Source: a virus (Duplodnaviria > Heunggongvirae > Uroviricota > Caudoviricetes). From it: a stretch of DNA of 53,137 nucleotides. Where the stretch lies: the IMG/VR virus record IMGVR_UViG_2645727867_000003. The stretch is one strand, 5' to 3'. Made by a program: the position numbers and the translations under genes. Position 1 is the first letter of the stretch. Every line of letters starts with the position of its first letter. The notes under the pieces were generated by a model that was not told the origin of the DNA, ran no database searches, and was given only the letters and a program-made list of their open reading frames with translations. This document shows, piece by piece, positions 1 to 53,137 of the stretch.

Positions 1-524
1 ATGACAACTCAAATCTCTGTTGAAACCATCTCCCCGTTCACCCATAACCAGATTCCTGTTATTACCACCGAACTTTTGGCGCAGCTTTATGGCACCGAAA
101 TTCTGAATATCCAGGTTAACTTCACCAGAAACAAAGAGCGTTTTGTCGAAGGAAAGCACTTTTTTAAAGCATCGGGTGAAGAATTAAAAAATTTGCGACT
201 TACTTTAAGTAAGTCACAAAACCCCATATCTCCCAAAGCCCGCCCCTCACCCTATGGACAGAACGCGGAGCAGCACGCCACGCAAAAATGCTGGAAACCG
301 TTCAGGCGTGGGAAGTGTTCGAAAAACTCGAAGACTGTTATTTCAGCCAAAAACAGCCACCAGCAGCACAAAACCCCCCAACCCAAAATGATGGATACGC
401 ATTACTGATCCACCTCGATAAACACGGGCAGGTCGAATTCACGGAAAAAATCCCCGCCGATGCGATGGTATGCACTCTGGAACGGTTTTTATCTGGAGCA
501 ACACGACTGGATCGTTGCCCGTAA
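1..524 (+). pseudogene. ORF6N-domain antirepressor-like gene, disrupted by a frameshift near 230-245
   Basis: Frame 1 (1..408) matches the N-terminus of the intact paralog at 42437..42988 (ITTELLAxLYGTE...RFxEGKHFFKA). Homology then continues in frame 2 (288..524, ...AARHAKMLETVQAWEVFEKLED...). Confidence 0.5.
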
Positions 525-930
525 AGAACAACTGGTAGAACGGTTGATGCGGTTTTAATGATTGCAAAACCCCGGATGATCACTGGGGTTAATTTTATCA
601 AGCGTGATTGCCGCTAATCGCCCTCTCTCTGATTGAGCGTAAATCATCCAGGTTATGCAGTTCTTCCTGGACGTAATTGTCACAGGCTCCAGCAATGATA
701 GACTCTCAATTTTAAGAGCCGTAGATAAAGAGCCTGCACATACGTTCATTAAGCAAACGCTTCAAAATGTCTGGAAAAAAATACGGACTTCCGAAAATCT
801 GAAAAATCATCCATATCAACAGGATGCACGAAAAATGAGAGTTCCGTCACTTCCGGAATTAACTTTTCCGTGGCACTATTTACCCGGCATAGTGTATATC
901 TTCACAATAATGACATAATCAACGCAGTTC

Positions 931-962
931 ATGGGGGAGGTGATGGTCCCCCATCTTTTTGT
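931..962 (+). terminator. intrinsic terminator (8-bp stem ATGGGGGA/TCCCCCAT followed by T-run)
   Basis: Perfect inverted repeat with 8-nt loop followed by CTTTTTGT on the plus strand. Confidence 0.5.
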
Positions 963-965
963 CTG

Positions 966-1637
966 TTATTCCTGTGCCCAGCCAACCCTGTATACCAGGA
1001 TCTCATCCGCACTGCTCAGCGATTCCAGGTCCTTCTTCATGGTGCGCTGGCGAATGTGGATTTCCATCCCTTTGCTGAACATCGCCTGCTCTGCCGCTTC
1101 ACTCAGCGCAATAAGCTCTTCTGCTGTCACCTGTACATCATTGTTTTCCGCATCCGTCCAGAAAAACGCCTCCGGCAGTTTCCCCGCTTTCGCTGCCGCC
1201 ACCGATGGCTCAAGGCGCGTCTGCGTTGACTTTCCGTAGTCCCATTTCCGGCCATTGTGCTCAAACGTGTAGTTCGCCGCCTCCATCGCATTACGCCACG
1301 CGTTTATTTCATCGCCCTTCATCCCGCGCGCTTTCTCCGCGGTCAGAGTATCAACGACGTTTTCCCCGTCAAACTTCCACCGCCCGGAGATATCAGCTTT
1401 GCGGTTTTCTGCTGTATCCTCAACCTCCACCACACTCTGCCCCACTGGCCACAGCATCGACACATCCTTACTGATACTCGTGATTATGCCTTCGCTGTCA
1501 TAAACCAGCTTCAGCGTATCCGCCTTAAATGACGACTGGCTTTCATACCAGTCACGGCCATCCTCTGCCTTCAGGTACATTGACCCCGGAACATCCGACT
1601 TCTCAGGAGTATAACGTTGCAGATTTTTAAGATTCAT
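966..1637 (-). CDS. putative tail fiber assembly/chaperone protein (called mainly from position downstream of stf)
   Basis: 223-aa ORF immediately downstream of the side tail fiber gene. No clear match to the lambda Tfa C-terminal motif. Confidence 0.45.
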   Translation of the reverse strand: MNLKNLQRYTPEKSDVPGSMYLKAEDGRDWYESQSSFKADTLKLVYDSEGIITSISKDVSMLWPVGQSVVEVEDTAENRKADISGRWKFDGENVVDTLTAEKARGMKGDEINAWRNAMEAANYTFEHNGRKWDYGKSTQTRLEPSVAAAKAGKLPEAFFWTDAENNDVQVTAEELIALSEAAEQAMFSKGMEIHIRQRTMKKDLESLSSADEILVYRVGWAQE

Positions 1638-1705
1638 TTCTTCTCCTCATACGAATATTCAGGACAGGGTACCCGTTTAAGCTTTCCGCGCCCGGAAAAA
1701 TCATG

Positions 1706-2974
1706 TTATTCATGTTCCACCGTAACCCACTGGCTGCCATCATGAACCTGAAGGAAGCCGTAAGTGACAGCGGTGACACAGGCTGCCCCTAAATTGCCGT
1801 TCGTCAGTGATACCGGAGCCGTCCTGATATTCAGAATCACAGCGCCATCAGGGGCTGCATTTTCCCCCTGCGCACCGCCATAAAAAGAGGGGAAAACGAC
1901 TGTGCTGGAGGTGACTTCTGTTTTCTCGCTGATACGCACTCTGTTCGCCTGTGAATCTGCGCCATCCTTCCCTGCGGGGCCCGTCGGCCCGGTATCACCT
2001 TTCGGCCCCCGCTCACCGGCAGGGCCTGCCGGGCCGGGGTCACCTTTATCCCCTTTTTCCCCTTGTGGTCCTCTGGGGCCGGTAGCACCCTGTGGACCTC
2101 GATCACCAGGCTCGCCTTTTTCCCCCTTAGGACCGACGCTACCTGTTGGCCCCGGAGGTCCAGGTATACCCTGTGGACCAGCCGGACCTGTATCGCCTCT
2201 CTCCCCTGCCACACCCTGCAATCCTTGCGGCCCTCTCTCTCCGGCGGGTCCCCTCGGACCTGCCGGGCCCTGAGGCCCCGGCTCCCCTCTGGGGCCAGTG
2301 TCACCTTTTGGTCCCGGAGGTCCTCCGGGATCTCCCGGCTCTCCTTTTTCGCCTCTGGCTCCGGTTTCACCTCGCGGGCCCGCAGGACCAGCAGGCCCCT
2401 GAATACCCGCCTCTCCTTGCGGTCCCACGGGTCCGGTTTCACCCCGTGGCCCCTGTACCCCCTGTGGGCCTGCCTCACCACGCTCACCCTTTGGCCCACG
2501 CTCGCCGGTATCGCCTTTTGGCCCGGGAATACCCTGTGGCCCGGTGTCTCCCTTATCCCCCTTCGGTCCCCGCGCATTCTCTGCCCGTTTCTTCGCTTCC
2601 TCTGCACTCGCCGCTGACGCTTCCGCACGTTTCAGGATTTCCGCGGCCACCGCTTCCAGCTCTGCAAGGGCTTTCGGGTAATACTGTGCGTCCTCCAGGT
2701 CCATCAGAAATTTATTCAGCGTTCCCGGTGCAGAGTCCGCCTTCACCAGAATGTCACCCACATATGACGGCGCGTACCCTTCCGTGTTCAGCGTCACCCG
2801 GTACAACCCCGGCTCAACATCCATACTGTAACTGCCGGTTTCCCCCGGCTGACCATACGCCACCGTGGTGACAATCACCGTCTCCGTTGTGCGTCGCGCT
2901 TTCAGCTCTATCGTGCATCCCGGTACCGGCTTACCGGCCCCGTCCTTCAGCACACCAGAAATTTTAACCGTCAT
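1706..2974 (-). CDS. stf: side tail fiber protein with long collagen-like Gly-X-Y repeat region
   Basis: N-terminus [17 protein letters not shown]...CTIELKARR resembles lambda Stf. The central ~270 aa are Gly-X-Y triplets ([20 protein letters not shown]...). SD GGAAAGG precedes the ATG at 2974. Confidence 0.85.
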
Positions 2975-2986
2975 ACCTTTCCACCA

Positions 2987-3018
2987 ATAAAAAAGCCCGC
3001 AGCAGTAATGCCACGGGC
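2987..3018 (-). terminator. intrinsic terminator between lom and stf
   Basis: Minus-strand hairpin GCCCG...CGGGC followed by T6, about 14 nt upstream of the stf RBS. Confidence 0.5.
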
Positions 3019-3123
3019 TTCAGGACAGTGTAACTTTACGTTTCCTCAGACGCAGCTCACCCATAAGGTGGATGAACATGCTCATTATACCAATATTTAC
3101 AGAAGATAAAGCTGTATCTGCCG

Positions 3124-3747
3124 TCAGAAACGGTATCCAATCCCAACAATAAACGCATCCGTTCGCCAGTCACCATGACCGGCCACTTCGTACGCAAGGT
3201 CAACCGCCACCGTATCCGCCGGATTAAACTGAAGTCCAGCCCCCCATGCCAGCGTCAGATGACGTGCAGAATGACCATCACTGGCAGTGGTGGTCACCCT
3301 GACATCCCCCGGTGTCACTTCATCACGCCGGTAATCCTGAACACTGTCAGACCAGCGGGTGTGCGCCATCCCGGCCATGCCATAAAGGCTGAGCTGCTCA
3401 CTGACCTGCCAGACCGGCCCCGCCATCAGGCTCACATAACGGCCACGCAGACTTTCATAATGAAATGCCTTATCCCCGGTCATCGTGGTTCTGCTCTTTT
3501 TCGCAGAGGCGTAACTCAGCGAGGCTATGCCGCCCAGATGGTCTGTGAATTCATAACGGTATTTCACGTTGATCCCTTTTAAATCACCTGTACGGGCACC
3601 GGTACCGGACAATACCGGTGCGCCGCCCGGGTGAACCTGAGCATATCCCACGGAAAATGCACCGTGTCCGCCTGCAGCCTGTGCAGGAAAAGTCATTACT
3701 GCCGGCAGGGTGGTAAAAAATAAAATGGCTCCGTATAAATACCGCAT
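3124..3747 (-). CDS. lom: Lom/Ail/OmpX-family outer membrane beta-barrel protein
   Basis: Signal peptide MRYLYGAILFFTTLPA... and C-terminal ...IVGIGYRF typical of Lom/Ail. Lies between J and stf as in lambda. SD AGAGG before the ATG at 3747. Confidence 0.85.
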   Translation of the reverse strand: MRYLYGAILFFTTLPAVMTFPAQAAGGHGAFSVGYAQVHPGGAPVLSGTGARTGDLKGINVKYRYEFTDHLGGIASLSYASAKKSRTTMTGDKAFHYESLRGRYVSLMAGPVWQVSEQLSLYGMAGMAHTRWSDSVQDYRRDEVTPGDVRVTTTASDGHSARHLTLAWGAGLQFNPADTVAVDLAYEVAGHGDWRTDAFIVGIGYRF

Positions 3748-3770
3748 GATTACCTCTTTGTTTTCAGTCA

Positions 3771-3796
3771 ATAAAAAAGGCACCACTTCGGGTGCC
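3771..3796 (-). terminator. intrinsic terminator downstream of J
   Basis: Minus-strand hairpin GGCACC-CGAAGT-GGTGCC followed by T6. Confidence 0.5.
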
Positions 3797-3815
3797 CGTC
3801 CGGGTTAATAAACCG

Positions 3816-6800
3816 TCAGCTGATACTGATTCCCGCCGTGGATTTTTTCATCACCACAACCAGTAAATCACTGATGTACGTCGTCGGTGTCCAGTTGTTC
3901 GCGCCGGTAGACGACACATTAAACGTCAGGGTGACATGACCCCGTCCTGCTGGCATGTCAATCACCGATGAGAACACCCGGCTGACATCCGTTGCCGGTT
4001 CATGAAAAATCTCTGCCCCGTTTTTCAGCACCTGCAGCTTACAGGTTGAATACCAGTACGACTGCTGATTCGGGCTGTTGACGTTCTGGTGTTTCGTCCC
4101 ACGAAACAGCACCGGTGGAATGATAATCTGCCGGTCGAAGCCCTGGTCATCGTAAACCGTGACGGTTATCGTGCCACGGGCATAACTGTTATTCCGGGGA
4201 AAGGCTTTCCCCACCGTCTTCACCAGATCGCCTTCAATCTGGTTCGCAGACAGTTTCCCTCTGATGACACAGTTCTCGTTAATGGTGACATTATTGAGCG
4301 TGCCAGAATTCGCTGTCACAGCTCCGCTGATATCCGCATTGCGGGCCGTCAGCCTGCCCTCCGGCGTCAGGGAGAACGTCGGGGGATTGCCGGATGACGT
4401 GATACTCACCGCAAACAGTCGCTTCAGGAACACGTCGTTCATAAACAGCTGATTCCCCTGCGCCACAAACAGCGGCGTGGTGTTGCCGTTCTCCGGGGTA
4501 ATCATCGCGATACGGTCCGCCTGCAGCAGAATATTGCTCAGCGTCTGGCCATCAGCATCCTCAATCCCCGCACCAATACCGGCAACATACGGAATGCCGT
4601 TTTTCGTTTTCTGCACCTTCAGCATGTACAGCGCTGCCAGCTCATCATTCGTGTCTGACTGGACCTGCTGTATCTGCTGTATGGTGGCGCTCTGGTCTTC
4701 CAGCTTTTTATCCGTGGTCGAGGTGATTTCACTCCCTTTGTCATCCACGTACTGGCGGACCTGCGCTATCTGCCTGGCGTTTTCCTCCGTGCTCTGGCTG
4801 ACTGTCTGTGTGATTTCACTGCTCACCCGGTCCACCTGCTGACTCACCTGCGCGATGGCCAGCGTCTGGTCCTCATTCTTTTTCGCAACCAGCTGCGTGA
4901 GGCTGTTTTCCGCCTCCCCGATTTTTCGGGTCACTTCCGCAACATCCGTCTCCAGCCGCTGGCGGATGTCTTCTTCCAGTTGCGTGACCTCAGTACGCAG
5001 GGCTGACGCATCAATACGCTCTTTCAGTGCCTTCCCCAGCAGCGCCTCATCTATCAGCCCACGGAAAATTTCCAGATACCCTTCACCATCATTGCTGGCC
5101 TGCCCGCTGGCCTCCACAAACGCAGATTTCCCCACCAGGTTGACGCTGCGCACATAAAACCAGAAATCCTTCCCCGGCTTAATGTGCGGGCCGGAGACGC
5201 TCCACTGGCTGCCGGTACCCAGATAACGGGCAGAGGTTTCCACCTGTGCCGTGTCCGTGATGCGTTTTTCTGAGAACCAGAATTCATGCTGTACCGTCGG
5301 GTCATACACCGCAGGATGCGGGACCACCGTTATCTGAAAATAGCCCGGCGTCAGTTCAATGCTGGCCGGTGCCGCCGGTGCATTAATCCGGAATGTGGTG
5401 GTGGCAGGTTCGCCCTGCTGGCCGTAGCTGTTTATCGCCCTGACCGTCAGGGTGTATTCCCCGAGCGGCAGGCCACTGAAACGGTACTCCGTGTCCGCCG
5501 TGATGGCGCTGGTCACCAGGCGGCTGTTCTCACCACTGCCACTGGTCAGGCGCAGACTGAAGCGCACGCCCTTCACCACCCGCGGCGAGTCCCATTTCGC
5601 CAGCGCCAGATACTGGCCGTCTGAGGCACTCACCTCCACCGTGAGGTGCTGCACCGCTGGCGGGATGACGCTGTTCAGTGAGCCGGACATCGGCTCAAAG
5701 CGGGCCCCGTTATCCACAATGGCTTCTTTTTCCGGCACATGCTGCACCGCCGTGATGGCAAAGGTGCCGTCCGTGTTTTCCCGGATGGAAACACAGCGGA
5801 ACAGGCGACGACGCAGTGACGGCAGGGAGAGTCCCCACACACCGTATGTCGCCACGCCATCAGGCAGGACGCTGACCTGTATCCGGTCAGGGGCGGGGTG
5901 TGCAGTGATGTCCACGCGCACCGGCTTACCGCTGCCGTTAATCAGGTTCACCGTCGATGTACCTGTCTCCGGCAGTGTCACCTCACGGTCCAGCGTCAGT
6001 GTGCGGCTGGCGGCATCGATGGACAGGATGCGTCCGCCGGTCAGGGTCCCGGCATAGTCGTTATCACAGATTTCAATGATGTCACCGGGTGTGTGCCGCA
6101 GCCCCTGAGACCCGAGCGTGAAATCCACCGTCTGCGTTTCCAGCAGTTCTGTCTTTATCACCCACAGTCCGGCACGGTGAGCCTGACCGCGGCTGGTACA
6201 GCCGAACGCATCCATCTTCAGCAGGTTGCGCCCGTAGCGCAGGATGGCATCCGGGTCTTCCACCAGTTCCGTGGACGTCTGCCAGCCGTTCTGCGGGTCG
6301 GTGTAATTCACCTCCACCGCCGTGTGCCGGTCCTTCAGGGCACTGAAGCTGTAGCGGAACCCCACGCCGTTATCATCCACCACCACATCGCTGTTGGTGT
6401 ACGGCCACACCACATCCGACGGACGGTCCTGAACGAACGTCAGCGTCTGGCCGTTCCATACCGGCATACAGCGCATCGCCGAGCAGAAATCCCCCAGGAC
6501 ATCCCACACCTTACGCTGCTGTGACAGGTACGCATTAAAGGTCATCCGCGGCTCTGTGCCCCCGAAACCATCCGGGACCGTCTGGTCGCAGTACTGCCCG
6601 ATGGCATACAGCGCCCACTTGTCCACATCCGCGGCCCCCAGGCGTTTTCCCATCCCGTAGCGCGGGTGGGTCAGCATGTCCCACAGGCACCAGGCCGGGT
6701 TATTGCTGTATGCCGGTTTCAGACTCCCGTCCCAGATACCGCTGTAGGTGCGTTTTTCCGGGGCATAGTTTGACGGCACCTGAATGATGCGGCCGCGGAT

Positions 6801-7511
6801 ATGGTAGTTCACCACCATCTGCTGGCCACCGAACTGCTCCGCATCCACCTGCAGCCCCACAATGGCCGTGTTCGGGTAGCACTGTTTCACATCGATGATT
6901 TCGGTGTATGACGACCACAGCGTTCTGTTCTGCAGCTGGTCCGTGGTACTGTCCGCCGTCACCCTGACCACCCGGATGTTAAAGGGCCGCTCAGGGAGAT
7001 TATTCAGAATCACCGACGTCAGGTACTGCGAGGTGGTCTTGCCGTTAATGGTGACATCCTTCTCCGTCACCCAGTTACCGTTACGCTCAAGCTGAATCAG
7101 CAGGCGGACAGAAGAGGGATTACGGTCACCCTTTGAGGTGGTCTCCACCAGTGACTGCACCCCGAAGGTGACCCGCAGACGGTCAATGTTCGCTGACGTG
7201 ATGGTGCGCGTCACCGGCTTTGCCTTCGTCACCTCCACGCCCAGTGCGGTTTCTGCCCCGGAGGACTCAAAGCCTTCCGGCGGTGTCTGCTCCTGCTCCC
7301 CGGCACGCCAGACGGCGGTCACACCGTGTATCACGGGATTACCGTCCGTGTCCGTCAGCGGGGTTTTGTTCACCAGAATACTCTGCAGTCCCTTCACCGG
7401 ACCTTCCACCGGTCCCTCACCAATGGCATCAATCACGCTCATCATCTGCGTTGACTTGAGATTGTCCTTCGCCTCACGCGGTGTGTGCCCCTTGCCGCCC
7501 CCTTTACCCAC
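3816..7511 (-). CDS. J: host specificity protein J (central tail fiber/tip)
   Basis: Collinear similarity to lambda gpJ from [22 protein letters not shown] onward. Likely GTG start at 7511 preceded by SD AGGAGAGGGGG; the 5' part of the ORF-track ORF has no counterpart in J. Confidence 0.9.
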
Positions 7512-7555
7512 TCTGTCCCCCTCTCCTGTCTGATGTCTGAATCTGTTTATGCCCA

Positions 7556-7586
7556 AAAACAACAGGCACCCCGGAGGGTGCCTGTG
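7556..7586 (-). terminator. intrinsic terminator in the J 5' leader
   Basis: Minus-strand hairpin ACAGGCACC-CTCCGG-GGTGCCTGT followed by TGTTTTTGGG. Confidence 0.45.
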
Positions 7587-7715
7587 TCATGACGGAATAA
7601 AATTTCTGAAATTCTTCACATTTCTGCAAATTGCCTGTAGCCGCAATAATGACGCTGCGTTACTTTTTTGATGCCTGAAAAATAACTCCATAACGTTAAT
7701 CTTCATCGTTTATTT

Positions 7716-7749
7716 CCCGCAGCTCCGCTAACTCTGCGGGATTTTTTTA
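7716..7749 (+). terminator. intrinsic terminator of mini-unit 1
   Basis: CCCGCAG-11 nt-CTGCGGG followed by ATTTTTTTA. Confidence 0.6.
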
Positions 7750-7940
7750 TCCCTTAAACCCGGCCTGATATTTTCTGTCCTCTGCCACCGATATCCCGCA
7801 GCCCCTTCCTGTGAATAAAAATTCTGAATTTATTCACATTTCTGCAAATTACCTGTGGCACTCATAATCACCATACGTTACAATTCGCCCGCTGATTACA
7901 GGCAATAATCAAAACTACTCCTTAAGGTGACTATTCGTTT

Positions 7941-7978
7941 CTCCCGTCAATATCCAGGTGTATTACGGGAGATTTTTT
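7941..7978 (+). terminator. intrinsic terminator of mini-unit 2
   Basis: CTCCCGT-17 nt-ACGGGAG followed by ATTTTTTAA. Confidence 0.5.
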
Positions 7979-8170
7979 AATTCCCCCCTCAGTATCACGG
8001 ACATTACTGACGCCACTCTGTCGCCAGAGACGAATGTACGGGATAAATAAAAACTCTGATTTTCTTCACATTTTCAGTCATTCTCCGTGGCAGAGTGCAT
8101 TCCGGCAGGTTACAGTTTCTTCGGGTCAATAAAAATAAAACGCCAACAGGTTAGTCAACATCGTTCTCTT

Positions 8171-8201
8171 CCCGCAGCACGGAGTACTGCGGGATTTTTT
8201 T
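8171..8201 (+). terminator. intrinsic terminator of mini-unit 3
   Basis: CCCGCAG-9 nt-CTGCGGG followed by ATTTTTTTA. Confidence 0.6.
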
Positions 8202-8389
8202 ATCCCCTTAAACCGGCATGATGCCTTCTGTCCTCTGCCACCGATATCCGGCCCCTCCCTTCCCGTGAATAAAAATTCTGAGTTTATTCACATTTCCGCA
8301 CACTGACTGTAGTGCTCATAATCACGCTGCGTTACAGTTCATCTGCCAGAATAATGAAAAATTCCTTAAAGTTAATCTTCGTATCTCTT

Positions 8390-8422
8390 CCCGCAGGCGC
8401 CGAACACTGCGGGATTTTTTTT
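8390..8422 (+). terminator. intrinsic terminator of mini-unit 4
   Basis: CCCGCAG-10 nt-CTGCGGG followed by ATTTTTTTT, abutting the stop codon of gene I. Confidence 0.6.
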
Positions 8423-9066
8423 CATCCCCGCCCGATAACCACCACTTTCCCGTCACCGCCCTCATCACGGGTGCTGATGTCCTGGGATATCCGTCGTGAA
8501 CCAACCAGCATTTCACCGTAAGGCACCGGCACCGGATTCCCCTGAGCAATCATGTTGTCCAGTGACGAAAAATACGTGTTCTGTCTGCCGTTATCCGTGC
8601 TTTTGTACTCCGGCGTCTTTGCCTTCGGGGCCAGCATCTGGGCCACACCACCCAGTGCCATTGCAGAGCCCATGGAAAACATGATGTTGCTGGCTGCAAT
8701 ACCGATACCCGGCATCCAGATAGCTGCCGCAACCAGCGCAACGCCAAGCACGGCCTGAAACACTCCGCCACTTTTGGCACCTTCTGCCCGGGGAACCAGA
8801 TGAATGACATCCCCCGGGTTCAGTGGCTCATGCAGTCGGGGCGATATCTGGTCCGGCGCGGTATCCTCACCGGCAATACGTATCTGATACCAGCCTTCGT
8901 TCATCTGACGGCGGAATCCCGGCACCTGCTGCGACAGGGCACGGATGGCCTCCGCTGCCGTGTTCACATACAGACTGATGCGGCGACCAAATCGTTGTAA
9001 ATCCCCGTGAAGGCAGATGCGGACCAGTGGCGGTGACGCCAGACAGAATGCGTTCGTCGTTGCCAT
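8422..9066 (-). CDS. I: tail assembly protein I
   Basis: Collinear with lambda gpI (…RICLHGDLQRFGRRI…, …GGVAQMLAPKAKTP…, C-terminal VVVIGRG). Confidence 0.85.
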   Translation of the reverse strand: MATTNAFCLASPPLVRICLHGDLQRFGRRISLYVNTAAEAIRALSQQVPGFRRQMNEGWYQIRIAGEDTAPDQISPRLHEPLNPGDVIHLVPRAEGAKSGGVFQAVLGVALVAAAIWMPGIGIAASNIMFSMGSAMALGGVAQMLAPKAKTPEYKSTDNGRQNTYFSSLDNMIAQGNPVPVPYGEMLVGSRRISQDISTRDEGGDGKVVVIGRG

Positions 9067-9707
9067 TTTTCAGAATACCTCTCCCGTTTACTCAGTTGTT
9101 CAGGTATATGGTGAAGCAGGTCACCGTTGCCACAGTAAATGGCAGCATGATTCGGCACCGATGAACCAAAGCAGCACAGCAGAATATCGCCTGCCTGTGC
9201 ACAGGACGGAGACACACGGTAAAAGCCAGTGGCCTCCATATTGTCCAGGTACAGGTTCTGACCGTTGCGCCACCAGTCATCCTCACGCACAAAATCCGGC
9301 AGCGTTATCCCCGCCAGATGGTATGCATCCCGGAACAGGGTGTAACAGTCCGTCACACCGTGTTCAAAGCGCCGTCCGGTCAGGTGCGGCACACAGCGGA
9401 AGCGGTGAATTTCACCCCGGCAGACCAGCCACCAGGGCAGGGCACTCTTTATCTGCAGCCGCCGGTCCGCCTCGCTCAGCCAGGGCAGACCACCGGGATG
9501 ACTGTGGACCAGCGTCACAATCTCCCCCTGCATCTGTGCCTGCAGCCAGTCTTCCGGTGCAATACGAAAATACGCCTCCGGCTCTGCGGAGATATTCACG
9601 CAGGGCTGGTACCGCTCGCCCTCCGGGGTGCTTATCACGAAGCCGCACGACTCCGCTGGCGCACACCGCCGGGCATGCGCCAGAATCGCTGATTCAGTCT
9701 GTGTCAT
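8964..9707 (-). CDS. K: tail assembly protein K (JAB/MPN plus NlpC/P60-like)
   Basis: Start MTQTESAILAHARRCAPAESCGF matches the lambda gpK family; motifs HSHPGG and CxGxxxH present. The 3' end overlaps I by ~100 nt. Confidence 0.85.
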   Translation of the reverse strand: MTQTESAILAHARRCAPAESCGFVISTPEGERYQPCVNISAEPEAYFRIAPEDWLQAQMQGEIVTLVHSHPGGLPWLSEADRRLQIKSALPWWLVCRGEIHRFRCVPHLTGRRFEHGVTDCYTLFRDAYHLAGITLPDFVREDDWWRNGQNLYLDNMEATGFYRVSPSCAQAGDILLCCFGSSVPNHAAIYCGNGDLLHHIPEQLSKRERYSEKWQRRTHSVWRHRHWSASAFTGIYNDLVAASVCM

Positions 9708-9717
9708 AAAACGGGAT

Positions 9718-10416
9718 TTACTGCGAAAGTTTATTAATGGAAAGGAAACCGCCGAAATTAACCGCCATGCCGCGCATCTCACACCCGCGCATGCATTTAC
9801 TGCATCTGTCCTTCCGGATATCCGTGGTGGGGTTGTCGAACTCATCCGCCACTGCCGGACCGTTATACCCGCATTCATCGCCCCGGTAATCCCACATACA
9901 GGTGTTCACCAGCATGATGCGACCGGGAAACAGCGCACCGTCCGTCTCCGTCGGTGTCGCCAGCACAAACGAGGCCGTCATGGCCGTCAGCGCTGACATC
10001 TGCTCCACCACCCACCGGTCCGTCAGCTCCTGCTCCGGGTCGGCCTCCGGATTCCCCGCCACAAAATTCACCGCATCCAGAAAACGCGCATACACCCGGC
10101 GGCGGACCACCGTGGCCCCCACCAGGCTCTGCAAATCCTCCGCCATCCCGGTGACAAGGCCGAAAAGATTGGACACTGTCAGCGACGGGCGGGCACTGCT
10201 GCCCTTTCCGTTCATCTCAAAGCCGCTGCCCTCAATCGGGTACGCCTGATATTCACGCCCCTGCCAGGTCACCGGCTCCCCTTTTTCATTCAGCTCATTG
10301 CAGAAAAAATACCGCTCACCGCCCTGCACCGTCAGGTCGATTTCCCAGAGCACCACCCGCGGTGACTGCTCTGACTTAACCGACTCGTTCAGGCTTTCTT
10401 CGTGAATATCCTGCAT
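9718..10416 (-). CDS. L: minor tail protein L
   Basis: MQDIHEESLNESVK...WEIDLTVQGGERYFFCNE... and C-terminal Cys cluster and FGGFLSINKLSQ, as in lambda gpL. Confidence 0.85.
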   Translation of the reverse strand: MQDIHEESLNESVKSEQSPRVVLWEIDLTVQGGERYFFCNELNEKGEPVTWQGREYQAYPIEGSGFEMNGKGSSARPSLTVSNLFGLVTGMAEDLQSLVGATVVRRRVYARFLDAVNFVAGNPEADPEQELTDRWVVEQMSALTAMTASFVLATPTETDGALFPGRIMLVNTCMWDYRGDECGYNGPAVADEFDNPTTDIRKDRCSKCMRGCEMRGMAVNFGGFLSINKLSQ

Positions 10417-29035: not shown

Positions 29036-29308
29036 TTACAGCATCATGACCGATTCGGGTTGCGGTTCAGTCGCATCGGCGACCGGTGATTCAGGCTGAA
29101 CTTCACCGCTCTCTGCGGTGGTATCTCCCGCTTCAGTCGCTGGCTCTGCCTGTACACCAAGCAGCTCATCCAGAATGGCATCCACTTCTGCATCAAGACG
29201 CGCTTCCAGCTTATGGCGGAGTTTCTGTTTCAGTGCGCTCAGGACTTCTTCAGAGCGCAGGACGTCCTTCACTGCTTCAGCAGTGACCAGGGATGTAATT
29301 TCTGACAT
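29036..29308 (-). CDS. acidic hypothetical protein (90 aa)
   Basis: [22 protein letters not shown]… between nanS-p and the holin. Confidence 0.45.
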
Positions 29309-29348
29309 GGGATTTTCTCGTCGAAAGGTGTGATTAAGAAAGTTGCCG

Positions 29349-29527
29349 CTAAATGAGCGGCTCTTCGGGTTTGCTTCCGGCTGACTGACTGGCGCTGATT
29401 TTCTCAGCGGCCCTTTTGTCAATCTGTCTGCGCCAGAAGTCACGCATGGCCCGGTATCCACCCGAAAGGAGATACAGCACACAGACTGCCGTACAGAAGT
29501 ACAGCATCACCTGATGAATAAAAGTCA
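29349..29527 (-). CDS. small membrane protein (59 aa), below the ORF-track length cut-off
   Basis: Hand translation MTFIHQVMLYFCTAVCVLYLLSGGYRAMRDFWRRQIDKRAAEK… with one TM segment. Weak SD. Confidence 0.3.
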
Positions 29528-29662
29528 TAATTTCTTACCGTTATTGTTGACAATAAGAACTGTTTTCATTTAAAAAAACAGAGCACGAAAGTATCGTTCC
29601 TTTATATTTCTCCATGGGTATTACCACCGCCAGTCCATTCCGGTAGCTGGCGGCTTTTTTTA

Positions 29663-31627
29663 TCATGCCGCAGTGTCTGTGCTGTTCACTTCCACCGCAA
29701 TGCTGTCAATCAGCAGCGTATACGTCGCCGATTTTGATATATCGGTCAGTTGCAGTTTGTCCGCCACCCCCGATGCCGGTGACTTCACCAGTGTGAACGC
29801 CGCTCCCCGTTTCTCATCCAGTACTGGTGTCACCTGAATGCTGTTGTTTCCGGCAAACTCAAAAGCCAGCGTGTGCCATCCGTTATCAAAGACCCCGAAT
29901 GTATCCAGCTTCGCATTCGGCTTCCTGTGATGCATCGCGTTCAGGTTCGTCGTATCCGTCTGCAGAAAGAAGGACATCAGCATATCGTTACCTTCTCCTG
30001 ACAGCGTCACCCCCTCCGGCAGGGACGACAACTGCCAGTAAATGCCCAGGGCAAACTGATTCGGCACCAGTGAACCCGGCAACTTAAACCGTACGCTCAC
30101 ACGTCCGCCCTTCTTCAGTAACTCCGCCCCCTGTCCGGCTGCATCATGCTCCAGAAACCAGATGTGGTTTTCCGGTTTGTTCAGTTGCAGAGCCTTACCT
30201 CCCGTAGCCCCCGCATCACTGACCACCGCTTCAGCAATGTTTTTGTTAACACTGTCTCCGCCCGCCGGTTTGTGATAATAGCGCCAGCCCTGTGATGCCA
30301 GGTCTTCGCCGGATGCCAGCAGACTCATCAGGGTACGCTTACTGGCCGGGGCTTCCGCCTCTCTCTCCGGACCTTCACCGGAAGGTACGGTGGGCCTCAC
30401 CATATCAGGCTGTTTTCCGGTAATGAATTCAGCGGTTCTCCCGGCGTGCACCAGAATCGCCGTTGCCAGACGGTCGGAAATAATCCCCCGGCGTGCCCAG
30501 GTGCTGAAATGGCTCGCCCTGTCCTGTGACGTCCAGGTGGCTGAGCTGTCACGCCATTTCGAACCGTAATACCCGATACCCGGAATGTCCGGGTCTTCTT
30601 CCGGTTTGTTCGTCGGCACATTCACCCCGTTCTCATCCGTCATGAACGGTACGAAATGGATATTCTTTTCCGTTTTGTTTTTATAGCTGCCGTACACCGT
30701 CTGGTACGTGGATTCGTTCTTCTGCTTCCAGAAATACGTCGTATCTCCACATATCCAGGGAACACCGCCAGCAGAGCCACCAACGCACTGACCTGCCATA
30801 TCCGTCAGGTCTGCACGGAATTTATCAACCAGCGCACCAAACTGTGCTGCGTGATTTACCGGCGTACCGCCAAAATCAAATTCCCCCTGCATCCACACCA
30901 CGGCAAACAGCACATTTTTCGGGTTCTTCTTCAGTGCTGCTTTTGTTCGACCGATAAGGTCCTTGTACAGCGGCTTGTCCACACCCCAGCGGGTTGAATT
31001 CTCCGAGGCACCACTCGCGTCACTGTATGTGCCATCAGCTCCGGTGGTGAACGCTGAACCACCACGACAGCACGGAGCCAGCAGAATGCCCGCATTCGCC
31101 GGTATAAACGGCAGCAATTTTTTGGCAATATGCAGCCCCTGCCCCACGGTTCCGTACTGCCCCTTTGACAGGTCCGCTTTCGGATGGTTAAGGCGGCTCA
31201 TGTCCTGCACATCATGCAGACAATGGTCCGCCGGAATGATGTCGTTATATTTGCATGCTGCACCGCCCGGTGTCACCGTACTGCGGCGCGCCAGCTGCTT
31301 AATGCGCGGCTCCGGACGGTCATATGTCTCCGGCAGCGGAAGACCTTCACCATACGACATGCCATTTGACTGCCCTGCCAGAACCACAACAAAGTAATAC
31401 TCCGGGTCGCTGGTGGCACTGACAGCCACCGCCTTACCCTCATTACCGGTCACCGCCACTGGTGTGGTGACATCACCTTCCGCCGCAATGGCCTGCATCA
31501 GGGTATAAGGCGTGATGGCCACCGGACTGCCAAATGGCTGCCAGCCCTCCTTCAGTTTTTGTGTCAGTCGTTCAGCAAGGTCTGACGGCGATGCCGCCCT
31601 GACCACATCGTAGTGTTTAAATGCCAT
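29663..31627 (-). CDS. nanS: prophage-type sialate O-acetylesterase (NanS-p family, SGNH hydrolase) with C-terminal extension
   Basis: Block YYFVVVLAGQSNGMSYGEGLPLP…RIKQLAR…YGTVGQGLHIAKKLLPFIP…CCRGGSAFT…WMQGEFD matches the E. coli NanS/YjhS family as recalled from memory. Confidence 0.85.
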   Translation of the reverse strand: MAFKHYDVVRAASPSDLAERLTQKLKEGWQPFGSPVAITPYTLMQAIAAEGDVTTPVAVTGNEGKAVAVSATSDPEYYFVVVLAGQSNGMSYGEGLPLPETYDRPEPRIKQLARRSTVTPGGAACKYNDIIPADHCLHDVQDMSRLNHPKADLSKGQYGTVGQGLHIAKKLLPFIPANAGILLAPCCRGGSAFTTGADGTYSDASGASENSTRWGVDKPLYKDLIGRTKAALKKNPKNVLFAVVWMQGEFDFGGTPVNHAAQFGALVDKFRADLTDMAGQCVGGSAGGVPWICGDTTYFWKQKNESTYQTVYGSYKNKTEKNIHFVPFMTDENGVNVPTNKPEEDPDIPGIGYYGSKWRDSSATWTSQDRASHFSTWARRGIISDRLATAILVHAGRTAEFITGKQPDMVRPTVPSGEGPEREAEAPASKRTLMSLLASGEDLASQGWRYYHKPAGGDSVNKNIAEAVVSDAGATGGKALQLNKPENHIWFLEHDAAGQGAELLKKGGRVSVRFKLPGSLVPNQFALGIYWQLSSLPEGVTLSGEGNDMLMSFFLQTDTTNLNAMHHRKPNAKLDTFGVFDNGWHTLAFEFAGNNSIQVTPVLDEKRGAAFTLVKSPASGVADKLQLTDISKSATYTLLIDSIAVEVNSTDTAA

Positions 31628-31739
31628 GAATCCTCCCGGCCGGGATAATGTTCTGAGTCAGAGAAGGCACGGGCTGACCTCCGGAAACACAAAAGTCACA
31701 CAGAAAAACAGCCCGCAAAAAAGAAATACGCCCTTACAG

Positions 31740-31769
31740 TTGCGCAAGGTGATTACTCTAAGGTATTAT
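31740..31769 (+). promoter_or_regulatory. sigma70-like promoter (TTGCGC-18 nt-TATTAT)
   Basis: Both hexamers and the spacing are conserved in the paralogous copy at 34487-34516. Confidence 0.45.
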
Positions 31770-31776
31770 TAGGGTG

Positions 31777-31853
31777 CTGAATAAATTACTTCACGTTTTG
31801 TTATTTATTCCTTGCTTCCTTGCCAACCGCTCTTCCCAGGAGCGGTTTTTTTT
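31777..31853 (+). ncRNA. candidate ~77-nt sRNA (promoter to intrinsic terminator), paralog A
   Basis: No ORF. Conserved core ATTACTTCACGTTTTGTTATTTATTCCTTGC, then hairpin CCGCT-N9-AGCGG and T8. Confidence 0.4.
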
Positions 31854-31859
31854 ACATGT

Positions 31860-31885
31860 AAAAAGGCTCCTGCGATGAGGAGCCT
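31860..31885 (-). terminator. minus-strand intrinsic terminator convergent with the sRNA-A terminator
   Basis: Hairpin GGCTCCT-N6-AGGAGCC followed by T5 on the minus strand. Confidence 0.5.
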
Positions 31886-31899
31886 GGATGTATGCCTAA

Positions 31900-32900
31900 T
31901 CTCTGTATACTGCATGGTGCCGGGTGCCTCCCGGTGAACAAATGTCCGTGATATCAGTCGGCCACACAGGAAATGATACGATATCACCCCTCCGCACAGG
32001 GGGATTCACCATGCCCGTTTTTTTTAACAAACTCCTCATCAATCAGACAATCATCAACCTCATGAATTGTGAGGAATTTAACATTTCACAACACAGCCTT
32101 TTCCCTGCATAAAAAAGCCCCTCCGGAGAGGGGCTTCGCTACGTGTCTGTTAACCATATGCATGATGCCGGGTGCCTCCCGGTGAGTTCAGTATCAGCAC
32201 CTGAACCCGCACAGAAAGGATAGAGTAGAAACACCTGCGCTGATATGCCCCTCCGCTCAGGGGGATTCACCATGCAGAACTTTTTTAACAACTCCCCGTA
32301 AGACAGGCAAGCATCAACCATCTGAACTGTGAGGAATTTAACATTTCACAACACAGCGTTTTTCCTGCATAAAAAAGCCCCTCAGGAGAGGGGCTGACAC
32401 TGCGTATCTGTATCATCATGAACATGGTGCCGGGTGCCTCCCGGTGAGTCCAGTCTGGTGTCCCTGAACCCGCGTTTGCATTGCCTACAACAGAAAAGAT
32501 GCAAATCACACCAGTCGCCCCTCCGCACAGGGGGATTCACCATGCAGAACTTTTTTAACAACTCCCCCTCAGACAGGCAAGCATCAACCACCTGAACTGT
32601 GAGGAATTTAACACTTAACAACACAGCCTTTTCCCGCACAAAAAAAGCCCCTCCGGAGAGGGGCCGATCGCTATGTATACACCATAAGCAGCATAGTGCC
32701 GGGTGCCTCCCGGTAGATTCAGCCTGACTACTGAATCTGCGTATTGTGACCATCGCTATGGAGACCATGTCAGACGCCCCTCCGCACAGGGGGATTCACT
32801 ATGCTGGCTCGTTTTTACAAGACTTCCATCGATCAGACAATAGCCCATCAACCGAATTGTGAGTCATTTAACATTTCCATGAGGTAACTGATATCCAGCT
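31900..32900 (-). repeat. tandem array of four ~260-bp structured repeat units (candidate minus-strand sRNA genes), each with a hypervariable internal hairpin
   Basis: Each unit has conserved blocks GTGCCGGGTGCCTCCCGGTGA, CCCCTCCGCACAGGGGGATTCACCATGC, GAATTGTGAGGAATTTAACATTTCACAACACAG and a minus-strand terminator GCCCCTC-CGGA-GAGGGGC plus T6 (32111-32134, 32371-32394, 32641-32664). A 50-70-nt unit-specific segment lies between the first two blocks. Confidence 0.6.
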
Positions 32901-33122
32901 AACAATCATCTACAATGGACGAAGCCAGTTCCAGAACTTGCCCACGGTACAGCAACAACCACTGCATACACATAATTACCACCGGACTCTCTGAACCTGC
33001 CTCCTGGCTAACCCCAGATACAACACCACCAGTCACAAAAGCATCTTATTCTGAAGTACAACTGCCGTGCGGCAGATACTAAAAGCGCCTGTATGTAACA
33101 ACATAAATATACAGGATATGTT

Positions 33123-33401
33123 TTATCCACGGGATATAATTTTGATTTCATCAAAACCGTTACTACCTGCAATTCTGTTGTACTCCTGAACAAGACTCAG
33201 TAACTCCGAATTAGCCGCGGTGAACTCCTCACAGACGTTCCGAAGTGCATCTACATCCAGAAGAACCATCTCCTGACCTGAACGTCGATCAGGGGTACAA
33301 AATAAAACTGTCAGACGACTGAAGACCTTTGTTCGTTCCACATTGACGGCTTCAATACGCTGTAACAGTTGGCTACATCTGATTTTCTCATCAATATTCA
33401 C
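33123..33401 (-). CDS. hypothetical protein (92 aa) downstream of the AraC-family regulator
   Basis: GTG-start ORF in an AT-rich segment. Weak SD. Confidence 0.3.
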   Translation of the reverse strand: MNIDEKIRCSQLLQRIEAVNVERTKVFSRLTVLFCTPDRRSGQEMVLLDVDALRNVCEEFTAANSELLSLVQEYNRIAGSNGFDEIKIISRG

Positions 33402-33489
33402 GCAAACACCAAATGATTATAACTTTTTATGCTGAACACATTCAGACTATATCTAATACAGTCAATCAATATATGCCTGATGAAAAACA

Positions 33490-34215
33490 TCAGATAACGT
33501 CTGCTTTCTGCAAATATGCATAGCTCTCAGGTGGTGCACCATAATACTGGTGAAATACAGAAATGAAGTAGGACTTACTTGAGTAACCACATTTTTCCGC
33601 TATCGCTTGTCCACACTCTCGCTGGAAACATACAAGATTAACAGCAACACGCATTCGCTCCTCCAGCAACAACCGACTAAAGCTATAACCTTCATCCTTA
33701 AGTTTTCGCTTCAACAAGCTTTCGCTCATATGCAATTGTAATGCAATCACACCAAGCATCCAGCCTGCCGATATGTCGGTCTGAATTATAGCCCTTACTT
33801 TACAGCTGATATTATTTACAGCACCGGACAAAAATAATGGCAGACGTCTGTCTGTTGCAAATAAGGAGATACATGAAAATGCGGTTATAACAGAGAAATC
33901 CTTCAAAGTATCACTGGATTCACTATGCTGGGTTATTAAAGCCTCCGCCAGTTCCGTATTGTAAATATCAGACATCAAATAAAGAGGAATTTTTGTCGGT
34001 GTATACTCCGTCAGTTCACACTCCCTTTCCAGATACTGATTGACGACGCTGTTACTTATATCTGCCATTTTCACTCTGTCGGCATAAGCACAGAAAAGCC
34101 CTCTTATATTTCTGGCAACAAGCATAACACTTCCGGCATCGAGTGAAACTTTTTCTTTTTCAAGAAAAATATCTATCGGATAGCGAATCAGGACCACAGA
34201 GCAGGCAACATCCAT
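33490..34215 (-). CDS. AraC/XylS-family transcriptional regulator (GadX-like C-terminal HTH)
   Basis: C-terminal …LLKRKLKDEGYSFSRLLLEERMRVAVNL…CGYSSKSYFISVFHQYYGAPP… is an AraC-type double HTH. AT-rich codon usage. Confidence 0.8.
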   Translation of the reverse strand: MDVACSVVLIRYPIDIFLEKEKVSLDAGSVMLVARNIRGLFCAYADRVKMADISNSVVNQYLERECELTEYTPTKIPLYLMSDIYNTELAEALITQHSESSDTLKDFSVITAFSCISLFATDRRLPLFLSGAVNNISCKVRAIIQTDISAGWMLGVIALQLHMSESLLKRKLKDEGYSFSRLLLEERMRVAVNLVCFQRECGQAIAEKCGYSSKSYFISVFHQYYGAPPESYAYLQKADVI

Positions 34216-34282
34216 TTTGAATTAACCTTAGCAAAAAGACTTAATACCAGTATATTCCAAAAATGGCATTTTGGGAGATTAC

Positions 34283-34455
34283 TTCTGCAAACCGCTCCCG
34301 CTAAATACATCCCTGATTTCCTGCGCAGTCTGTTCAAAACGCCCGGTATCCAGCTCAACGCCAGTTGCACGACGCCCCAGCGCCATCGCTGCTTTAACTG
34401 CCGAACCCTACCCCATGAAGAAATCTGCAACCAGGACACCCAGCAGAAGGGAGAC
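34283..34455 (-). pseudogene. remnant 3' fragment of a DNA methyltransferase gene (paralogous to 35819-35990)
   Basis: Nucleotide alignment to the 3' end of the intact methylase gene. Translation …ADFFMG*GSAVKAAMALGRRATGVELDTGRFEQ… carries an in-frame TAG. Confidence 0.55.
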
Positions 34456-34486
34456 TACAGCCCGCAATTCGAAAAAGGCCACGCTA

Positions 34487-34516
34487 TTGCGCAGAGTGAT
34501 TACTGTCGGGTATTAT
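34487..34516 (+). promoter_or_regulatory. sigma70-like promoter (TTGCGC-18 nt-TATTAT), paralog of 31740-31769
   Basis: Identical hexamers and spacing. Confidence 0.45.
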
Positions 34517-34523
34517 TCGCCAG

Positions 34524-34591
34524 TTGAAGTATTACTTCACGTTTTATTGTTTATTCCTTGCCGCCCGCGTCTCCCAGCGCGGGCTTTTTTT
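34524..34591 (+). ncRNA. candidate ~70-nt sRNA, paralog B
   Basis: Same conserved core as paralog A. The terminator stem is changed in a compensatory way (GCCCGCG-N8-CGCGGGC plus T7). Confidence 0.4.
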
Positions 34592-34599
34592 GTCCATAA

Positions 34600-34860
34600 G
34601 AAAGCCCCTCCGGAGAGGGGCTGAAGCCGCATTTCTGTATCACCATGAGCATGGTGCCGGGTGCCTCCCGGTGAGTTCAGCCCGGTGACACCAAACCCGC
34701 GTATTCTCGCTTACGATCATCAAAGAGATCATACCGTTCACCAGTCGCCCCTCCGCACAGGGGGATTCACCATGCGAAATTTTTTTAACAAATGCTCAGT
34801 CTGACAGGCAACTGTCAACTTACTGAATTGTGAGGGATTTAACACTTCACAGCACAATAT
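34600..34860 (-). repeat. solitary fifth copy of the ~260-bp structured repeat unit
   Basis: Contains all four conserved blocks plus its own variable segment. Minus-strand terminator at 34605-34628. Confidence 0.55.
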
Positions 34861-34910
34861 CTTTCCAGCGCCCCAAAATCATCAGGACAGGAGAAAATCT
34901 TCTCCCCCTG

Positions 34911-35339
34911 TCAGAGTTTAAAATCCAGCACGCCATTTCTAAATGCTTTATATACTCCTGAAGACGGTGGTGATGGTATATCAGCATTCTTTACTGCATT
35001 CATCGCTTCACGACATAAATCGGGATCACCGCTTTCTCTTTTAACCTGTAGCAGAAGACCATTCGGGGCCATATACATTCTCAGTGAACACTCTTTTCCT
35101 GAATACTTACTCGCATCCTTTAACTGTTCTTCTATGGCTTTCCTGACCTGAATGGCATACTGCCGGATTTCTTCACTGGCATCAGGGGTACGTTCCGATG
35201 AGCTCAAATTTTGTGACTTTATTAATTTATCTGAGTGATACAGAGAAGCATCATAATTATTTGTCGATACATCTTTTGTGCAGCCAGTTGTCAGACTGGC
35301 TAATATCAAAACAAGAACCGGTACAGCACGGCAATACAT
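34911..35339 (-). CDS. lipoprotein with TolA C-terminal (domain III)-like region
   Basis: Signal peptide/lipobox-like LTTGC. C-terminal …YSGKECSLRMYMAPNGLLLQVKRESGDPDLCREAMNAVKNADIPSPPSSGVYKAFRNGVLDFKL is collinear with TolA domain III as recalled from memory (…YAGKTCTLRIKLAPDGMLLDIKPEGGDPALCQAAL…FKNAPLDFKP). SD GGAG. Confidence 0.7.
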   Translation of the reverse strand: MYCRAVPVLVLILASLTTGCTKDVSTNNYDASLYHSDKLIKSQNLSSSERTPDASEEIRQYAIQVRKAIEEQLKDASKYSGKECSLRMYMAPNGLLLQVKRESGDPDLCREAMNAVKNADIPSPPSSGVYKAFRNGVLDFKL

Positions 35340-35617
35340 TTATCCATCTCCATATTAACAAGAACAATTATCTATAAAATATAGTAAATATGCGGGATCC
35401 GGGAGGACTTGTAACTATCATCTCCGGATCAGCATGTAGTTTTTATTTTTCCGGATGATATATGCCGCAATAATACCCCTGCATACAGATGCCTGCAAAT
35501 ATCTACGAAGCATCCGGCGAGAATAAACAAGGAAGTCTGAGGCTATCTTATATGATAGCCTGTTGCTCAAAAGACAATGATTCACTCATCAGAACCAACA
35601 ACGCATAATGCTGATAA

Positions 35618-35694
35618 TGGACCGCCATCGAGGACTCGAACCCCGCGCAGCCAGCTTCGAAGGCTGGCGCTCTATCCCGATGAGCTAATGGCGG
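35618..35694 (-). tRNA. tRNA-Arg (anticodon UCG)
   Basis: Hand-folded cloverleaf: acceptor CCGCCAT/ATGGCGG, D-stem GCTC/GAGC, anticodon loop CUUCGAA, T-loop TTCGAGT, 3' CCA encoded. Confidence 0.7.
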
Positions 35695-35702
35695 TATGGA
35701 TA

Positions 35703-35778
35703 TGGTGGCCCTTGCTGGATTTGAACCAGCGACCTGGCGATTATGAGTCGCTCGCTCTCACCACTGAGCTAAAGGGCC
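35703..35778 (-). tRNA. tRNA with CAU anticodon, ileX-like (tRNA-Ile2 read via lysidine, or Met)
   Basis: GGCCCTTTAGCTCAGTGGTGAGAGCGAGCGACTCATAATCGCCAGGTCGCTGGTTCAAATCCAGCAAGGGCCACCA closely resembles E. coli ileX as recalled from memory. Confidence 0.8.
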
Positions 35779-35818
35779 GGGCGCATGATAATAACGGTAC
35801 GTAACTAATCCTGCAATA

Positions 35819-36880
35819 TCATCCATTCTGACTGACTAAATCCTGTACTTCCCTGACCGTCTGCTCAAAACGTTCAGTCTCCAGCTCAACGCCAGTTGCA
35901 CGACGCCCCAGCGCCATCGCGGCTTTGACTGTCGAACCCGACCCCATGAAGAAATCTGCAACCAGGTCACCCGGACGACTGCTCGCACTGATTATCTGCT
36001 GCAGCATTTCTGCCGGTTTTTCGCACGGATGTTTCCCGGGATAGTACTGCACCGGTTTATGCGTCCACACATCCGTGTACGGCACCTGCGCCGTCACGCC
36101 AAAATACCGCCGCAGATGCTTATATTCACTCTGCAGTTCCGCATACTGCCGGTTCAGTGAAGTATACGTCTCCAGCAGCTGGTGGTGGGGCTTTTCCAGT
36201 TCACCCCGCTGATGCTTCTCTTCTGCCACCCGGGCAAACAGCGCCTGTAATTTCAGATAATCGCTTTCGTTCGGTAGCTGCCACTGACTGGCACTGAACC
36301 AGTGCGACACCATGTTTTTCTTTCCTGTGGCATCCACTATCTGTTTTGCCGTTATCCCCAGGGCAGCACGCGCATCACGAAAGTAAGCAATCAGCGGAGC
36401 CATCACATGCTGTTTCAGTGCCCTGCCCTTCGCCTCATAGCCATCATCTTTCGAGCGATACGGCCCCTGATAGTGTTCCGCGAACAGAATGCGCTCTGTG
36501 GCGGGGAAATACGCCCTCAGGCTTTCCTTGTTGCACCCGTTCCAGCGTCCGGACGGCTTCGCCCAGATAATATGGTTCAGCACACTGAAGCGTTCACGCA
36601 TCATGATTTCAATGTCAGACGCCAGGCGATGGCCACAGAACAGGTAAAGACTTCCGGCAGGTTTCAGCACCCGCCAGAACTGCGCCAGACACTGGTCCAG
36701 CCACTTCAGGTAATCATCGTCGCCCTTCCACTGGTTATCCCAGCCCTCAGGCTTCACTTTAAAGTACGGCGGGTCCGTGACTATCAGGTCAACAGAATTT
36801 TCGGGTAACGACCGGATAAATTCCAGGCAGTCGGCGTTGATTAACTCACAACTGGATATTTTTACAGTATTAAACTTGGA
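35819..36880 (-). CDS. DNA N6-adenine/N4-cytosine methyltransferase; the conserved N-terminus lies upstream of the first canonical start codon
   Basis: In-frame translation upstream of the called GTG start reads …ELINADCLEFIRSLPENSVDLIVTDPPYFKVKPEGW…, including the DPPY motif. No ATG/GTG/TTG between the upstream stop (36881-36883) and 36757. Confidence 0.7.
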   Translation of the reverse strand, partial: SKFNTVKISSCELINADCLEFIRSLPENSVDLIVTDPPYFKVKPEGWDNQWKGDDDYLKWLDQCLAQFWRVLKPAGSLYLFCGHRLASDIEIMMRERFSVLNHIIWAKPSGRWNGCNKESLRAYFPATERILFAEHYQGPYRSKDDGYEAKGRALKQHVMAPLIAYFRDARAALGITAKQIVDATGKKNMVSHWFSASQWQLPNESDYLKLQALFARVAEEKHQRGELEKPHHQLLETYTSLNRQYAELQSEYKHLRRYFGVTAQVPYTDVWTHKPVQYYPGKHPCEKPAEMLQQIISASSRPGDLVADFFMGSGSTVKAAMALGRRATGVELETERFEQTVREVQDLVSQNG

Positions 36881-37028
36881 TCATTAAGCCTGTCTCTGAT
36901 AGGCTCATACCGCTTTTGCGCAAAGCAGATGGGCCTGAGGTTTGCTTGTGACCCCAACGCATGAGCAGATGGCTGGTGAGTGCCCCTAACACCCACCAGC
37001 CGCCCATTTACCACAAATAAAAAAGCCT

Positions 37029-37226
37029 TCAGGACTGAAGGCGTCTGTAACAACCAAACTGATAGTCTGCCAGACCCGCCATAACAAGCTGGGTCAGTAT
37101 TAGCTGGCAGCGTTCGCGTGAAAGGTACGTATTCTGTGCAATCTCCCCGACTGTCGCCGGTTCGGTGGCACTTAATTCATTAAAAACTGCTCTGGCGGTT
37201 TCTGTCATATCCTGCTGTTTCAGCAT
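37029..37226 (-). CDS. small putative winged-helix protein
   Basis: MLKQQDMTETARAVFNELSATEPATVGEIAQNTYLSRERCQLIL… with SD AAGGGA. Confidence 0.45.
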   Translation of the reverse strand: MLKQQDMTETARAVFNELSATEPATVGEIAQNTYLSRERCQLILTQLVMAGLADYQFGCYRRLQS

Positions 37227-37399
37227 GTCTTTTTCCCTTTTCCGGTTAACGTGACACACCAATAACTCTTGTCAAAAAAGCCAGCAAGCTGAAAGACCGG
37301 TATTAATAACCACCTGCACATTTTATGTACTGCACCATTTTTCTGGCATAAAAAAGCCGCTCAATGCCGGGCAGTAAAATCTTTATTACTCAGGAAATT

Positions 37400-38113
37400 T
37401 TAACGTACTCTGACAGTATTAATTTCAAAATCATTAATATTTCCGCTATTAAATATAACGAATTTCTTACCCCCACTCCTGTATGATTTCGATAACACCA
37501 GACGATCATCATAGCGCGCAATAATGTAATACCATACATTCTCATAGTGGACCGCCTGATATTCCCTCTTAAACTGTGGTTTGTACCAACCGGCAATAAG
37601 AGAGAATGCCCAGAAATAAATCATAAACCCAGCCATCATGAACTCAATTCGGTGATGGCGAATAACAGACATTTCCGAAAAACATTTGACTGAAACAAGT
37701 CTTCTTCCAGACCTGACAAAAAGCGTGATTGCAAAGGCAGCAAGAACGCAGAAAATCAGTACATCTGGCTCAACATGCTGATGAATTACAGAAAACTCCA
37801 GAACAGGTGGAATAAAAAGCAGCAATATCGCGAGAAAAAGCCGGATAAAACTCAAATTTTGTATATTGCGCTTTTGTTTTATGCCCAAAAAGAAAACAAT
37901 ACCAACTCCCCATCCAATAAGGAATATAACAATAACTGTCACAGCATAAAACAAACTTCGTGCTACATCATCGACACCAGCCCCGACAACCCACCATGGA
38001 AAGCCATAGTAAAATGAAGTACCCCATCCATAGAAATAAGCGCTCCCCCATCCGAGACAGCCCATATAAGCAACAAAAAGTGAAGAGTTTCTGAGCAGAG
38101 CACTGTCATCCAT
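37400..38113 (-). CDS. polytopic inner-membrane protein of unknown function (AT-rich accessory gene)
   Basis: 237 aa with several Trp/Gly/Phe-rich hydrophobic segments. First gene downstream of the late promoter. Confidence 0.55.
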   Translation of the reverse strand: MDDSALLRNSSLFVAYMGCLGWGSAYFYGWGTSFYYGFPWWVVGAGVDDVARSLFYAVTVIVIFLIGWGVGIVFFLGIKQKRNIQNLSFIRLFLAILLLFIPPVLEFSVIHQHVEPDVLIFCVLAAFAITLFVRSGRRLVSVKCFSEMSVIRHHRIEFMMAGFMIYFWAFSLIAGWYKPQFKREYQAVHYENVWYYIIARYDDRLVLSKSYRSGGKKFVIFNSGNINDFEINTVRVR

Positions 38114-38244
38114 AGTAACACCATTAACAACTCAAAAATATCAACACACATTACATAACAAATTGGATTCCATGCAGTCAAGGGGCGTCATTGATGGAGA
38201 AAGTATTGGCACAATCGTCATCACGTTTAATGTCTATGCCATTT

Positions 38245-38266
38245 TTTGGGGGGTAAAAAACCCGCT
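38245..38266 (-). terminator. tR'-like terminator about 60-80 nt downstream of the late promoter
   Basis: Hairpin CCCG-N8-CGGG followed by T6 on the minus strand. Confidence 0.4.
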
Positions 38267-38330
38267 CGGTCACGGGTTTTAGTGGCTTTGCCATCACGTA
38301 TAATAACGGCAAAATATCAGATTTACACGA

Positions 38331-38359
38331 AATATATGCCTTTTTATCTACTTTTGCAA
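38331..38359 (-). promoter_or_regulatory. candidate late promoter pR' (TTGCAA-17 nt-TATATT) immediately downstream of Q
   Basis: Near-consensus hexamers with 17-nt spacer, 8 nt after the Q-like stop codon. Confidence 0.5.
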
Positions 38360-38366
38360 TACTTTG

Positions 38367-39032
38367 CTATGAAAATGCCGCCTTTTGTTTTGAACGTGTT
38401 CCCTCCACCAACAATAAAGCTTCACTATCCAGCCGATGAAAAATGTGTTTCATTGCAACCCAGTGACCAGTAAATGTCTTGGACCAGTTTTTGGTTGTTA
38501 CTCCCACCAGTAACGCCAGTTCCTGGTATTCGTAACCTTCCCCACCAAAAAACTCAGCTTTTACCGCCTGCGCCGCCAACCAGATCAACGTCTTCAGGCG
38601 CACCAGAGTTTTTCCTGCAATTTTTCTGGTACCGGATTGAGCATTAAATTCAGTCCACGCCCACTGCGTTATCGCGATCTGATGCTCCCAGCAAATGCTA
38701 CCGCTGTAACACCACAGCAGCCAGGCTTTATGATGTTCTTCAAGAGACAGAACGGCGCGTCGCCATGATGATGTCGAAAACTCAACCGGACTGACCAGGG
38801 CAATTGATGAGCCTTTCGCCAGTGATTGTTTGCCCGGGATCGGGGGATTATCCCGCGTGATCATTTTTCCGGTTACCTCATCGCGGTAACGAATTTTTTT
38901 GCGTCTGTAACGCCCTGTATCGAACAGGGCATTTTCCTGCCAGACTTCCAGCTGGCCTTTTGTCGACCCACTAAGATCCGCAGTGGCAATCATGAGTTGC
39001 TCACGAACAAACTGTAAATACTGGTTATTCAT
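38367..39032 (-). CDS. late-gene antiterminator Q-like protein
   Basis: ~220-aa protein directly upstream of the pR'/tR'-like module and downstream of rusA. Family assignment is from position and size. Confidence 0.55.
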   Translation of the reverse strand: MNNQYLQFVREQLMIATADLSGSTKGQLEVWQENALFDTGRYRRKKIRYRDEVTGKMITRDNPPIPGKQSLAKGSSIALVSPVEFSTSSWRRAVLSLEEHHKAWLLWCYSGSICWEHQIAITQWAWTEFNAQSGTRKIAGKTLVRLKTLIWLAAQAVKAEFFGGEGYEYQELALLVGVTTKNWSKTFTGHWVAMKHIFHRLDSEALLLVEGTRSKQKAAFS

Positions 39033-39387
39033 GCACACCCACCTCTGTAATTCTTATCTCCAGCCGTCCACCAGATACTGGCTTGCCACGTACAATATTG
39101 ATTTCATCAAACTGCTCATCGTCCATTAACAACCCCGCGTGCGTCAGCGCATCCAGCGGTGCTTTCAGAATATTGTCCAGGTCACGGCGGCGCTTATCCG
39201 GTGGCTCTGCAATAATTTTTATTGCCAGCCGTCCGGACAGGCTTAATTTCAGTCGCTGCTGGCGAACAATAAGCGCCACTGCCCGGCGATAACGCTCCCC
39301 GGCTTTTGATACAAAATATGTGCTGCCACGGCGTCGCCAGTAAGTGTTCACCGTCGGCGGGTAAGGTAAAACCAAATCTATGAGCAT
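39025..39387 (-). CDS. rusA: Holliday junction resolvase RusA
   Basis: MLIDLVLPYPPTVNTYWRRRG… with the characteristic RusA N-terminus and acidic catalytic residues. Confidence 0.9.
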   Translation of the reverse strand: MLIDLVLPYPPTVNTYWRRRGSTYFVSKAGERYRRAVALIVRQQRLKLSLSGRLAIKIIAEPPDKRRRDLDNILKAPLDALTHAGLLMDDEQFDEINIVRGKPVSGGRLEIRITEVGVHE

Positions 39388-39399
39388 CAGTCACCTCTT

Positions 39400-40449
39400 T
39401 TACCCGAGCACGCCAGTCGCAAAGGCGTGATCAAGAAAACGAAAAATTAACTCAATCTGAGAGCCGTACTTTTTCTCAAACTTCAGCGGGTCTGCATGAA
39501 GTTCGTTGTGGTGCTCCCGGCACAACGGTAGCGTGAAAATATCGTGGGCCTTTGTTCCCACTCCCCCCTGACCATGACCAATCAGGTGATGCGGATCGTC
39601 AGCTGGCTTACCACAACACGCACACGGCTGTGTCTTTACCCAGCGCGTGTATTTCTCATTAACCCAACGGCGACGTTTAGGCCGCCTCATGAACGATTCA
39701 GGAGACTCCGGATCAACGGCGATACTGACAACCGTTTTTTTCTGTGGTGGATTTTGTTGCTGGTGGACGTGAAGTGGCAGCGCAATATTTTTTGTGCGCT
39801 GCTTCAGTATGCTGATGGCTGTCTGTTCTCCCGGTACGATGTCACTCTCACGGTATACGGAGCGGATTTTTTCCGCTGGTAATCCCAGCGAACGACGCGC
39901 TACTGCCTCAGGTAGTGCATCCACCACCTGATTGCAGGCCGCCCACCAGGATAATTCGGCCAGCGATAACTCCCTCTCCTGCGTACCGCTTATTGCGTGA
40001 CGGATGACATCAATCATCCAGGCAACCAGATTCTGCTGAGCAAGTTGATCGAGTGATTCTGATGTCTGGTCGCGCAGCTGGTTGTCACAGTGCCAGCACA
40101 ACACCATCGCGCCGGTACCATAACGGTGAATGGCTGTTTCGCTGTGATGATAATCGCCGTGTGGCCACTGGCAGGATTTCACGTGACGTAATAACCAGTC
40201 AGACAGTGCACCTGCACCACCTGCTGCACGAATAACCCGCTCATCGCTGAAAAATGGCAGTAATGTTTTATCCTCTGCCAGCGGCTGGCGAACGGCAGGA
40301 ACGACTCCGGACGGCAGACCGCGCATGTTTTTCGGTTCCGGCTCCACCAATATTCTGCCGTTATGGAATACTGACATTGATTCACGGCCTGGCTTAACGA
40401 TAACCAGACCGAGTTCCGGTACCAGAACAGGTCGAAGTAATACCCGCAC
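39400..40449 (-). CDS. DUF968-family protein (YdfU-like) with C-terminal HNH-like zinc finger
   Basis: C-terminal CACCGKPADDPHHL…CREHHNELH. Size and position match Qin-prophage ydfU. Confidence 0.7.
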   Translation of the reverse strand: MRVLLRPVLVPELGLVIVKPGRESMSVFHNGRILVEPEPKNMRGLPSGVVPAVRQPLAEDKTLLPFFSDERVIRAAGGAGALSDWLLRHVKSCQWPHGDYHHSETAIHRYGTGAMVLCWHCDNQLRDQTSESLDQLAQQNLVAWMIDVIRHAISGTQERELSLAELSWWAACNQVVDALPEAVARRSLGLPAEKIRSVYRESDIVPGEQTAISILKQRTKNIALPLHVHQQQNPPQKKTVVSIAVDPESPESFMRRPKRRRWVNEKYTRWVKTQPCACCGKPADDPHHLIGHGQGGVGTKAHDIFTLPLCREHHNELHADPLKFEKKYGSQIELIFRFLDHAFATGVLG

Positions 40450-40450
40450 G

Positions 40451-40720
40451 TTACCTCCAGATGCGCTGCTGGAATGTGCGGGACGGACGCGGTGGGCGTT
40501 CGGAATAAGGGAGCCTGACGGAGATTATCCAGTGACGACGATCGAAGCTGAGGGCTTTCTCAAACTCATATCCGCGCCTGCGGTAACACTGGATCAGCCA
40601 TTCGGCCTGTTCTTCAGTGCATGGGGGATGCTGGAACCAGTCGGTTTTAAATACGTGCGAACACCGCCCTTGCCTACTGGCAAGGGCGGCAGAATTGTGC
40701 AATCTGCTATCGTGCGCCAT
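40451..40720 (-). CDS. YbcO-like small protein
   Basis: ~90-aa Cys/His-containing protein between the DUF968 gene and the replication region, as in DLP12. Confidence 0.5.
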   Translation of the reverse strand: MAHDSRLHNSAALASRQGRCSHVFKTDWFQHPPCTEEQAEWLIQCYRRRGYEFEKALSFDRRHWIISVRLPYSERPPRPSRTFQQRIWR

Positions 40721-40773
40721 CGGGATCTCCGGTGGCACGGTGTTTCTCAGCGACGGTTCAAGTCAGCCTGATT

Positions 40774-41046
40774 TTATAGCTGCTTCTGAATATCATCAAC
40801 AGGTAATCCTGCCAACTCTCTTACCTCAGAAAGAAGAGAAAGGCTTACAACAACCTCATTACTTCGCATAACAAAACCACATTGAAAAGAACCATCACTG
40901 TTTCTGTAAACAACAACCGGGCGCGTGCTCTCATAAAACCCCGGGATCAAACTGGCTGGGATTTTCACAACACCTCCTGACGTAAAGGAAATGAAATGCA
41001 TTATCGCTTCTCTCGGACTATAACCATGAAAAGAGACGCATTTCAC
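40774..41046 (-). CDS. hypothetical protein
   Basis: ORF only; no SD identified. Confidence 0.25.
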   Translation of the reverse strand: MKCVSFHGYSPREAIMHFISFTSGGVVKIPASLIPGFYESTRPVVVYRNSDGSFQCGFVMRSNEVVVSLSLLSEVRELAGLPVDDIQKQL

Positions 41047-41181
41047 TCAGTAAATCTGAGGATTTTATGCGCAAGAACAATGACTTTTTCTGTCTGCCGT
41101 TTATACAATCTGAATTACGTCTGTTTTTTGAACACGGATAAATCAGCAAGCATTCTCAAATAAAGATTGCCTCCATAGTCC

Positions 41182-41209
41182 ACATAGTGTAACACTATGT
41201 GTTATATAA
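41182..41209 (+). promoter_or_regulatory. operator palindrome overlapping a -10 element upstream of the higB-like gene
   Basis: ACATAGTG-TAA-CACTATGT perfect inverted repeat followed by TATATAAA. SD GAGG before the ATG at 41225. Confidence 0.45.
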
Positions 41210-41224
41210 AATGCAGAGGCAGGT

Positions 41225-41597
41225 ATGCGAATTTTCAAAAACGCCTGGTTTGAACGTTTCGCCCGAAAACATCGGATTTCCGATAAATCGCTGCGCAAAA
41301 TCGTGGAGCAGGCCGATAAGGGGGATCATATCCGCAAATTTGGGTAGTGGTGTCATTAAACAAAGATTAGCCCGAAGTGGTGGCGGAAAATCAGGCGGTT
41401 ACCGGACAATAATTTTTTACCGCGTTGCAGAAAAAGCCTTTTTCATCTACGCATACGCAAAGAATGAACGAGAGAATATCACTGCTATAGAGGAAAATGC
41501 TTTTCGAAAAGCCGCTCCCCATGTCCTCAATCTTACTGATGAACAGCTGGCACAATTGATTCAACAAGGCCAGTTCACGGAGGTACCCAATGAGTAA
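41225..41597 (+). pseudogene. HigB/RelE-like toxin gene interrupted by a +1 frameshift in a G5 tract
   Basis: Frame A from ATG 41225 reads MRIFKNAWFERFARKHRISDKSLRKIVEQADKGDHIRKFG* (stop at 41345). The rest of the family sequence (…GVIKQRLARSGGGKSGGYRTIIFYRV…) continues in frame B. The shift maps to GGGGG at 41310-41314. Confidence 0.6.
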
Positions 41598-41907
41598 AAA
41601 TTACCGCAGTGATGCACTTGCATCTGTACATGAAATGATGGAGTCACTCCATGATATCGGTGCAATCACAAAACAAACTATGCGCGAATTCGATGAAACT
41701 TGTCTTCAGCCTGCGCCGGTAATGTCTCCAGAAAGGATCCGTGCACTGCGAGAACGAGAGCATCTGTCTCAACCTGTTTTTGCCAGATACCTCAACGTCA
41801 GTAAAAACCTGATATCAGACTGGGAACGAGGAGTGAAACGCCCGGGAGGTGCAGCTCTTCGGCTTCTTTCAGTTGTCGAGAAAAACGGGATCCAGGTAAT
41901 ATCCTGA
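41590..41907 (+). CDS. HigA-like antitoxin (XRE-family HTH)
   Basis: …LSQPVFARYLNVSKNLISDWERGVKRPGGAALRLL… HTH. Start overlaps the toxin stop. Confidence 0.7.
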   Translation: MSKNYRSDALASVHEMMESLHDIGAITKQTMREFDETCLQPAPVMSPERIRALREREHLSQPVFARYLNVSKNLISDWERGVKRPGGAALRLLSVVEKNGIQVIS

Positions 41908-42009
41908 TATTCTAATACAACAAAACCCGCCGAAGCAGGTTAAGTGCGGGTGCGTTGAGGATGCCTGACACATCAGAGGTGGCGAGGGATTTCTCCCTCG
42001 CCAGGTCTC

Positions 42010-42165
42010 TTACTCCTCAGGTTCGTAAGCTGTGAAGACAGCGACCTCCGTCTGGCCGGTTCGGATTCGTACCTCGCAGAGGTCTTTCCTCGTTACCAGT
42101 GCCGTCATTATGACGGTTAAACAGATGACAATCAGGGCGATTAACATCGCCTTTTGCTGCTTCAT
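42010..42165 (-). CDS. hokD: Hok/Gef-family type I toxin (HokD/RelF-like)
   Basis: MKQQKAMLIALIVICLTVIMTALVTRKDLCEVRIRTGQTEVAVFTAYEPEE. SD AGGAG upstream. Confidence 0.8.
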   Translation of the reverse strand: MKQQKAMLIALIVICLTVIMTALVTRKDLCEVRIRTGQTEVAVFTAYEPEE

Positions 42166-42436
42166 AGCCTGCTTCTCCTTGCCTTTCGGCACGTAAGAGG
42201 CTAACCTACATGTGCAAAGCATGAAATTGGCCTCAGATTAATGTTAAGCGTCCTGCAAGACGCGTAATGTTAACTGGGGCTTTTCTCTGTCTGCCTTACG
42301 GCGGCATGCCCGAGGCAGACAGCCTCAAGCACCCGCAGCAATTCTACTTAACTCTTCTTTCCCCGCAAATCATTTTATCCCCGATGGTAATGTTCTCCCG
42401 ATATGGGAATTCCCATATCAAGGTTAACTCAATCGG

Positions 42437-42988
42437 TTAAAGCTCCATTAATTTTCCGGCCAGTTCATCTCGTGGCATTACCAGCCATCCGCGCGATTTA
42501 AGCAAAGCCAGGGCTTCTTCAACCGTCACCAGCTGGCCTGGCGCATAACTTCGGATGAAGGCGGTTTTATCGTCACGGATCGCCAGGTGAAAATCGATAT
42601 TCATTTTTCCCATAGCCCGCTCTTTCTCGTACTGGTTGAAGTAACTGTCTTCGAGTTTTTCGAATACTTCCCACGCCTGATCGGTTTCGAGCATTTTTGC
42701 ATGACGGGCTGCTCCGCGTTCTGTCCAGAGGATGAGAGTGCGGGTTTTGGGAGAAATTTTCACCTCATTTTGCGACTCGTTTAAAACTAGTCGCAAATTT
42801 TTGAGCTCATCACCAACAGCTTTAAAGAAGTGTTTTCCCTCAATAAATCGAGATTTATTTTCATGGTGATTCTGCTGTATACGGATTGCTTCTGTTCCGT
42901 AAAGGCGGGCGAGTAACTCAGTTGTGATTACAGGAATCTGGTTATAAGTGACAGGGGAAAGGTTTTTGACAGTAACTTGAGTCGTCAT
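42437..42988 (-). CDS. ORF6N-domain antirepressor-like protein (intact paralog)
   Basis: N-terminal …ITTELLARLYGTE…RFIEGKHFFKAVGDELK… ORF6N-like. 183 aa. Confidence 0.6.
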   Translation of the reverse strand: MTTQVTVKNLSPVTYNQIPVITTELLARLYGTEAIRIQQNHHENKSRFIEGKHFFKAVGDELKNLRLVLNESQNEVKISPKTRTLILWTERGAARHAKMLETDQAWEVFEKLEDSYFNQYEKERAMGKMNIDFHLAIRDDKTAFIRSYAPGQLVTVEEALALLKSRGWLVMPRDELAGKLMEL

Positions 42989-43329
42989 GATAACGCCCTC
43001 TGGTTGATGAATTTAACTATCACCACCTTCAGGTCTCAATCATCAGGTGGCGAGACGTACAGGGTTGAGACTACCGGATCAACCAACCGGCCAGCCTTTC
43101 GGCTGCCCCATACGCCTCACCATAATTCAGATGTGCGTGCGCATACGACAATAAAAAACACGCTCGCGGCGTGTGTCTGTCGCGGTTGAATATCCGGGGT
43201 CTCAATCCCGACGGTCAACTCGACCGTGCGGTGAATATAGCCCCGGATTAGTAATTACGTCAACCCCAGCGGCAAATCGAATAAACCACCAGCGCTACCG
43301 CCATTGCAACTCCTGCCGTTACGAATGCC

Positions 43330-43524
43330 TCAGGCCAGGTCATCGTAAACTATCTCAGCGCCAATCAGTCCGTTTCGCTTCAGGCAGTCCATCGCTTTAT
43401 ACGGTAATTTGGCTGACAGGCGAAAATCACCCTGCAGCATCAGGCTTATTCCCTTATCCCGGGCTTTCGCTCTGACCGCTGCCTCGCTACGACCAATCAG
43501 ACTGCCGATACTTTCGACAGTCAT
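43330..43524 (-). CDS. small hypothetical protein
   Basis: MTVESIGSLIGRSEAAVRAKARDKGISL…. Confidence 0.3.
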   Translation of the reverse strand: MTVESIGSLIGRSEAAVRAKARDKGISLMLQGDFRLSAKLPYKAMDCLKRNGLIGAEIVYDDLA

Positions 43525-43583
43525 CGTTCCCGCGCACTGCCGGAGTATCAGAATTTCAGCCCGGCACCACGTCTTCCACCCAC

Positions 43584-44345
43584 TCACCGCTGCTGTTCTC
43601 TGGTGGCGGTAATATCCCGGAGAATATCCCGGCACTTGTTCAGCTCCCGCAGCGCGGCGCAGACTCGCTCCCACTTCTGAACCTGACCTTTTGCCCGGCG
43701 CAGCTCGCGGTTAGCCACATGCAGCGATGGTAAAATCAGCCCATCCGGATGCTTTCTGGTGAACGACGGCTGTGACTGCACTGTGACCGCCACACTTTCC
43801 GTTTTTATTTCTTCCTGTGTTTCCGCTTCCCGGACTGGTAACGCAACACATGCTGGCTGAGGAAAGGCTTTACCATCGGTTTCCGCTACGGATGCAGCTT
43901 CCGGCTCTGCCGGTAAATCAGCGCCCGGTATGCAGTAACGAAATTTACCGTTCTGATTTACGCGTGCCAGGCGCCCCGTTGCTGTTACGACCGCCAACGT
44001 GGAAGCAACCTTGCGAATGCTAACACCGAACTTATCCGCCAGTTCCTCACACGTTTTAGCCCCATCCTGACAGATAAACTCAATCATCATGTCCGCGGTA
44101 ACTTTTTGTTCGACCTCCCCGGTCAGCACATCCGGTACTTCAGACTGTGCTGGCTGTTCTTCGGTTACCCCGGATTCACCTTCACCAGCCAGAAACCAGG
44201 TGTGACCCGTTTTATCAACAACGCCATTTTTTTTGAGTTCCCACAGTTCGTTGAGAACTTCTTCACGGCTGATATCAAGCCGCGCCGCCAGTTCAACAGA
44301 ATTGGCTTTACCCATCGCTTTCAGTGCATGCAATACGGTTTCCAT
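43584..44345 (-). CDS. hypothetical protein with N-terminal winged-helix-like region
   Basis: [43 protein letters not shown]… Downstream of the DnaC-like gene. Confidence 0.5.
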
Positions 44346-44374
44346 TAAAACTTCCTCCGGATAAAAATTACTTC

Positions 44375-45115
44375 TCAGTTCCTGTGCTGGCTGACGTTCG
44401 GACGCCAGCTCTCCCAGTTAAACGTCACCCAGCGACCACCGTTCATGGACATGCGGTCCATCACCCGCTCGCTGAGAAGTGTATTCATCGCTGCATGGTT
44501 AAGATTTGTCAGCATCCCCACACTGAGTAACGATGCCGTTCTGCGGTCAACAATCTGATTCAGCGTGACCTGCTCATTACGCGTATCCCGTTGCATGCCA
44601 ATTTCATCCAGTACCAGCAGGTCAACGCCACACAATCCCTGCAAAAATTTTTCGCCCGAGTTTTTGTTGTCGTAGCTGCCATGTAACGCCAGCATCACAT
44701 CCGCCACTGTTATCACAATCACACTGCGACCTTTCGCCAGAAGGTGGTTGCCAATAGCCGCCGCCAGGTGGTTTTTTCCTGTGCCAGGCCTGCCACTGAA
44801 AACAAAATTCGTACAGCCGCCTTCCAGCTCTGCCGCAATGGATTTCGCCTGACTCAGGGCATGGCGCTGACCATCGTTCTGCACCCGGTAGTTACCGAAC
44901 GTACACTTCCGGTGAAGCTGCTGGATACCGGAGCGGTTAATGATTTTTTCAACCCGCGTCTGATGATTCAGACGATTAACCTCCTCGCTTCGCTTACGCC
45001 CTTCAGCAAGCTGCCATTCCCGCCACTCCGTCACCGTACGGTACGGAGGGATTGCATCCTGCGGCACAAATCTGCTGACTCTTGCCAGAACACCACCTGA
45101 CGTAATGTTTTTCAT
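44375..45115 (-). CDS. DnaC-like helicase loader (IstB-type AAA+ ATPase)
   Basis: Walker [16 protein letters not shown] and Walker B LLVLDEIG. Confidence 0.85.
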
Positions 45116-45121
45116 GATGCG

Positions 45122-46129
45122 CTACCCCCTGAAACCCGGCGGAATTTCGGTATCCGGTTCAGAAATATGATTCACGCAACGCTGCGCGGGACCACGCCAC
45201 AGTCGAATAACCAGTTCATCCCATTTCTCACGGAGTTTTTCCGGGCTCTTGATGTTTTTTATCCAGAACGGATCCCGTTGTGCCCGGCTGAACATTTCGC
45301 AAATTTGTCTGTGACTTCTTCCATCCAGCATCCGCATTGTGCGCACGTCATTGGCCCACGCCGTCCAGTTGGGCTCTTTCGGTCGCGTAATCTCACCATC
45401 ATCACTGGCAGCCTGTTCGTACAAGTTTACAACCCGCCCCCAGATCCACTGCGCACATGTCAAATCCTCCCGGGCTCCCCACTGGCGTTTTTTCACGCTG
45501 AACACAACAGCATCAGGATGGCGGGTTAAAAACGCCTGTTCAGCCGTCAACTCGTCCGGTTGCGAAGCGTCCGGACAAGAGAGTTTTTTATTCTCTGTTG
45601 TATTCTCTGTTGTATTCTCTGTAGGATCATCGGGCCATTTTGACCTGATGACATTGGGCCGTTTTGAACCAATGGAACGTTTCATTTTGACCTCTTCCAT
45701 CGTGTCATTTTGACCTGATGGAGTGGCGCATTTTGACCCGATGGATTCGTTCACTTTGCCATCATCTAAAAGCGCGCTATCGTAGTTAATTGTGTAAAAA
45801 TTAGTCATATCACGCTTCGATTTATTGAGCTTTTCGCTACGCAAAAGCCCCAGCGCTTTCAGACTTGCAAACGCACGCTTTAACGTTGACTCTGACCAGA
45901 ACGGAAACTGTTCCAGCCATTGTTCCGTTGTGTTGTAAATCCAGCGAACGCCATCACATTCCATGCCGGAACTGGTATCCCTCAACCAGTAATGCAGTTG
46001 CTGCAACACAATGGCTTCGTTTAAACCAATCTTCATCGCCAGCTGTGTGTTTATAACCAGCGGGCGTTCAGCAAAAAGAAGGCTCATAATTCCATCCGGC
46101 TTTTTGTTGGTACTGGTGACGATAGGCAC
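45122..46129 (-). CDS. replication initiator/replisome organiser (lambda O-like N-terminal domain)
   Basis: N-terminal …LVINTQLAMKIGLNEAIVLQQLHYWL… The gene contains direct nucleotide repeats (TTCTCTGTTGTA x3 near 45590-45630) typical of an embedded origin. Confidence 0.75.
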   Translation of the reverse strand: MPIVTSTNKKPDGIMSLLFAERPLVINTQLAMKIGLNEAIVLQQLHYWLRDTSSGMECDGVRWIYNTTEQWLEQFPFWSESTLKRAFASLKALGLLRSEKLNKSKRDMTNFYTINYDSALLDDGKVNESIGSKCATPSGQNDTMEEVKMKRSIGSKRPNVIRSKWPDDPTENTTENTTENKKLSCPDASQPDELTAEQAFLTRHPDAVVFSVKKRQWGAREDLTCAQWIWGRVVNLYEQAASDDGEITRPKEPNWTAWANDVRTMRMLDGRSHRQICEMFSRAQRDPFWIKNIKSPEKLREKWDELVIRLWRGPAQRCVNHISEPDTEIPPGFRG

Positions 46130-46589
46130 GCTTGAAAGCGATTGCTTTTTCTATAAGCTCGTCTGTCTCACGTTCCACAACAGCTGGATCTGCAAAAAGC
46201 AGCCCGGACTCCACCACATCGCCATATTCTTTGTTTAACCCGGCAATCATGTACGTAATGCTTTTTCCGTCAGTAATTTCGCGGTACAACCTGAAATCAC
46301 TAATCCGGATAGCCTCCATAATTGCCGGAATCAGCGCCGTGAATTTTTCACGCTTATCCCTGGTGTCGATAGCCTTCCAGCGTTCGAATATCTTCACCCG
46401 GTTAACGCCAAGCGCACGCTGATCAACCCCGCCATCATCAAGCGTGACACGCTGAACATCGATGTTCGGGCGTTCCTGTAGAGCCCAGAAGGCTTCAGTG
46501 ATTAATATCGTCGCCTGCTCCTGCGTCATTCCTGGTCGGCTTATCCAGGCATCCAGGGCATCGCGTGCCTGCTCAAGGGTGATTTTCAT
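46068..46589 (-). CDS. YdaT-like protein
   Basis: Partial similarity to Rac YdaT as recalled (…REKFTALIPAIMEAI…). Lies directly after the Cro-like gene. Confidence 0.45.
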   Translation of the reverse strand: MKITLEQARDALDAWISRPGMTQEQATILITEAFWALQERPNIDVQRVTLDDGGVDQRALGVNRVKIFERWKAIDTRDKREKFTALIPAIMEAIRISDFRLYREITDGKSITYMIAGLNKEYGDVVESGLLFADPAVVERETDELIEKAIAFKRAYRHQYQQKAGWNYEPSFC

Positions 46590-46803
46590 TGTTCAACCGC
46601 CCCGCCCGCTTCGTCTTACGATATTCGTCATAAACTTTGGGGTCATACTGAAGCTCCCCGCCGGATGCCTCTTGCAGGCGCATCGCGCGACCTTCAGGTA
46701 CTAGCTCCCCTTTCCAGCTATAAAGCGAAGCCAAACGAATACCAGCAGCTTGTGCAAGTTTTGTTTTTGAACCGAAATACAAAAGTGCATCAGTTTTAAG
46801 CAT
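46573..46803 (-). CDS. dicC: DicC-like Cro-type repressor
   Basis: MLKTDALLYFGSKTKLAQAAGIRLASLYSWKGELVPEGRAMRLQEASGGELQYDPKVYDEYRK… is near-identical to E. coli DicC as recalled. Confidence 0.85.
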   Translation of the reverse strand: MLKTDALLYFGSKTKLAQAAGIRLASLYSWKGELVPEGRAMRLQEASGGELQYDPKVYDEYRKTKRAGRLNNENHP

Positions 46804-46886
46804 TTAAAACACCTTGATAGTTAGTCATAGCTAACAAAATAAATGTTAACAAAAACATAGTCAATAAGGTTTAGCATTAGCTAACT
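46804..46886. promoter_or_regulatory. divergent dicC/dicA promoter-operator region
   Basis: Inverted repeats GTTAGTCATAGCTAAC and TTAGCATTAGCTAACTATGG (core TTAGCTAA) between the divergent genes. Confidence 0.6.
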
Positions 46887-47294
46887 ATGGATACAAAAAA
46901 TTTAACCATTGGCGAACGCATTAGACATCGCCGAAAAAACCTCAAATACACCCAAAGGTCTCTTGCTAAAGCCCTGAAAATTTCTCATGTATCGGTTTCA
47001 CAATGGGAACGGGATGTTAGCGAACCTACAGGGAAGAATCTTTTTGCCCTCAGCAACGTACTGCAGTGCTCGCCAACATGGATTCTATTTGGCGATGAAG
47101 ACAAGCAGCCATCACCACCTATTGAGGAGCCAGTTGCTCTATCCCCCAAAGAACATGAGCTCCTTGAGCTTTTTAATGCATTGCCTGAATCAGAACAGGA
47201 TGCTCAGCTCACCGAGATGCGCGCCCGAGTAAAAAATTTCAACAAACTCTTTGAAGAGTTATTAAAAGCCCGTCAACGAACAAACAAAAGATAA
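46887..47294 (+). CDS. dicA: DicA-like CI-type repressor (XRE HTH)
   Basis: MDTKNLTIGERIRHRRKNLKYTQRSLAKALKISHVSVSQWER… 135 aa, near-identical to E. coli DicA as recalled. Confidence 0.9.
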   Translation: MDTKNLTIGERIRHRRKNLKYTQRSLAKALKISHVSVSQWERDVSEPTGKNLFALSNVLQCSPTWILFGDEDKQPSPPIEEPVALSPKEHELLELFNALPESEQDAQLTEMRARVKNFNKLFEELLKARQRTNKR

Positions 47295-47458
47295 CGCAAT
47301 CAATGCGTTATCTTTTTGGCTGACAAAAATGTTAGCCATGGCAAACAAAACACTTGACCGAACTGTTAGCCATGACTAATCTTGCTTACATCAAGACACC
47401 GCACGGTGTTCTCAGCAAACAGTTCCGCTACCCGGCGTTAAGGGCAAATGAGGTCAAC

Positions 47459-47611
47459 ATGGATACACTCAATCTTGGCAACAACGAATCTCTGGTATGC
47501 GGTGTGTTCCCTAACCAGGACGGCACGTTTACCGCGATGACATATACCAGAAGCAAAACGTTTAAAACTGAAGCTGGCGCGCATCGCTGGTTAGCCAGAA
47601 ACACTGACTGA
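47459..47611 (+). CDS. ydfA: YdfA-like small protein
   Basis: MDTLNLGNNESLVCGVFPNQDGTFTAMTYTRSKTFKTEAGAHRWLARNTD. Position after dicA as in Qin. Confidence 0.55.
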   Translation: MDTLNLGNNESLVCGVFPNQDGTFTAMTYTRSKTFKTEAGAHRWLARNTD

Positions 47612-47991
47612 TGAGGTTGACGATGGAATTTAAAGATTTACCAGTACCATTCCAGGATATGGCAGCGAATATAGTTCGTTCTCAACTGGCGACTCTTGAC
47701 CTGAGTACCGTAGAAAAAGAAACCATCGACAATATATCCCATAATGTGCGTAATGCCTTTATCAAGCTGTACGAAGAGAAGCTGAGTTCTGAAAACAAAG
47801 ATTATTCACCTAAATTCACCCCACCCCCAGGTGGAGTGAGTGAGATTTATCATGAAACAATGGTTAAAGCACTACGTATGCAAATAGCCGAACTTGAACA
47901 TAAATTAAATTTAGTTAGTAAGTGCCAAAATCAGCACAAGGCAAAAGGGTTGCACTTTCATCATAAGGGCAAACAAAAATGTGAGCATTAA
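47611..47991 (+). CDS. hypothetical protein (126 aa) in the repressor operon
   Basis: ORF directly after the ydfA-like gene. No recognisable domain. Confidence 0.4.
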   Translation: MRLTMEFKDLPVPFQDMAANIVRSQLATLDLSTVEKETIDNISHNVRNAFIKLYEEKLSSENKDYSPKFTPPPGGVSEIYHETMVKALRMQIAELEHKLNLVSKCQNQHKAKGLHFHHKGKQKCEH

Positions 47992-48217
47992 CACCAACTG
48001 AATTAGCAACAGAAAAGGTTTGTTCAAGTATTTGATTCGAATTGAGCGTTGACTGAATAACGTATGCCCCTGGCAACAATTTATATTCAACGTCACCTTC
48101 ATTAATCATCCTGGAGTATTTAAAATTTGGCATCAGAGTCTCGAACTTTTTCTCCTGTTCCATTGTTGCTTCAAATAACTGCACATGAACATAATATCGA
48201 TTTGATTTAGAGTGCAT
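47915..48217 (-). CDS. hypothetical protein (100 aa), convergent with the repressor operon
   Basis: SD GGAGGAT 5 nt before the ATG at 48217. AT-rich. Confidence 0.4.
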   Translation of the reverse strand: MHSKSNRYYVHVQLFEATMEQEKKFETLMPNFKYSRMINEGDVEYKLLPGAYVIQSTLNSNQILEQTFSVANSVGVNAHIFVCPYDESATLLPCADFGTY

Positions 48218-49244
48218 TTTATCCTCCATAGAGGTTCTGGGTTAAAAATGGAGACCAACACGCTGTCACGTGTGGTCGTGCGCCGGACACGGATAAGAAT
48301 CCGGCACTGACAGTTTACTGAAAGAACATATCCCTGAAAAGTCAGGGCATAACACGAAAGCGCACGGCGAAGTTAGTCTCTCTGTACAGGTCGTCGTTAA
48401 ATTTAATTCGATCGTGCGCTTCCGGTTGTGGCAATCCGCGAAATGGCGCGGCGGTAAGTATGGCTGGGGCTTCCTCCATTACTCCAGAAAATGCACCGGG
48501 TTGTCAGGTTGACCATACGCCTGAGTGACAACACCGCCACAACAATCTCTGTTATCACTTTTCTGGTGATTCGGCGGAAATGGATATCCGCCATTTTTAA
48601 AGTGTATTTTGTGATGCGGTGAATGCGGCTAAGCGCACGCGGAACAGTTAAAACAAGCGGTCTTTTACTGGCGTAACAGACATCAACTAACAATCCGGCG
48701 TTAATTGTTAACTGGTTAACGTCACCTGGAGGCACCAGACACCACATCACAAAATTCATTGTTGAGGACGCGATAATGGAAACGTCACTACCAAACGTTA
48801 ATACGTCTGAAGGGTGTTTTAATATTGGTATTCTGCTCAGTAACCGGGAGTTTACTGAGGACGCCATCAGGATGAGAAAATATGAGCCTTATCTTCTCAA
48901 TGATAATTCCATACTCTCCAGAATTGCCCTTCTTGAACTTGGCATTTTCGGAGGGCAGCAGTGAGTTCAGCGTTTGCACTGATGATGACGGTTTTTCTGA
49001 TAACAGGTGAGCCACAGAATGTGATTACCGGAATTTATGCCAGTAAAGAATCCTGCCATCAGGCAAGAGACGAGCAAAAAATTTCCGGTGAATGTCTCCC
49101 GTTAAACAAAGTATCGCTGTACCTGAATAACGAAATACCGGCTGGATAACCCACCAGCCATATTAACGCCATACCAACGGATTAAAAATGCCAGCAATGG
49201 CAGGGATTCGTTCACCCTGAAATCTGTAATGAGGTTTAAACACA

Positions 49245-51716
49245 ATGAGTAAAATATTTATTTGCGCCGCCATTCCTGACGAACAGGCAATAAAAAACGA
49301 GGGCGCTGTTGCTGTGGCCACTGCCATTGAAGCCGGTGATGAACGTCGCGCCCGCGCAAAATTTCACTGGCAATTCCTTGAACATTATCCGGCTGCTCAG
49401 GACTGCGCTTATAAATTTCTTGTCTGTGAGGATAAACCCGGTACACCCCGCCCAGCCCTCGACTCCTGGGATGCTGAATATATGCTGGAAAACCGCTGGG
49501 ATGAGGCGTCTGCTTCCTTTGTCCCGGTCGAACCTGAATCAGATCCGATGAACGTCACTTTTGACAAGCTGGCCCCTGAAGTACAGAACGCTGTCATGGT
49601 TAAGTTCGATACATGTGAAAACATCACCGTTGATATGGTGATTAGCGCACAGGAATTGTTGCAGGAAGACATGGCAACCTTCGACGGACATATCGTGGAA
49701 GCTTTGATGAAAATGCCAGAAGTTAACGCCATGTATCCGGAGCTTAAGCTGTATGCCATCGGGTGGGTTAAGCATAAATGTAAGCCTAGTGCCAAATGGC
49801 CAGAAATTCAGGCAGAGATGCGCACCTGGAAAAAACGTCGCGAAGCAGAACGAAAAGAAACCGGGAAACATACTTCTGTTGTTGAGCTGGCCCGCGCCAG
49901 AGTCAACCAACAGCACACTGAAAACTCAGCAGCAAAAATCAACCCTGTCACTACTGCCATTCGTCGCGAATACAAGCAGACATGGAAAACCCTGGATGAA
50001 GAGCTGGCTTACGCTCTCTGGCCTGGTGATATTGATGCCGGAAACATTGACGGTACCATCCATCGCTGGGCTAAAAATGAGGTTATCGACAAGGATCGCG
50101 AAGACTGGAAGCGTATCTCTGCATCAATGCGCAAACAGCCTGATGCGCTTCGCTATGACCGTCAGACTATTTTTGGCCTTGTTCGTGAGCGCCCGATCGA
50201 CATTCACAAAGATCCCGTTGCACTGAACAAATACATCAGCGAATACCTGACGACAAAGGGCGTGTTTGAACATGAAGAAACAGACCAGAGCTCTGCTGAT
50301 GCTATCCTGTCGTCAGCAGCACAAACTGATCCAGTGGAGACGGCGGAATCCAATTCTCAAAAAAATGAAATCCTGGTGGAAGCTGAACCATCTGTAGAGC
50401 GTGAAGGACCGTTTTATTTCGTCTTTACCGATAAGGACGGGGAAAAATACGGCAGGGCAAACAAACTTTCTGGCCTGGACAAGGCGCTGGCTGCCGGTGG
50501 TACCGAAATCTCAAAAGAAGAATATTTTGCCCGAAAAAATGGCACATATACGGGCTTACAGCAAAATACAGATACCGCAGAAGATTCAGAACAACCAGAG
50601 CCGGTAAAAGTTACCGCTGACGAAGTAAACAAAATTATGCAGGCAGCCAATATCAGCCAGCCTGACACCGATAAATTGCTTGCTGCATCACGTGGTGAAT
50701 TTGTTGAAGGGATTAGCGACCCGAATGATCCGAAATGGGTTAAGGGGATTGAAACCCGCGATTCTGTGAACCAGAACCAGCCCGAATCGGAACAAAACGA
50801 CCAGAAAGCGGAACAAAACAGTCCAAATGCGTTACAAAACGAGCCAGAAACGAAACTGCCTGAACCAGAAGTGCAACAAGAACCGGAAAAAGTTTGCACC
50901 GCATGCGGTCAGACCGGTGGCGGCAACTGTCCTGACTGTGGTGCGGTGATGGGGAACGCAACCAACCAGGAAACATTCGATGAAGAGAATCAGGCTGAAG
51001 CTCAGGAAAATGATCCGGAGGAAATGGAAGGCACTGAACATCTGCACAAGGAGAACACTGTCAGCGATCAGTATCACGCCAGCGATAATAAAACTGGCGA
51101 GACAGCAAATCCCTTAATTAAAGTGAACGGTCATCATGAAATCACATCCACCAGCAGGTTGTGGCACCATCTGATGATTGACCTTGAAACAATGGGAAAA
51201 AATCCTGATGCGCCAATAAACGCTATAGCCGGTAAGTTTTTTGATCCGGCAACCGGAGAGATGGGGCCAGAATTCAGCAAAACTATCGATCTGGAAACCG
51301 CAGGCGGGGTCATCGATCGGGGCACCATTAAGTGGTGGCTGAAACAGTCACGCGAAGCACAATCCGCCATTCTGACCGATGAAATCCCGTTGGATGATGC
51401 ACTGCTGCAATTCCGGGAATTTATCGACGAAAACTCCGGTGAATTTTTTGTTCAGGTCTGGGGTAACGGTGCAACTTTCGACAACGTGATTTTACGCCGT
51501 TCATATGAACGGCAGGGGATCCCCTGCCCGTGGCGTTACACCAATGATCGCGATGTAAGAACGATGGTTGCTCTGGGACTGGTGATGGATTTCGACGCAA
51601 GAACGACTATTCCATTCGAAGGTGAACGCCATAACGCGCTGCACGATGCGCGTTACCAGGCAAAATACGTTTCAGCCATCTGGCAAAAACTGATCCCGAG
51701 TCAGGCTGATTTTTAA
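49245..51716 (+). CDS. large early protein with C-terminal DnaQ-like (DEDDh) 3'-5' exonuclease domain and central Cys4 zinc ribbon
   Basis: C-terminal motifs MIDLETMG (Exo I), VWGNGATFD (Exo II), HNALHDARY (Exo III); CTACGQ…CPDCG zinc ribbon; acidic linker. Confidence 0.7.
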   Translation: MSKIFICAAIPDEQAIKNEGAVAVATAIEAGDERRARAKFHWQFLEHYPAAQDCAYKFLVCEDKPGTPRPALDSWDAEYMLENRWDEASASFVPVEPESDPMNVTFDKLAPEVQNAVMVKFDTCENITVDMVISAQELLQEDMATFDGHIVEALMKMPEVNAMYPELKLYAIGWVKHKCKPSAKWPEIQAEMRTWKKRREAERKETGKHTSVVELARARVNQQHTENSAAKINPVTTAIRREYKQTWKTLDEELAYALWPGDIDAGNIDGTIHRWAKNEVIDKDREDWKRISASMRKQPDALRYDRQTIFGLVRERPIDIHKDPVALNKYISEYLTTKGVFEHEETDQSSADAILSSAAQTDPVETAESNSQKNEILVEAEPSVEREGPFYFVFTDKDGEKYGRANKLSGLDKALAAGGTEISKEEYFARKNGTYTGLQQNTDTAEDSEQPEPVKVTADEVNKIMQAANISQPDTDKLLAASRGEFVEGISDPNDPKWVKGIETRDSVNQNQPESEQNDQKAEQNSPNALQNEPETKLPEPEVQQEPEKVCTACGQTGGGNCPDCGAVMGNATNQETFDEENQAEAQENDPEEMEGTEHLHKENTVSDQYHASDNKTGETANPLIKVNGHHEITSTSRLWHHLMIDLETMGKNPDAPINAIAGKFFDPATGEMGPEFSKTIDLETAGGVIDRGTIKWWLKQSREAQSAILTDEIPLDDALLQFREFIDENSGEFFVQVWGNGATFDNVILRRSYERQGIPCPWRYTNDRDVRTMVALGLVMDFDARTTIPFEGERHNALHDARYQAKYVSAIWQKLIPSQADF

Positions 51717-51780
51717 TGTTCAACCCCGGTCGTCGCCCGCAAGCTATAGTGGCGGCGACCATGATTAGCGAACAACGTTC

Positions 51781-52029
51781 ATGGCAAGACTTATTCTGCT
51801 CACTGAGTGGGCAAAAGAGGAATTCAGTGAACCGGTCCCTACTCCGGGCACGTTAAGTAAATACGCTAAAGCCGGAATGATATTTCCTCTCCCCAAAAAA
51901 GTTGGAAGACACTGGCGAGTGGATCCTCGAGCTCGCTTTGTCGGAATGGTAAACAAGCCGGAAGTGATCGCCACAGATCACCCTGCTTTGAAGAGGATAC
52001 TGGAAGATGGCGCGCCCACGAAAATATAA
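51781..52029 (+). CDS. xis: excisionase
   Basis: MARLILLTEWAKEEFSEPVPTPGTLSKYAKAGMIFP… Xis-like winged helix. Overlaps the int start. Confidence 0.75.
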   Translation: MARLILLTEWAKEEFSEPVPTPGTLSKYAKAGMIFPLPKKVGRHWRVDPRARFVGMVNKPEVIATDHPALKRILEDGAPTKI

Positions 52030-53137
52030 AACTGAAGTTCCGGGATTATCTCCGTATTTTGACAAAAGAAATAACAAAGTTTACTGGCGTTACAGGCATC
52101 CCATAACAGGAAAAAATCACGGGCTCGGCAGTATTGACCAGAAACAGGCAGAAGCTATTGCAGCAGAAGCGAACAGCCGTCTTGCCAGGCAACAAATGGA
52201 ACAAATGCTCACTCTGCAGGAGAAAATTATTCGTGATACCGGTGGTTCATCAACCGTTTCTGTTTTTCTGAATAGTTACCGAAAAATTCAACAGGAAAGA
52301 TATGAAAACGGAGAGATCAAACTCAACACACTGAAACAGAAAGCATCCCCTCTCAGGGTATTTGATGAACGTTTTGGTACCAGACCATTAGATGCCATAA
52401 CCGTAAAAGATGTGGTATCGGTGCTGGAAGATTACAAGGCAAAAGGACATAACAGAATGGGACAAATTTTCAGGAAAGTACTGATTGATGTTTTCCGGGA
52501 GGCCCAGCAAACGGGCGATGTCCCGCCTGGCTTTAACCCTGCAGAATCGGCAAAAAAACCACAGGTACGGATATCACGGCAACGACTGACCTTTGATGAG
52601 TGGATGATGATTTATAATGCAGCGGAAAAGGATGGCTACTTTTTACAGCGTGGTATGCTGCTGGCACTGATGACAGGCCAGCGCCTTTCAGATATTTGCA
52701 AAATGAAATTTTCGGATATCAGGGATGGTTATCTTCATGTCGAACAGCAAAAAACAGGAACCCGGATTGCCATCCCTCTGGCTCTGCGTTGCGATAAATT
52801 AAATCTCACCCTGGATGATGTGGTGTCATCCTGTCGCGATTGCGTTCTTAGTCCGTGGCTATTGCACCACCATCATGCTAAAGGGACAGCTAAGCGCGGC
52901 GGGATGGTTAAGCCAGCAACGTTGACAGTTGCATTTAAAAAAGCCCGGGATTCTGTGGATTACAACTGGCGCGCTAATGGCACTCCACCCTCTTTCCATG
53001 AGCAGAGATCTTTATCAGAGCGATTGTTCAGGGAGCAGGGAATTGATACCCAAATTTTGCTGGGTCATTCGAATCAAAAAATGACCGATATTTACAACGA
53101 TGTACGCGGTAAAGAGTGGAAAAAACTGGTCATTTGA
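52007..53137 (+). CDS. int: tyrosine integrase (lambda Int family)
   Basis: 376 aa. C-terminal catalytic region with …LLGHSN…MTDIYN… and conserved R/H/Y context. Stop at the window end. Confidence 0.9.
   Translation: MARPRKYKTEVPGLSPYFDKRNNKVYWRYRHPITGKNHGLGSIDQKQAEAIAAEANSRLARQQMEQMLTLQEKIIRDTGGSSTVSVFLNSYRKIQQERYENGEIKLNTLKQKASPLRVFDERFGTRPLDAITVKDVVSVLEDYKAKGHNRMGQIFRKVLIDVFREAQQTGDVPPGFNPAESAKKPQVRISRQRLTFDEWMMIYNAAEKDGYFLQRGMLLALMTGQRLSDICKMKFSDIRDGYLHVEQQKTGTRIAIPLALRCDKLNLTLDDVVSSCRDCVLSPWLLHHHHAKGTAKRGGMVKPATLTVAFKKARDSVDYNWRANGTPPSFHEQRSLSERLFREQGIDTQILLGHSNQKMTDIYNDVRGKEWKKLVI

What the first reader, a model, noticed from the sequence alone, without database searches (positions are those of the whole stretch)
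1..524. Two diverged ORF6N antirepressor-like paralogs in inverted orientation bracket ~42 kb of the prophage; the left copy is frameshifted
The left-end copy (1..524, plus strand) and the intact copy (42437..42988, minus strand) share an N-terminal ORF6N-like domain but have different C-terminal halves. The left copy switches frame near 230-245. Their placement next to the tail-fibre end and next to the replication region suggests modular exchange at these junctions.
Basis: seen in the sequence. Interest (0 to 1): 0.4.

Follow-up and report, generated by a model that had tools for sequence, protein, structure and literature searches.

The report
RNA-gated antirepressor cassettes, one decayed
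The two look-alike genes are copies of a known phage switch, an antirepressor gene kept silent by small antisense RNAs encoded just upstream; the copy next to the replication genes is intact, and the copy at the prophage end is a real, already annotated pseudogene whose RNA part still looks whole.

Summary
Window 1-558 (+) and 42437-42988 (-) are colinear ORF6N proteins of about 185 aa (56% identity). They are the only long inverted repeats in the window.

The left copy is a true pseudogene:
- One T is missing between 243 and 244.
- A second lesion lies at 486/487, so the gene ends at 558, not 524.
- The 243/244 deletion is present in all seven assemblies aligned. RefSeq already calls the gene "frameshifted".

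That stretch holds a promoter, an isrK/a1b1 RNA and a C4 antisense RNA (Rfam hits above threshold). The unit is therefore the known P1 immI / Gifsy-1 isrK-anrP type of RNA-gated antirepressor cassette. Gifsy-1 AnrP is a full-length homologue.

The two cassettes differ at the C4 recognition segments, with matching changes in their targets, so they are probably not cross-regulated.

The left slot, next to the ompW attachment site, holds an intact ORF6N gene in one related prophage and a Rha gene behind the same kind of RNA leader in two others. Cassette exchange there is supported.

This is an ordinary, known kind of element. The one open point is whether the orphan left RNA leader still acts in trans.

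The parts
1..558 (+). Left ORF6N / AnrP-family antirepressor pseudogene. It reads in frame 1 for 1-243, frame 3 for 244-486 and frame 1 again for 487-558, with the stop at 556-558. One T is deleted between 243 and 244, and 5 bp (TTTAA) are deleted between 486 and 487.
   Evidence: Translations. Alignment to the right copy, to six allelic E. coli copies and to intact relatives. The frame-corrected protein matches PF10543 (75.2 bits) and phrog_2379 over 1-187/187. PGAP calls it a frameshifted pseudogene.
568..590 (+). Terminator-like hairpin just after the left pseudogene's stop codon.
   Evidence: Consensus scan on L001:12568-12590, which equals window 568-590. This is a pattern match only.
42437..42988 (-). 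Right, intact ORF6N / AnrP-family gene (183 aa). It has a confident N-terminal ORF6N domain and a poorly modelled C-terminal part of about 60 aa.
   Evidence: ORF list. PF10543 at 73.4 bits. phrog_2379 full length. 100% identical in many E. coli genomes. 4747 homologues found. 48% identical and colinear with Gifsy-1 STM2616. AlphaFold2 model.
42996..43039 (-). Predicted C4 target region on the right ant mRNA. b2 (TTGAGAC) lies at 43039-43033, a2 (ATCAACCA) at 43008-43001 and the Shine-Dalgarno GAGGG at 43000-42996, 7 nt before the ATG.
   Evidence: Read directly from the sequence. Complementary to the C4 b' segment GUCUCAA and to the C4 loop UUGGUUGAU. The same positions co-vary with C4 across 104 unique modules.
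43043..43127 (-). C4 antisense RNA of the right cassette.
   Evidence: Rfam RF01695, 69.4 bits (gathering 45), full model 1-87. MFE fold -44.4 kcal/mol with the expected three-way shape.
43153..43227 (-). isrK-like RNA of the right cassette. It carries the a1/b1 decoy sites and an intrinsic terminator (stem 43174-43158 followed by a T-run).
   Evidence: Rfam RF01394, 51.2 bits (gathering 50). An overlapping sub-threshold c4-a1b1 hit, RF03163, 27.1 bits. Terminator scan.
43234..43263 (-). Promoter-like site of the right cassette (TTGACG, 18 nt, TATATT), 6 nt upstream of the isrK hit.
   Evidence: Consensus scan, 10 of 12 matches. The left cassette has TTGACA-18-CATATT at the equivalent position.
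46887..47294 (+). Prophage repressor (135 aa) with an HTH_3 domain only and no S24 self-cleavage domain. I infer that it is the target of the antirepressor.
   Evidence: Pfam scan. Divergent from a P22_Cro-like gene at 46573-46803. The targeting is an inference by analogy with DicA/Rem and the Gifsy repressors (PMC3121763).

Best explanation
What it is
- The finding is the protein-coding part of two separately acquired copies of one known kind of phage regulatory cassette.
- The cassette order is: sigma-70-type promoter, IsrK-like RNA (a1/b1 sites plus a terminator), C4 antisense RNA, a2/b2 target sites that abut the ribosome-binding site, and a gene of about 185 aa for an ORF6N-type antirepressor of the Gifsy-1 AnrP family.

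How it most likely works (inferred from P1 immI and Gifsy-1 isrK-anrP)
- Read-through transcripts carry C4.
- C4 pairs through its hairpin loop (a') and its 3' single-stranded segment (b') with a2/b2 and blocks translation of the ant gene.
- The short IsrK RNA carries the same sites (a1/b1) and can titrate C4 or remodel the leader, which releases translation.
- The protein then lifts repression by the prophage's short, non-cleavable HTH repressor.

The two copies
- The right cassette (42437-43263, minus strand) is intact. It lies in the early-right operon between the replication genes and hokD, the usual place for such cassettes.
- The left cassette lies in the cargo slot next to the ompW attachment site and reads inward towards the tail-fibre genes.
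- The left ant gene is dead: a 1-nt deletion shared by all seven alleles aligned, plus nonsense codons, homopolymer changes and a 5-bp deletion in various alleles.
- The left promoter and C4 RNA are unbroken.
- The two cassettes differ at both C4 recognition segments, with matching changes in their own targets. They are expected to be separate regulatory channels.
For: Shown
1. Homology covers about 270 bp upstream of both ATGs. By segment: isrK 75%, spacer 92%, C4 83%, a2b2/SD 77%.
2. Rfam C4 scores 71.0 bits (left) and 69.4 bits (right) against a gathering score of 45. Rfam isrK scores 59.3 and 51.2 bits against 50.
3. Promoter-like sites lie at equivalent positions in both cassettes.
4. The C4 b' segment, b1 and b2 change together. 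The left cassette has GUUCCAA / UUGGAAC / UUGGAAC and the right has GUCUCAA / UUGAGAC / UUGAGAC. Across IMG/VR modules:
   - left type: 74 and 73 of 76 unique modules carry their own-type b1 and b2, and none carries the other type;
   - right type: 24 and 27 of 28 carry their own type, and none carries the other.
5. Among 41 alleles of the C4 loop, 90% have a perfect complement of at least 6 nt at the a2 position and 80% at a1. For non-cognate pairs the figures are 14% and 11%.
6. Gifsy-1 STM2616 (AnrP) lies directly after Q and after an isrK-type leader. It is a colinear 187-aa homologue. The published orf45 ending in AUGA is recovered at the expected place (PMC4825925).
7. The P1-like phage RCS47 has isrK + C4 upstream of an Ant that shares the ORF6N domain.
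8. Pseudogene status of the left copy rests and on PGAP.
9. Of 61 IMG/VR loci with recognisable neighbours, 57 place the cassette in the early-right operon. All 136 marker genes are co-oriented with it.
10. The repressor has no S24 domain.

Inferred
- Repression by C4, the role of IsrK, and the protein's action on the repressor.
Against: - No expression or binding data exist for this prophage.
- The upstream ORF that couples translation in P1 (icd) and in Gifsy-1 (orf45, ending AUGA) is not conserved here. The matching ORF stops after 14 aa in the right cassette and 21 nt before the ATG in the left. Control would therefore have to act directly on the ant ribosome-binding site. This differs from both studied systems.
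- The c4-a1b1 Rfam model is matched only below its gathering score (38.6 and 27.1 bits against 46.7).
- The left IsrK terminator stem carries mismatches and is not found by the terminator scan.
- The a'/a2 complement of the left cassette is only 6 nt.
- 'Antirepressor' is an annotation. For AnrP, induction of the antQ operon and of Gifsy-1 was shown, but direct binding to a repressor was not (PMC4825925). ORF6N is a predicted DNA-binding fold, and the model's only PDB resemblances are weak matches to Ski/Dachshund and APSES domains.
- The window has no LexA box (CTGT-N8-ACAG), so the inducing signal is unknown.
Confidence: 0.8

Rival explanations
1. The left cassette is not merely debris. After its ant gene died, its promoter, IsrK and C4 RNAs were kept as an orphan trans-acting regulator. 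Its C4 would silence the antirepressor mRNA of incoming or co-resident phages that use the same recognition alleles, or its IsrK would activate them. This would give RNA-based cross-immunity or cross-talk between prophages.
For: - The 84-nt left C4 is 100% identical to the C4 that precedes intact ant genes of 185, 187 and 221 aa in other (pro)phages. Their a2/b2/SD regions are the same. Cognate targets therefore exist in nature.
- Among seven alleles, the 280-nt leader has 4 point changes and no indels, and none breaks a C4 helix. The ORF has 7 point changes, two of them nonsense, plus indels at two sites.
- The left C4 Rfam score (71.0) is as good as that of the intact cassettes.
- In the published systems C4 and IsrK act in trans (PMC4825925).
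Against: - The contrast between leader and ORF has no statistical power. At the ORF's rate, about 1.7 events are expected in C4 and 1 is observed.
- The left IsrK terminator is degraded.
- Megablast finds no second near-identical copy of the left leader in RM10466 or 2012C-4431, the two pseudogene-bearing genomes listed, so no cognate target was seen in the same genome.
- Recent pseudogenisation alone explains an intact leader.
Confidence: 0.2
2. The frameshift is a sequencing or assembly artefact, and the left gene is really intact.
For: Homopolymer runs are present nearby: CCCC at 244-246 and a poly-C tract at 374-379 whose length differs among assemblies.
Against: - The same 1-nt deletion is present in all seven independent complete genomes aligned, from different serotypes and laboratories.
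- The gene carries further, allele-specific lesions: TAG at nt 112 in four alleles, TAG at nt 136 in one, and an in-frame TAA or a 5-bp deletion at 486.
- PGAP flags it as a pseudogene in every record opened.
Confidence: 0.02
3. The two copies arose by duplication within this prophage, or are the scars of an inversion or of a tandem prophage fusion. In that case the 42-kb 'bracketing' reflects a rearrangement.
For: - They are the only long inverted repeats in the window.
- They share a 26-nt exact run in the leader.
Against: - They are only 56% identical as proteins, and they differ in both C4 recognition segments.
- Each has much closer relatives elsewhere. The left copy is 87% identical at the nucleotide level to IMG/VR locus L078 and 82% identical to an intact gene in the same ompW slot of strain 135. 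The right copy is identical in many genomes and syntenic in 12 IMG/VR loci.
- Other ompW prophages fill the left slot with a Rha cassette.
- No inverted arrangement appears among the genomes in the hit tables that I compared.
Confidence: 0.03
4. The ORF6N proteins are not antirepressors. They are sequence-specific DNA-binding regulators of the KilA-N/Bro/APSES type that activate or repress phage promoters directly.
For: - ORF6N is a predicted DNA-binding domain.
- The confident N-terminal domain of the model resembles the Ski/Dachshund DNA-binding domain and, more distantly, the Mbp1 APSES domain (TM to target about 0.5-0.6, E of 0.1 or more).
- For AnrP, the published evidence is increased antQ-operon transcription, not repressor binding (PMC4825925).
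Against: - The P1-family Ant shares this domain (63% identity over residues 18-123). The RCS47 record annotates its ant function as experimentally demonstrated in the genus. From memory, not re-read here, P1 Ant was reported to bind the C1 repressor (Riedel et al. 1993, cited in PMC8201110).
- All the closest PHROG families are annotated as anti-repressor.
- The prophage repressor lacks a cleavage domain and so needs some antagonist.
Confidence: 0.15

Closest known systems
Gifsy-1 isrK-orf45-anrP locus of Salmonella (Hershko-Shalev et al. 2016, PMC4825925)
   Same: - The order of parts is the same: promoter, IsrK RNA with terminator, a C4-like processed RNA (STnc1160 / 'orf45'), then a protein of about 187 aa.
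- STM2616 (AnrP) aligns colinearly with both copies and is 48% identical to the right copy.
- Rfam isrK is matched above threshold.
- It also lies in the early-right/nin-Q region, as the right copy does.
   Different: - orf45, which ends AUGA on the anrP start and mediates translational coupling, is not conserved here.
- The C-terminal thirds of the proteins are strongly diverged.
- This prophage carries a second, decayed cassette beside the attachment site.
immI region of phages P1 and P7 (c4 antisense RNA, icd, ant). Citron & Schuster 1990, recalled from memory and as summarised in PMC8201110.
   Same: - C4 RNA (Rfam RF01695) lies upstream of an antirepressor gene.
- Complementary sites lie both upstream (a1/b1) and downstream (a2/b2) of C4 at the ribosome-binding site.
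- Different recognition alleles give separate specificities, which is the logic of P1/P7 heteroimmunity.
- The Ant of the P1-like phage RCS47 shares the ORF6N domain and has isrK + C4 upstream.
   Different: - There is no icd-like ORF between C4 and ant.
- The protein is about 185 aa, against 371 aa for the RCS47 Ant.
- The host element is an integrated lambdoid prophage with a Cro/CI-type switch, not a plasmid prophage with C1.
- Control of the promoter by the prophage repressor was not examined.
immI of phage P22 (mnt-arc-ant with sar antisense RNA). Recalled from memory.
   Same: It is a second, RNA-modulated antirepressor region placed far from the main immunity region, at the tail-gene end of the genome near the attachment site. 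This is the same genome position as the left cassette.
   Different: The regulators are unrelated (Mnt and Arc proteins, sar RNA), and the P22 Ant is a different protein apart from a shared C-terminal domain in some Stx-phage Ants. No sequence relationship was tested here.
P4 immunity (CI RNA with seqA and seqC)
   Same: PMC4825925 describes IsrK as a structural homologue of P4 SeqA. In P4 a processed antisense RNA pairs with sites upstream and downstream of itself. PGAP's 'ash family protein' ORFs (Pfam PF10554) lie exactly over the isrK + C4 leader in related ompW prophages.
   Different: In P4 the outcome is premature transcription termination of replication genes, not control of an antirepressor. 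This was not tested further.
Short non-cleavable repressors with dedicated antirepressors: DicA/Rem of Qin (bioRxiv 10.1101/2023.04.14.536235) and GfoR/GfoA of the Gifsy prophages (PMC3121763)
   Same: The repressor here is 135 aa with an HTH only and no S24 domain, the same length as DicA. The prophage also carries dicB, ydaT and hokD neighbours.
   Different: Rem and GfoA are small proteins unrelated to ORF6N, and GfoA is under LexA control. No LexA box was found here. Whether the ORF6N protein targets this repressor is untested.

Membership tests
Pfam ORF6N (PF10543) | Match to the domain profile above the curated cut-off (27.8 bits) | tested here: met
   Right copy 73.4 bits over residues 12-99. 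Left copy 75.2 bits over residues 12-97, but only after correcting the frame at 243/244. As encoded, the domain is cut after residue 81.
PHROG 2379 (anti-repressor, 187 positions) | End-to-end match of the whole protein | tested here: met
   Left (frame-corrected) 1-187/187, E = 9.7e-86. Right 1-183 against 1-187/187, E = 1.1e-77.
Rfam C4 antisense RNA (RF01695) | Covariance-model score above gathering (45 bits) over the full model, located upstream of the regulated gene | tested here: met
   Right: window 43043-43127 (-), 69.4 bits. Left: L001:11865-11948, which is -136..-53 from window position 1, 71.0 bits.
Rfam isrK (RF01394) | Covariance-model score above gathering (50 bits), including the 3' terminator hairpin | tested here: met
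   Right 51.2 bits with a clean terminator. Left 59.3 bits, but with two non-canonical pairs, and its terminator is not detected by the scan.
Rfam c4-a1b1 (RF03163) | Score above gathering (46.7 bits) | tested here: not met
   38.6 bits (left) and 27.1 bits (right). The hits are significant by E-value but below threshold, and they overlap the 5' half of the isrK hits.
P1/P7 immI-type control | C4 recognition segments a' and b' are complementary to sites upstream (a1/b1) and downstream (a2/b2, at the RBS) of C4 | tested here: met
   b'/b1/b2 form 7-nt perfect complements in both cassettes. a'/a2 gives 8 nt (right) and 6 nt (left). Family-wide co-variation is shown.
P1/P7 immI-type control | An icd-like ORF lies between C4 and ant, and its translation is needed for ant expression | tested here: not met
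   The ant ATG lies 53-56 nt after the end of C4. Only a 13-aa GTG ORF (right) or an ORF that stops 21 nt upstream (left) is present.
P1/P7 immI-type control | The Ant protein binds and inactivates the phage repressor | not testable with these tools
   This needs biochemistry or genetics.
Gifsy-1 isrK-orf45-anrP | The downstream protein is homologous to AnrP | tested here: met
   STM2616 (187 aa) aligns colinearly with both copies and is 48% identical to the right copy. The leader and the first 350 nt or so of the ORF are 70.8% identical at the DNA level.
Gifsy-1 isrK-orf45-anrP | orf45 has a stop overlapping the anrP start (AUGA), giving translational coupling | tested here: not met
   Gifsy-1 orf45 (45 aa, -134 to +4) is recovered. 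Its counterparts here are 14 aa (right, ends at -90) and 36 aa (left, ends at -21).
Gifsy-1 isrK-orf45-anrP | Short IsrK acts in trans to activate translation of the read-through mRNA | not testable with these tools
   This needs reporter fusions, as in PMC4825925.

The most novel reading that the evidence does not exclude
The left cassette has lost its protein but kept an intact promoter and a C4 RNA that is base-for-base identical to the one gating intact antirepressor genes in other E. coli phages. It could act as an orphan RNA 'immunity' locus that silences the antirepressors of superinfecting or co-resident phages with the same recognition alleles, or cross-activates them through IsrK. 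C4 leaders come in many loop alleles combined with at least three b' classes. They precede very different cargo: antirepressors of several folds, P4-type derepression proteins and Tad2-like anti-defence proteins. This would point to a combinatorial, RNA-addressed network of cross-talk among prophages.
Probability: 0.15. Interest if true: 0.55.

Novelty: new member of a known kind. Interest (0 to 1): 0.27.

Why it matters
RefSeq already marks the left gene as a frameshifted ORF6N pseudogene.

The useful results are these:
- **Re-annotation.** Both genes belong to RNA-gated antirepressor cassettes whose RNAs are not annotated in the public records I opened.
- **Induction.** This STEC prophage has a repressor that cannot self-cleave. 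Its induction probably passes through the intact right cassette, so that cassette is the place to look for the inducing signal.
- **Two channels.** The two cassettes carry different C4 recognition alleles. The same logic underlies P1/P7 heteroimmunity.
- **Exchangeable slot.** The slot beside the ompW attachment site holds different effector genes behind one kind of RNA leader.

If the orphan left leader is active in trans, it would be a simple natural case of a prophage keeping only the RNA half of an immunity module.

Tried and rejected
- **LexA control.** CTGT-N8-ACAG has no match in the window. One-mismatch hits near the left leader are at chance level. My recollection that the Gifsy antirepressors sit at the prophage's right end was wrong; the paper places them 1.3 kb downstream of the replication genes.
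- **Cross-reactivity by energy.** Full-length RNAduplex energies for cognate and cross C4/target pairs were uninformative, because the calculation ignores intramolecular structure. I relied on exact complementarity and co-variation instead.
- **Selection on the left leader.** Seven alleles give 4 point changes in 280 nt of leader, against 7 point changes plus indels at two sites in 558 nt of ORF. This is too few events to test.
- **Fold of the protein.** The AlphaFold2 model is confident only for residues 10-118 or so. The C-terminal 60 residues have pLDDT 46-68. PDB Foldseek gave only weak Ski/Dachshund and APSES-like matches (E of 0.1 or more), so nothing can be said about the C-terminal part.
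- **Frameshift as a recombination scar.** BLAST against one IMG/VR group starts exactly at nt 244. The alignment shows that homology continues across the site in closer relatives and that the lesion is a plain 1-nt deletion. I rejected the idea.
- **Programmed frameshifting.** Rejected. There is no slippery motif, and four of the seven alleles carry an upstream TAG.
- **Read support at 225-250.** Not available here. Agreement among independent assemblies was used instead.
Full report
**1. Where the window comes from**

Window 1-620 is 100% identical to the chromosomes of several STEC strains, including O104:H21 94-3024 and O91 RM7190. The spacing of the two copies matches 94-3024 exactly.

In those genomes the region is a lambdoid prophage integrated in ompW.
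- An intact ompW lies next to the integrase.
- A 126-nt 3' fragment of ompW lies at the other end.
- The two share a core, CAGTGTGGTACATGGATATCGATACCAC.

The window runs from the ATG of the left ORF6N gene (position 1) to the stop codon of int (53137). The left gene starts 458 nt inside the attachment-site core. The 700 nt upstream of window position 1 are identical in 94-3024 and RM7190. I therefore used RM7190 (locus L001) for that flank.

**2. Checking the observation**

The three segments of the ORF6N pair are the only inverted repeats of at least 60 nt in the window. After frame correction the left product is 56% identical to the 183-aa right product over its full length (E = 6e-69). Both match Pfam ORF6N. 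Both also match PHROG 2379 'anti-repressor' from the first to the last profile position.

The C-terminal halves are therefore diverged (37-52% nt identity) but not different in kind.

The frame changes twice.
- Frame 1 runs to 243, frame 3 from 244 to 486, and frame 1 again to the TAA at 556-558.
- Intact relatives from IMG/VR read ...GCC CGC TCC CTC ATC CTC TGG... and ...CGG TTT AAA TTT TAT CTG GAG....
- The left copy lacks the T of TCC, between 243 and 244.
- At the second site it has lost TTTAA, between 486 and 487. Sister alleles keep those bases but read TTT TAA, an in-frame stop.

**3. The frameshift is real and the gene is decaying**

Seven independent complete assemblies were aligned. 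All share the 243/244 deletion. Among them they show further lesions:
- CAG to TAG at nt 112 (four alleles);
- GAG to TAG at nt 136 (one allele);
- a poly-C tract at 371-379 that ranges from 6 to 11 C;
- presence or absence of the 5-bp segment.

PGAP annotates the locus as 'ORF6N domain-containing protein, frameshifted' (some records add 'internal stop') in every record opened. A sequencing artefact and programmed frameshifting can both be set aside.

**4.

The similarity continues about 270 bp upstream of both ATGs. By segment the identity is promoter 62%, isrK 75%, spacer 92%, C4 83% and the stretch up to the ATG 77%.

Rfam places two RNA families above their gathering scores in both leaders:

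| RNA | Left (positions from the ATG) | Right (window, minus strand) | Gathering |
|---|---|---|---|
| isrK (RF01394) | -238..-162, 59.3 bits | 43227-43153, 51.2 bits | 50 |
| C4 (RF01695) | -136..-53, 71.0 bits | 43127-43043, 69.4 bits | 45 |

A sub-threshold c4-a1b1 hit overlaps the 5' half of each isrK hit.

A promoter-like site (TTGACR, 18 nt, YATATT; 10 of 12 matches) lies 6-7 nt upstream of each isrK hit. The right IsrK ends in a clean intrinsic terminator. The left one is weakened by mismatches.

The public records carry no annotation over these leaders.

**5. Recognition sites and specificity**

In the P1/P7 immI system, two exposed segments of C4 (a' and b') pair with sites upstream (a1/b1) and downstream (a2/b2) of C4, at the ribosome-binding site. 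This description is established knowledge that I recall from Citron & Schuster 1990 and did not re-read. PMC8201110 confirms only that C4, Icd and Ant belong to immI.

The sites in this prophage:

| Site | Left cassette | Right cassette |
|---|---|---|
| b' (3' single-stranded segment of C4) | GUUCCAA | GUCUCAA |
| b1 (loop of the second IsrK hairpin) | UUGGAAC | UUGAGAC |
| b2 (hairpin loop about 40 nt after C4) | UUGGAAC | UUGAGAC |
| a' (C4 loop) | UCGGUUUC | UUGGUUGAU |
| a2 (directly 5' of the Shine-Dalgarno GAGGG) | GAAACC | AUCAACCA |

To see whether this is systematic, I fetched loci from IMG/VR by the exact C4 3' segment. There were 120 loci of the left type and 40 of the right type.
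- Among 76 unique left-type modules, 74 carry the own-type b1 and 73 the own-type b2. None carries the other type.
- Among 28 unique right-type modules, the figures are 24 and 27, again with none of the other type.
- Among 41 different alleles of the C4 loop, 90% have a perfect complement of at least 6 nt at the fixed a2 position and 80% at a1. For non-cognate pairs the figures are 14% and 11%.

The cassette logic is therefore strongly supported by co-variation. The two cassettes of this prophage belong to different specificity classes. In a cross pairing, the b segment would have one mismatch and one G-U in 7 nt, and the a segment only 4 complementary nt.

**6. Relation to studied systems**

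*Gifsy-1.* The Gifsy-1 locus studied by Hershko-Shalev et al. (PMC4825925) is homologous through the leader and the first 350 nt or so of the gene (70.8% nt identity). Its product, STM2616 (187 aa), lies just after Q and aligns colinearly with both copies. By position it is the AnrP of the paper.

The paper shows three things:
- the isrK promoter drives a short IsrK and a read-through mRNA;
- the read-through mRNA is translationally silent until IsrK acts on it in trans;
- AnrP raises antQ-operon transcription and induces Gifsy-1.

The 45-codon ORF of the paper, ending AUGA on the anrP start, is recovered in Gifsy-1. It is not conserved here: it is 14 codons in the right cassette and stops 21 nt short of the ATG in the left. 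Translational coupling is therefore not a shared feature. With a2 abutting the Shine-Dalgarno sequence, direct occlusion of the ant ribosome-binding site is the simplest reading. That is an inference.

*P1-like phages.* RCS47 also has isrK + C4 upstream of its Ant, which shares the ORF6N domain.

*The repressor.* The prophage repressor (46887-47294) is a 135-aa HTH_3 protein without an S24 domain, like DicA and the Gifsy repressors. Those are antagonised by antirepressors rather than cleaved (PMC3121763). That the ORF6N protein is the antagonist here is an inference.

**7. Where such cassettes sit**

Among 158 IMG/VR loci, 61 have neighbours recognisable with this prophage's proteins.
- 57 lie in the early-right operon.
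- All 136 marker hits are on the cassette's strand.
- 12 reproduce the right copy's exact synteny (DUF1627 upstream, hokD downstream).
- 14 lie directly after RusA, among them several of the closest intact relatives of the left copy.

The right copy is thus in the standard place.

The left position, convergent with the tail-fibre assembly gene and 180 nt from the attachment-site core, does not appear in that sample. It is nevertheless conserved among the ompW-integrating prophages examined:
- E. coli strain 135 has an intact 186-aa ORF6N gene there.
- Strains JNEC-KY178 and BEC1-S17-ESBL-09 have a Rha-family gene there.
- In all three the gene follows isrK + C4 hits (72-79 bits), and the attachment-site arm and promoter are nearly invariant in the alignment.
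- The Rha cassette has a third b class (ACGCCAA with UUGGCGU at both target sites).

In the excised, circular phage this slot lies just downstream of int across attP and on the same strand. That corresponds to the 'b region' of lambda.

**8. Origin of the two copies**

They are not a recent internal duplication.
- The left leader and gene are 87% identical to IMG/VR locus L078 and 82% identical to the intact gene of strain 135. Against the right copy, ORF identity runs from 37% to 87% by segment.
- The left gene is mosaic. Nt 1-95 are 94.7% identical to Stx-phage ant. One IMG/VR group shares only the leader and nt 244-558 with it, around a Bro-N domain.
- The longest exact run shared by the two copies is 26 nt. 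The genomes in the hit tables that I compared keep the same relative orientation.

**9. The orphan leader**

The left C4 (84 nt) is identical, base for base, to the C4 that precedes intact ant genes of 185, 187 and 221 aa in other prophages. The b2/a2/SD regions are the same. Trans-repression of such genes by the orphan cassette is therefore chemically plausible.

The leader shows no indels and no helix-breaking change in C4 among seven alleles, while the ORF has several disabling lesions. The numbers are too small to show selection. I treat this as the most novel reading not excluded, not as a finding.

**10. Verdict**

It is already annotated at the protein level. The interpretation (modular exchange) is partly right, but the module is an RNA-gated cassette of a known kind (P1 immI / Gifsy-1 isrK-anrP). 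The 'bracketing' has no demonstrated meaning. Interest is modest.

Noticed in passing
window 31854-32043, 32105-32303, 32365-32574, 32638-32833 and 34592-34804 (minus strand): Five copies of the Rfam sRNA family STnc100 (119-172 bits). Four are head to tail with spacers of about 60 nt. They lie between the Q/antiterminator region and the lysis genes. An array of this size is unusual and unexplained.
   Followed up: no
L174:2349-2624 and L175:2849-3124 (related ompW prophages); also homologues P0031 and P0035: PGAP's 'ash family protein' CDS (Pfam Phage_ASH, PF10554, 53.8 bits) lies exactly over the isrK + C4 RNA leader. Some ORF6N proteins in the databases are called with an N-terminal 'Ash' extension. 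At least part of the Ash protein family may be a translation of this conserved RNA region.
   Followed up: partly
IMG/VR loci L104, L116, L103, L018 and L097, about 85 nt downstream of the C4 3' segment: C4 leaders of the same b' class precede very different first genes: a 76-aa 'Derepression protein' (PF25738), an 85-aa Tad2-like Thoeris anti-defence domain protein (PF11195), and Bro-N, AntA/AntB and Ash+Rha proteins. The C4 gate appears to be a portable front end for antirepressor and anti-defence cargo.
   Followed up: partly
window 371-379: A poly-C tract inside the dead gene is 6 C in the window and 8, 9, 10 or 11 C in other assemblies, after A-to-C changes lengthened it. This is either real slippage in a neutral homopolymer or platform-dependent length error.
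   Followed up: no
window 42010-42334 (minus strand) and 41199-41907 (plus strand): A hokD toxin gene with its sok antisense RNA (Rfam RF01794, 117 bits) lies directly downstream of the right cassette. Next to it is a RelE/ParE-like toxin gene paired with an HTH antitoxin gene. This neighbourhood recurs in 12 IMG/VR loci.
   Followed up: partly
L004:1000-1160 and L001:11418-11543 (flanks of the window): The prophage replaces the 3' end of ompW with its own version, which is 96/126 nt identical to the displaced fragment. ompW therefore stays intact after integration. The shared core is about 28 nt.
   Followed up: partly
L171:3759-4109 and L172:3721-4032 (other E. coli prophages): ORF6N genes behind the identical C4 allele are annotated 'incomplete, missing C-terminus' (products of 138 and 104 aa) in other prophages. 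Truncated or decayed effector genes behind intact leaders may be common.
   Followed up: no
window 1706-2974 (minus strand): The tail-fibre protein contains a long collagen-like run of G-X-Y repeats (about 250 residues). Its length differs among related prophages: the gene is 1005, 1188 or 1269 nt in RM10466, ST130 and RM7190.
   Followed up: no
between window 620 and 42437: RM7190 carries 445 bp more than the window somewhere in this interval, although both ends are identical. The indel was not located.
   Followed up: no

Follow-up and report, generated by a model that had tools for sequence, protein, structure and literature searches.

Four putative tandem small RNA genes of the PasB/EcOnc22-24 family between the tail genes I and J of a prophage

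The window, i.e., the whole stretch of DNA that was analyzed, comprises 53,137 nucleotides from a virus of the Caudoviricetes (IMG/VR record IMGVR_UViG_2645727867_000003) and encodes the tail genes I and J on its minus strand. The tail tip gene J (3816–7511) was assigned from the open reading frame list, its N-terminal translation and the RefSeq name 'gpJ: phage attachment tail tip protein J' in identical genomes, the tail assembly gene I (214 aa; 8422–9066, stop at 8422) from the open reading frame list, its translation and the RefSeq name 'tail assembly protein'. The two genes are separated by 910 bp of non-coding DNA (7512–8421), bounded by the GTG start codon of J and the stop codon of I, which corrects the separation of ~860 bp given in a preliminary description of this DNA. 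The statement made there that I and J are adjacent in lambda is right insofar as lambda carries only a hairpin between them, in a gap that nevertheless measures 60 nt. An analogous terminator-like hairpin on the tail-operon strand was found by terminator scan and folding at 7552–7585, just upstream of the ribosome-binding site of J (stem 7585–7562 with 10 pairs, followed by TGTTTTTGGG; −21.4 kcal/mol, z = −5.4), and is conserved at the loci of EPEC and of O157 Sakai. Together with the GTG at 7511–7509 and the Shine-Dalgarno-like sequence GGAGAGGGGG at 7526–7517, all elements are present that had led to the proposal that J has its own translation start behind a minus-strand terminator. Compared to the 60 nt of lambda, the 910 nt found here accommodate four predicted promoter-terminator units, which as additional DNA between genes that neighbor each other in related phages fit the description of morons.

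These units are direct repeats of ~220 nt each on the plus strand, confirming the earlier view of four tandem units antisense to the tail operon. Each consists of a conserved upstream box, a −10 element, an unstructured body of 76–88 nt and a hairpin followed by a run of U residues; the boxes start at 7596, 7814, 8046 and 8268 and are thereby spaced by 218, 232 and 222 nt. In unit 1, the promoter region (7596–7672) contains the box at 7596–7623 with the core TCTGA-N6-TCACA at 7605–7620, the hexamer AATAAT at 7645–7650 and the candidate −10 element TACTTT at 7661–7666. The predicted sRNA of 76 nt (7673–7748), which is of the EcOnc22 type, was placed by alignment and folding, its 5′ end by homology with PasB and the EcOnc22-24 peaks described below; it has an ARN-rich 5′ part, the segment AACUCC...GUUAAUCUUC and the stem CCCGCAG/CUGCGGG (7716–7722/7734–7740) followed by U7. 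Unit 2 has its promoter region at 7814–7890 (box 7814–7841, core 7823–7838) with the hexamer CATAAT at 7863–7868 and the candidate −10 element TACAAT at 7879–7884, for which a promoter scan returned GTGGCA-18-TACAAT at 7855–7884. Its predicted sRNA (88 nt, 7891–7978) contains the seed-like segment ACUCCUUAAGG and folds at its end into a long bulged stem (7940–7953/7960–7972) followed by U6.

The promoter region of unit 3 (8046–8122; box 8046–8073, core 8055–8070) has the candidate −10 element TACAGT at 8111–8116 and lacks a TATAAT-like hexamer, GTGCAT being found at that place. The predicted sRNA of 79 nt (8123–8201) was examined by folding and ARN count; it includes an ARN run, AAUAAAAAUAAA, as well as ACGCCAACAGGUUAGUC, and its terminator is formed by the stem 8171–8177/8187–8193 followed by U7. 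In unit 4, the promoter region (8268–8344; box 8268–8295, core 8277–8292) carries CATAAT at 8317–8322 and the candidate −10 element TACAGT at 8333–8338, the sRNA predicted from the fold (78 nt, 8345–8422) contains AUUCCUUAAAGUUAAUCUUC, and the stem 8390–8396/8407–8413 is followed by U8, whose final residue falls within the stop codon of I. Units 1 and 4 do share ACGCTGCGTTAC and GTTAATCTTC as originally noted; the assignment of ACGCTGCGTTAC to the 5′ end of the RNA does not hold, since 5′ ends set by homology with mapped 5′ ends place it in the promoter DNA.

A plus-strand intrinsic terminator had been proposed for each unit, and folding indeed predicts a stable hairpin, followed by 6–8 T, at the end of all four, so that every predicted RNA ends in a tail of 6–8 U. 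A simple terminator scan detected only that of unit 1, because the loops of units 2–4 exceed 8 nt. The stem CCCGCAG/CTGCGGG with differing loops is common to units 1, 3 and 4, in agreement with the three terminators reported before, and the stem of unit 2 is longer and unlike it. In the family to which the units belong, per-sequence folding of the 3′ ends yielded a terminal hairpin in each of 74 distinct bodies (−9.4 to −18.8 kcal/mol), with compensatory stem types CCCGCAG/CUGCGGG, CCCACAG/CUGUGGG and CUCCCGU.AAUAU/GUAUUACGGGAG. No structure was obtained with RNAalifold from a MAFFT alignment of 21 bodies, as the terminators of the unit 2 type are out of register in this alignment. The predicted length is about 76–88 nt instead of the 90–110 nt expected earlier, with 5′ ends inferred by homology from EPEC RNA-seq coverage and from Sakai CRAC peaks after a coordinate shift. 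At least three consecutive ARN triplets were found in 86% of the family bodies compared to 11% of shuffled sequences, the bodies being related by descent and not independent; units 1 and 3 have three to four consecutive triplets, units 2 and 4 only two. Coding potential was rejected, as body lengths take nearly every value from 74 to 92 nt and a common start codon is missing.

Judged by homology, the units are four diverged tandem copies of a known prophage sRNA gene, PasB/EcOnc22-24. PasB of EPEC E2348/69 is an RNA of 83 nt encoded on the minus strand of NC_011601 at 1466343–1466261 and was detected with the probe AATCCCGCAGTGATCGCGGAGCT (Table S6, PMC8550237); its gene lies between the tail assembly gene I and gpJ on the strand opposite to the tail genes. 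Likewise, the I-J gaps of the O157 Sakai prophages Sp15, Sp14 and Sp11 hold the Hfq-CRAC peaks EcOnc22, EcOnc23 and EcOnc24. Alignment of the four units with the PasB locus and the three gaps of Sakai is colinear from the box to the U run, nhmmer assigned 117–143 bits to the four units, and unit 1 is 95.9% identical to the gap of VT1-Sakai (Sp15). The EcOnc22-24 peaks start within 0–2 nt of GCCTGAAAAATAACTCC, the position homologous to the 5′ end of PasB, after shifting the Sakai peak coordinates by +138 to +146, a shift that was measured on AgvB at 1.94 Mb and assumed to apply at 2.17–2.90 Mb. With this 5′ end EcOnc22 would have a length of 75 nt, compared to a northern band of ~85 nt that was destabilized upon deletion of hfq (Tree et al., 2014, PMC4104026). 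The suggestion that the locus is an array of small RNA genes of the prophage-encoded Hfq-binding type is thereby supported, and the family can now be named.

PasB was validated by northern blotting, Hfq-dependent stability was reported for the five Pas sRNAs, and RIL-seq identified 37 partners of PasB, 30 of which are CDS or 5′UTR, with PasB being the second RNA in 99–100% of the chimeras; a common target motif was not found in that study (PMC8550237). EcOnc22-24 are listed with the target 'unknown' (PMC7873438). In the region 7450–8550, Rfam searches at the gathering score gave no match to AgvB (RF02702), AsxR (RF02703), STnc100 (RF02076), IsrK, C4 or others, and at E values up to 10 only terminator-type matches at chance level, with no family for the I-J units; AgvB and STnc100 were recovered elsewhere by the same search. 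As there is no Rfam model, the family is invisible to genome annotation, and among the 40 matching genomes listed of 85, none carries an annotation under the stretch of units 2 and 3. The bodies of the four units are only 60–79% identical to one another. Identity to the nearest single-copy relative amounts to 99% for the body of unit 1, 80% for unit 2, 78% for unit 3 and 86% for unit 4.

The box pattern AATAAAANNTCTGANNNTNTTCACATTT occurs exactly four times in the window, with no match expected from 100 shuffles. When distinct units were collected without reference to the box, 66 of 66 contained TCTGA-N6-TCACA. The core TCTGA-N6-TCACATTT does not vary and keeps a constant distance to the inferred start, and the region from the box to the start is strictly conserved and free of insertions and deletions. 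The preliminary description had called the box palindromic; this applies to units 2 and 4, which form a good palindrome (GTGAATAAA...TTTATTCAC), but not to the family as a whole, where the box is a directional conserved sequence. It had also reported −10-like elements in three units, which is correct for CATAAT or AATAAT in units 1, 2 and 4. While CATAAT is thus present, the better-conserved candidate for the −10 element is TAnnnT within the motif noted there as 'GTTAC'. Of 141 distinct units, 135 have TAnnnT at a constant spacing from the box, whereas the TATAAT-like hexamer conforms to TAnnnT in 58 of 141 and is missing from unit 3 and another lineage of the family. That the TATAAT-like hexamer is the main −10 element, with a primary transcript that is ~16 nt longer and subsequently trimmed, is less likely, because its first T is not conserved, because of these absences and because the observed 5′ ends fit the downstream TAnnnT. 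The −35 hexamers are poor in all units.

Class I CRP sites are centered near −61.5 (or −71.5, −82.5, −92.5) and have the core TGTGA-N6-TCACA within 22 bp. In all four units and in PasB the center of the box is located at −60.5 from the inferred 5′ G, and TCTGA-N6-TCACATTT agrees with the CRP core at 9 of 10 positions and at 8 of 8 in the right half and its flank; the C that replaces G in the left half is likewise invariant. If the TATAAT-like hexamer were the real −10 element, the center would be at about −44.5, which matches no CRP class. In the window, three CRP-like sites were counted compared to 1.9 expected by chance, each repeat family being counted once. The resemblance of the box to a class I CRP site is a lead, not a demonstration. 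As a circumstantial hint, 258 PasB chimeras were obtained in DMEM exponential phase and 1820 in LB overnight culture, conditions that differ in growth phase, too, and this shift has the same direction as that of CyaR and the opposite direction to that of Spot 42 (RIL-seq, PMC8550237). A link between PasB and CRP was not found in a literature search. Other regulators were considered by eye and dropped: for sigma-54, TGGCAC is exact in unit 2 alone and a conserved GC at −12 is missing; for ArgR, GAATAAAA.TTC resembles one ARG box, with no second box and at a position atypical for a repressor; sigma-E and direct repeats of the OmpR type were dropped likewise.

For the comparison of I-J junctions across lambdoid prophages that had been suggested, a search with gene I led to 80 related loci, and in 72 of 72 complete related junctions the units lie in the I-J gap antisense to the tail operon; most related phages carry one unit, and arrays of two, three and four also occur. 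In seven related loci sodC is present in the same gap on the same strand. The four-unit array is found in about 1.5% of the complete E. coli genomes, mostly non-O157 STEC, its carriers being mainly LEE-negative STEC from cattle and human patients; O104:H21 94-3024 and O91:H21 FWSEC0008 are two of them. A scan of one genome per species returned only two contigs of ~500 bp from unrelated taxa, which are probably contamination, and for this reason the family is regarded as accessory DNA at the level of strains, belonging to E. coli and its phages. An association with Shiga toxin was rejected, as no stx gene was found in the part of the window examined (29.5–37.5 kb).

Among ten distinct four-unit arrays, variable columns amount to 0 of 112 in the box, 0 of 24 in the −10 element, 5 of 182 in the body and 1 of 75 in the stem, compared to 16 of 198 in the spacers and 7 of 36 in the loops (Fisher exact p = 2.8e-6), the sequences being related by descent and thus not independent samples. 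The body of unit 2 has no variable position in these alleles. The spacers are recognizable as remnants of the flanking genes. Spacer 1 (7749–7813) is a relic of the 3′ end of an allele of gene I, as judged by its minus-frame translation RDIGGRGQKISGRV compared to the C-terminus of I, RDEGGDGKVVVIGRG, and is 88% identical to spacer 3 (8202–8267) within a family of direct repeats. By translation and direct repeat, the latter is a second relic of the 3′ end of I that is frameshifted (DIGGRGQKASCRF). Spacer 2 (7979–8045) contains at 8013–8025 a relic of the Shine-Dalgarno and start region of J, which forms a direct repeat of 92% identity with 7508–7520, and its translation includes GDRV, like the region upstream of J. 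From these remnants of the 3′ end of I and the 5′ end of J, and from the differing composition of arrays with two, three and four units, we infer that recombination joined I-J junctions from different lambdoid phages to form the array.

Taken together, these findings argue that the locus probably comprises four tandem, independently transcribed genes of Hfq-dependent, trans-acting sRNAs of the PasB/EcOnc22-24 type. Each unit would represent a small moron that is oriented against the tail operon and has its own promoter and Rho-independent terminator, which might allow expression from the repressed prophage. The probable transcription start is a G that follows the TCTGA of the box at a distance of 68 nt; the promoter would combine a weak −35 region with the TAnnnT −10 element and is probably aided by a factor bound to the box at −60.5, with CRP-cAMP as the leading candidate. 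Each RNA of 76–88 nt is predicted to bind Hfq via its U tail and its ARN-rich 5′ segment and to base-pair with mRNAs via the single-stranded stretch that precedes the terminator. In unit 1, this stretch would be AACUCC(A/U)U...GUUAAUCUUC, where units 3 and 4 have CGCC and UUCC as variants; it is partly anti-Shine-Dalgarno in character. As the four bodies are only 60–79% identical, the set of targets is probably broadened or subdivided by the array.

Alternatively, the units might act chiefly in cis, their antisense RNAs and convergent promoters tuning or delaying the synthesis of J during lytic growth, and might furthermore act against the late mRNA of related phages during superinfection. The predicted RNAs are perfectly complementary to the I-J intercistronic late mRNA, the antisense placement is kept at every complete junction, and a separate ribosome-binding site, preceded by a terminator-like hairpin, could uncouple the expression of J from that of I; moreover, the unit types of the array occur singly in other phages, with the body of unit 1 being nearly identical to single-unit loci. 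However, units 2–4 are only 78–86% identical to their nearest single-copy relatives, which implies imperfect pairing across phages, both homologues were detected in uninduced lysogens in which the late operon is silent, and the Hfq-dependent chimeras of PasB are almost all with core-genome RNAs, the accessory-genome fraction being 0.5–2% (PMC8550237). A predominant role in cis appears unlikely; roles in cis and in trans are not mutually exclusive.

It is also rather improbable that only one or two units work and that the others are decaying by-products of the recombination that duplicated the junction. In favor of such decay, a TATAAT-like hexamer is missing from unit 3, the terminator of unit 2 is of another type and followed by six U only, the spacers clearly derive from genes, one with a frameshift, and one unit suffices in most phages. 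Yet all four units keep the box, TAnnnT at its fixed distance, the G at the predicted start and the hairpin with its U run, and across the ten alleles every unit shows much less variation in its body and stem than is seen in spacers and loops, the body of unit 2 being unchanged altogether. Four strong plus-strand hairpins with U runs within 900 bp could finally be read as a bank of terminators or insulators that stops antisense transcription into the tail genes, the promoter-like parts being incidental. A single terminator would be enough for this purpose, the upstream box and the −10 element rather than the terminator are the most conserved parts of the unit, and the homologues yield discrete, abundant, Hfq-bound RNAs, making this explanation very hard to sustain.

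The units agree with PasB (Pearl Mizrahi et al., 2021) in their site in the I-J gap, orientation, box, −10 spacing, body plan (A-rich 5′ part, AACUCCUU, GAUCUUC) and the CCCGCAG/CUGCGGG terminator (PMC8550237; 10.64898/2026.05.13.724894). In contrast to the array with its four diverged copies, PasB is a single gene, for which few nucleotide differences, the lowest diversity among the Pas sRNAs and typically one variant per genome were described (10.64898/2026.05.13.724894; Zhu, Shabalina and Storz). The Hfq-CRAC peaks EcOnc22-24 fall on an RNA homologous to those predicted for the units (PMC4104026), unit 1 being 95.9% identical to the Sp15 gap; unlike the array, each Sakai prophage has one unit in a gap of 240 bp, and units 2–4 have no counterpart in Sakai. 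The 'anti-sRNAs' AgvB and AsxR as well as STnc100/PasD are similarly short Hfq-binding RNAs from lambdoid morons with their own promoter and terminator. They are expressed in lysogens, as is predicted for the array, and they differ in their sites downstream of Q/PR′, their unrelated sequences and their own Rfam models. The four-copy arrangement appears to be undescribed, while the element itself is of a known kind.

Multi-copy sRNA families such as Qrr1-4, OmrA/OmrB and PrrF1/PrrF2 (10.64898/2026.05.13.724894) resemble the array in that their members are paralogues which have promoter architecture and terminator in common and differ in part of the pairing regions, and OmrA/B and PrrF1/2 additionally in having adjacent copies. 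They are, however, core-genome duplications, in contrast to copies within a phage structural operon whose spacers point to joining by recombination between junctions of different phages. It is conceivable, though doubtful, that the array constitutes a co-regulated, seed-diversified sRNA module sharing one CRP-like upstream site centered at −60.5. If so, four Hfq-dependent RNAs with different target sets would be induced in concert in response to carbon status or stationary phase, and the module would represent an analogue of Qrr1-4 that is passed on by horizontal transfer. A regulatory effect of the array, if any, would be confined to the strains that carry it, mainly LEE-negative STEC, and the upstream element, invariant and constantly spaced relative to the start, offers an experimental handle. 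PasB/EcOnc22-24 are among the better-supported prophage sRNAs of pathogenic E. coli, and the family is far more diverse than reported, with 74 distinct bodies in arrays of one to four genes, at a junction that is a recurrent site for cargo, either sRNA genes or sodC. Finally, STnc100, too, forms a tandem array within this window, i.e., in the same prophage, and a CRP-like site precedes every copy, hinting that prophage sRNA morons could more generally be under catabolite control.

The gap between tail gene I (8422-9066, minus strand) and tail gene J (minus strand, GTG start at 7511-7509 preceded by the Shine-Dalgarno sequence GGAGAGGGGG) spans 910 bp and contains four plus-strand direct repeats of approximately 220 nt each. 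Every repeat is opened by a box of the pattern AATAAAANNTCTGANNNTNTTCACATTT, for which four exact matches were found in the window compared to none in 100 shuffles, and folding places a stable hairpin followed by six to eight T at each 3' end, the stretch in between being mostly unstructured. On the minus strand, a terminator-like hairpin (7585-7562; -21.4 kcal/mol, z = -5.4) lies directly 5' of the J ribosome-binding site. With these repeats, boxes and hairpins on both strands, the preliminary description of four tandem units, each with a box and a terminator, is right in all essentials, with corrections. The I-J gap of lambda (15445-15504) comprises 60 nt and holds only a GC-rich hairpin, ACCGCCCGCAGGCGGT, terminator-like on the tail-operon strand and immediately 5' of the J ribosome-binding site, comparable to 7552-7585 in the window. 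As both gaps have one, such a hairpin is shared by lambdoid I-J junctions irrespective of the sRNA insert.

No Rfam family matched the region, even at E = 10. The units add new members to the PasB/EcOnc22-24 sRNA family and are arranged in a new way. It was shown by Hfq-CRAC that E. coli O157 Sakai has peaks EcOnc22, EcOnc23 and EcOnc24 in its prophages Sp15, Sp14 and Sp11, respectively, and EcOnc22 gives a northern band of ~85 nt that is destabilised in an hfq deletion (Tree et al., 2014; PMC4104026, Table S2). By their coordinates, all three lie within the 240-bp J-I gaps of their prophages, on the strand opposite to the tail genes. Similarly, PasB of EPEC E2348/69 (NC_011601, 1466343-1466261, minus strand, 83 nt; Pearl Mizrahi et al., 2021; PMC8550237, Table S6) is located in the I-J gap of prophage PP6. 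Alignment of the four units with the PasB locus and with all three Sakai gaps extends from the box to the U run, and unit 1 shares 95.9% identity with VT1-Sakai. Of the 37 RIL-seq partners of PasB, 30 are CDS or 5'UTR, and PasB is the second RNA in nearly all its chimeras, as is the case for genuine sRNAs; the RIL-seq study found no common target motif for PasB (PMC8550237). A recent preprint describes PasB as sitting inside a phage operon of structural genes and as the Pas sRNA that varies least, typically with one variant per genome, and includes NC_049945, also found here among the unit 1 matches, in the PasB-bearing phages (Zhu, Shabalina and Storz, 2026; 10.64898/2026.05.13.724894). Earlier publications already cover the family, its I-J site, its orientation and its dependence on Hfq. 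What appears to be new is the arrangement of diverged paralogues in tandem, the extent of diversity within the family, and the recombinational origin of the array together with an invariant, precisely spaced upstream element.

The 5' ends of the RNAs were placed by homology. Tree et al. give their Sakai coordinates for an older sequence version, and the Rfam match to AgvB in the current one, at 1.94 Mb, sets the necessary shift at +138 to +146 nt; the offset of the three EcOnc peaks from the J start is constant, so that a single shift is valid for all three. Shifted by +140, the peaks start 0-2 nt from GCCTGAAAAATAACTCC, the position of which is homologous to the annotated PasB 5' end. This yields plus-strand RNAs of 76 nt for unit 1 (7673-7748), 88 nt for unit 2 (7891-7978), 79 nt for unit 3 (8123-8201) and 78 nt for unit 4 (8345-8422). 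A TAnnnT hexamer ends 7 nt 5' of each inferred start (TACTTT, TACAAT, TACAGT and TACAGT in units 1-4) and its spacing to the box is constant in 135 of the 141 distinct family members; a consensus promoter scan of the region reported only GTGGCA-18-TACAAT of unit 2. The TATAAT-like hexamer noted earlier as a -10-like element does exist, 16 nt upstream of the TAnnnT hexamer, but it is less conserved than the latter, being of TAnnnT form in 58/141 members and missing in unit 3. It could serve as an alternative promoter, the transcript of which would then be trimmed.

Constraint on the units is suggested by a column-by-column comparison of 10 distinct four-unit arrays, in which variable columns amount to 0/112 in the boxes, 0/24 in the -10 elements, 5/182 in the transcribed bodies and 1/75 in the stems, against 16/198 in the spacers and 7/36 in the loops (Fisher exact test, p = 2.8e-6), and by runs of at least three ARN triplets, a distal-face Hfq motif (Tree et al., PMC4104026), in 86% of bodies vs. 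11% of shuffles; both sets of figures are indicative and not independent, because the sequences are related by descent. A terminal hairpin is present in all 74 distinct family bodies, with compensatory stem variants.

Within the unit, conservation is highest in the box. Its core TCTGA-N6-TCACA is kept in 66/66 distinct units gathered via the I protein and hence independently of the box, and the stretch from box to start is free of insertions and deletions, which abound in the transcribed body. The core agrees with the CRP consensus TGTGA-N6-TCACA at nine of ten positions, the right half and its flank TCACATTT matching perfectly; however, the C in the left half is invariant where CRP prefers G. 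Close to the class I position of CRP sites, -61.5, the box is centred 60.5 bp upstream of where the RNA is inferred to start, both in PasB and in each of the four units. PasB chimeras are seven times more common in overnight LB than in exponential DMEM culture, a change in the direction seen for CyaR, which CRP activates, and contrary to that of Spot 42, which CRP represses, although growth phase also differs between these cultures. With repeats collapsed, the count of CRP-like sites across the window is not above chance. The box may thus be regarded as a candidate CRP site, as a lead only.

The sequences between the units suggest how the array arose. Minus-strand translation of the spacers 3' of units 1 and 3 gives relics of the I C-terminus (RDIGGRGQKISGRV* vs. 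RDEGGDGKVVVIGRG*), and the spacer 3' of unit 2 carries a copy of the J Shine-Dalgarno/start region. The four bodies share 60-79% mutual identity; that of unit 1 is 99% identical to single-copy loci, and for units 2-4 the nearest single-copy relatives show 78-86% identity. Moreover, two-unit and three-unit arrays differ in composition. Relics, divergence and varied composition together indicate that the array was built by recombination between I-J junctions of different phages and not by recent tandem duplication. Seven related viral contigs have an I-J gap of ~854 nt that encodes a Cu,Zn superoxide dismutase, sodC, on the same strand as the sRNA, in agreement with the known prophage sodC-F genes of O157 (PMC2569942); here the PasB promoter is replaced, and the PasB 3' body and terminator are kept downstream of sodC. 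This marks the I-J junction as a recurrent cargo site.

Among viral contigs sampled via the box, 115 loci have one unit, four have two, three have three and five have four. All 72 complete junctions of the I-anchored sample, which is skewed to relatives of the window, carry at least one unit (54 single, eight double, one triple, nine quadruple). No deposited phage genome contains the array. Units 2 and 3 together were found in 85 of 5426 complete E. coli genomes (67 at ≥80% coverage), mostly non-O157 STEC from cattle and patients, and none of the 40 matches listed from these 85 genomes has an annotation underneath. In a scan for the box in one genome per species, only two tiny contigs matched, which makes the family part of the accessory DNA that E. 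coli and its phages carry. These contigs, assigned to the unrelated bacteria Asaia platycodi (546 bp) and Parendozoicomonas haliclonae (460 bp), are probably contaminating E. coli phage DNA. In the Asaia contig and in a further locus, L037, the sequence after the box is unrelated to PasB.

On the best-supported reading, the prophage expresses each of the four units as an autonomous sRNA gene of the moron type. The RNAs would each be bound by Hfq and base-pair in trans with mRNAs via a single-stranded AACUCC...GUUAAUCUUC region and its variants, and the diverged pairing regions would give the four RNAs a wider target set. The RNAs may also act as cis-antisense on the late mRNA where it spans I-J, which is compatible with a role in trans, but the RNAs that PasB contacts in RIL-seq come overwhelmingly from the core genome. 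That some of the four copies are decaying is not favoured, given the constraint pattern across the units.

The prophage has a second sRNA array, composed of STnc100 (RF02076) copies on the minus strand (31854-32833 and 34592-34804; 119-172 bits), four in tandem at ~260-nt spacing and a fifth 1.8 kb away. A CRP-like site, TGTGAG(G/T)(A/C/G)ATTTAACA, precedes each copy by ~25-40 nt on the minus strand (32068, 32328, 32598, 32858 and 34829); both arrays therefore have a TGTGA-N6-TCACA-type box before every copy, although these sites are not independent evidence because the copies are repeats. The STnc100 region also has ORFs of 654 aa (29663-31627) and 241 aa (33490-34215), and two tRNA genes adjoin it (35621-35778, minus strand); examination of 29.5-37.5 kb showed no stx genes. 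In the early region, Rfam matches to sok antitoxin RNA (hok/sok-type), C4 antisense RNA and IsrK lie at 42160-42334 and 43043-43227 on the minus strand.

Follow-up and report, generated by a model that had tools for sequence, protein, structure and literature searches.

A Q82-type prophage late-operon leader with a TolA-domain-III lipoprotein gene in the stx slot, probably assembled from three exchangeable modules by recombination

The leader between Q and the lysis genes is a classic hot-spot for morons. In Stx2a phages (Stx2_12E129_yecE, LC567842; 933W/Sp5 type) it reads Q, wHTH, methylase, tRNA-Ile2, tRNA-Arg(UCG), a cargo slot, STnc100, nanS-p, and holin, with the slot filled by argO, which comes next after tRNA-Arg, and stx2AB. 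The STnc100/PasD RNA family includes EcOnc27/sRNA103, located downstream of stx2B (bioRxiv 10.64898/2026.05.13.724894; PMC12711010). Sakai prophage Sp4 carries instead psrA, a Psr regulator gene between Q and a nanS-p-type esterase; a membrane protein encoded right behind Q, ileZ/argN tRNAs, and one STnc100 copy are also present. PsrA was shown by experiment to act as a prophage regulator on the host GAD regulon, and PsrA, PsrB (90% identical to PsrA), and PatE have all been linked experimentally to gadE/hdeA and acid resistance (PMC10877973). The late leader of phage 434 (OL657226) comprises a Q82-like Q, pR' and a terminator, an adjoining STM1630-family gene, a SASA esterase, and a class II holin.

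The whole stretch of DNA analysed here (the window, 53,137 nucleotides) is a lambdoid prophage of STEC O104:H21 strain 94-3024, matching NZ_CP009106.2 at 100%; the host strain is eae-negative (PMC4393859). The prophage is integrated at ompW, with ompW on one flank and an ompW fragment on the other, and its integrase, Q, lysis, and tail genes follow the lambdoid order. Positions 31628-38366 make up the exact Q-to-nanS-p interval, since the Q82-type antiterminator gene (38367..39038, minus strand; PF06323, E 6e-90) ends at 38367 and the nanS-p-type SASA esterase gene (29663..31627, minus strand; SASA + DUF1737 + DUF6645) begins at 31627, both lying outside it. Every gene of the interval is on the minus strand, co-oriented with the late operon. 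An earlier note had listed a membrane protein, a wHTH protein, a methylase, tRNAs, a TolA-III lipoprotein, repeats, an AraC regulator, and a small ORF, and we found all of them in place. However, what that note took for a single 6.7-kb island resolved into three modules, including two cassettes joined by recombination. We consider it probable that the interval, with the functions proposed below, represents the late-operon leader of a Q82-type prophage and that recombination has put it together from three exchangeable modules. Its anatomy, homologies, two parental single-cassette forms, junction, and distribution, as well as purifying selection on three cargo ORFs, were established directly, and the predicted gene functions are drawn from homology only.

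The first module resembles the leader of phage 434. Q shares 77% identity with the Q82-like protein of that phage. It is followed by a pR'-like late promoter (TTGCAA-17-TATATT; 38331..38359, minus strand), retrieved by a consensus scan and aligning just after Q in phage 434, and by a tR'-like terminator hairpin (AAAACCCG...CGGGTTTTTT; 38255..38280, minus strand) that was read from the sequence and aligns with the annotated phage 434 terminator. The Q and pR'/tR'-like module of the earlier note is recovered, with a PF06323 Q followed by pR' and tR' as in Q82-type antitermination modules; promoter function of 38331..38359 and antitermination activity are predicted. Downstream lies a gene for a polytopic membrane protein of the STM1630 family (237 aa; 37400..38113, minus strand; PF27470, phrog_1521), so named by PGAP in strain UC4224. 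It has approximately 5 hydrophobic helices and homologues across Enterobacteriaceae, and its AF2 model (pLDDT 64) shows approximately 5 helices plus a C-terminal beta domain. Phage 434 carries a 56%-identical homologue at the equivalent position but has TciB and another small membrane gene where the methylase, tRNA, TolA, and AraC cassettes stand here.

The interval contains an excess of intrinsic terminators (17 versus 7.3 expected), whereas matches to consensus promoters (11) do not exceed the 11.9 expected in shuffled sequence. Upon induction, Q-modified RNA polymerase starting from pR' would read through tR' and at least 8 further intrinsic terminators, and we propose that the interval would thereby be co-expressed with nanS-p and the lysis genes. 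Late expression and any rewiring of host regulation by this cargo are predictions made from the sequence. The AT-rich morons may also use promoters of their own in the lysogen. The portal gene is frameshifted and the DUF1327 gene is truncated, so the prophage may be defective; late transcription itself requires only Q and pR'.

Cassette 1 starts with a small winged-helix ORF (65 aa from the PGAP start; 37029..37226, minus strand; phrog_331, E 1e-37), whose Pfam matches (TrmB/HTH_24/MarR) all fall under their cut-offs. Next comes an orphan N6/N4 DNA methyltransferase gene (35819..36859, minus strand; PF01555, E 5e-44; PADLOC MTase_II, 2.8e-160), which is kept in Stx2a phages. PADLOC found no restriction partner for it and no other defence system, only a weak SWIM_XIII match of the wHTH protein (E 4e-4). 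The methylase gene is followed by tRNA-Ile2 (anticodon CAU, an ileZ homologue; 35703..35778, minus strand), identified by ARAGORN and Rfam and called tRNA-Ile by PGAP, and by tRNA-Arg (UCG), an argN homologue (35618..35694, minus strand); the region of this pair shares 91% identity with that of ileZ1-argN1 in Sakai Sp4. These genes, together with the STnc100-to-nanS leader, form a conserved late-leader backbone of approximately 2.2 kb that is 92-97% identical to Stx2a phages (97% over 37360-35597 and 92% over 34833-34443), with identical gene order and strand. The prophage differs from those phages in its Q82-type Q, the extra membrane gene, a second cassette, and the content of the slot.

In place of argO and stx2AB stands a 763-bp TolA-like moron (34834..35596, minus strand), whose boundaries are the breaks of homology with the Stx2a phage. 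The interval as a whole had been placed at the stx locus, which holds, but the precise stx slot is occupied by this moron only. The absence of Shiga toxin genes noted earlier was borne out: tblastn with Stx2A and Stx2B and blastn with argO-stx2AB DNA found no stx in the whole window (best E 0.06-2). The moron encodes a TolA-like lipoprotein of 142 aa (35339-34911, minus strand) with a PF06519 domain (E 6e-23; 81 bits versus a gathering cut-off of 25) that is 51% identical to residues 333-420 of E. coli TolA and matches solved TolAIII structures at E 1e-25. The protein begins MYCRAVPVLVLILASLTTG-C, with predicted lipidation; the G-C is almost invariant in the family, across which the LTTGC lipobox and both disulfide cysteines are conserved. 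Identity as a full TolA was rejected. The 142 aa comprise a lipoprotein signal, a linker of approximately 35 aa, and domain III, so that host domains I and II are missing; PRK09510 (TolA) scores 103 bits versus a cut-off of 213 and is matched only at profile positions 297-386. The PGAP name 'TolA' is therefore misleading, because the three-domain architecture of N-terminal membrane anchor, long helical domain II, and domain III is not there. The gene has its own ribosome-binding site, a promoter match at 35499-35470, and a downstream hairpin, these last two at consensus level only. Consistently with a moron, the unit is present or absent between colinear phages and has a low G+C content of approximately 41%. 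Phage mEp460_ev081 (LR597641) carries homologues of the TolA-like gene (67%) and of orf92 (58%) between Q and holin, but in reversed order and without methylase, tRNAs, AraC gene, or nanS-p; relative to its allele, the TolA-like gene evolves with a dN/dS of 0.35.

The close match of the slot's flanks to Stx2a phages, in a host that is an STEC with several lambdoid prophages (PMC4393859), could suggest a decayed Stx prophage, with the ancestral stx operon deleted and what remains being debris; the loss of the stx companion argO and the presence of a methylase pseudogene fragment point the same way. We regard this origin as very improbable. No stx remnant survives at the protein or DNA level, and the slot gene is intact, under purifying selection, and equipped with a ribosome-binding site, lipobox, and hairpin of its own. 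Moreover, the TolA-bearing cassette also occurs in a strain from a healthy individual's feces, the related gene of mEp460_ev081 belongs to a non-Stx phage, and no Stx phage record of the phage collection contains the TolA-like gene. This occurrence pattern fits alternative cargo in one slot and not decay.

The RNA repeats proved to be five copies of Rfam STnc100 (RF02076), each matching the full model with 119-172 bits versus a gathering score of 47. Copy 1 (34592..34804, minus strand; 172 bits) closes cassette 1 and is orthologous to the RNA that adjoins stx2B in the Stx2a phage, with 92% identity to the region directly behind stx2B. The other four form a tandem array (31854..32833, minus strand; 119-142 bits each; repeat families D1-D3) at 32833-32638, 32574-32365, 32303-32105, and 32043-31854, with a period of approximately 260-270 nt. 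Strain SMBL has two copies and strain G8 one.

A 3' fragment of a second methylase gene, 114 bp long (34328..34441, minus strand), is 89-90% identical to the 3' end of the intact gene and annotated as a pseudogene by PGAP; it had been overlooked in the earlier note. The presence of this stub identifies the region as two fused cassettes, each of which was found alone elsewhere: cassette 1 in G8, with an identical TolA-like protein, and cassette 2 in SMBL, where a full-length methylase gene directly precedes the AraC gene and 34441-32515 is matched at 98% identity. The junction lies at 34442 with a GTCCTG/CCTG microhomology, and a microhomology-mediated crossover would have joined the cassettes approximately 72 bp upstream of the expected nanS-p start. 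Because the strain has five places that match parts of the region, and because repeats of approximately 260 nt accompany a duplicated methylase end, one may ask whether the doubled cassette is an assembly artefact, with two prophage loci collapsed or mis-joined. Yet dozens of genomes, finished independently by different laboratories and on different platforms, share the arrangement over its full length (100% coverage, 99.4-100% identity), and variants with IS insertions inside it exist. With the fused form carried by 72 independent complete genomes, it is unlikely that the cassettes are not contiguous, and the probability of an artefact is practically negligible.

Behind the stub, cassette 2 encodes an AraC-family regulator of the Psr type (241 aa; 33490..34215, minus strand; HTH_18 + HTH_AraC) with a C-terminal double helix-turn-helix (PF12833, E 3e-12; PF00165, E 1e-10). 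It is 61% identical to PsrA (ECs1087) over 193 aa (E 6e-80), 60% identical to the phiSTEC1575-Stx2k homologue, and shares 37% identity across 233 aa with ECs_0287 of Sp1, which is probably PatE. Candidate assignments as a YdeO or GadX equivalog were rejected (NCBIfam; 120 bits versus a cut-off of 348 and 93 versus 500, respectively). The gene has a dN/dS of 0.2 overall and of 0.07-0.13 in its C-terminal half, the N-terminal half being far more diverged (dN 0.52). The AraC-type HTH, similarity over the full length, and a position in the late region of a lambdoid prophage place the protein with the Psr/PatE regulators. Like PsrA and PsrB it would activate gadE/hdeA and hence acid resistance, and its sequence suggests a Psr-like activator of the GAD regulon; 61% identity to PsrA is no guarantee of common targets. 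Since the host lacks eae (PMC4393859), control of the LEE secretion system is excluded as a role here, and the T3SS repression described for PsrA does not apply. In Sp4 the regulator gene replaces the methylase gene and precedes the tRNAs, whereas here it follows the methylase stub and precedes orf92. The latter, unannotated by PGAP, starts with GTG and encodes a two-helix hairpin protein of 92 aa (33123..33401, minus strand; phrog_2873, E 1e-46; AF2 model with pLDDT 82), with a dN/dS of 0.27 against its mEp460_ev081 homologue.

Part of the island was matched in 3650 of 5426 complete E. coli genomes and the whole fused arrangement in 72 of them. The TolA-like moron, AraC gene, and orf92 occur in only 1.5-2.3% of complete genomes (the moron at ≥80% coverage in 123 of the 5426, the AraC-orf92 segment in 79-89), and stx, PsrA, a CAAX protease, or reverse-oriented ORFs take their place elsewhere. 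The "variable cargo" of the earlier note therefore stands for the arrangement as a whole but not for the conserved backbone. The morons have a G+C content of 39.8-41.2%, versus 54-56% in the methylase and nanS-p genes, and the cargo genes are enriched in AUA codons (21-33 per 1000 codons), which tRNA-Ile2 would serve. Could the interval nevertheless be essentially core lambdoid late leader without any function directed at the host, its ORFs working in phage development only (e.g., a methylase that guards against restriction, tRNAs that help translate late genes, and RNA elements used in late transcription)? The wide occurrence of the wHTH, methylase, tRNA, and STnc100-nanS segments and their near identity in Stx phages, the shared late-operon orientation, and the STM1630-family gene after tR' in classical phage 434 are in line with this. 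However, the scarcity of the TolA-like, AraC, and orf92 genes, their exchange for other cargo, their deviating base composition, and the host targets demonstrated for the PsrA family (PMC10877973) make it improbable. The region is a new combination of already-known kinds of cargo, which is nothing unusual in phages of this type.

TolB, g3p, and colicin A all dock on TolAIII (PMC7391070). A passage of PMC6195910 presents TolAIII targeted to the periplasm as a tool for releasing periplasmic proteins into the medium, citing Levengood-Freyermuth 1993 and Wan & Baneyx 1998 for such release. By analogy, a TolA domain III tethered to the outer membrane is a possible decoy for TolA ligands and would bind the TolB N-terminus, the translocation domains of group A colicins, and Ff g3p; the outcome would be tolerance to colicins or filamentous phages or, late in infection, increased leakage through the outer membrane. 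Outer-membrane exclusion lipoproteins of phages include Llp of T5 and Cor of phi80/N15. The TolA-like protein is likewise a small phage-encoded lipoprotein with a predicted envelope location and, to our knowledge, is unrelated to them in sequence. The decoy role is put forward as an analogy because the literature searched yielded no experimental work on phage TolA-domain lipoproteins; stand-alone lipoprotein-TolAIII proteins form a broad family and could serve the envelope in a housekeeping capacity that has nothing to do with exclusion.

The prophage encodes, after its lysis genes, a second lipoprotein with a TonB C-terminal domain. It is tempting, though speculative and on balance unlikely, to see in the TolA-III and TonB-domain lipoproteins a previously undescribed class of cargo, i.e., outer-membrane-tethered decoys of two periplasmic energy transducers. 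If so, the decoys would capture TolB, TonB boxes, phage entry proteins, and the translocation domains of colicins, and the lysogen would be shielded from colicins of groups A and B as well as from phages that depend on Tol or TonB. Their Q-dependent late overexpression would loosen the outer membrane, aid virion release, and possibly help release the Stx2d made by a co-resident Stx prophage. Lipoproteins with TolA domains (and TonB domains) occur widely under the mistaken annotation 'TolA', and the literature searched yielded no experimental study of them.

This locus provides a concrete case of the stx slot of lambdoid phages serving as a general cargo socket: between flanks that are 92-97% identical, one phage carries Shiga toxin and another a predicted envelope-acting lipoprotein with a TolA domain, and recombination can stack entire cassettes. 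With regard to STEC, the locus flags a distinct Psr-type regulator, whose carriers amount to approximately 1.5% of complete genomes, many of them labelled as cattle, beef, or human STEC isolates. Since 94-3024 lacks eae, the regulator could there adjust acid resistance without any involvement of LEE.

The lambdoid prophage making up the whole window is inserted at ompW; its genes, on the minus strand, comprise an integrase gene, an immunity region of the DicA/DicC type, and genes for replication, Q, lysis, head, and tail. Its 6.7-kb interval between Q and nanS-p is 100% identical to the chromosome of Escherichia coli O104:H21 strain 94-3024, an eae-negative STEC strain whose stx2d gene resides on a different prophage (PMC4393859). 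The portal gene is frameshifted and one ORF of the lysis region is truncated; the prophage in 94-3024 may be defective. Upstream of Q (window about 41199-41907 and 42000-42400; record 2103974-2104914) lie hokD and a RelE/ParE-type toxin gene, which PGAP splits into two CDSs and which adjoins an HTH antitoxin gene. A region of the DicA/DicC/DicB type, for immunity and division inhibition, is also present.

The interval 31628-38366 extends exactly from the stop codon of Q (39038-38367, minus strand; PF06323, E = 6e-90) to the start of nanS-p (31627-29663, minus strand), which forms the right boundary. Every part listed for it in the earlier note was found. The minus strand encodes a polytopic membrane protein of the STM1630 family (38113-37400), a small winged-helix ORF (37226-37029), an N6/N4 methylase (36859-35819), tRNA-Ile2(CAU) and tRNA-Arg(UCG) (35778-35618), a TolA-domain-III lipoprotein (35339-34911), an AraC-family protein (34215-33490), and a 92-aa ORF, orf92 (33401-33123); the RNA repeats correspond to Rfam STnc100, present in five full-length copies (31854-32833 and 34592-34804). 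The reported absence of toxin genes was likewise correct: searches for Stx2A, Stx2B, and the corresponding DNA gave nothing anywhere in the window. Apart from the orphan methylase, PADLOC returned no matches to defence systems.

Comparison with other phages and prophages divided the interval into three modules. In the first, Q is of the Q82 type and 77% identical to Q of phage 434. A TTGCAA-17-TATATT promoter and a hairpin plus T-run 3′ of Q align with the 434 promoter region and annotated terminator, so that homology bears out the pR′/tR′-like module proposed earlier. The next gene in 434 likewise encodes an STM1630-family membrane protein, 56% identical to that of the window, which shows that this membrane gene goes together with a Q82-type Q. 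The second module, cassette 1, matches the Stx2a phage Stx2_12E129_yecE (LC567842) in two blocks: 37360-35597, with the winged-helix ORF, the methylase, and both tRNAs (97% identity), and 34833-34443, with one STnc100 copy and the leader to about 72 bp before nanS-p (92%). Between these blocks, the Stx2a phage has argO and stx2AB (1446 bp), whereas the window has 763 bp with the TolA-like gene. Since the blocks flanking argO and stx2AB are shared, only the TolA-like moron occupies the precise stx slot. The earlier proposal of a single 6.7-kb island at the stx position thus holds as regards stx-locus cargo, but not as regards one island.

At position 34442 the sequence switches to cassette 2, the third module: the 3′-terminal 114 bp of a methylase gene, followed by the AraC gene, then orf92 and a tandem array of four STnc100 copies. 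A block in E. coli SMBL is 98% identical to it, but there the methylase gene ahead of the AraC gene is full length and STnc100 occurs in only two copies. Cassette 1 occurs alone in G8, a strain from a healthy person's feces, with an identical TolA-like protein and nanS-p directly after. Each cassette thus occurs singly, in G8 or SMBL, and a short GTCCTG/CCTG microhomology marks the join; the island is therefore a pair of cargo cassettes, each also found in nature on its own, that recombination has stacked. The winged-helix ORF (37226-37029) always lies 5′ of the orphan methylase gene (35819-36859) in Stx phages, G8, and SMBL; in Sp4 of O157:H7 Sakai and in phiSTEC1575-Stx2k, the same ORF precedes a Psr-type regulator instead. 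It may control whichever gene comes next.

Among 5426 complete E. coli genomes, the whole arrangement (at least 80% coverage) was found in 72, as expected of the variable cargo that the earlier note had envisaged; some part of the interval, however, occurs in 3650, so this description applies only partly. STEC/LEE status is documented for two of the 72 carriers, 94-3024 (eae-negative, stx2d; PMC4393859) and UC4224 (PMC10326431). This allele of the TolA-like moron is present in 123 genomes, with diverged partial matches (80 to 90% identity) in a further 772, and the AraC-orf92 segment in 79 to 89, nearly all at 99% or above. Other phages carry stx, PsrA, a CAAX protease, or reverse-oriented ORFs at the same positions. 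G+C content is 39.8 to 41.2% in the membrane, TolA-like, and AraC genes, 43.0% in orf92, and 54 to 56% in the methylase and nanS-p genes. This AraC allele is absent from the phage collection (closest record, 59%), in which mEp460_ev081 (LR597641) is the only record with the TolA-like gene and orf92, both between Q and the holin gene. The same fused island occurs in RM10410 (NZ_CP042350.1, 1392285-1405095), with IS421 within the methylase gene and ISVsa5 where the AraC gene ends, and in ECA64, where it carries IS2; these IS-bearing variants indicate an arrangement old enough to have diversified. A Rac-like prophage by trkG in Combat13F7 has a diverged TolA-domain allele (about 82% nucleotide identity; about 770 genomes) flanked by a Q-region gene and the essD holin gene; the allele is present there as a neighbouring pair, a partial copy and a copy of 124 aa.

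STnc100, a previously described family of PasD-related prophage sRNAs, overlaps the Hfq-bound EcOnc27/sRNA103 3′ of stx2B (bioRxiv 10.64898/2026.05.13.724894; PMC12711010; PMC12370729). Its copy number differs among near-identical cassettes (4+1 in the window, two in SMBL, and one in G8 and Stx2a phages). Upon alignment of the copies, two core stem regions were nearly invariant and the central part strongly divergent. By eye, this alignment led us to reject a sigma-54 promoter 5′ of the copies, with misfitting spacing and no GG in copy 1. A plus-strand terminator hairpin follows each STnc100 block (34563-34584 and 31825-31847), preceded by 31-nt repeats (34531-34561 and 31785-31815) that are 94% identical; these hairpins either terminate transcription in both directions or mark where short antisense transcripts end. 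AsxR was rejected in the window, with poor sequence alignment and no match even at E values up to 10. In G8, a threshold-level AsxR match lies antisense to the STnc100 terminator, in the place equivalent to the window hairpins.

The TolA-like protein comprises a lipoprotein signal (…LTTG-C), a linker of ~35 residues, and a C-terminal domain 51% identical to residues 333 to 420 of E. coli TolA, with both cysteines retained. Unlike host TolA, it has neither domain I nor domain II, and the PGAP name TolA is therefore wrong as orthology. Short lipoproteins with a TolAIII domain form a broad family that includes this protein, whose gene is under purifying selection (dN/dS, 0.35). TolAIII is the docking site for TolB, Ff g3p, and colicin A (PMC7391070) and, exported alone, has been used for releasing periplasmic proteins to the medium (PMC6195910 and works cited there). 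These docking and leakage properties make a decoy role plausible. A 108-aa ORF 3′ of the lysis cassette (25030-25356, minus strand) combines a lipoprotein signal (…LVMG-C) with a TonB C-terminal domain (PF03544, E = 5e-15) and has homologues in phage 21 (71%) and in Stx1a phages and phage JLK-2012 (97 to 98%). The same prophage thus encodes, in tethered form, the C-terminal domain of each of the two energy transducers of the periplasm; that the two lipoproteins constitute a class of energy-transducer decoys seems unlikely. Our literature search found no publication that deals with TolA-like or TonB-like lipoproteins of phages.

orf92 is conserved, with a GTG start, 58% identity to the mEp460 copy, and a dN/dS of 0.27. 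AF2 predicts a simple hairpin of two helices (pLDDT, 82); the PDB entries that Foldseek matched to it are generic coiled coils or designed proteins, none with E below 0.4. The model of the STM1630-family protein was poor (pLDDT, 64; pTM, 0.46) and did not justify a fold search; none of the STM1630 papers found assigns a function.

AUA accounts for 21 to 33 per 1000 codons in the cargo genes; the E. coli genome average is about 4 to 5 per 1000. This usage fits the presence of tRNA-Ile2. All genes point the same way as the late operon, and intrinsic terminators are more numerous than expected (17 versus 7.3), which suggests that expression of nanS-p and the lysis genes depends on Q-modified polymerase. 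This polymerase would pass tR′, the terminator of the winged-helix ORF, and each STnc100 terminator to reach nanS-p and the lysis genes, and such read-through on induction would coexpress the cargo. Promoter-like sites were no more frequent than expected by chance; cargo transcription in the lysogen from predicted moron promoters is possible.

The AraC protein is 61% identical to PsrA (ECs1087) of Sp4, which also lies in a Q-to-nanS interval, 60% to the counterpart encoded upstream of stx2k, and 37% to ECs_0287, probably PatE; it scores under the YdeO and GadX equivalog cutoffs. Its C-terminal DNA-binding half is strongly conserved (dN/dS, 0.07 to 0.13), the N-terminal half less so. PsrA, PsrB, and PatE activate gadE/hdeA and acid resistance, with LEE being repressed via GadE (PMC10877973). 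In an eae-negative host, control of acid resistance would be the likeliest role of the window protein. All components of the interval belong to known families, its architecture is that of Stx/Sp4-type prophages, and the significance of the combination is modest. What is new is the finding that the exact stx socket can instead hold a TolA-domain lipoprotein gene, the cassette stacking with this particular combination of parts, and a distinct Psr paralogue, rare among complete genomes, in an eae-negative STEC host.

Follow-up and report, generated by a model that had tools for sequence, protein, structure and literature searches.

STnc100 is a family of experimentally detected, Hfq-associated RNAs to which EcOnc27/sRNA103 and EcOnc04, EcOnc05 and EcOnc06 of EHEC belong, and to which PasD1 and PasD2 of EPEC are related. 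In eight prophages of strain Sakai, convergent pairs of sRNA genes are found downstream of PR' (Tree et al. 2014, PMC4104026), and EcOnc04, EcOnc05, EcOnc06 and EcOnc27 give Hfq-CRAC peaks and Northern signals of ~177–247 nt (PMC4104026). In EDL933, transcripts come from eleven STnc100 copies, one of them confirmed by Northern blotting (PMC5331693), and PasD1 and PasD2 are Hfq-dependent RNAs of 172–173 nt with RIL-seq partners (Pearl Mizrahi 2021, PMC8550237). None of the STnc100 or PasD members has a validated direct target, the effects of sRNA103 on espA having been judged indirect. The only seed proposed for a relative is UGUGAG of PasD, with a target motif of 6–8 nt; the MEME support for this motif is weak as printed (E ~6.5 and ~0.01), and its assignment to PasD1 or PasD2 is ambiguous in the text.

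Tandem sibling sRNA genes are also known, namely OmrA/OmrB, PrrF1/PrrF2, and LhrC1–4 of Listeria. The units described here resemble them in being adjacent, partly different paralogues on a common scaffold, each apparently with its own promoter and terminator. However, our units have no sequence kinship with these siblings, are longer, contain a large structured domain, and form a phage-borne mosaic, whereas the siblings are chromosomal duplicates.

Here we analyze such units in a 53,137-nt stretch of prophage DNA (the window). The STnc100 family, its EcOnc08/21/42-type partner, and the convergent dyad arrangement (2014) are already known; new are the members U1–U5 and the tandem arrangement. 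A literature search found no paper describing tandem STnc100/EcOnc arrays, which is not proof of absence. We consider it likely that the locus is a cluster of independent small-RNA genes at a late-region cargo site, made up of minus-strand STnc100 genes and convergent EcOnc08/21/42-type genes.

Five STnc100 units in a lambdoid prophage

The prophage in the window shares 100% identity with a prophage of E. coli O104:H21 strain 94-3024, and positions 31740–32900 constitute an RNA-gene locus of this lambdoid prophage (Table 1). The PGAP annotation of the identical record gives the order Q ... tRNAs, TolA-like gene, U5, AraC-family gene, U4 to U1, SASA esterase, and holin. This agrees with the original prediction, made from the sequence alone, which had placed the locus among late-region cargo (moron) genes, with Q and tRNAs on one side and nanS-p and lysis genes on the other. 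PGAP annotates no ncRNA at the array, and some phage records place hypothetical proteins over homologous units.

The four tandem minus-strand units of ~260 bp that had been predicted are borne out: they lie within 31854–32833 as direct repeats with start-to-start distances of 260, 270, and 260 bp, and match RF02076 (STnc100) with 141.3, 141.7, 140.8, and 119.5 bits for U1–U4, respectively, against a gathering score of 47 bits. A fifth unit, U5, scores 172.4 bits, and all five matches span model positions 1–206 of 206. Chance can be ruled out, because each unit is a full-length match to one covariance model, with E-values of 1e-25 to 1e-31 for U1–U4. No other Rfam family or clan matches the minus-strand units. 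Units that at first could be matched to no named RNA have thus been given a name, at 119–172 bits. The predicted extent of 31740–32900 covers the four units, but misses the fifth and a second plus-strand unit, which occupy 34487–34804. Tandem Repeats Finder did not detect the array, because the unit copies are too diverged.

Table 1. Coordinates of the RNA genes and their elements in the window. RNA lengths and promoters are predictions.
Feature	Position	Strand	Details
First plus-strand sRNA gene	31740–31853	+	EcOnc08/21/42 type; nhmmer 112.1 bits (Sakai Sp4/window profile)
Candidate promoter, first plus-strand gene	TTGCGC 31740–31745; TATTAT 31764–31769	+	18-nt spacer
Terminator, first plus-strand gene	stem 31825–31847; T-run to 31853	+	
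U1	31860–32014	−	RNA ~155 nt; Rfam span 31854–32043
U1 modules	internal 31936–31986; linker 31884–31909; terminator ~31860–31883	−	
U1 candidate promoter	−35 TTGTCT 32045–32050; −10 TAAAAA 32021–32026	−	
Inter-unit element (example)	32044–32104	−	TGTGA-N13-TCACA inverted repeat and proximal promoter
Inter-unit element (equivalents)	~32304–32364; 32575–32637; 32834–32885	−	alignment has invariant columns
U2	32111–32275	−	RNA ~165 nt; Rfam span 32105–32303
U2 modules	internal 32184–32247; linker 32135–32157; terminator 32111–32134	−	
U2 candidate promoter	−35 TTGCCT 32305–32310; TGT-TAAAAA 32282–32287	−	
U3	32371–32545	−	RNA ~175 nt; Rfam span 32365–32574
U3 modules	internal 32446–32517; linker 32395–32419; terminator 32371–32394	−	internal module holds UUUGCAU/AUGCAAA hairpin
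U3 candidate promoter	−35 TTGCCT 32575–32580; TGT-TAAAAA 32552–32557	−	
U4	32640–32804	−	RNA ~165 nt; Rfam span 32638–32833
U4 modules	internal 32715–32776; linker 32665–32688; terminator 32640–32664	−	
U4 candidate promoter	−35 TTGTCT 32835–32840; −10 TAAAAA 32812–32817	−	conserved upstream element to ~32885
Second plus-strand sRNA gene	34487–34591	+	EcOnc08/21/42 type; convergent with U5; nhmmer 137.6 bits
Elements, second plus-strand gene	TTGCGC 34487–34492; TATTAT 34511–34516; terminator stem 34563–34584; T-run to 34591	+	
U5	34598–34775	−	RNA ~178 nt; Rfam span 34592–34804; 1.8 kb upstream of array

The units share their helices, terminator style, and place between Q/cargo and esterase/lysis genes of lambdoid prophages with STnc100, EcOnc27, and EcOnc04/05/06, but join internal and linker modules in new combinations. 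Whereas the EDL933 copies are dispersed, the closest pair being ~28 kb apart, one prophage here holds four in direct tandem plus a fifth. PasD1 and PasD2 of EPEC E2348/69 are similar in architecture, length (~172 nt), location directly upstream of a sialate esterase gene, and estimated 5' end at the G of GCAUGGUG, but form a divergent branch with a degenerate P5 hairpin, PasD2 scoring 41.4 bits, below the RF02076 threshold. According to a 2026 preprint by Zhu, Shabalina and Storz, the PasD copies are distal and were acquired by superinfection, and are not tandem duplicates.

Other kinds of element were considered and rejected. A tRNA- or tmRNA-like nature finds no support from ARAGORN, whose sole output is two tRNAs at 35.6–35.8 kb. 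ToxI-like arrays of type III toxin–antitoxin systems consist of repeats of tens of nucleotides in one precursor, directly upstream of a toxin endoribonuclease gene, whereas the present units are ~260 bp long with their own terminators and have an AraC-family regulator and an esterase as neighbors. Kinship with IpeX of prophage DLP12, which occupies the same Q-to-lysis cargo region, was likewise dismissed, as the family profile has no match in the K-12 DLP12 region.

Covarying helices and re-assorting modules

The RF02076 consensus helices, i.e. the closing stem, 5' hairpin, pre-core hairpin, CCGGG/CCCGG hairpin, and terminator, were all located by cmscan. The minimum free energy (MFE) folds of U1–U4 reproduce these helices in one common multi-helix architecture (z = −2.67, −3.83, −2.39, and −3.47, respectively), and the fold of U5 has z = −2.18. 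In U1, the MFE fold consists of P1, P2, a nested A/A' stem, P5, and the terminator; the standard P4 hairpin is replaced by the nested stem together with a short hairpin. The A/A' helix is formed by UAUCAGCGC/GUGCUGAUA in U2 and by CUGGUGU/ACACCAG in U3. The original prediction had given each unit an inverted repeat of its own. The example from U1, GTGATATC...GATATCAC, turns out to be the U1 version of this family-conserved helix, whereas the TTTGCAT/ATGCAAA hairpin does lie inside the internal module of U3.

Covariation was assessed in ~80 diverse relatives. RNAalifold, applied to a MAFFT alignment of 78 sequences, found no helices beyond P1, P2, and P5 owing to gaps in the variable parts, and P4 and A/A' were therefore examined by comparing the complementarity of each member's own segments with that of permuted ones. 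P1 and P2 contain compensatory pairs (e.g. GC in 42 and AU in 29 sequences at column pair 117/287). Own complementarity far exceeds that of permuted segments for both P4 (z = 18, 53 distinct stems) and A/A' (z = 15, 61 distinct A segments, with none of 5000 permutations reaching the observed value). The stems thus covary in homologous loci, and by this sequence comparison so does the long-range A/A' helix across the STnc100 family, despite its absence from the Rfam consensus structure. The scaffold is kept with compensatory changes in Escherichia, Salmonella, Klebsiella, Enterobacter, Kosakonia, Pantoea, Erwinia, Rahnella, and others, and hardly any variation is seen across the family in one hairpin and at several nucleotides of the junctions.

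The view of the units as a conserved scaffold with variable modules also holds up. Mean pairwise identity among U1–U4 is 0.96 in the 5' block, 0.88 in the invariant hairpin block, and 0.84 in the terminator, compared to 0.56 in the internal segment, where shuffled sequence gives 0.55 ± 0.03. The 3' linker, whose variability the original prediction had not singled out, is a second variable segment (identity 0.62), and in both segments the units are no more similar to each other than shuffled sequences are.

These modules re-assort between loci. The U1 linker is ~94% identical to those of EcOnc27-type units, and the whole of U1 is identical to a unit in another locus (L117). The U2 modules recur identically in four other loci, three of which (L075, L097, and L115) have both internal segment and linker and one (L213) the internal segment only; no tandem array was seen at the three IMG/VR loci among these matches. 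The U3 linker occurs elsewhere joined to a different internal module, and the variable modules of U4 have no relatives in ~240 sampled loci. Tandem STnc100 arrays recur in other Enterobacterales prophages. A BLAST search of 5,426 E. coli genomes with a 206-nt inter-unit junction query gave spans of 222–306 nt, which a single unit could also produce, with the conserved pieces in swapped order. The array probably arose when single-copy loci of different prophages recombined through their conserved scaffolds.

Transcription signals and convergent partner genes

The terminator attributed to every unit by the original prediction, GCCCCTC...GAGGGGC, is indeed found in U2, U3, and U4 (with a TCCG or TCCT loop and a T-run), but U1 has a different one, GGCTCCTC-ATCGC-AGGAGCC followed by T5. 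A simple sigma-70 consensus scan of 31500–35000 found no minus-strand promoter. Among 206 distinct family members, however, promoter-like scores directly upstream of P1 average 6.83, versus 4.2–5.8 at control offsets, and strong promoter-like sites number 35 there versus 0–3. The proposed −10 element, TAAAAA, lacks the canonical final T. The promoter-based start coincides with the 5' end of PasD2, as estimated from RNA-seq read coverage, at the G of GCAUGGUG. Each unit looks like a transcription unit of its own, with a promoter, an RNA of ~155–175 nt, and a terminator.

The 80 nt upstream of the start have a mean identity of 0.79 among the units, and the inter-unit element contains a possible distal extended −10 (TGT-TAAATT). 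Some Sakai homologues give Northern signals of ~222–247 nt (PMC4104026), above the 155–178 nt predicted from the proximal start, which makes it likely that transcription also begins at a second, distal site or reads through.

On the plus strand, the TTGCGC-18-TATTAT promoter and the intrinsic terminator of the first unit are as originally described, but the RNA length of ~77 nt given for it is doubtful, since homologues measure ~182–271 nt: the Sakai RNA is ~271 nt long (PMC4104026), and the EPEC homologue (E2348C_1409.E2348C_1408.IGR sRNA), which has been explicitly equated with EcOnc08/21/42, is 182 nt. The true 5' end of the first unit may lie upstream, at ~31656–31672 or beyond, where a promoter-like site is found at 31621–31649 (+). 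Both plus-strand units share sequence homology, the CCUUGCC seed, and the terminator with EcOnc08/21/42 and the EPEC sRNA, and an nhmmer search gave 26 matches in 24 loci. The Northern probe of Tree et al. (2014) fits 34483–34517 with one mismatch. As a variant, the first copy scores lower (112 bits) than the second (138 bits); its putative seed UUCCUUGC is duplicated (8 nt, 31808–31823) and followed by CC, and the terminator stems of the two copies differ by compensatory changes (CCGCTC/GAGCGG in the first, GCCCGCG/CGCGGGC in the second). Both copies converge closely on an STnc100 unit, with terminators at 31825–31847 (plus) and ~31864–31885 (minus) in one case and at 34563–34584 (plus) and 34603–34622 (minus) in the other.

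This arrangement resembles the dyads AsxR–EcOnc27 and AgvB–EcOnc06 described by Tree et al. (2014), whose terminators are likewise separated by a few nucleotides and which lie between Q/PR' and the lysis genes. In Sakai Sp5, stx2B is followed by an STnc100 unit (207.7 bits) and convergent AsxR, the promoter of which has the same TTGCGC-18-nt architecture as that of the plus-strand units. The locus in the window differs from these dyads in having the STnc100 side multiplied four-fold and a partner of EcOnc08/21/42 type in place of AsxR/AgvB, as in Sakai Sp4, where a single STnc100 unit (138 bits) converges on an EcOnc08-type unit. AsxR and AgvB (RF02703/RF02702) and Esr41 were rejected as identities of the plus-strand units, there being no Rfam match in 31600–35000 even at E ≤ 1; the conserved ~42-nt 3' region of AsxR/AgvB (GUAUCUCAUGC..UUGCCCGAACCCAYUCGGGC), which follows a short variable 5' end, was not found in them, whereas Sakai Sp5 scores 88.1 bits. 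What the units have in common with AsxR/AgvB is limited to promoter architecture and position.

A model for the array and its alternatives

In our model, each ~260-bp repeat would have a weak sigma-70 promoter (−35 TTGCCT/TTGTCT, 17–18-nt spacer, TGT-TAAAAA) with a start at the G of GCAUGGUG. The predicted RNA would begin with a 5' domain comprising closing stem P1, hairpin P2, A/A', P4, and the invariant hairpin CCGGG-AGGCA-CCCGG, in which A/A' joins the 7 nt that follow P2 to the P4 loop. A single-stranded linker of 23–26 nt and an intrinsic terminator with a U-tail would follow. That the window copies are expressed and depend on Hfq, where their seeds lie, and what they target are inferences from their homologues, a discrete Hfq-associated RNA being known for EcOnc27/05/06, STnc100_1–11, and PasD. 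By this analogy, the RNAs of the array would be made in the lysogen, bind Hfq at linker and terminator, and act in trans by base-pairing via the linker. As no two of the five copies have the same linker and internal module, their target sets are expected to differ. The putative EcOnc08/21/42-type Hfq sRNA gene, with seed CCUUGCC, would converge from the opposite strand on U1 and, as a second copy, on U5. For the homologue in EPEC, pairing with several mRNAs including cfa is known, 767 chimeras involve the cfa 5'UTR, and the target motif is GGCAGGG.

The linker-seed position is extrapolated from the divergent relative PasD, whose UGUGAG maps to the 3' linker just before the terminator, outside the internal segment. 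This lends no support to the internal segment as a specificity module, which was part of the original idea of regulatory RNAs with different specificities; the other part fares better, as relatives of both strands' RNAs are Hfq-associated and have different interaction sets.

Alternatively, the array could be a terminator or insulator block, selected for its stack of strong intrinsic terminators, five on the late strand and others convergent with them, with the sRNAs as by-products. In the lysogen, transcription from cargo promoters (AraC-family gene, tRNAs) would then stop short of the esterase and lysis genes, whereas polymerase modified by Q would pass. Region 31500–35000 does contain 14 terminator-like sites, where 3.6 ± 2.0 are expected, and the late (minus) strand holds 12 of the 14; the array sits immediately upstream of the esterase–holin cassette, and Stx phages show the same placement behind stx2B and stx1B. 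However, a hairpin and a T-run suffice for termination, and insulation leaves unexplained the per-unit promoters, the covarying P1, P2, P4, and A/A' with invariant P5 across many genera, and the fact that relatives bind Hfq and have RNA partners. We find this reading unlikely as the whole story; insulation is compatible with an sRNA role and is more likely an added benefit.

A second alternative, to which we give rather little credence, is a structured RNA that works mainly by something other than seed pairing: the conserved pseudoknotted domain would bind a protein or ligand and act as decoy, sponge, scaffold, or processing signal for a host or phage factor, the internal variable module would tune specificity, and arrays would supply several variants. 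The compensatory changes across genera, the near-invariant hairpin and junction nucleotides, and the lack of a known direct mRNA target for any STnc100 member are consistent with this. On the other hand, no partner is known, neither another Rfam family or clan nor ARAGORN reports any likeness, and PasD, which depends on Hfq for stability and forms RIL-seq chimeras, looks like an ordinary sRNA.

Finally, non-functional debris, be it a degraded coding gene or a selfish repeat without RNA function, is effectively refuted: ORFs of 60–128 aa run mechanically across the units, and hypothetical proteins are annotated over some homologues, but none of the five ORFs in the stretch matches Pfam (0/5), the unit-initial ATG is lost in U4 along with a compensating change in the opposite P1 strand (AUAGUG/CACUAU) and is GUG or GCA in other members, the stems covary strongly, and homologues are transcribed. 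The original reading of ~1.2 kb with no credible ORF as an RNA locus is accordingly retained.

Under the preferred reading as a cluster of sRNA genes, describing STnc100 as purely seed-driven is perhaps incomplete, because the 5' domain is unusually conserved and structured. A speculative extension, which we hold to be improbable, is that this domain is a distinct and widespread phage RNA fold with its junction locked by the pseudoknot-like A/A', doing a job of its own (e.g. binding a host or phage factor) and diversified as cassettes, sometimes in tandem; if true, the family would be more than ordinary seed-pairing sRNAs.

The locus exposes an annotation gap, in that PGAP calls no ncRNA at the array and ORFs are called over such RNAs in some phage records, and it offers handles for functional tests, as probes can be made specific to each unit, a start site is defined, candidate seed regions are at hand, and the pseudoknot can be tested. 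Structural selection on the common scaffold is clear and extends to a helix that the current Rfam model lacks. The late-region cargo site of STEC and EPEC prophages is filled with Hfq sRNAs by which host regulation is rewired, as proven for AsxR and AgvB, and one prophage can hold five different versions of STnc100, built of re-assorting modules.

Tandem STnc100 units in the prophage late region

The minus-strand units belong to STnc100, a curated Rfam family first seen in Salmonella. Direct-repeat families tile positions 31904-32877 at spacings of 260, 270, and 260 bp, and the Rfam covariance model RF02076 (gathering score 47) matches four consecutive units, U1-U4, and a fifth, U5, in another gap, each over its full length (Table). 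The repeat spacings and the four full-length matches bear out the original prediction of tandem structured units, and supply the named RNA that it could not find from sequence alone. A conserved scaffold with variable modules had also been proposed. Indeed, the mean pairwise identity among U1-U4 is 0.96 in the first 28 nt, 0.88 in the invariant hairpin block, and 0.84 in the terminator, compared to 0.56 in the internal 51-72-nt segment, which is no more alike than shuffled sequence (0.55 ± 0.03), and 0.62 in the linker (23-26 nt) 5' of the terminator, a second variable part. The locus was correctly judged to lack a credible ORF, as a Pfam search of the ORFs crossing the units gave no match. 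Terminator-like sites are strongly enriched across 31500-35000, where 14 were counted and 3.6 ± 2.0 would be expected.

Several relatives are known sRNAs. The STnc100 copy located 75 nt downstream of stx2B in EHEC Sakai (207.7 bits) overlaps EcOnc27, known as sRNA103 in EDL933, an Hfq-crosslinked sRNA with Northern bands of ~235/247 nt (PMC4104026). The probes for EcOnc05 (~222 nt by Northern) and EcOnc06 (~177 nt; PMC4104026) map to the internal region of STnc100-type units, and EDL933 has eleven annotated copies, all transcribed and one Northern-confirmed (PMC5331693). The EPEC RNAs PasD1 (173 nt) and PasD2 (172 nt), which are Hfq-dependent with many RIL-seq partners (PMC8550237), form a divergent branch: PasD2, directly upstream of an esterase gene, scores 41.4 bits against RF02076 and has the STnc100 architecture, a link likewise drawn by a 2026 preprint. 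The family and the dyad arrangement described below are thus already known, and the five units are new members.

Table. Positions of the RNA units and neighboring features
Feature	Position	Strand	Remarks
U1	31854-32043	minus	RF02076, 141.3 bits
U2	32105-32303	minus	RF02076, 141.7 bits
U3	32365-32574	minus	RF02076, 140.8 bits
U4	32638-32833	minus	RF02076, 119.5 bits
U5	34592-34804	minus	RF02076, 172.4 bits; in the other gap
Plus-strand unit, first copy	31740-31853	plus	converges on STnc100 terminator
Plus-strand unit, second copy	34487-34591	plus	converges on U5 terminator
TGTGA-N13-TCACA repeats	about 32065-32090, 32325-32350, 32595-32620, 32855-32880, 34840-34865	minus	
Terminator-like hairpin	31732-31749	minus	just before esterase 5'UTR
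Terminator-like hairpin	34479-34494	minus	before methyltransferase fragment
Esterase, downstream of array	29663-31627	minus	654 aa; DUF1737 + SASA + DUF6645
Unannotated ORF, cargo between/around dyads	33123-33401	minus	92 aa; no Pfam match
AraC-family regulator, cargo between dyads	33490-34215	minus	HTH_18/HTH_AraC
TolA C-terminal-domain protein, cargo around dyads	34911-35339	minus	142 aa
sok antitoxin RNA	42160-42334	minus	Rfam, 117 bits
C4 antisense RNA	43043-43127	minus	Rfam, 69 bits; adjoins isrK
isrK	43153-43227	minus	Rfam, 51 bits, slightly over threshold; adjoins C4

Fold and covariation

The minimum free energy folds of U1-U4 share a single architecture (z -2.4 to -3.8), in the order closing stem P1, hairpin P2, unit-specific hairpin, P4, invariant hairpin P5 (CCGGG-AGGCA-CCCGG), linker, and terminator. 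The covariation in the stems that had been proposed as a check was examined using units with an exact 18-nt core from IMG/VR contigs and one genome per species, clustered at 92% identity into 78 groups, and is supported for P1 and P2 by RNAalifold and for P4 and a further helix, A/A', by permutation. Compensatory changes occur in P1 (for example, one pair is GC in 42 and AU in 29, another UA in 29 and CG in 23) and P2 (where 12-15 sequences have GC or UA in place of CG), while P4 comprises 53 distinct stems with a mean helix of 6.86 against 4.46 when permuted (z = 18).

Helix A/A', which is absent from the Rfam consensus structure, forms in nearly all members between ~7 nt located 2-4 nt after P2 and the P4 loop, with pairs as varied as CUGGUG/CACCAG, AUCAGC/GCUGAU, AAGGUUG/CAACCUU, and AGACUGACAA/UUGUCAGUCU. 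Its own mean of 6.65 compares to 4.68 when permuted (z = 15; reached by 0/5000 permutations). The permutation controls for both A/A' and P4 disregard phylogeny, but with so many independent complementary pairs, inheritance alone is unlikely to explain the complementarity. The helix is a pseudoknot in most units and nested in U1-type units; the inverted repeat GTGATATC...GATATCAC, originally regarded as unit-specific, is this nested form of a helix common to the family, whereas TTTGCAT...ATGCAAA is a genuine unit-specific hairpin of U3.

Predicted start sites and convergent partner genes

A simple consensus scan found no minus-strand promoter in 31500-35000. A relaxed scan of 206 distinct family members, anchored on the first conserved helix, revealed enrichment of promoter-like hexamers directly upstream of it (mean score 6.83 versus 4.2-5.8 at control offsets), with 35 strong sites versus 0-3. 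The site is TTGCCT/TTGTCT-17/18-TGT-TAAAAA in the units here and typically TTGACA/TTGACC-17/18-TAAATT in other subfamilies. Transcription is predicted to start at the G of GCAUGGUG, which exactly matches the PasD2 5' end estimated from RNA-seq read coverage (locus L247, E. coli E2348/69, NC_011601 741157); this start predicts RNAs of 155, 165, 175, 165, and 178 nt for U1-U5. Roughly the first 28 positions of the RF02076 model are therefore probably promoter DNA (spacer and -10) rather than RNA. An inverted repeat, TGTGA-N13-TCACA, is conserved ~53-75 nt upstream of each predicted start. Its spacing does not fit CRP (N6). The repeat may serve as a regulator site or as a second promoter. Within it lies a possible distal extended -10 (TGT-TAAATT), from which transcription might yield RNAs of ~220-235 nt, like some Sakai bands.

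Both plus-strand units have their homologue in Sakai Sp4, at the EcOnc08/21/42 locus. The Northern probe published for it (Tree 2014) matches 34483-34517 with one mismatch, and the 73-nt Hfq peak lies over the 3' part (PMC4104026). The EPEC homologue, explicitly equated with EcOnc08/21/42, has an estimated length of 182 nt. It gave 767 chimeras with the cfa 5'UTR, and a motif common to its targets, GGCAGGG/GGCAAGG, is complementary to CCUUGCC. This element is present in both units here, doubled in the 31740 copy by an exact 8-nt tandem duplication (TTCCTTGC x2, 31808-31823) and single in the 34487 copy and in Sakai Sp4. The 77-nt transcript originally proposed is possible, but homologue sizes of 182 and ~271 nt and a probe covering the supposed promoter indicate a start further upstream, for which a promoter-like site at 31621-31649 is a candidate. 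Identity with the anti-sRNAs AsxR/AgvB was rejected: the unit shares its position and TTGCGC-18-nt promoter architecture with AsxR, but has no Rfam match at E<=1.

Since the minus-strand units are of STnc100 type and the plus-strand unit of EcOnc08/21/42 type, the composite is the convergent sRNA dyad that Tree et al. (PMC4104026) reported from eight Sakai prophages, where it follows PR'; here it is present twice and with the STnc100 side four-fold in one. The original prediction of a composite locus is thereby confirmed. The second complete dyad, at 34487-34804, where U5 converges on its own plus-strand partner, lies outside the coordinates given there.

Late-strand terminator-like hairpins overlap the -35 TTGCGC of both plus-strand units, the one at 34479-34494 with the clearer T-tail, and are also found in Sakai Sp5 and Sp4. 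STnc100 transcripts that read through and end at these hairpins would lie fully antisense to the partner sRNA.

Distribution, module exchange, and proposed role

Over 31600-33000, the sequence is 100% identical to that of a prophage carried by E. coli strain 94-3024 and by O104:H21 CFSAN002236. Among 5,426 complete genomes of E. coli, 89 contain at least 80% of this stretch and 3,102 contain some match. The late region of the identical prophage record (NZ_CP009106.2, L001), corresponding to the minus strand, runs antiterminator Q, DNA methyltransferase, tRNA-Ile, tRNA-Arg, TolA-C-terminal-domain protein, gap, AraC-family regulator, 1.26-kb gap, SASA/nanS-p-type esterase, DUF1378, DUF826, holin. 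Neither gap of this record carries an annotated RNA gene, and PGAP leaves all five STnc100 units without an ncRNA. In phage phiSTEC1589-Stx1c (L124), two 'hypothetical protein' CDSs overlie two tandem STnc100 units at 3834-4267, in the stx1B-esterase interval.

Prophage regions from many genera of Enterobacterales carry STnc100; 103 of 120 core-bearing genome loci are true family matches, the remainder being chance matches in GC-rich phyla. Profile matches in the IMG/VR sample comprise 117 single sites, 14 doubles, two triples, and three quadruples, including the present array, and Rfam matches confirm multi-unit arrays in ten of the multi-unit loci, among them L012 with four units. In species genomes, profile matches by themselves point to 15 or more multi-unit sites, and split matches may have inflated some of these counts; Superficieibacter electus has three units 253-267 bp apart by such matches. 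Tandem STnc100 arrays were not found described in the literature searched, and the 2026 preprint reports PasD copies as distal, not tandem. On distant phage contigs, STnc100 units adjoin isrI, a Salmonella Hfq-binding RNA family (L078 5220-5316, L033 8139-8235, L058 8665-8763), which suggests other recurrent sRNA neighborhoods around the family.

Units identical to U1 and U2 are present at other sampled loci, and the U3 linker, the U1 linker, and the U5 internal module each recur with different partner modules; the U4 modules were not seen elsewhere among about 240 sampled loci. Such re-assorting modules fit assembly of the array by recombination between conserved scaffolds of co-resident or superinfecting prophages.

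In the best-supported reading, the locus would encode five sibling Hfq-dependent sRNAs and two partner sRNAs, which the lysogen would express and which would act in trans. As to what we infer of the STnc100 units beyond being Hfq-associated sRNAs, a putative seed likely lies in the linker, because the EcOnc27 Hfq-CRAC signal, which covers P5, linker, and terminator, and the PasD UGUGAG both map there. No other seed has been proposed for the family, and this one derives from a short target motif whose MEME support is weak (PMC8550237); the linker differs among all five copies. The terminators very probably have a further effect, shielding the lysis cassette from cargo promoters. What the locus adds to a known family is modest: a four-fold tandem arrangement, shuffled modules, and an additional covarying helix. 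It offers a handle on this abundant family of virulence-phage RNAs.

Follow-up and report, generated by a model that had tools for sequence, protein, structure and literature searches.

Tree et al. 2014 (PMC4104026) reported that eight prophages of the EHEC strain Sakai carry 'convergent sRNA pairs', flanked on one side by the moron coding sequences downstream of PR′ and on the other by a conserved phage ORF. EcOnc08, EcOnc21 and EcOnc42 were recovered in that strain by Hfq-CRAC in 5/5 datasets and as a Northern band, the shared probe detecting an RNA of ~271 nt, and the primary 5′ ends of AsxR-type alleles were mapped (PMC4104026). Reviews list EcOnc42/21/08 as confirmed by Northern blotting and CRAC, with EcOnc42 'bookending' stx1AB, and a literature search found no later name for EcOnc42. 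In EPEC, the 'E2348C_1409.E2348C_1408.IGR' sRNA of Pearl Mizrahi et al. 2021 (PMC8550237) is given by its authors as the EcOnc08/21/42 homolog, with a length estimate of 182 nt. In the portion of the EPEC RIL-seq results considered here, this homolog is found on Hfq, always in the sRNA (RNA2) position, and forms chimeras with the 5′UTR of cfa (767), the 5′UTR of dppA (197) and pcm (118), further partners being perA, tir, espC, emrA and a LEE gene (PMC8550237). In seven EPEC targets, a GGCAAGG/GGCAGGG motif is the complement of the sRNA sequence that directly precedes the terminator (PMC8550237). RIL-seq partners of this kind reflect proximity on Hfq, not regulation.

Here, we analysed a viral stretch of 53,137 nt (the window), which contains two related sRNA-like units, A and B. 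Both are probably alleles of this Hfq-binding prophage sRNA (EcOnc08/EcOnc21/EcOnc42 in Sakai, the E2348C_1409-E2348C_1408 IGR in EPEC), brought together by the fusion of two modules and acting in trans through their seed.

Prophage setting

The window is a lambdoid prophage of E. coli that resembles Stx phages and whose late genes lie on the minus strand. Read from right to left, the order is Q, a 237-aa ORF, the methylase, tRNAs, the TolA-C ORF, the region of unit B and the AraC ORF, followed by a 92-aa ORF, a repeat array, a 654-aa esterase ORF, the DUF1378 and DUF826 ORFs and the holin. The main genes are as follows:

38367-39038: antiterminator Q
35819-36757, minus strand: intact, resident N6/N4 DNA methyltransferase of 312 aa, heading the first cargo module (Pfam, RefSeq)
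35618-35778: tRNA-Ile2(CAT) and tRNA-Arg (ARAGORN)
34911-35339, minus strand: ORF of 142 aa with a TolA-C domain, named tolA in RefSeq, between the tRNAs and the dyad of unit B (Pfam, RefSeq)
33490-34215, minus strand: AraC-family regulator of 241 aa, cargo of the second module (Pfam)
33123-33401, minus strand: ORF of 92 aa, cargo of the second module, with no Pfam match
29663-31627, minus strand: esterase-like late gene of 654 aa with DUF1737, SASA and DUF6645 domains (Pfam; 'SASA family carbohydrate esterase' in RefSeq)

The esterase-like ORF lies downstream of the dyad and corresponds to the 'conserved phage ORF' in the published scheme. The succession of Q, methylase, tRNAs, cargo and esterase also agrees with the order published for such prophages. 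The first-pass annotation had implied that this neighbour of unit A was a methylase, which the Pfam domains contradict. Complete STEC genomes, 2014C-4587 among them, have an arrangement identical to that of the window. We also considered a leading region of a conjugative plasmid, with repeats of Frpo/ssi type, and dropped it, since Rfam identified the repeats as STnc100 and the BLAST and Pfam results are those of a lambdoid prophage.

The AraC regulator and the 92-aa ORF (33123-34215) occupy the place where Stx phages carry stx, and remoter relatives of AraC type (69-78% DNA identity) are found near tRNAs in Sakai Sp4 and Sp11. In the early region, Rfam matches to the sok antitoxin RNA (42160-42334), the C4 antisense RNA (43043-43127) and isrK (43153-43227), all on the minus strand, are further known prophage RNAs. 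Among the tail genes, four diverged tandem units are present on the plus strand at 7596-8421 with a spacing of ~220-230 bp. Each has a conserved promoter-like block, a ~90-nt body and a terminator, which ends in CTGCGGGATTTTTTT in 3/4 of the units and has diverged to TACGGGAGATTTTT in the second copy. The first of them matches the PasB Northern probe at 20/23 bases (7721-7743) and resembles the EcOnc22/23/24 probe, so that this stretch looks like an array of PasB-type sRNA genes.

Sequence anatomy of units A and B

The two units and their parts are located on the plus strand:

34487-34591, plus strand: unit B, candidate sRNA of the EcOnc08/21/42 family, from the hexamers to the U-tail
34487-34492 and 34511-34516, plus strand: promoter-like hexamers of unit B, TTGCGC and TATTAT, with an 18-nt spacer
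34517-34591, plus strand: body of unit B (covariance model, Sakai identity, CRAC peak, fold, terminator)
31740-31853, plus strand: unit A, putative divergent allele of the unit B sRNA (repeat search, covariance model, fold, terminator)
31808-31823, plus strand: perfect tandem duplication of 8 nt (TTCCTTGC twice) that doubles the seed block of unit A (TRF)

A direct-repeat search paired the 42-nt hexamer regions of the two units (31740-31781 and 34487-34528) at 76% identity and their 31-nt cores (31785-31815 and 34531-34561) at 94% identity. Pairwise alignment of the two regions agreed with this result, and thus the first-pass claim that the hexamers and the core are common to both copies was confirmed. 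The body of unit B consists of a weak 5′ hairpin, a U-rich single strand, the seed CCUUGCC (34556-34562), a terminator (34563-34584) and a U-tail (34585-34591). Unit A, with hexamers at 31740-31745 and 31764-31769, has two seed blocks, CCUUGC (31810-31815) and CCUUGCC (31818-31824), followed by its terminator (31825-31847) and a U-tail. With a covariance model built from the homologs, unit B reached 102 bits and unit A 68-70 bits; the next match in the window, at 30 bits, is part of another element. The fold z-scores were -4.65 for unit B and -4.31 for unit A, and the predicted folds, in which a weak 5′ hairpin and a long U-rich single strand precede a strong terminator, have a layout typical of Hfq-dependent sRNAs.

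Among complete E. coli genomes (n=5426), A-type units were found in 113 and B-type units in 995. The two are diverged alleles with very unequal population frequencies, unit A being the rarer allele, with a doubled seed block and an altered terminator stem. The TTCCTTGC duplication is missing from the A-type allele of a related locus (L046) in the variant list. When species-representative genomes were scanned, the exact core had 0 matches and a looser pattern gave only chance matches in unrelated phyla; the family seems to be restricted to a subset of E. coli prophages outside the species-representative set. Neither RefSeq nor Rfam annotates the two RNA genes of the window, and a full-text literature search for the core sequence returned nothing relevant. 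In an Rfam search of both units at a permissive threshold, the EcOnc08/21/42-type family was absent, and the weak matches to OmrA-B, RsaOG and GcvB were rejected as driven by the terminator and of no meaningful family.

STnc100 repeats

The structured repeat beside each unit was identified as Rfam STnc100 (RF02076) on the minus strand:

34592-34804, minus strand: STnc100 copy (EcOnc27/sRNA103/PasD type) converging on unit B (Rfam RF02076, 172.4 bits)
31854-32833, minus strand: four tandem STnc100 copies at 31854-32043, 32105-32303, 32365-32574 and 32638-32833 (119-142 bits)

All five matches cover the full model (positions 1-206) and score 119.5-172.4 bits, above the RF02076 gathering score of 47. 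Each unit is directly abutted by an opposite-strand STnc100, and the first copy of the array, which converges on unit A, matches the EcOnc27 probe at 31/35 bases. The earlier observation that the sRNA-like unit and a structured repeat occur together a second time was thus upheld, each unit converging on a minus-strand STnc100. TRF did not detect the STnc100 and PasB-like arrays in the window because their copies are too diverged. The number of STnc100 copies varies among close relatives of the second module.

Homologs in EHEC Sakai and EPEC

Unit B is 94.7% and 94.0% identical over 150 nt to loci in Sakai Sp4 and Sp15, respectively. The EcOnc08/21/42 Northern probe (PMC4104026) matches the window at 34483-34517 in 34/35 bases. 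At unit A the probe has no match, and the 31-nt core of unit A is 97% identical to Sakai; unit A would thus be a divergent member of the EcOnc08/21/42 family. The Sakai Hfq-CRAC peak EcOnc08 (1179938-1180010, minus strand) coincides with the Sp4 match from the end of the -10 to the U-tail, and the EcOnc05 probe confirms that the Sakai coordinates are in register at this locus. The EPEC E2348/69 locus carries the same sequence as the unit. Both units keep CCUUGCC, which is complementary to GGCAAGG, and CCUUGC is invariant in 24 variants (127 copies); the cfa 5′UTR contains CGGCAAGG.

The two units had been called sRNA-like from their sequence. By analogy, their reading as sRNA genes is supported, because near-identical homologs were detected by Hfq-CRAC and Northern blotting in EHEC Sakai and by RNA-seq and RIL-seq in EPEC. 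The position is likewise that of the published moron slot, antisense to the late operon, tail-to-tail with STnc100 and upstream of the esterase-like ORF; at unit B the first two of these features are present, and the esterase ORF is replaced by a methylase pseudogene. Taken together, these results show that unit B and its STnc100 partner are a further instance of an Hfq-binding prophage sRNA pair that is already in the literature, if functionally unstudied, and that they are largely ordinary.

Terminators and covariation

Hairpin and T-run terminators were detected at 31825-31847 in unit A and at 34563-34584 in unit B, with stems AACCGCTC/GAGCGGTT and GCCCGCG/CGCGGGC, respectively. Both have the GC-rich hairpin and the following U-tract of a Rho-independent terminator, with pairing kept across variants. 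An IMG/VR scan with the core pattern yielded 120 loci, and together with the window and Sakai loci the 127 pattern matches comprise 24 distinct bodies. Three terminator haplotypes are present, GCCCGCG/CGCGGGC (the common one), GCCCGCA/TGCGGGC and the A-type AACCGCTC/GAGCGGTT; all of them fold, and the hairpin is kept in all variants. MAFFT leaves the 3′ arm of the A type one column off register, which the covariance model corrects by a 1-nt insertion in the loop. In an alignment fitted to the structure model (104 copies, 22 distinct rows), 3/8 terminator pairs changed on both sides and one pair on one side, with 97.7% of the terminator cells paired. Over all 14 modelled pairs, 98.7% of the cells were paired, compared to 25-54% when the partners were slid.

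The two terminators are therefore homologous positions, as had been proposed, since they are in register after the 1-nt loop indel and changed on both sides in 3/8 pairs. The further claim of selection on RNA structure held in part: the hairpin is kept and the covariation appears real, but it goes back to about two lineage events in a hairpin of generic terminator type, seen in a structure-fitted alignment, and is thus weak evidence that says little beyond the terminator being kept.

Promoters and transcript 5′ ends

The -35 of unit B (TTGCGC) agrees with the consensus at 3/6 positions and was not flagged by a promoter scan; the AsxR locus of Sakai Sp5 has the same -35 and the same flank upstream of it. 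The target of the Northern probe (34483-34517) lies on the promoter-like hexamers of unit B, and the proximal hexamers predict an RNA of ~70-80 nt, compared to ~271 nt (Northern) and 182 nt (EPEC) for the homologs. Because the probe sits on the hexamers, at least some homolog transcripts start upstream of them. The hexamers named in the first-pass annotation are conserved in both copies, but transcription may also, or even exclusively, begin elsewhere. Between them, GTGATTACT is conserved in nearly all variants, one variant having GTGACTACT, and in Sakai the EcOnc21 CRAC peak lies just upstream of the unit-equivalent stretch. The promoter scan and alignment also revealed an upstream site:

31621-31649, plus strand: distal promoter-like site ATGCCA-17-GATAAT, over the start codon and RBS of the esterase gene

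This site would give an antisense RNA of ~197 nt ending at the terminator of unit A, which is near the 182-nt EPEC estimate, and long and short RNA forms may coexist. The equivalent region is absent upstream of unit B, and without it (lost to the methylase pseudogene) unit B could be poorly expressed. The promoter scan found a further promoter-like site at 34228-34256. In a stacked relative (L065), the -10 is changed to GATTAT.

On the minus strand, a hairpin with a T-rich run is present at 31732-31749 and 34479-34494, overlapping the conserved '-35' TTGCGCA. Its stem sequence differs between the two copies and the hairpin is kept, and the conservation of the TTGCGCA stretch could also serve a late-strand RNA. 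In addition, aligning unit A with Sakai Sp4/Sp15/Sp5 revealed by eye an inverted repeat, CGGGCTG...CAGCCCG (31681-31716, plus strand), in the esterase 5′UTR region. Only its downstream arm is present at unit B, and it has one mismatch in EPEC; it could be a structure of the UTR or of a long antisense RNA.

Methylase fragment and stacking of two modules

Upstream of unit B, two features mark the boundary with the AraC-type module:

34279-34441, minus strand: 3′ pseudogene fragment of an N6/N4 DNA methyltransferase (translation, identity, RefSeq)
34433-34450, no strand: recombination junction between methylase-derived and esterase-5′UTR-derived DNA, with the hybrid patch CCAGGACACCCAGCAGAAG (five-way alignment)

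The fragment has its stop codon TAA at 34279-34281 and an in-frame TAG at 34408-34410. Its minus-strand translation (34279-34441) ends in LVADFFMG, stop, GSAVKAAMALGRRATGVELDTGRFEQTAQEIRDVFSGSGLQK, stop, and the intact methylase (35819-36757) ends in LVADFFMGSGSTVKAAMALGRRATGVELETERFEQTVREVQDLVSQNG and a stop. For the matching stretch of strain 2014C-4587, RefSeq calls a DNA methyltransferase pseudogene with an internal stop and a missing N-terminus. Both the translation and this call bear out the earlier identification of a methylase 3′ fragment with an in-frame TAG beside unit B.

The intact methylase of a related locus (L021) shares 96.5% identity with the pseudogene, versus 84-91% for the resident methylase, with 84% identity to the resident stretch 35832-35972. 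L021 is a single module with an intact methylase, AraC, the 92-aa ORF, one STnc100, unit A and the esterase. Another locus (L084) is a single module of TolA, STnc100, unit B and the esterase. Aligning the junction with the resident methylase, the L021 methylase, Sakai Sp4 and L084 showed imperfect microhomology (CAGG.CA...GCAG). The stacked arrangement was found in several of the complete genomes listed (e.g. 2014C-4587 and 2013C-4282) with identical 171-nt segments at both units and equal spacing.

The proposal that the RNA module was duplicated together with the methylase 3′ flank did not survive this comparison, as the pseudogene is the upstream end of the AraC-type module, joined just upstream of unit B. 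Taken together, the identity of the pseudogene, the single-module forms and the mapped junction show a fusion of two cargo modules from different phages and not a local duplication; the dyad is present twice because a TolA-type module became linked end to end with an AraC-type one, and either occurs by itself elsewhere. Module 1 (methylase, tRNAs, TolA-like ORF, STnc100, unit B) and module 2 (methylase, AraC-like ORF, 92-aa ORF, STnc100(s), unit A, esterase) were joined by microhomology-mediated recombination, in which the second methylase was largely deleted and unit B lost the esterase-proximal region upstream of it. A derivative without the AraC cargo is found in L046.

Proposed function and alternative readings

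The gene fills the cargo ('moron') slot of lambdoid/Stx-type prophages, with the late promoter region on one side and the esterase and lysis genes on the other. The sRNA is antisense to the late operon and meets an STnc100-type sRNA tail-to-tail, as in the 'convergent sRNA dyad' reported by Tree et al. 2014. Its intrinsic terminator with a U-tail is a typical site for the proximal face of Hfq and follows a U-rich single strand. In the proposed mechanism, the seed CCUUGCC, immediately 5′ of the terminator, would pair in trans on Hfq with GGCAAGG-type sites (the cfa and dppA 5′UTRs, pcm and tir). Such pairing would couple carriage of the prophage to host envelope, transport and virulence genes. 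When the unit bodies were compared by RNAduplex with windows of EPEC cfa, dppA and pcm and with shuffled sequences, under settings that allow unrealistically long loops, the real RNAs were not separated from the shuffles and long-loop artefacts appeared; z was near 0 in 8/9 sRNA-target combinations, and one, unit A against pcm, reached z = -2.6.

The 5′UTRs of dppA and cfa, two of the top partners of the EPEC homolog, are hubs of sRNA regulation, as would suit an anti-sRNA (sponge) that, like AgvB/AsxR, titrates or destabilises a core-genome sRNA with no direct regulation of mRNAs. The unit also occupies the exact slot of AsxR, AgvB and EcOnc03, with their -35, both flanks and the same dyad architecture. 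We consider this very improbable, as the conserved 3′ region of ~42 nt that defines AgvB/AsxR/EcOnc03 is absent, their Rfam models are without a match at E<=10, and no sRNA is present among the RIL-seq partners of the EPEC homolog in the one part of the table considered here, nor among the motif-bearing targets. A cis-antisense or transcriptional-interference role, in which plus-strand transcription through the esterase 5′UTR dampens leaky expression of the late operon and the esterase and trans activity is incidental, appears quite improbable. It would account for the full complementarity of the unit to the part of the late transcript that separates STnc100 from the esterase ORF, for a distal promoter-like site for the long form over the esterase RBS and ATG, for homolog RNAs long enough (182 to ~271 nt) to span the esterase UTR, and for the near-invariance of GTGATTACT between the hexamers, which is expected of transcribed sequence. 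However, the body of unit B is intact though no esterase gene adjoins it, other phages swap the body for unrelated AsxR-type sequence with the esterase UTR unchanged, and trans chimeras with an enriched seed-complementary motif are abundant in the portion of the RIL-seq results considered here.

The loss of the region upstream of 34433 to the methylase pseudogene raises a question that concerns unit B alone, namely whether it is a decaying remnant carried along by the fusion, which has lost its true (distal) promoter and gives no useful amounts of RNA, so that only unit A functions. The position of the Northern probe, which points to start sites of the homolog transcripts upstream of the proximal hexamers, and the -10 mutation in the stacked relative L065 fit such decay. 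In contrast, unit B has an intact body, seed and terminator, the identical 171-nt segments with unit B are present in many complete genomes, its proximal -35 is that of AsxR-type alleles with mapped primary 5′ ends, the Sakai CRAC peak begins right after the -10, and another promoter-like site is present at 34228-34256; we regard a remnant as rather improbable. The reading we prefer thus remains that both units are alleles of one trans-acting sRNA. A more far-reaching proposal, which we think unlikely, is that the sRNA dyad serves as a portable, stackable 3′ boundary of moron cassettes and that unit A is a functionally distinct paralog of the same seed family, the two alleles being under different control. 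If so, the doubled CCUUGC of the A allele, its other 5′ segment and its re-paired terminator would confer higher avidity or a shifted target set, and the distal promoter, intact upstream of A and lost upstream of B, would place the two alleles under different control.

Comparison with known systems

This analysis assigns two unannotated RNA genes of the window to a family of Hfq-binding sRNAs of Stx-type prophages that is known yet functionally unstudied, and it is of modest importance. What it adds to this family, a divergent A allele and the junction of the stacked modules, is minor and no new kind of element. The natural variants, with seed duplication, three terminator haplotypes and an upstream region that is present or absent, could be used to dissect the family, and the locus is a clean example of cargo modules bounded by sRNA dyads and stacked by microhomology-mediated recombination.

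The repeat of the window, with five full-length late-strand matches, belongs to STnc100 (also EcOnc27, sRNA103 and EcOnc05, with PasD related). Four tandem copies lie upstream of unit A in the window, compared to one in L021 and two in L046. PasA and PasC of EPEC are likewise prophage-borne, Hfq-dependent sRNAs that adjoin the same esterase gene and are antisense to late genes. Unlike the units, they are located between the esterase and the holin; an identity with PasA/PasC was rejected because the units are on the other side of the esterase gene and the probes are unmatched in the window within 20% mismatches.

AsxR, AgvB and EcOnc03 share with the units the slot, the orientation, the -35 TTGCGCA with its upstream flank and the convergent STnc100 partner, and they too are Hfq-binding RNAs with an intrinsic terminator, Hfq binding of the unit family being known from its homologs. 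Directly after the -35 the resemblance ends, the transcribed sequence being unrelated down to and including the terminator, and the units are at least 70 nt long versus 51-60 nt. In the portion of the interaction data considered here, the captured partners are mRNAs for the unit family versus sRNAs for AsxR/AgvB/EcOnc03. The Rfam models for AgvB (RF02702) and AsxR (RF02703) did not match either unit even at E<=10, and the AsxR model finds the AsxR of Sakai Sp5 at 88 bits, with STnc100 in the same arrangement. Membership in the AgvB/AsxR family was rejected, as their conserved 3′ ~42 nt (AGUAUCUCAUGC..UUGCCCGAACCCAYUCGGGC) is absent and the bodies are unrelated.

The closest described RNAs are EcOnc08/21/42. 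Unit B is near-identical to them, with an identical seed and terminator stem, and it lies on the same strand and at the same place with respect to STnc100 and the esterase. Unit A has in common with them the 31-nt core, the seed and the overall fold, and it differs in its other 5′ segment, the doubled TTCCTTGC block and three compensated terminator pairs. The Sakai and EPEC loci keep the esterase-proximal upstream region, whereas unit B of the window is cut off from it.

Follow-up and report, generated by a model that had tools for sequence, protein, structure and literature searches.

The stretch of DNA analysed here (the window, 53,137 nt at its full length) is a lambdoid prophage, complete and located at ompW, and the 1.1 kb compared around the gene of interest (34600-35700) is 100% identical to E. 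coli FORC_041. The prophage location proposed by an earlier sequence-only reading of this DNA is thereby confirmed. On the minus strand, an open reading frame of 142 amino acids plus stop codon fills its interval exactly (Table 1). The product is probably an exported lipoprotein, predicted from its N-terminus to be anchored in the outer membrane, and its C-terminal part corresponds to domain III of TolA (TolA-III). The same prophage encodes a second small lipoprotein with the C-terminal domain of TonB.

Table 1. Features of the TolA-III lipoprotein locus and its prophage surroundings
Feature	Position	Strand	Basis
TolA-III lipoprotein gene	34911..35339	-	ORF; annotation; Pfam, NCBIfam and PDB matches; RefSeq WP_000271631.1
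Signal peptide (residues 1-19) plus Cys20	35280..35339	-	Lipobox LTTG/C; sequence, family alignment
Linker, residues 21-53 (~30 aa), predicted disordered	35181..35279	-	AF2 pLDDT; relaxed selection
TolA domain III copy, residues 54-142	34914..35180	-	Pfam, PDB match, AF2, Foldseek, dN/dS
Shine-Dalgarno sequence GGAG	35348-35351	-	Read from sequence; 8 nt 5' of ATG
Candidate own promoter, weak sigma-70-like site TTTGCA-18-TATTAT	35470..35499	-	Promoter scan
tRNA-Arg(UCG), directly upstream of the TolA-III gene, same orientation	35618..35694	-	
tRNA, CAU anticodon	35703..35778	-	Met by ARAGORN, Ile in RefSeq
sRNA STnc100 (RF02076), directly downstream of the TolA-III gene	34592..34804	-	172 bits, E=4e-40
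DNA methylase gene, 3' end	35832..35972		Direct repeat, 84%, with 34301-34441
Second methylase 3'-end repeat copy, pseudogene remnant	34301..34441		Repeat comparison; pseudogene annotated
Antiterminator Q, upstream boundary of the cargo interval	38367..39038	-	Pfam PF06323, E=6e-90
Class II holin, downstream boundary of the cargo interval	28744..28959	-	Coordinates transferred from L001 14145-14360
Companion 108-aa lipoprotein (MKRNLPLIILLSSLVMG, then Cys) with TonB C-terminal domain (TonB_C)	25030..25356	-	Pfam TonB_C E=5.8e-15

A small predicted lipoprotein in a prophage cargo slot

The N-terminus of the 142-aa protein (MYCRAVPVLVLILASLTTG, followed by Cys20) combines a basic n-region, a hydrophobic core and the lipobox-like motif LTTGC, and by inspection the arrangement MYCR-AVPVLVLILAS-LTTG/C satisfies a PROSITE PS51257-type rule. 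The lipobox residues Gly19 and Cys20 are invariant in all 13 aligned family members, each of which has its lipoprotein signal at the N-terminus. Canonical lipoboxes (IIIGC, LAGC, LTGC) occur in close and distant relatives alike, and a lipobox is found in 73 of the 109 short TolA-III proteins. A lipoprotein whose +2 residue is not Asp is expected to be sorted by Lol to the outer membrane, and the Thr at this position therefore suggests that destination. At 41% GC (GC3 33%), the gene is poorer in GC than the window (52%) and the methylase gene next to it (55%). The sequence-only reading had described an AT-rich accessory gene for a lipoprotein, with a ribosome-binding site of its own; its composition, its Shine-Dalgarno sequence and the lipobox around Cys20 all agree with that description.

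The gene lies between Q and the holin gene, in the slot that carries stx as cargo; no toxin gene is present in the window. The two methylase repeats bracket a cassette of tRNA genes, TolA-III gene and STnc100. The latter has a 3' hairpin at 34603-34622 and also flanks the TolA-III gene in three further loci (L008, L002 and L009). Further genes of the prophage encode a holin, an endolysin and an Rz-type lysis protein. Across 80 IMG/VR viral loci, the order Q, TolA-III, holin, lysozyme, with all genes co-directional, is found wherever these genes fall within the flank. The gene likewise shares the orientation of the lysis cassette in four prophage types, upstream of it wherever the cassette is within the flank, and in both sets it follows Q or another antiterminator wherever one was detected.

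Signals for independent expression are sparse. The promoter scan returned as many sites as shuffled sequences would give, or fewer; among four variants, the regions 5' of the gene align only in short patches and the candidate promoter is not conserved. A search for a terminator 3' of the gene yielded a hairpin at the stop codon that is not significant (z=-1.4), and no LexA box was found within the window. In a Phytobacter-like genome discussed below (L005), LexA boxes belong only to dinI and umuD and not to the operon that contains the TolA-III gene. Given the position between Q and holin, the weak and non-conserved promoter and the lack of a clean terminator, the lipoprotein may be made mainly in lytic growth, where protection of the cell matters little. 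Protection of the lysogen, which the sequence-only reading proposed, would require the gene to be expressed from the repressed prophage.

A structurally faithful copy of TolA domain III

The Pfam model of the TolA C-terminal domain (PF06519, curated cutoff 25 bits) matches residues 52-141 with 81.4 bits and E=5.7e-23 over model positions 7-96 of 96. Among PDB chains, those of E. coli TolA-III match at E~1e-25 in a collinear alignment with TolA 333-420, and 45 of 89 positions are identical to E. coli TolA 333-421 (~50%). Chance does not explain matches of this strength, and they uphold the earlier claim that the last ~85 residues are collinear with the TolA C-terminal domain. The structure comparison suggested alongside that claim gave a confident TolA-III fold. 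Specifically, AF2 assigns a pLDDT of 90-96 to residues 52-141 and below 50 to residues 1-50, and predicts helices at 52-70, 76-79, 106-118 and 127-133 and strands at 83-90, 96-104 and 137-141, with a three-stranded sheet. In Foldseek, the best matches of this model are E. coli TolA-III structures (2x9a_B, TM 0.94, rmsd 0.7 A), and 3qdp, 3qdr and 1tol match as well at E~1e-11; a search of the BFVD viral structures returned no TolA-III-like fold. Cys84 and Cys109 align to TolA Cys363 and Cys388, a pair kept in at least 98% of short and long forms. As modelled, the sole folded part of the protein is a diverged, structurally faithful copy of TolA domain III. Relative to the known structures of that domain (1TOL, 2X9A, 3QDP/3QDR, 1S62), it keeps the fold, both cysteines and the LDFK of strand b3. 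In contrast to TolA, in which domain III is the tip of an energised inner-membrane protein, the prophage copy stands free on a lipoprotein tether.

RefSeq/PGAP names WP_000271631.1 'cell envelope integrity protein TolA', a name that follows from the TIGR02794 (tolA_full) score of 75.9, which exceeds the cutoff of 59.45 through the C-terminal 96 positions alone. That the protein is a genuine TolA has next to no probability, and architecture and gene context rule this identity out. The protein has 142 residues compared with 421 in TolA, and the TIGR02794 alignment covers only the last ~95 positions. The equivalog model NF007065 scores 103 bits, well under its cutoff of 213, and aligns only at model positions 297-386 (the last 90). 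The TolQR-interacting transmembrane helix and domain II are missing, with a cleavable lipoprotein signal in their stead, and the gene sits in a prophage between Q and holin with no tolQRA-tolB-pal cluster around it.

The surfaces by which TolA-III engages its partners can be followed residue by residue. In TolA, strand b3 (A415-K420) is the common site for TolB, colicin N and g3p, with backbone hydrogen bonds at D418 and K420 (PMC4339652). Its counterpart here is G136 V137 L138 D139 F140 K141, in which LDFK is conserved and no proline occurs. The colicin A site on TolA consists of L375-P380 together with K368, K379 and K396 (PMC3365938); it corresponds to LLQVKR in the prophage protein, and two of the three lysines are kept. 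About half of all residues differ from TolA, among them K368, which is replaced by Tyr, and P416, which is replaced by Val; in the three variants compared, the K368 position is Tyr, His or Asn. The divergence from the host domain and the loss of this colicin A contact count against reading the protein as a decoy. Across 53 diverse lipoprotein forms, b3 is at least as conserved as in 62 long TolAs, with a correlation of column conservation of r=0.77. In these alignments the protein keeps the strand on which TolB, colicin N and g3p dock, together with the greater part of the colicin A site on b2.

Distribution, selection and relatives

The gene is intact in all 80 viral loci and is carried by 897 of 5426 complete E. 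coli genomes (16.5%, ~1 in 6), including Shiga-toxin-producing lineages. This patchy presence, together with the AT-rich composition, marks it as an accessory gene. A variant of ~81% identity occurs in ~770 genomes, and its copy in L008, the defective Rac-like element examined, is intact; a true paralog is present in 50 of the 80 viral loci and absent from the window. Every copy examined in E. coli occupies a prophage cargo slot. The TolA-III domain is under purifying selection, with a dN/dS of 0.23-0.28, and the linker has values of 0.43-0.87.

Other Enterobacterales encode dozens of diverged short TolA-III lipoproteins, whose architecture is conserved across several genera and which a neighbour-joining ordering places mostly apart from the long TolAs. 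On this sequence comparison the family appears old and diverse. Copies in Serratia (L131) are chromosomal. They sit in a group of genes for small lipoproteins close to icd, where phage genes are absent over 3 kb and no TonB_C or bacteriocin genes lie nearby. A genome scan recovered mostly genuine tolA, with short forms making up 4 of 80 matches, and scans of viral contigs with P0043 and P0049 gave no more distant phage contexts. PADLOC has no model that matches the lipoprotein, and PHROGs labels it only as 'unknown function'. The full-text literature search found nothing on a prophage or lipoprotein TolA-III, nor on ligand binding or a phenotype for it or any relative; the papers retrieved (PMC2948877, PMC10326431, PMC7371120 and PMC6379469) concern host tolA or unrelated genes.

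A TonB companion and a colicin link

The gene of the 108-aa companion sits between the lysis genes and terminase. Its assignment to the TonB C-terminal domain (CTD) is backed by PDB matches to TonB CTD at E=3e-16 and by AF2 and Foldseek, for which TonB CTD structures are again the best matches. This lipoprotein is found in 30% of genomes, EDL933 among them, and its homology search gave matches within E. coli and Shigella only. PHROGs places it under 'lysis'. The spanin role that this label might imply was rejected, since the prophage already has an Rz-type lysis gene and the domain is clearly a TonB CTD.

The association of the two domains recurs elsewhere. In Phytobacter-like genomes (L005-L007 and L168), a secreted TonB_C protein and a TolA-III lipoprotein form an overlapping two-gene operon. 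In another locus (L250), a stretch of 3.5 kb contains genes for a TonB_C lipoprotein, a colicin pore-forming domain, an immunity-like membrane protein and Bor, along with one for a TolA-III lipoprotein. Both the L005 operon and the L250 island lie outside lysis cassettes. In total, linkage to TonB_C is seen in 3 of ~8 lineages examined, counting the present prophage, and a colicin gene is found once.

Possible functions

The available data are compatible with a model, to which we give an even chance, in which the lipoprotein is a non-energised competitor or decoy, with tolerance to Tol-dependent bacteriocins and filamentous phage as its likeliest benefit. As it has neither transmembrane anchor nor domain II, it would not couple to TolQ-TolR and the proton-motive force. 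It would bind the ligands of TolA-III through the same beta-strand augmentation as TolA, that is, the translocation domains of group A colicins, g3p-N1 of Ff-type phages and the TolB N-terminus, including that of colicin-bound TolB. From a place directly beneath the outer membrane, it would intercept ligands on their way to energised TolA, so that import would stall and the prophage-carrying cell would gain tolerance to these bacteriocins and phages. The TonB C-terminal-domain lipoprotein of the same prophage could act in an equivalent manner on Ton-dependent agents. The sequence-only reading had proposed such a function, or an altered Tol-Pal, and is supported in part: the kept docking strands, the co-occurrence with TonB_C, the single colicin link and the leakiness of cells with engineered periplasmic TolAIII are consistent with it. 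Its intactness, selection and frequency mark the gene as functional. A constitutive competitor for TolB, in turn, would be expected to damage the envelope, which speaks against a decoy. So do the chromosomal Serratia copies, the occurrence of TonB_C linkage in only 3 of ~8 lineages, the lack of a PADLOC model and the possibility of mainly lytic expression. Parasite ligands bind TolA more tightly than TolB does. Since the TolA-TolB contact is itself weak (Kd 40-200 uM; PMC7391070), a decoy could titrate the tighter-binding parasites at a modest cost to Tol-Pal.

The same competition for the TolB N-terminus could also be the selected effect in its own right. The uncoupled TolA-III would then inhibit Tol-Pal in a dominant-negative manner during late expression and aid lysis and release, with a looser outer membrane, more vesiculation and periplasmic leakage. 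The position of the gene behind an antiterminator, co-directional with and upstream of the lysis cassette in the 80 loci and four prophage types as far as the flanks reach, and the absence of a convincing promoter or terminator of its own fit this explanation, as does the 'lysis' label of the neighbouring TonB_C lipoprotein. Related experiments point the same way: according to the account of Wan & Baneyx 1998 in PMC6195910, which describes periplasmic TolAIII as pore-forming, an engineered periplasmic TolAIII co-expressed from a plasmid helps the release of periplasmic proteins; b3 proline mutants of TolA that lose TolB binding have a tol phenotype (PMC4339652); and modulated TolB-TolA contacts could regulate vesicle production, as reviewed in PMC7391070. 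Nevertheless, we consider it an unlikely explanation, if one to be taken seriously, because the prophage already has holin, endolysin and Rz-type protein, a TonB mimic has no obvious lysis role, the L005 operon and the colicin-linked L250 island are not part of lysis cassettes, and the gene stays intact in the defective Rac-like element, whose variant is so widespread.

Clearly improbable is a non-defensive accessory of the envelope, in which the lipoprotein would modulate TolB-Pal (or another endogenous partner) or offer it a second place to dock, and phages would merely transport the gene as cargo. The chromosomal Serratia copies, the apparent age and diversity of the family and its separation from long TolAs argue for it, and the conserved surface is the one that TolA uses for TolB, its only conserved endogenous partner. 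It does not account for the linkage to TonB_C mimics and a colicin gene, however, and the confinement of the examined E. coli copies to prophage cargo slots, the AT-rich composition and the patchy presence run counter to it. A decaying, functionless fragment of a captured host tolA would explain the homology to the 3' part of tolA and the many frameshifted or truncated versions among database clusters. Yet this very unlikely origin is effectively refuted by selection and conservation: the protein begins with a lipoprotein signal peptide, new relative to TolA, is intact in every viral locus, shows a dN/dS of 0.23-0.39 and keeps the same architecture across several genera. Moreover, ~50% identity to E. 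coli TolA and 41% GC argue against a recent capture.

Relation to known systems

Levengood-Freyermuth, Click and Webster reportedly obtained colicin-tolerant cells in 1993 with an engineered periplasmic TolAIII. The prophage protein resembles that construct in placing an uncoupled TolA-III in the periplasm of a TolA+ cell. It differs in that the construct was the host's own domain, soluble and overproduced, whereas the prophage protein is natural, diverged, predicted to be lipid-anchored and under selection. Small phage lipoproteins in the inner leaflet of the outer membrane that exclude superinfection from the periplasmic side are represented by Cor (phi80, N15, HK022) and Llp (T5), which bind the receptor FhuA directly. 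The prophage protein has no sequence or fold kinship with either; its target would instead be the invader or TolB, to which it would bind in imitation of an energy transducer. Ff g3p expressed in the host is said to titrate TolA and thereby cause colicin tolerance and superinfection resistance (Boeke, Model and Zinder are credited with this observation, in 1982). The same contact between TolA-III and its ligand would be blocked in both cases; however, g3p is a ligand that occupies the hub, and the prophage protein would reverse the roles, with a hub copy taking up the ligands. As cargo, the gene is comparable to stx, nanS-p and the STnc100/PasD sRNA (bioRxiv 10.64898/2026.05.13.724894): it is AT-rich, shares the Q-to-holin slot and adjoins tRNA genes, STnc100 and a nanS-p esterase gene. 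Its product is unrelated to stx-type cargo.

Implications

One immediate consequence concerns annotation, as ~900 complete E. coli genomes contain a 142-aa prophage protein under the misleading name TolA. A natural TolA-III decoy, if the protein is one, would constitute a new mode of lysogenic conversion that imitates an import hub rather than changing a surface receptor, and it would confer tolerance to a whole class of bacteriocins as well as to filamentous phages. With around one-sixth of sequenced E. coli as carriers, such a decoy would bear on colicin competition in the gut and on colicin- and phage-based therapeutics. Research on Tol-Pal would gain a competitor for the TolA-TolB contact that has evolved in nature, and perhaps also a factor that regulates vesiculation. 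The TonB C-terminal-domain lipoprotein poses the same questions for the Ton system.

More tentatively, and in our view somewhat against the odds, mobile elements of Enterobacterales might bear a set of unrecognised 'import-hub mimics', copies of the C-terminal domains of TolA and TonB that would jointly bar, from the periplasmic side, bacteriocins and phages that enter by Tol- or Ton-dependent routes. If so, these small, exported and usually outer-membrane-tethered proteins, hidden in annotation as 'TolA' and 'TonB family protein', would form a general, receptor-independent layer of immunity that defence catalogues have missed.

A TolA domain III lipoprotein with intact docking edges

The interval 34911-35339 holds exactly one open reading frame on the minus strand, of 142 codons plus stop, with the Shine-Dalgarno sequence GGAG 8 nt 5' of its ATG. 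The product begins MYCRAVPVLVLILASLTTG/CTKD, a signal in which a single basic residue precedes the hydrophobic core and the lipobox-like LTTGC ends in Cys20. The Thr at -3 makes this lipobox slightly atypical; relatives carry the textbook forms IIIGC, LAGC and LTGC, and the Gly-Cys pair is invariant across 13 aligned family members. The Pfam model of the TolA C-terminal domain matches residues 52-141 (E=5.7e-23), as do solved E. coli chains of TolA domain III (TolA-III; E~1e-25); the stretch is collinear with TolA 333-420 and identical to E. coli TolA at 45 of 89 positions. The gene has 41% GC (GC3 33%) in a window of 52%. The sequence-only reading, which had described a low-GC gene with its own Shine-Dalgarno sequence encoding a lipoprotein collinear with the TolA C-terminal domain, is thereby borne out in every particular.

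AlphaFold2, run on a 13-sequence family alignment, leaves the N-terminal 50 residues disordered and predicts the domain with confidence (pLDDT 90-96), with helices at 52-70, 76-79, 106-118 and 127-133 and strands at 83-90, 96-104 and 137-141. The top Foldseek matches in the PDB are exclusively E. coli TolA-III structures: 3qdp, 3qdr and 1tol match at E~1e-11, and 2x9a_B superposes with a TM score of 0.94 and an rmsd of 0.7 A over 87 columns at 52% identity. More distant TolA-III structures and TonB C-terminal domains come after these. The predicted structure therefore has the TolA-III fold that had been proposed from sequence.

TolA-III is the direct contact for TolB and for g3p of Ff phages, and group A colicins reach it directly or through TolB (PMC7391070, PMC3365938, PMC4339652). 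Its strand b3 (A415-K420) is the beta-strand augmentation site for the TolB N-terminus, colicin N and g3p-N1, with the backbone amides of D418 and K420 essential (PMC4339652; PMC7391070). Colicin A uses L375-P380 on the opposite edge and makes cation-pi contacts with K368, K379 and K396 (PMC3365938); the TolA-TolB complex is weak, with a Kd of 40-200 uM (PMC7391070). In the mimic (TolA residue N corresponds to N-279), b3 reads G136 V137 L138 D139 F140 K141, with LDFK identical to TolA and no proline, and the colicin A strand reads L96 L97 Q98 V99 K100 R101. Two of the colicin A lysines are kept as K100 and K117; Tyr89 takes the place of K368, and the three variants compared have Tyr, His or Asn there. 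Since b3 and most of the colicin A site are retained, the architecture needed for ligand capture is present, and binding is predicted.

RefSeq names the protein 'tolA: cell envelope integrity protein TolA' because it passes the TIGR02794 cutoff (75.9 vs 59.45) through the last ~95 model positions alone; against the stricter equivalog NF007065 it scores 103 vs a cutoff of 213. It has neither transmembrane anchor nor domain II, lies outside any tol-pal cluster and cannot be energised by TolQ-TolR. At the domain level it is a member of PF06519; every other defining TolA feature is missing, and identity as a true TolA was rejected as next to impossible. In PHROGs the family is phrog_5772 and carries the label 'unknown function', searches of PADLOC and of BFVD viral structures with the mimic gave no match, and full-text literature searches found no published mention of a TolA-III lipoprotein. 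The protein is thus a known domain in a new, widespread and uncharacterised architecture and context, for which a predicted decoy function is plausible.

Position, distribution and selection

The prophage is a complete lambdoid element integrated beside ompW, with all late genes on the minus strand. E. coli FORC_041 and STEC strains, 94-3024 among them, match the prophage at 100% identity over the 1.1 kb compared around the gene (34600-35700). The interval from Q to holin is the stx position of Shiga-toxin phages, and a neighbourhood of tRNA, STnc100/PasD and esterase has been described for it (bioRxiv 10.64898/2026.05.13.724894).

Features of the Q-to-holin interval in local transcription order, followed by the companion gene and related loci elsewhere
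Feature	Coordinates	Strand	Remark
Q	38367-39038	-	first in local order
237-aa ORF		-	
DNA methylase		-	
tRNA(CAU)	35703-35778	-	Met by ARAGORN, Ile by RefSeq
tRNA-Arg		-	
TolA-III lipoprotein gene	34911-35339	-	
sRNA STnc100 (RF02076)	34592-34804	-	full-length match, 172 bits; directly downstream of TolA-III gene
Methylase 3'-end remnant	34301-34441		pseudogene
AraC-type regulator gene	33490-34215	-	
nanS-p-like esterase gene		-	
Holin		-	
Lysozyme		-	end of local order
TonB_C lipoprotein, 108 aa	25030-25356	-	between lysis genes and terminase
Divergent TolA-III paralog	L008 9547-9921; L002 6580-6975; L090		Rac-like and mEp460 contexts
TonB_C / TolA-III operon	L005 7675-8423		Sec-secreted 108-aa TonB_C and 140-aa TolA-III lipoprotein
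Colicin-linked island	L250 2946-6626; also L251		genes in order below
TonB_C lipoprotein	L250/L251		first gene
Colicin pore-forming-domain protein, 214 aa	L250/L251		PF01024, E=4e-26
Multi-pass membrane protein, 108 aa	L250/L251	opposite	kind serving as pore-colicin immunity
Bor lipoprotein	L250/L251		
TolA-III lipoprotein	L250/L251		
Membrane protein, 81 aa	L250/L251		last; overlaps TolA-III gene; related to putative immunity protein

A direct repeat of 141 nt (84%; 34301-34441 and 35832-35972), formed by the methylase 3' end and its pseudogene remnant, flanks the tRNA, TolA-III and STnc100 cassette on both sides and is the trace of the mosaic recombination that brought it in. Transcription from a promoter-like site directly after Q (38331-38359) would make TolA-III a late gene; its own upstream spacer holds only one promoter-like site, weak and without conservation, and no significant terminator was found 3' of the gene. 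On the RefSeq call, the CAU tRNA would be of the Ile2 type with a lysidine modification, like ileZ of Stx phages. A perfect TTGACA (34813-34818) lies just upstream of STnc100, which contains a hairpin at 34603-34622; by analogy with StxS the transcript may be short and ended by its own terminator, in which case its promoter could drive downstream genes. The AraC-family gene of the same cargo interval (241 aa, AT-rich at 41% GC, phrog_1450, 'unknown function') is missing from most other TolA-III contexts and may be among the prophage-encoded AraC-like regulators described in EHEC.

Without exception, the other phages compared have the TolA-III gene in this slot and co-directional. All detected genes are co-directional at 80 IMG/VR loci, in the order (where within the flank) Q, (methylase), TolA-III, (paralog), (AraC), (nanS-p), holin, lysozyme, and all 80 copies encode an intact 142-aa protein. 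Phage mEp460_ev081 is the sole match among 50,697 deposited phage genomes. Further copies lie in L008, a defective prophage of the Rac-like kind, in L009, a prophage of strain M1, and in contig L252, behind an antiterminator and pRha; a Klebsiella oxytoca prophage (L003) carries a 42%-identical homolog between Q and holin. In L008 and the comparison locus L002 the gene is immediately preceded by STnc100; in L009 and the window STnc100 lies on its downstream side. A family member occurs in 897 of 5426 complete E. coli genomes, in most of them as a variant of ~81% nucleotide identity, which the example examined (L008) places in a Rac-like element. Between the three main E. coli variants protein identity is 64-73%, and dN/dS is 0.35-0.39 overall, 0.23-0.28 for the domain and 0.43-0.87 for the linker, so that purifying selection is concentrated on the fold. 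At 50 of the 80 viral loci, the window not being among the carriers, a second, strongly diverged TolA-III lipoprotein is encoded next (124 aa, MLTFWVGFVAG/C, Pfam TolA E=1e-14, ~30% identical, WP_001348108.1), and two different mimics in tandem suggest different ligands.

A HMMER scan of 1.84 billion representative proteins (E<=0.001) returned 465 matches, many of them short. The collected sequences include 73 short proteins (<=175 aa) with a lipobox and 63 long TolAs, from which the short ones cluster largely apart in a neighbour-joining ordering. The named members belong to Klebsiella oxytoca, Phytobacter, Serratia, Kosakonia and Scandinavium, and automatic annotation calls each of them TolA or 'colicin import membrane protein'. 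Column conservation in 53 non-redundant lipoprotein forms follows that of 62 long TolAs (r=0.77), and at b3 it is at least equal (L417 0.66 vs 0.63, D418 0.75 vs 0.37, F419 0.91 vs 0.95, K420 0.55 vs 0.48). Chromosomal Serratia copies (Serratia ureilytica, L131 5830-6267; L095) encode 145 aa with LALTG/C, near icd and amid several small lipoprotein genes; no phage gene lies closer than 3 kb. In many distant members the linker retains a 'VDDLF'-type motif, which we take to resemble 'DDIFGEL' at the end of E. coli TolA domain II.

A TonB counterpart and a colicin-linked island

The same prophage encodes a second mimic, a lipoprotein that starts MKRNLPLIILLSSLVMG/C (lipobox VMG/C) and otherwise consists of the TonB C-terminal domain (TonB_C; Pfam E=5.8e-15; E. 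coli and Salmonella chains E=3e-16). Its AlphaFold2 model is of low confidence (pLDDT 59), and the best PDB matches are all TonB C-terminal domains. Of 5426 complete E. coli genomes, 1616 carry the gene, EDL933 among them, and it accompanies the window-type TolA-III gene on six long viral contigs; the PHROGs label 'Rz-like spanin' looks like a positional mislabel.

The pairing appears independently in two further lineages. Phytobacter-like genomes (L005-L007, L168) carry a two-gene operon with overlapping stop and start in a non-phage context, which in L005 adjoins dinI and umuDC in the chromosome; the LexA boxes nearby belong to dinI and umuD, and none was found for the operon. On two metagenomic contigs (L250, L251), TonB_C, colicin and TolA-III genes lie within 3.5 kb. 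The two small membrane proteins of L250 have the common motif 'YS.GNEW.YPN', and a Gly-rich ORF in another frame, which may be a frameshifted translocation domain, precedes the colicin gene. The Rac-like, K. oxytoca and Serratia contexts showed no such pairing in the flanking 6-9 kb on either side.

A proposed decoy function and its alternatives

The protein combines an exported-lipoprotein architecture, a faithful TolA-III fold and intact docking edges with no means of energisation, and its gene is accessory, mobile, selected and recurrently linked to a TonB-domain mimic and once to a colicin locus. Our preferred reading, to which we give about an even chance, is an outer-membrane decoy that intercepts TolA-III ligands. 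Thr at +2 would direct the lipoprotein to the outer membrane, where TolA-III on a leash of ~30 residues would capture colicin translocation domains, g3p-N1 or the N-terminus exposed on colicin-bound TolB before any of these gets to energised TolA, so that the carrier cell would be tolerant; the TonB_C lipoprotein would act likewise at TonB boxes. The mimic is proposed to work like laboratory constructs of periplasmic TolAIII: Levengood-Freyermuth reportedly found in 1993 that uncoupled TolA-III in the periplasm makes cells colicin-tolerant. When secreted there, it also aids release of periplasmic protein (PMC6195910).

The same molecular act could instead serve lysis, as dominant-negative inhibition of Tol-Pal during late gene expression that weakens the outer membrane. 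The invariable position just before the lysis cassette speaks for this, as does the lack of a demonstrable promoter of the gene's own. We judge it clearly the less probable role, perhaps half as likely. Points in favour of the decoy are the non-phage operon, the island with the colicin gene, the TonB partner and the fact that defective prophages retain the gene. Much less likely than either are a housekeeping role in the envelope, which we consider improbable, and a dead gene fragment, which we consider very improbable; a true TolA comes last.

Small phage lipoproteins that act at the inner face of the outer membrane are known in Cor and Llp, which the mimic resembles in this respect although it is unrelated to them. 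Ff phages titrate TolA with g3p, and the mimic would be the mirror image of this strategy. The TolA-III lipoprotein is a common, wrongly annotated protein whose predicted role lends itself to testing, and together with the TonB counterpart it may represent a strategy of entry blockade that has gone unrecognised.

Follow-up and report, generated by a model that had tools for sequence, protein, structure and literature searches.

The closest described relatives of the gene considered here are the non-specific N6-adenine methyltransferases M.EcoGI and M.EcoGII of E. coli O104:H4 C227-11 (Murray et al. 2018, PMC5778455). [quoted passage not shown] The usual role of such an enzyme is probably to methylate the phage DNA all over in the late phase of lytic growth, by which the phage would evade restriction in the next host. 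Our gene shares with these two the beta-class motif order, 95% identity, the position downstream of Q and upstream of ileZ/arg tRNA genes, and the same conserved leader. It differs from them in carrying AAG in place of the ATG start codon, in having 352 rather than 349 codons (a C-terminal tail variant), and in its host prophage, which is a non-Stx, partly degraded lambdoid element. The same gene and leader are found in phiP27 (L24), SfV (orf48) and mEp460 (gp53), between Q and the lysis or stx/tRNA module, and gene, leader and position are likewise those of cdtI, 1720a-02 and the Stx2a/2c/2d phages; all of these orthologues have ATG where our sequence has AAG.

Two other systems resemble this locus in part. 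M.EcoPA8orf6770P of Stx phages is an MT-A70 rRNA methyltransferase with a winged-helix partner, PNB-2 (Gong et al., PMC10810198), and it is inactivated in some natural isolates by IS629 (PMC10810198). It has in common with our gene that a prophage methyltransferase is preceded by a small winged-helix ORF and is inactivated in some natural isolates. We considered whether the two could be the same gene and rejected this, as the former belongs to MT-A70 and not to N6_N4_Mtase, and lies at a different location in the phage genome. Weak non-canonical start codons can also serve as regulatory devices, as does the AUU start of E. coli infC, an unusual codon that different species have kept and that is linked to the autoregulation of IF3.

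The window, that is the whole stretch of 53,137 nucleotides that was analysed (IMG/VR virus record IMGVR_UViG_2645727867_000003), is the reverse complement of positions 2093002-2146138 of the chromosome of E. coli 94-3024 (O104:H21), and the two were identical over the 50 kb checked. It holds a lambdoid prophage without stx. An integrase and a DicA/DicB-type immunity region lie at one end, and next to them come O/P-like replication genes and RusA. In the late region the order is Q, PR'-like promoter, membrane ORF (237 aa), winged-helix ORF (65 aa), terminator and methyltransferase; 3' of the methyltransferase lie tRNA-Ile(CAU) and tRNA-Arg and then the lysis, head and tail genes. Since the PR'-like promoter lies just past Q, the methyltransferase would be part of a Q-dependent late transcript, in an operon ordered Q, PR', further genes, terminator, leader, methyltransferase and tRNAs. 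The 65-aa winged-helix ORF usually precedes the unit of leader and methyltransferase and is syntenic in SfV, phiP27 and mEp460, as well as in phages of Hafnia, Morganella and Providencia. The terminator-like hairpin is kept in structure, while its sequence differs between genera. The prophage is decaying, with a frameshift in its portal gene, several truncated genes and, downstream, the C-terminal fragment of a methyltransferase. The features of the locus, in window coordinates, are as follows.

38367..39038, minus strand: antiterminator Q (Pfam Phage_antiter_Q, 6e-90)
38331-38359, minus strand: PR'-like promoter, a promoter-like site just downstream of Q
37029..37226, minus strand: 65-aa winged-helix ORF, with sub-threshold Pfam matches to TrmB, HTH_24 and MarR_2
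37015..37042, minus strand: intrinsic-terminator-like hairpin GCCTTCAGTCCTGAAGGC with T run (stem 37042-37025), directly upstream of the leader
36878..37009, minus strand: leader of about 132 nt, from terminator to start codon, a candidate structured cis-regulatory RNA
36971-37001, minus strand: hairpin P1 of the leader, with both-sided changes in 6 of 9 pairs in a 59-sequence alignment
36881..36883, minus strand: in-frame TGA one codon 5' of the ancestral start, closing the methyltransferase frame
35819..36877, minus strand: methyltransferase frame in its ancestral extent, 352 codons and stop, beta-class N6-adenine, M.EcoGI/M.EcoGII type
36875..36877, minus strand: mutated start codon AAG, ATG in every relative (T>A at 36876)
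36857..36859, minus strand: ATA taken as start by RefSeq/PGAP, an ordinary Ile7 codon in orthologues
36764..36775, minus strand: motif IV DPPY, residues 35-38 of the ancestral protein, upstream of the GTG at 36757
36755..36757, minus strand: GTG, the first canonical in-frame start, Val41 of the ancestral protein, directly following DPPYFK
35936..35950, minus strand: SAM-binding motif I FMGSG (FxGxG), residues 310-314, aligned to motif I of solved beta-class enzymes
35618..35778, minus strand: two phage tRNA genes, CAU anticodon (annotated tRNA-Ile, ileZ type) and tRNA-Arg (UCG), directly downstream of the methyltransferase

The open frame matches the Pfam profile N6_N4_Mtase (PF01555) with E=5.4e-44 and 151 bits against a cutoff of 26.7, over profile positions 1-219 of 221, and the match sets in before the GTG, at residue 30 of the open frame. 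Beta-class methyltransferases of solved structure (RsrI, CcrM, MboIIA and others) match at 1e-25 to 1e-15 and align with the open frame from its residue 9. The DPPY motif is N-terminal, the target-recognition domain central and FxGxG C-terminal; as motif I takes the C-terminal position, this is the motif order of the beta class, to which the protein belongs. To the 349-aa methyltransferase of O104:H4 it is identical at 330 of 347 residues (95%), and the published M.EcoGII matches from residue 3 onward (PMC11551740 Supplementary Table S1; machine-read text). The O104:H4 strain has two copies of the start region, as expected for M.EcoGI together with M.EcoGII. Our gene also has the genomic context of this clade, as it lies past Q among the late genes of a lambdoid prophage. 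Judged from sequence by profile, motif order, identity and synteny, it is an orthologue of M.EcoGI/M.EcoGII.

The first-pass annotation of this locus had reported a methyltransferase whose N-terminus, including DPPY, precedes any canonical start codon, in a frame that is open from the stop at 36881-36883 and has its first start, the GTG at 36757, past DPPY. Our re-reading of the minus strand bears out these coordinates and this description. From the TGA at 36883-36881 down to the stop at 35821-35819 the methyltransferase frame is uninterrupted; its translation begins S K F N T V K I and continues through V T D P P Y F K V, encoding CELINADCLEFIRSLPENSVDLIVTDPPYFK / SKFNTVKISSCELINADCLEFIRSLPENSVDLIVTDPPYFKV ahead of the first canonical start. 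Between this TGA and the GTG at 36757-36755 the frame contains no ATG, GTG or TTG codon, and for this reason the list of open reading frames holds, as its sole methyltransferase entry, a 312-aa ORF (35819..36757), the product of which lacks motif IV (DPPY). The 41 codons upstream are, codon 1 excepted, 100% identical to the N-terminus of intact orthologues, so the frame is not open by chance. The TGA one codon before the ancestral start makes a start further upstream, or a longer ancestral ORF, impossible, and an upstream extension of the ORF was ruled out on this ground. The CTGATCY-ATG arrangement is also present in E. coli relatives.

The most direct evidence for the nature of the change comes from E. 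coli strain 4, whose sibling prophage shares 99.9% identity with the window over 1601 nt. Strain 4 reads GATCC ATG TTT AAT ACT GTA AAA ATA, and the window and E. coli FORC_041 have AAG in place of ATG. Over the 1059-nt gene, window and strain 4 show two differences only, at nt 2 (M1K) and at nt 424 (P142S), of which the second is also non-synonymous. An ATG stands at the aligned position in 79/79 close IMG/VR relatives, in 39/39 species-representative genomes from about 20 enterobacterial genera, in 112/112 loci retrieved via the leader sequence and in 75/75 Morganellaceae-type phages; taking all sets together, it is kept in 305/305 relatives checked. The annotated starts in mEp460, SfV, phiP27, Sakai Sp9 and O104:H4 are this same ATG, and the N-terminus of the published, purified M.EcoGII (MLNTVKISSCEL / MLNTVKISSCELINADCLEF / MLNTVKISSCELINADCLEFIRSLPENSVDLIVTDPPYF) likewise places its ATG start at the AAG at 36877-36875. 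The first-pass annotation had proposed to locate the ancestral start by alignment, and had noted that orthologues starting internally, and lacking the upstream residues, would speak against its reading; what we find instead is ATG in all of them, at the position of the AAG, with the upstream codons kept. As ATG is present in all relatives and the TGA lies just upstream, the ancestral start is unambiguous by alignment, and the lesion is a single T>A transversion that turned ATG into AAG.

The consequences for translation can be estimated from the codons that remain. RefSeq/PGAP annotates an intact 346-aa CDS (WP_039259629.1) with the ATA at 36859-36857 as its first codon. This ATA is Ile7 of all orthologues (V5-K6-I7, GTA AAA ATA), and being conserved there it predates the mutation. 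The duplex energies with the anti-Shine-Dalgarno sequence are -3.3 kcal/mol for the AAG at 36877, -0.2 kcal/mol for the ATA at 36859 and -3.2 kcal/mol for the GTG at 36757, compared with a median of -6.8 kcal/mol for 40 annotated genes of the same prophage; by this measure none of the three candidates has a Shine-Dalgarno sequence. The native ATG of the intact orthologues is likewise without one. Even with an engineered ribosome-binding site, initiation in E. coli reaches 0.02-3% of the AUG level at AUA, AUC, AUU and CUG, and about 0.01-1% at other non-canonical codons (bioRxiv 10.1101/063800). The T>A change left no canonical start upstream of DPPY, so that the full-length enzyme is expected at about 1% of its normal level or less, and a product made from the GTG at 36757 would, without motif IV, be unable to methylate. 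Relative to its orthologues the gene has the features of a start-loss pseudogene, namely a lost start and no canonical alternative that keeps the essential domain, and it departs from its clade in that it has no canonical start upstream of motif IV, AAG standing for ATG and the next start lying past DPPY. We therefore regard the allele, with a probability of roughly 80%, as null or near-null; the gene would be a young pseudogene, and its prophage shows decay at other places too. Inactivation by loss of the start was one of the options named in the first-pass annotation, and the comparison with strain 4 and the 305 relatives argues for it. By descent the gene is a member of the family, and functionally it is most likely an inactive allele; what we describe is ordinary, a start-codon loss in a known prophage methyltransferase that was covered by an automatic ATA call.

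Other explanations have to be weighed against this. A difference of a single base from a near-identical sibling could be a sequencing or assembly error, the true sequence being ATG, as the first-pass annotation had also suggested. We surveyed 5426 complete E. coli genomes with a 61-mer centred on the AAG: it matches in 1070 of them, in exactly the AAG version in 4 of these 1070, namely 94-3024, CFSAN002236 (of the same O104:H21 lineage), FORC_041 and JNE082640. These four finished assemblies represent three strain lineages of unrelated origin, from human stool in the USA in 1994, a Korean food isolate (FORC_041) and a Japanese patient (JNE082640). The change is, moreover, a substitution and not a homopolymer indel, and the 312-aa product with GTG start (e.g. 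APE92412.1, from other gene callers) has been deposited from 8 public contigs, compared with at least 1000 contigs for the intact sibling protein. As the same base was found in three independent lineages and laboratories, we exclude an error for practical purposes; the AAG allele is rare, derived and inherited. A different question is whether the gene is attenuated rather than dead, with non-canonical initiation at the ATA at 36859 or the AAG at 36877 yielding a little active enzyme, a weak start being favoured since leaky production of a non-specific adenine methyltransferase does harm. Apart from its start the frame is fully intact, with 352 codons, all motifs and no other lesion, from which it follows that either the change happened very recently or a constraint is still acting on the gene, and the allele has persisted long enough to reach three strain lineages; both observations count against a null allele. 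With a start at Ile7 the protein would still contain all residues that can be aligned to methyltransferases of solved structure, constitutive expression of M.EcoGII is deleterious (PMC5778455), PGAP annotates the intact CDS from this very codon, and AUA does initiate, at 0.02-3% of AUG (bioRxiv 10.1101/063800). Like infC, the window gene has a near-cognate codon, as the RefSeq call treats it, at the head of an otherwise intact and conserved frame; unlike in infC, the codon is a rare derived state (4/1070 genomes) and the relatives uniformly have ATG. The ATA is nothing new in the gene and has essentially no Shine-Dalgarno sequence, the ATG in 305/305 relatives indicates that selection normally maintains a strong start, and toxicity would already be controlled by the late-operon placement, the upstream terminator and the leader. 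We consider attenuation unlikely on balance, with the reservation that, as the native ATG is itself without a Shine-Dalgarno sequence, initiation may obey unusual rules set by the leader, to which the published percentages for non-canonical codons may not transfer. Of the rare initiator suggested in the first-pass annotation there remains that RefSeq does annotate one, at the ATA; its use above a percent or so of normal is improbable.

The N-terminus could conceivably also be reached by recoding, through a frameshift at the A5 run that had been pointed out as a possible slippage site, or through coupling to a 45-codon upstream ORF (37007-36870). This ORF is initiated by ATG, spans the leader of the window and ends with a TAA (36872-36870) that overlaps the start region, 5 nt after the methyltransferase start position. 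The A5 run, GTAAAAATA, lies in frame (V5-K6-I7) and is conserved in orthologues with a normal ATG, so that no frame change is needed or implied; we rejected slippage there, and the orthologues have no conserved shift site. The upstream ORF is not conserved either: it is down to 7 codons in most genera and differs in length again in others, its peptide changes with the compensatory substitutions in P1, it has no Pfam match, and reinitiation after it would still require a usable start codon. All this makes recoding hardly credible. A new function of the truncated 312-aa protein, whether in binding nucleic acids or in a dominant-negative action on intact paralogues from other prophages in the same cell, seems very improbable as well. 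The product from the GTG would retain the target-recognition domain as well as the dimer surface, dimeric behaviour is known for beta-class enzymes, M.EcoGII among them (PMC7544214; PMC11551740), and the start-region 61-mer has a second place in the 94-3024 genome; the GTG, on the other hand, is without a Shine-Dalgarno sequence (-3.2 kcal/mol) and is an ordinary Val41 codon in all orthologues, and nothing suggests selection for the truncation, so that the idea is pure conjecture. A null or near-null allele is the reading we retain.

A second feature of this locus is the conserved leader in front of the gene. Similarity at the DNA level to distant phages begins about 132 nt before the start codon, at AATGGGCGGCTGG (37009), directly after the terminator-like hairpin. 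Compared with 37 loci from other genera, identity is 82% in the leader, 73% in the CDS and 65% in the DNA further upstream, and the leader is more conserved than the CDS in all 37. The leader occurs once in the window, and phages of Escherichia, Salmonella, Klebsiella, Citrobacter, Hafnia, Morganella, Providencia and further genera carry it as well. Of 117 assessable copies in IMG/VR, 112 have an M.EcoGII-type methyltransferase behind them, and four of the remaining five are remnants of recombination in which no more than the first ~45 nt of the leader survive. No Rfam family matched the leader on the methyltransferase strand at E<=1 with permissive filters, nor at gathering thresholds. The prophage sRNAs EcOnc, AgvB and AsxR were considered as identities for the leader and dismissed, since they lie elsewhere, 3' of moron genes. 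A scan found no sigma-70 promoter inside the leader, and an extended -10 read by hand (TGTGAAAAT) was discarded because its register is not kept across sequences. As a protein-coding uORF the leader was likewise rejected: the reading frame has 45 codons in the window, 7 (MGGWWVL*) in most genera and other lengths elsewhere, it is rewritten by the compensatory changes in P1 and it has no Pfam match. Only the AUG is invariant across sequences, and because of this a very short uORF is possible.

By its folding the leader is a candidate for a function at the level of RNA. The leader of the window folds with an MFE z-score of -3.8, and covariation was assessed in an alignment of 59 sequences from Enterobacteriaceae-, Hafnia- and Morganellaceae-type phages. 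P1 covaries strongly; in it, GGCUGGUGGGUG/CACCC.GCCAGCC is replaced by GACUGUAAAAGUG/CACUCUUACAGUC and in one sequence by GACAGUGAGGAUG/CAUCCCCACUGUC. Outside P1, very high conservation leaves little room for covariation, and the structures were derived in part from the same sequences. Two helices, AUGGGC/GCUCAU and UUCGCU(CAUG)/(CACA)AGCGAA, each with some support, compete for the same bases and are mutually exclusive. The former is 97.5% paired, mostly with shifts among G-C, G-U and A-U and with two compensatory singletons; in the latter, one pair occurs as CG in 17, UA in 15, AU in 7 and UG in 4 sequences, and the inner pairs switch from U-A/G-C to G-C/U-A between clades. A possible pairing GGUCA/UGAUC, which abuts the AUG that has no Shine-Dalgarno sequence, is 95% paired, and all changes in it are one-sided. 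That the structure belongs to the methyltransferase-sense strand follows from the G-U pairs. For a closing helix P0 drawn by hand (UGGGC/GCCCA), one sequence (L098) has a compensatory change in favour, and another (L335) speaks against it and for AUGGGC/GCUCAU. RNAalifold missed helix P2 in spite of three Watson-Crick pair types at one position, so that the consensus fold is not settled; a raw scan of column pairs over the 59 sequences was dominated by clade-level differences and is excluded here as evidence. From these comparisons a functional structured leader is likely and a two-state regulatory switch plausible. Such a switch would hold a toxic enzyme off until a signal late in infection, which fits the features of the leader. 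We tentatively propose, at somewhat less than even odds, that the leader is a previously undescribed cis-regulatory RNA that gates the translation of M.EcoGII-type methyltransferases.

In conclusion, the loss of the start codon explains the odd RefSeq annotation of a methyltransferase that 'starts' at ATA. This copy is most likely silent, which matters for predictions of the methylome and of restriction evasion in O104:H21-type strains and their prophages, and the sibling pair of 94-3024 or FORC_041 (AAG) and strain 4 (ATG) is a natural isogenic control. In itself the start loss has little at stake, and the leader could matter more; the conserved, folded RNA leader may be new. M.EcoGII is a widely used tool enzyme, and a leader in front of a start without a Shine-Dalgarno sequence is a concrete candidate for its native regulation. 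If the leader is indeed a regulatory RNA, the AAG allele would be a natural knockout downstream of an intact regulator.

We propose the RNA leader lying directly 5′ of the methyltransferase start as a candidate for a new cis-regulatory RNA in genes of the M.EcoGII type. The features of this region are:

36878-37009 (-), leader of ~132 nt, from the terminator to the methyltransferase start
36971-37001 (-), P1 hairpin, within the leader
36870-37007 (-), 45-codon ORF with an ATG start, covering the leader
37029-37226 (-), 65-aa winged-helix ORF; TrmB, HTH_24 and MarR_2 matches, all sub-threshold

Between genera the leader is 82% identical, compared with 73% for the methyltransferase coding sequence. 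One leader hairpin shows strong covariation, the pairings include two mutually exclusive helices, and an Rfam search of the leader matched no family. Four IMG/VR viral contigs (L158, L199, L225 and L245) retain only its first ~45 nt, through P1, with unrelated AT-rich sequence replacing the rest; these look like recombination junctions within the leader.

The ORF across the leader ends at a TAA (36872-36870), 5 nt past the position of the methyltransferase start. All relatives keep the ORF's AUG (AAAUGGGCGG) unchanged, and the peptide varies, without conservation; in most genera the ORF is only 7 codons long (MGGWWVL*, with two Trp codons). The winged-helix ORF is found 5′ of the terminator-leader-methyltransferase unit in phages of E. 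coli, Shigella, Hafnia, Morganella and Providencia, and at some loci it is missing or another sequence takes its place.

Apart from the start codon, the methyltransferase differs from its intact sibling gene, in a prophage of E. coli strain 4, solely by a non-synonymous C>T at window 36454 (-), giving P142S in the linker that follows the catalytic domain; this residue is Pro in Sakai Sp9 and O104:H4. Further methyltransferase sequence is present downstream, followed here with its neighbors:

35703-35778 (-), tRNA with anticodon CAT (ARAGORN, 'Met'; RefSeq, tRNA-Ile)
35618-35694 (-), tRNA-Arg(UCG), after the preceding tRNA
34911-35339 (-), lipoprotein-like ORF of 142 aa; its C-terminal domain matches TolA (Pfam, 6e-23)
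34592-34804 (-), sRNA STnc100 (RF02076), fifth copy
34279-34440 (-), second copy of the methyltransferase, C-terminal fragment (RefSeq, pseudogene)
31854-32833 (-), STnc100, four tandem copies

The fragment, whose translation includes an internal stop (...LVADFFMG*GSAVKAAMALGRRATGVELDTGRFEQT...), suggests that the methyltransferase-tRNA module was once duplicated or recombined. The 61-mer spanning the methyltransferase start also matches a second place in the genome of E. coli 94-3024 (NZ_CP009106.2), outside the window locus, and therefore another prophage of this strain probably carries a paralogous methyltransferase.

The prophage early, immunity-proximal region holds three RNAs matched at the Rfam gathering level, the first of them adjoining hokD:

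42160-42334 (-), sok antitoxin RNA
43043-43127 (-), C4 antisense RNA
43153-43227 (-), isrK

Contrary to the ARAGORN call of 'Met', the phage literature and RefSeq name the CAT tRNA as tRNA-Ile of the ileZ type, which is presumably lysidine-modified. All five STnc100 copies (120-172 bits; 31854-34804, minus strand) lie 3′ of the tRNAs. Whereas Stx phages carry stx at the insertion site, this prophage has the TolA-domain ORF there instead, possibly as a moron whose product disrupts Tol-dependent uptake.
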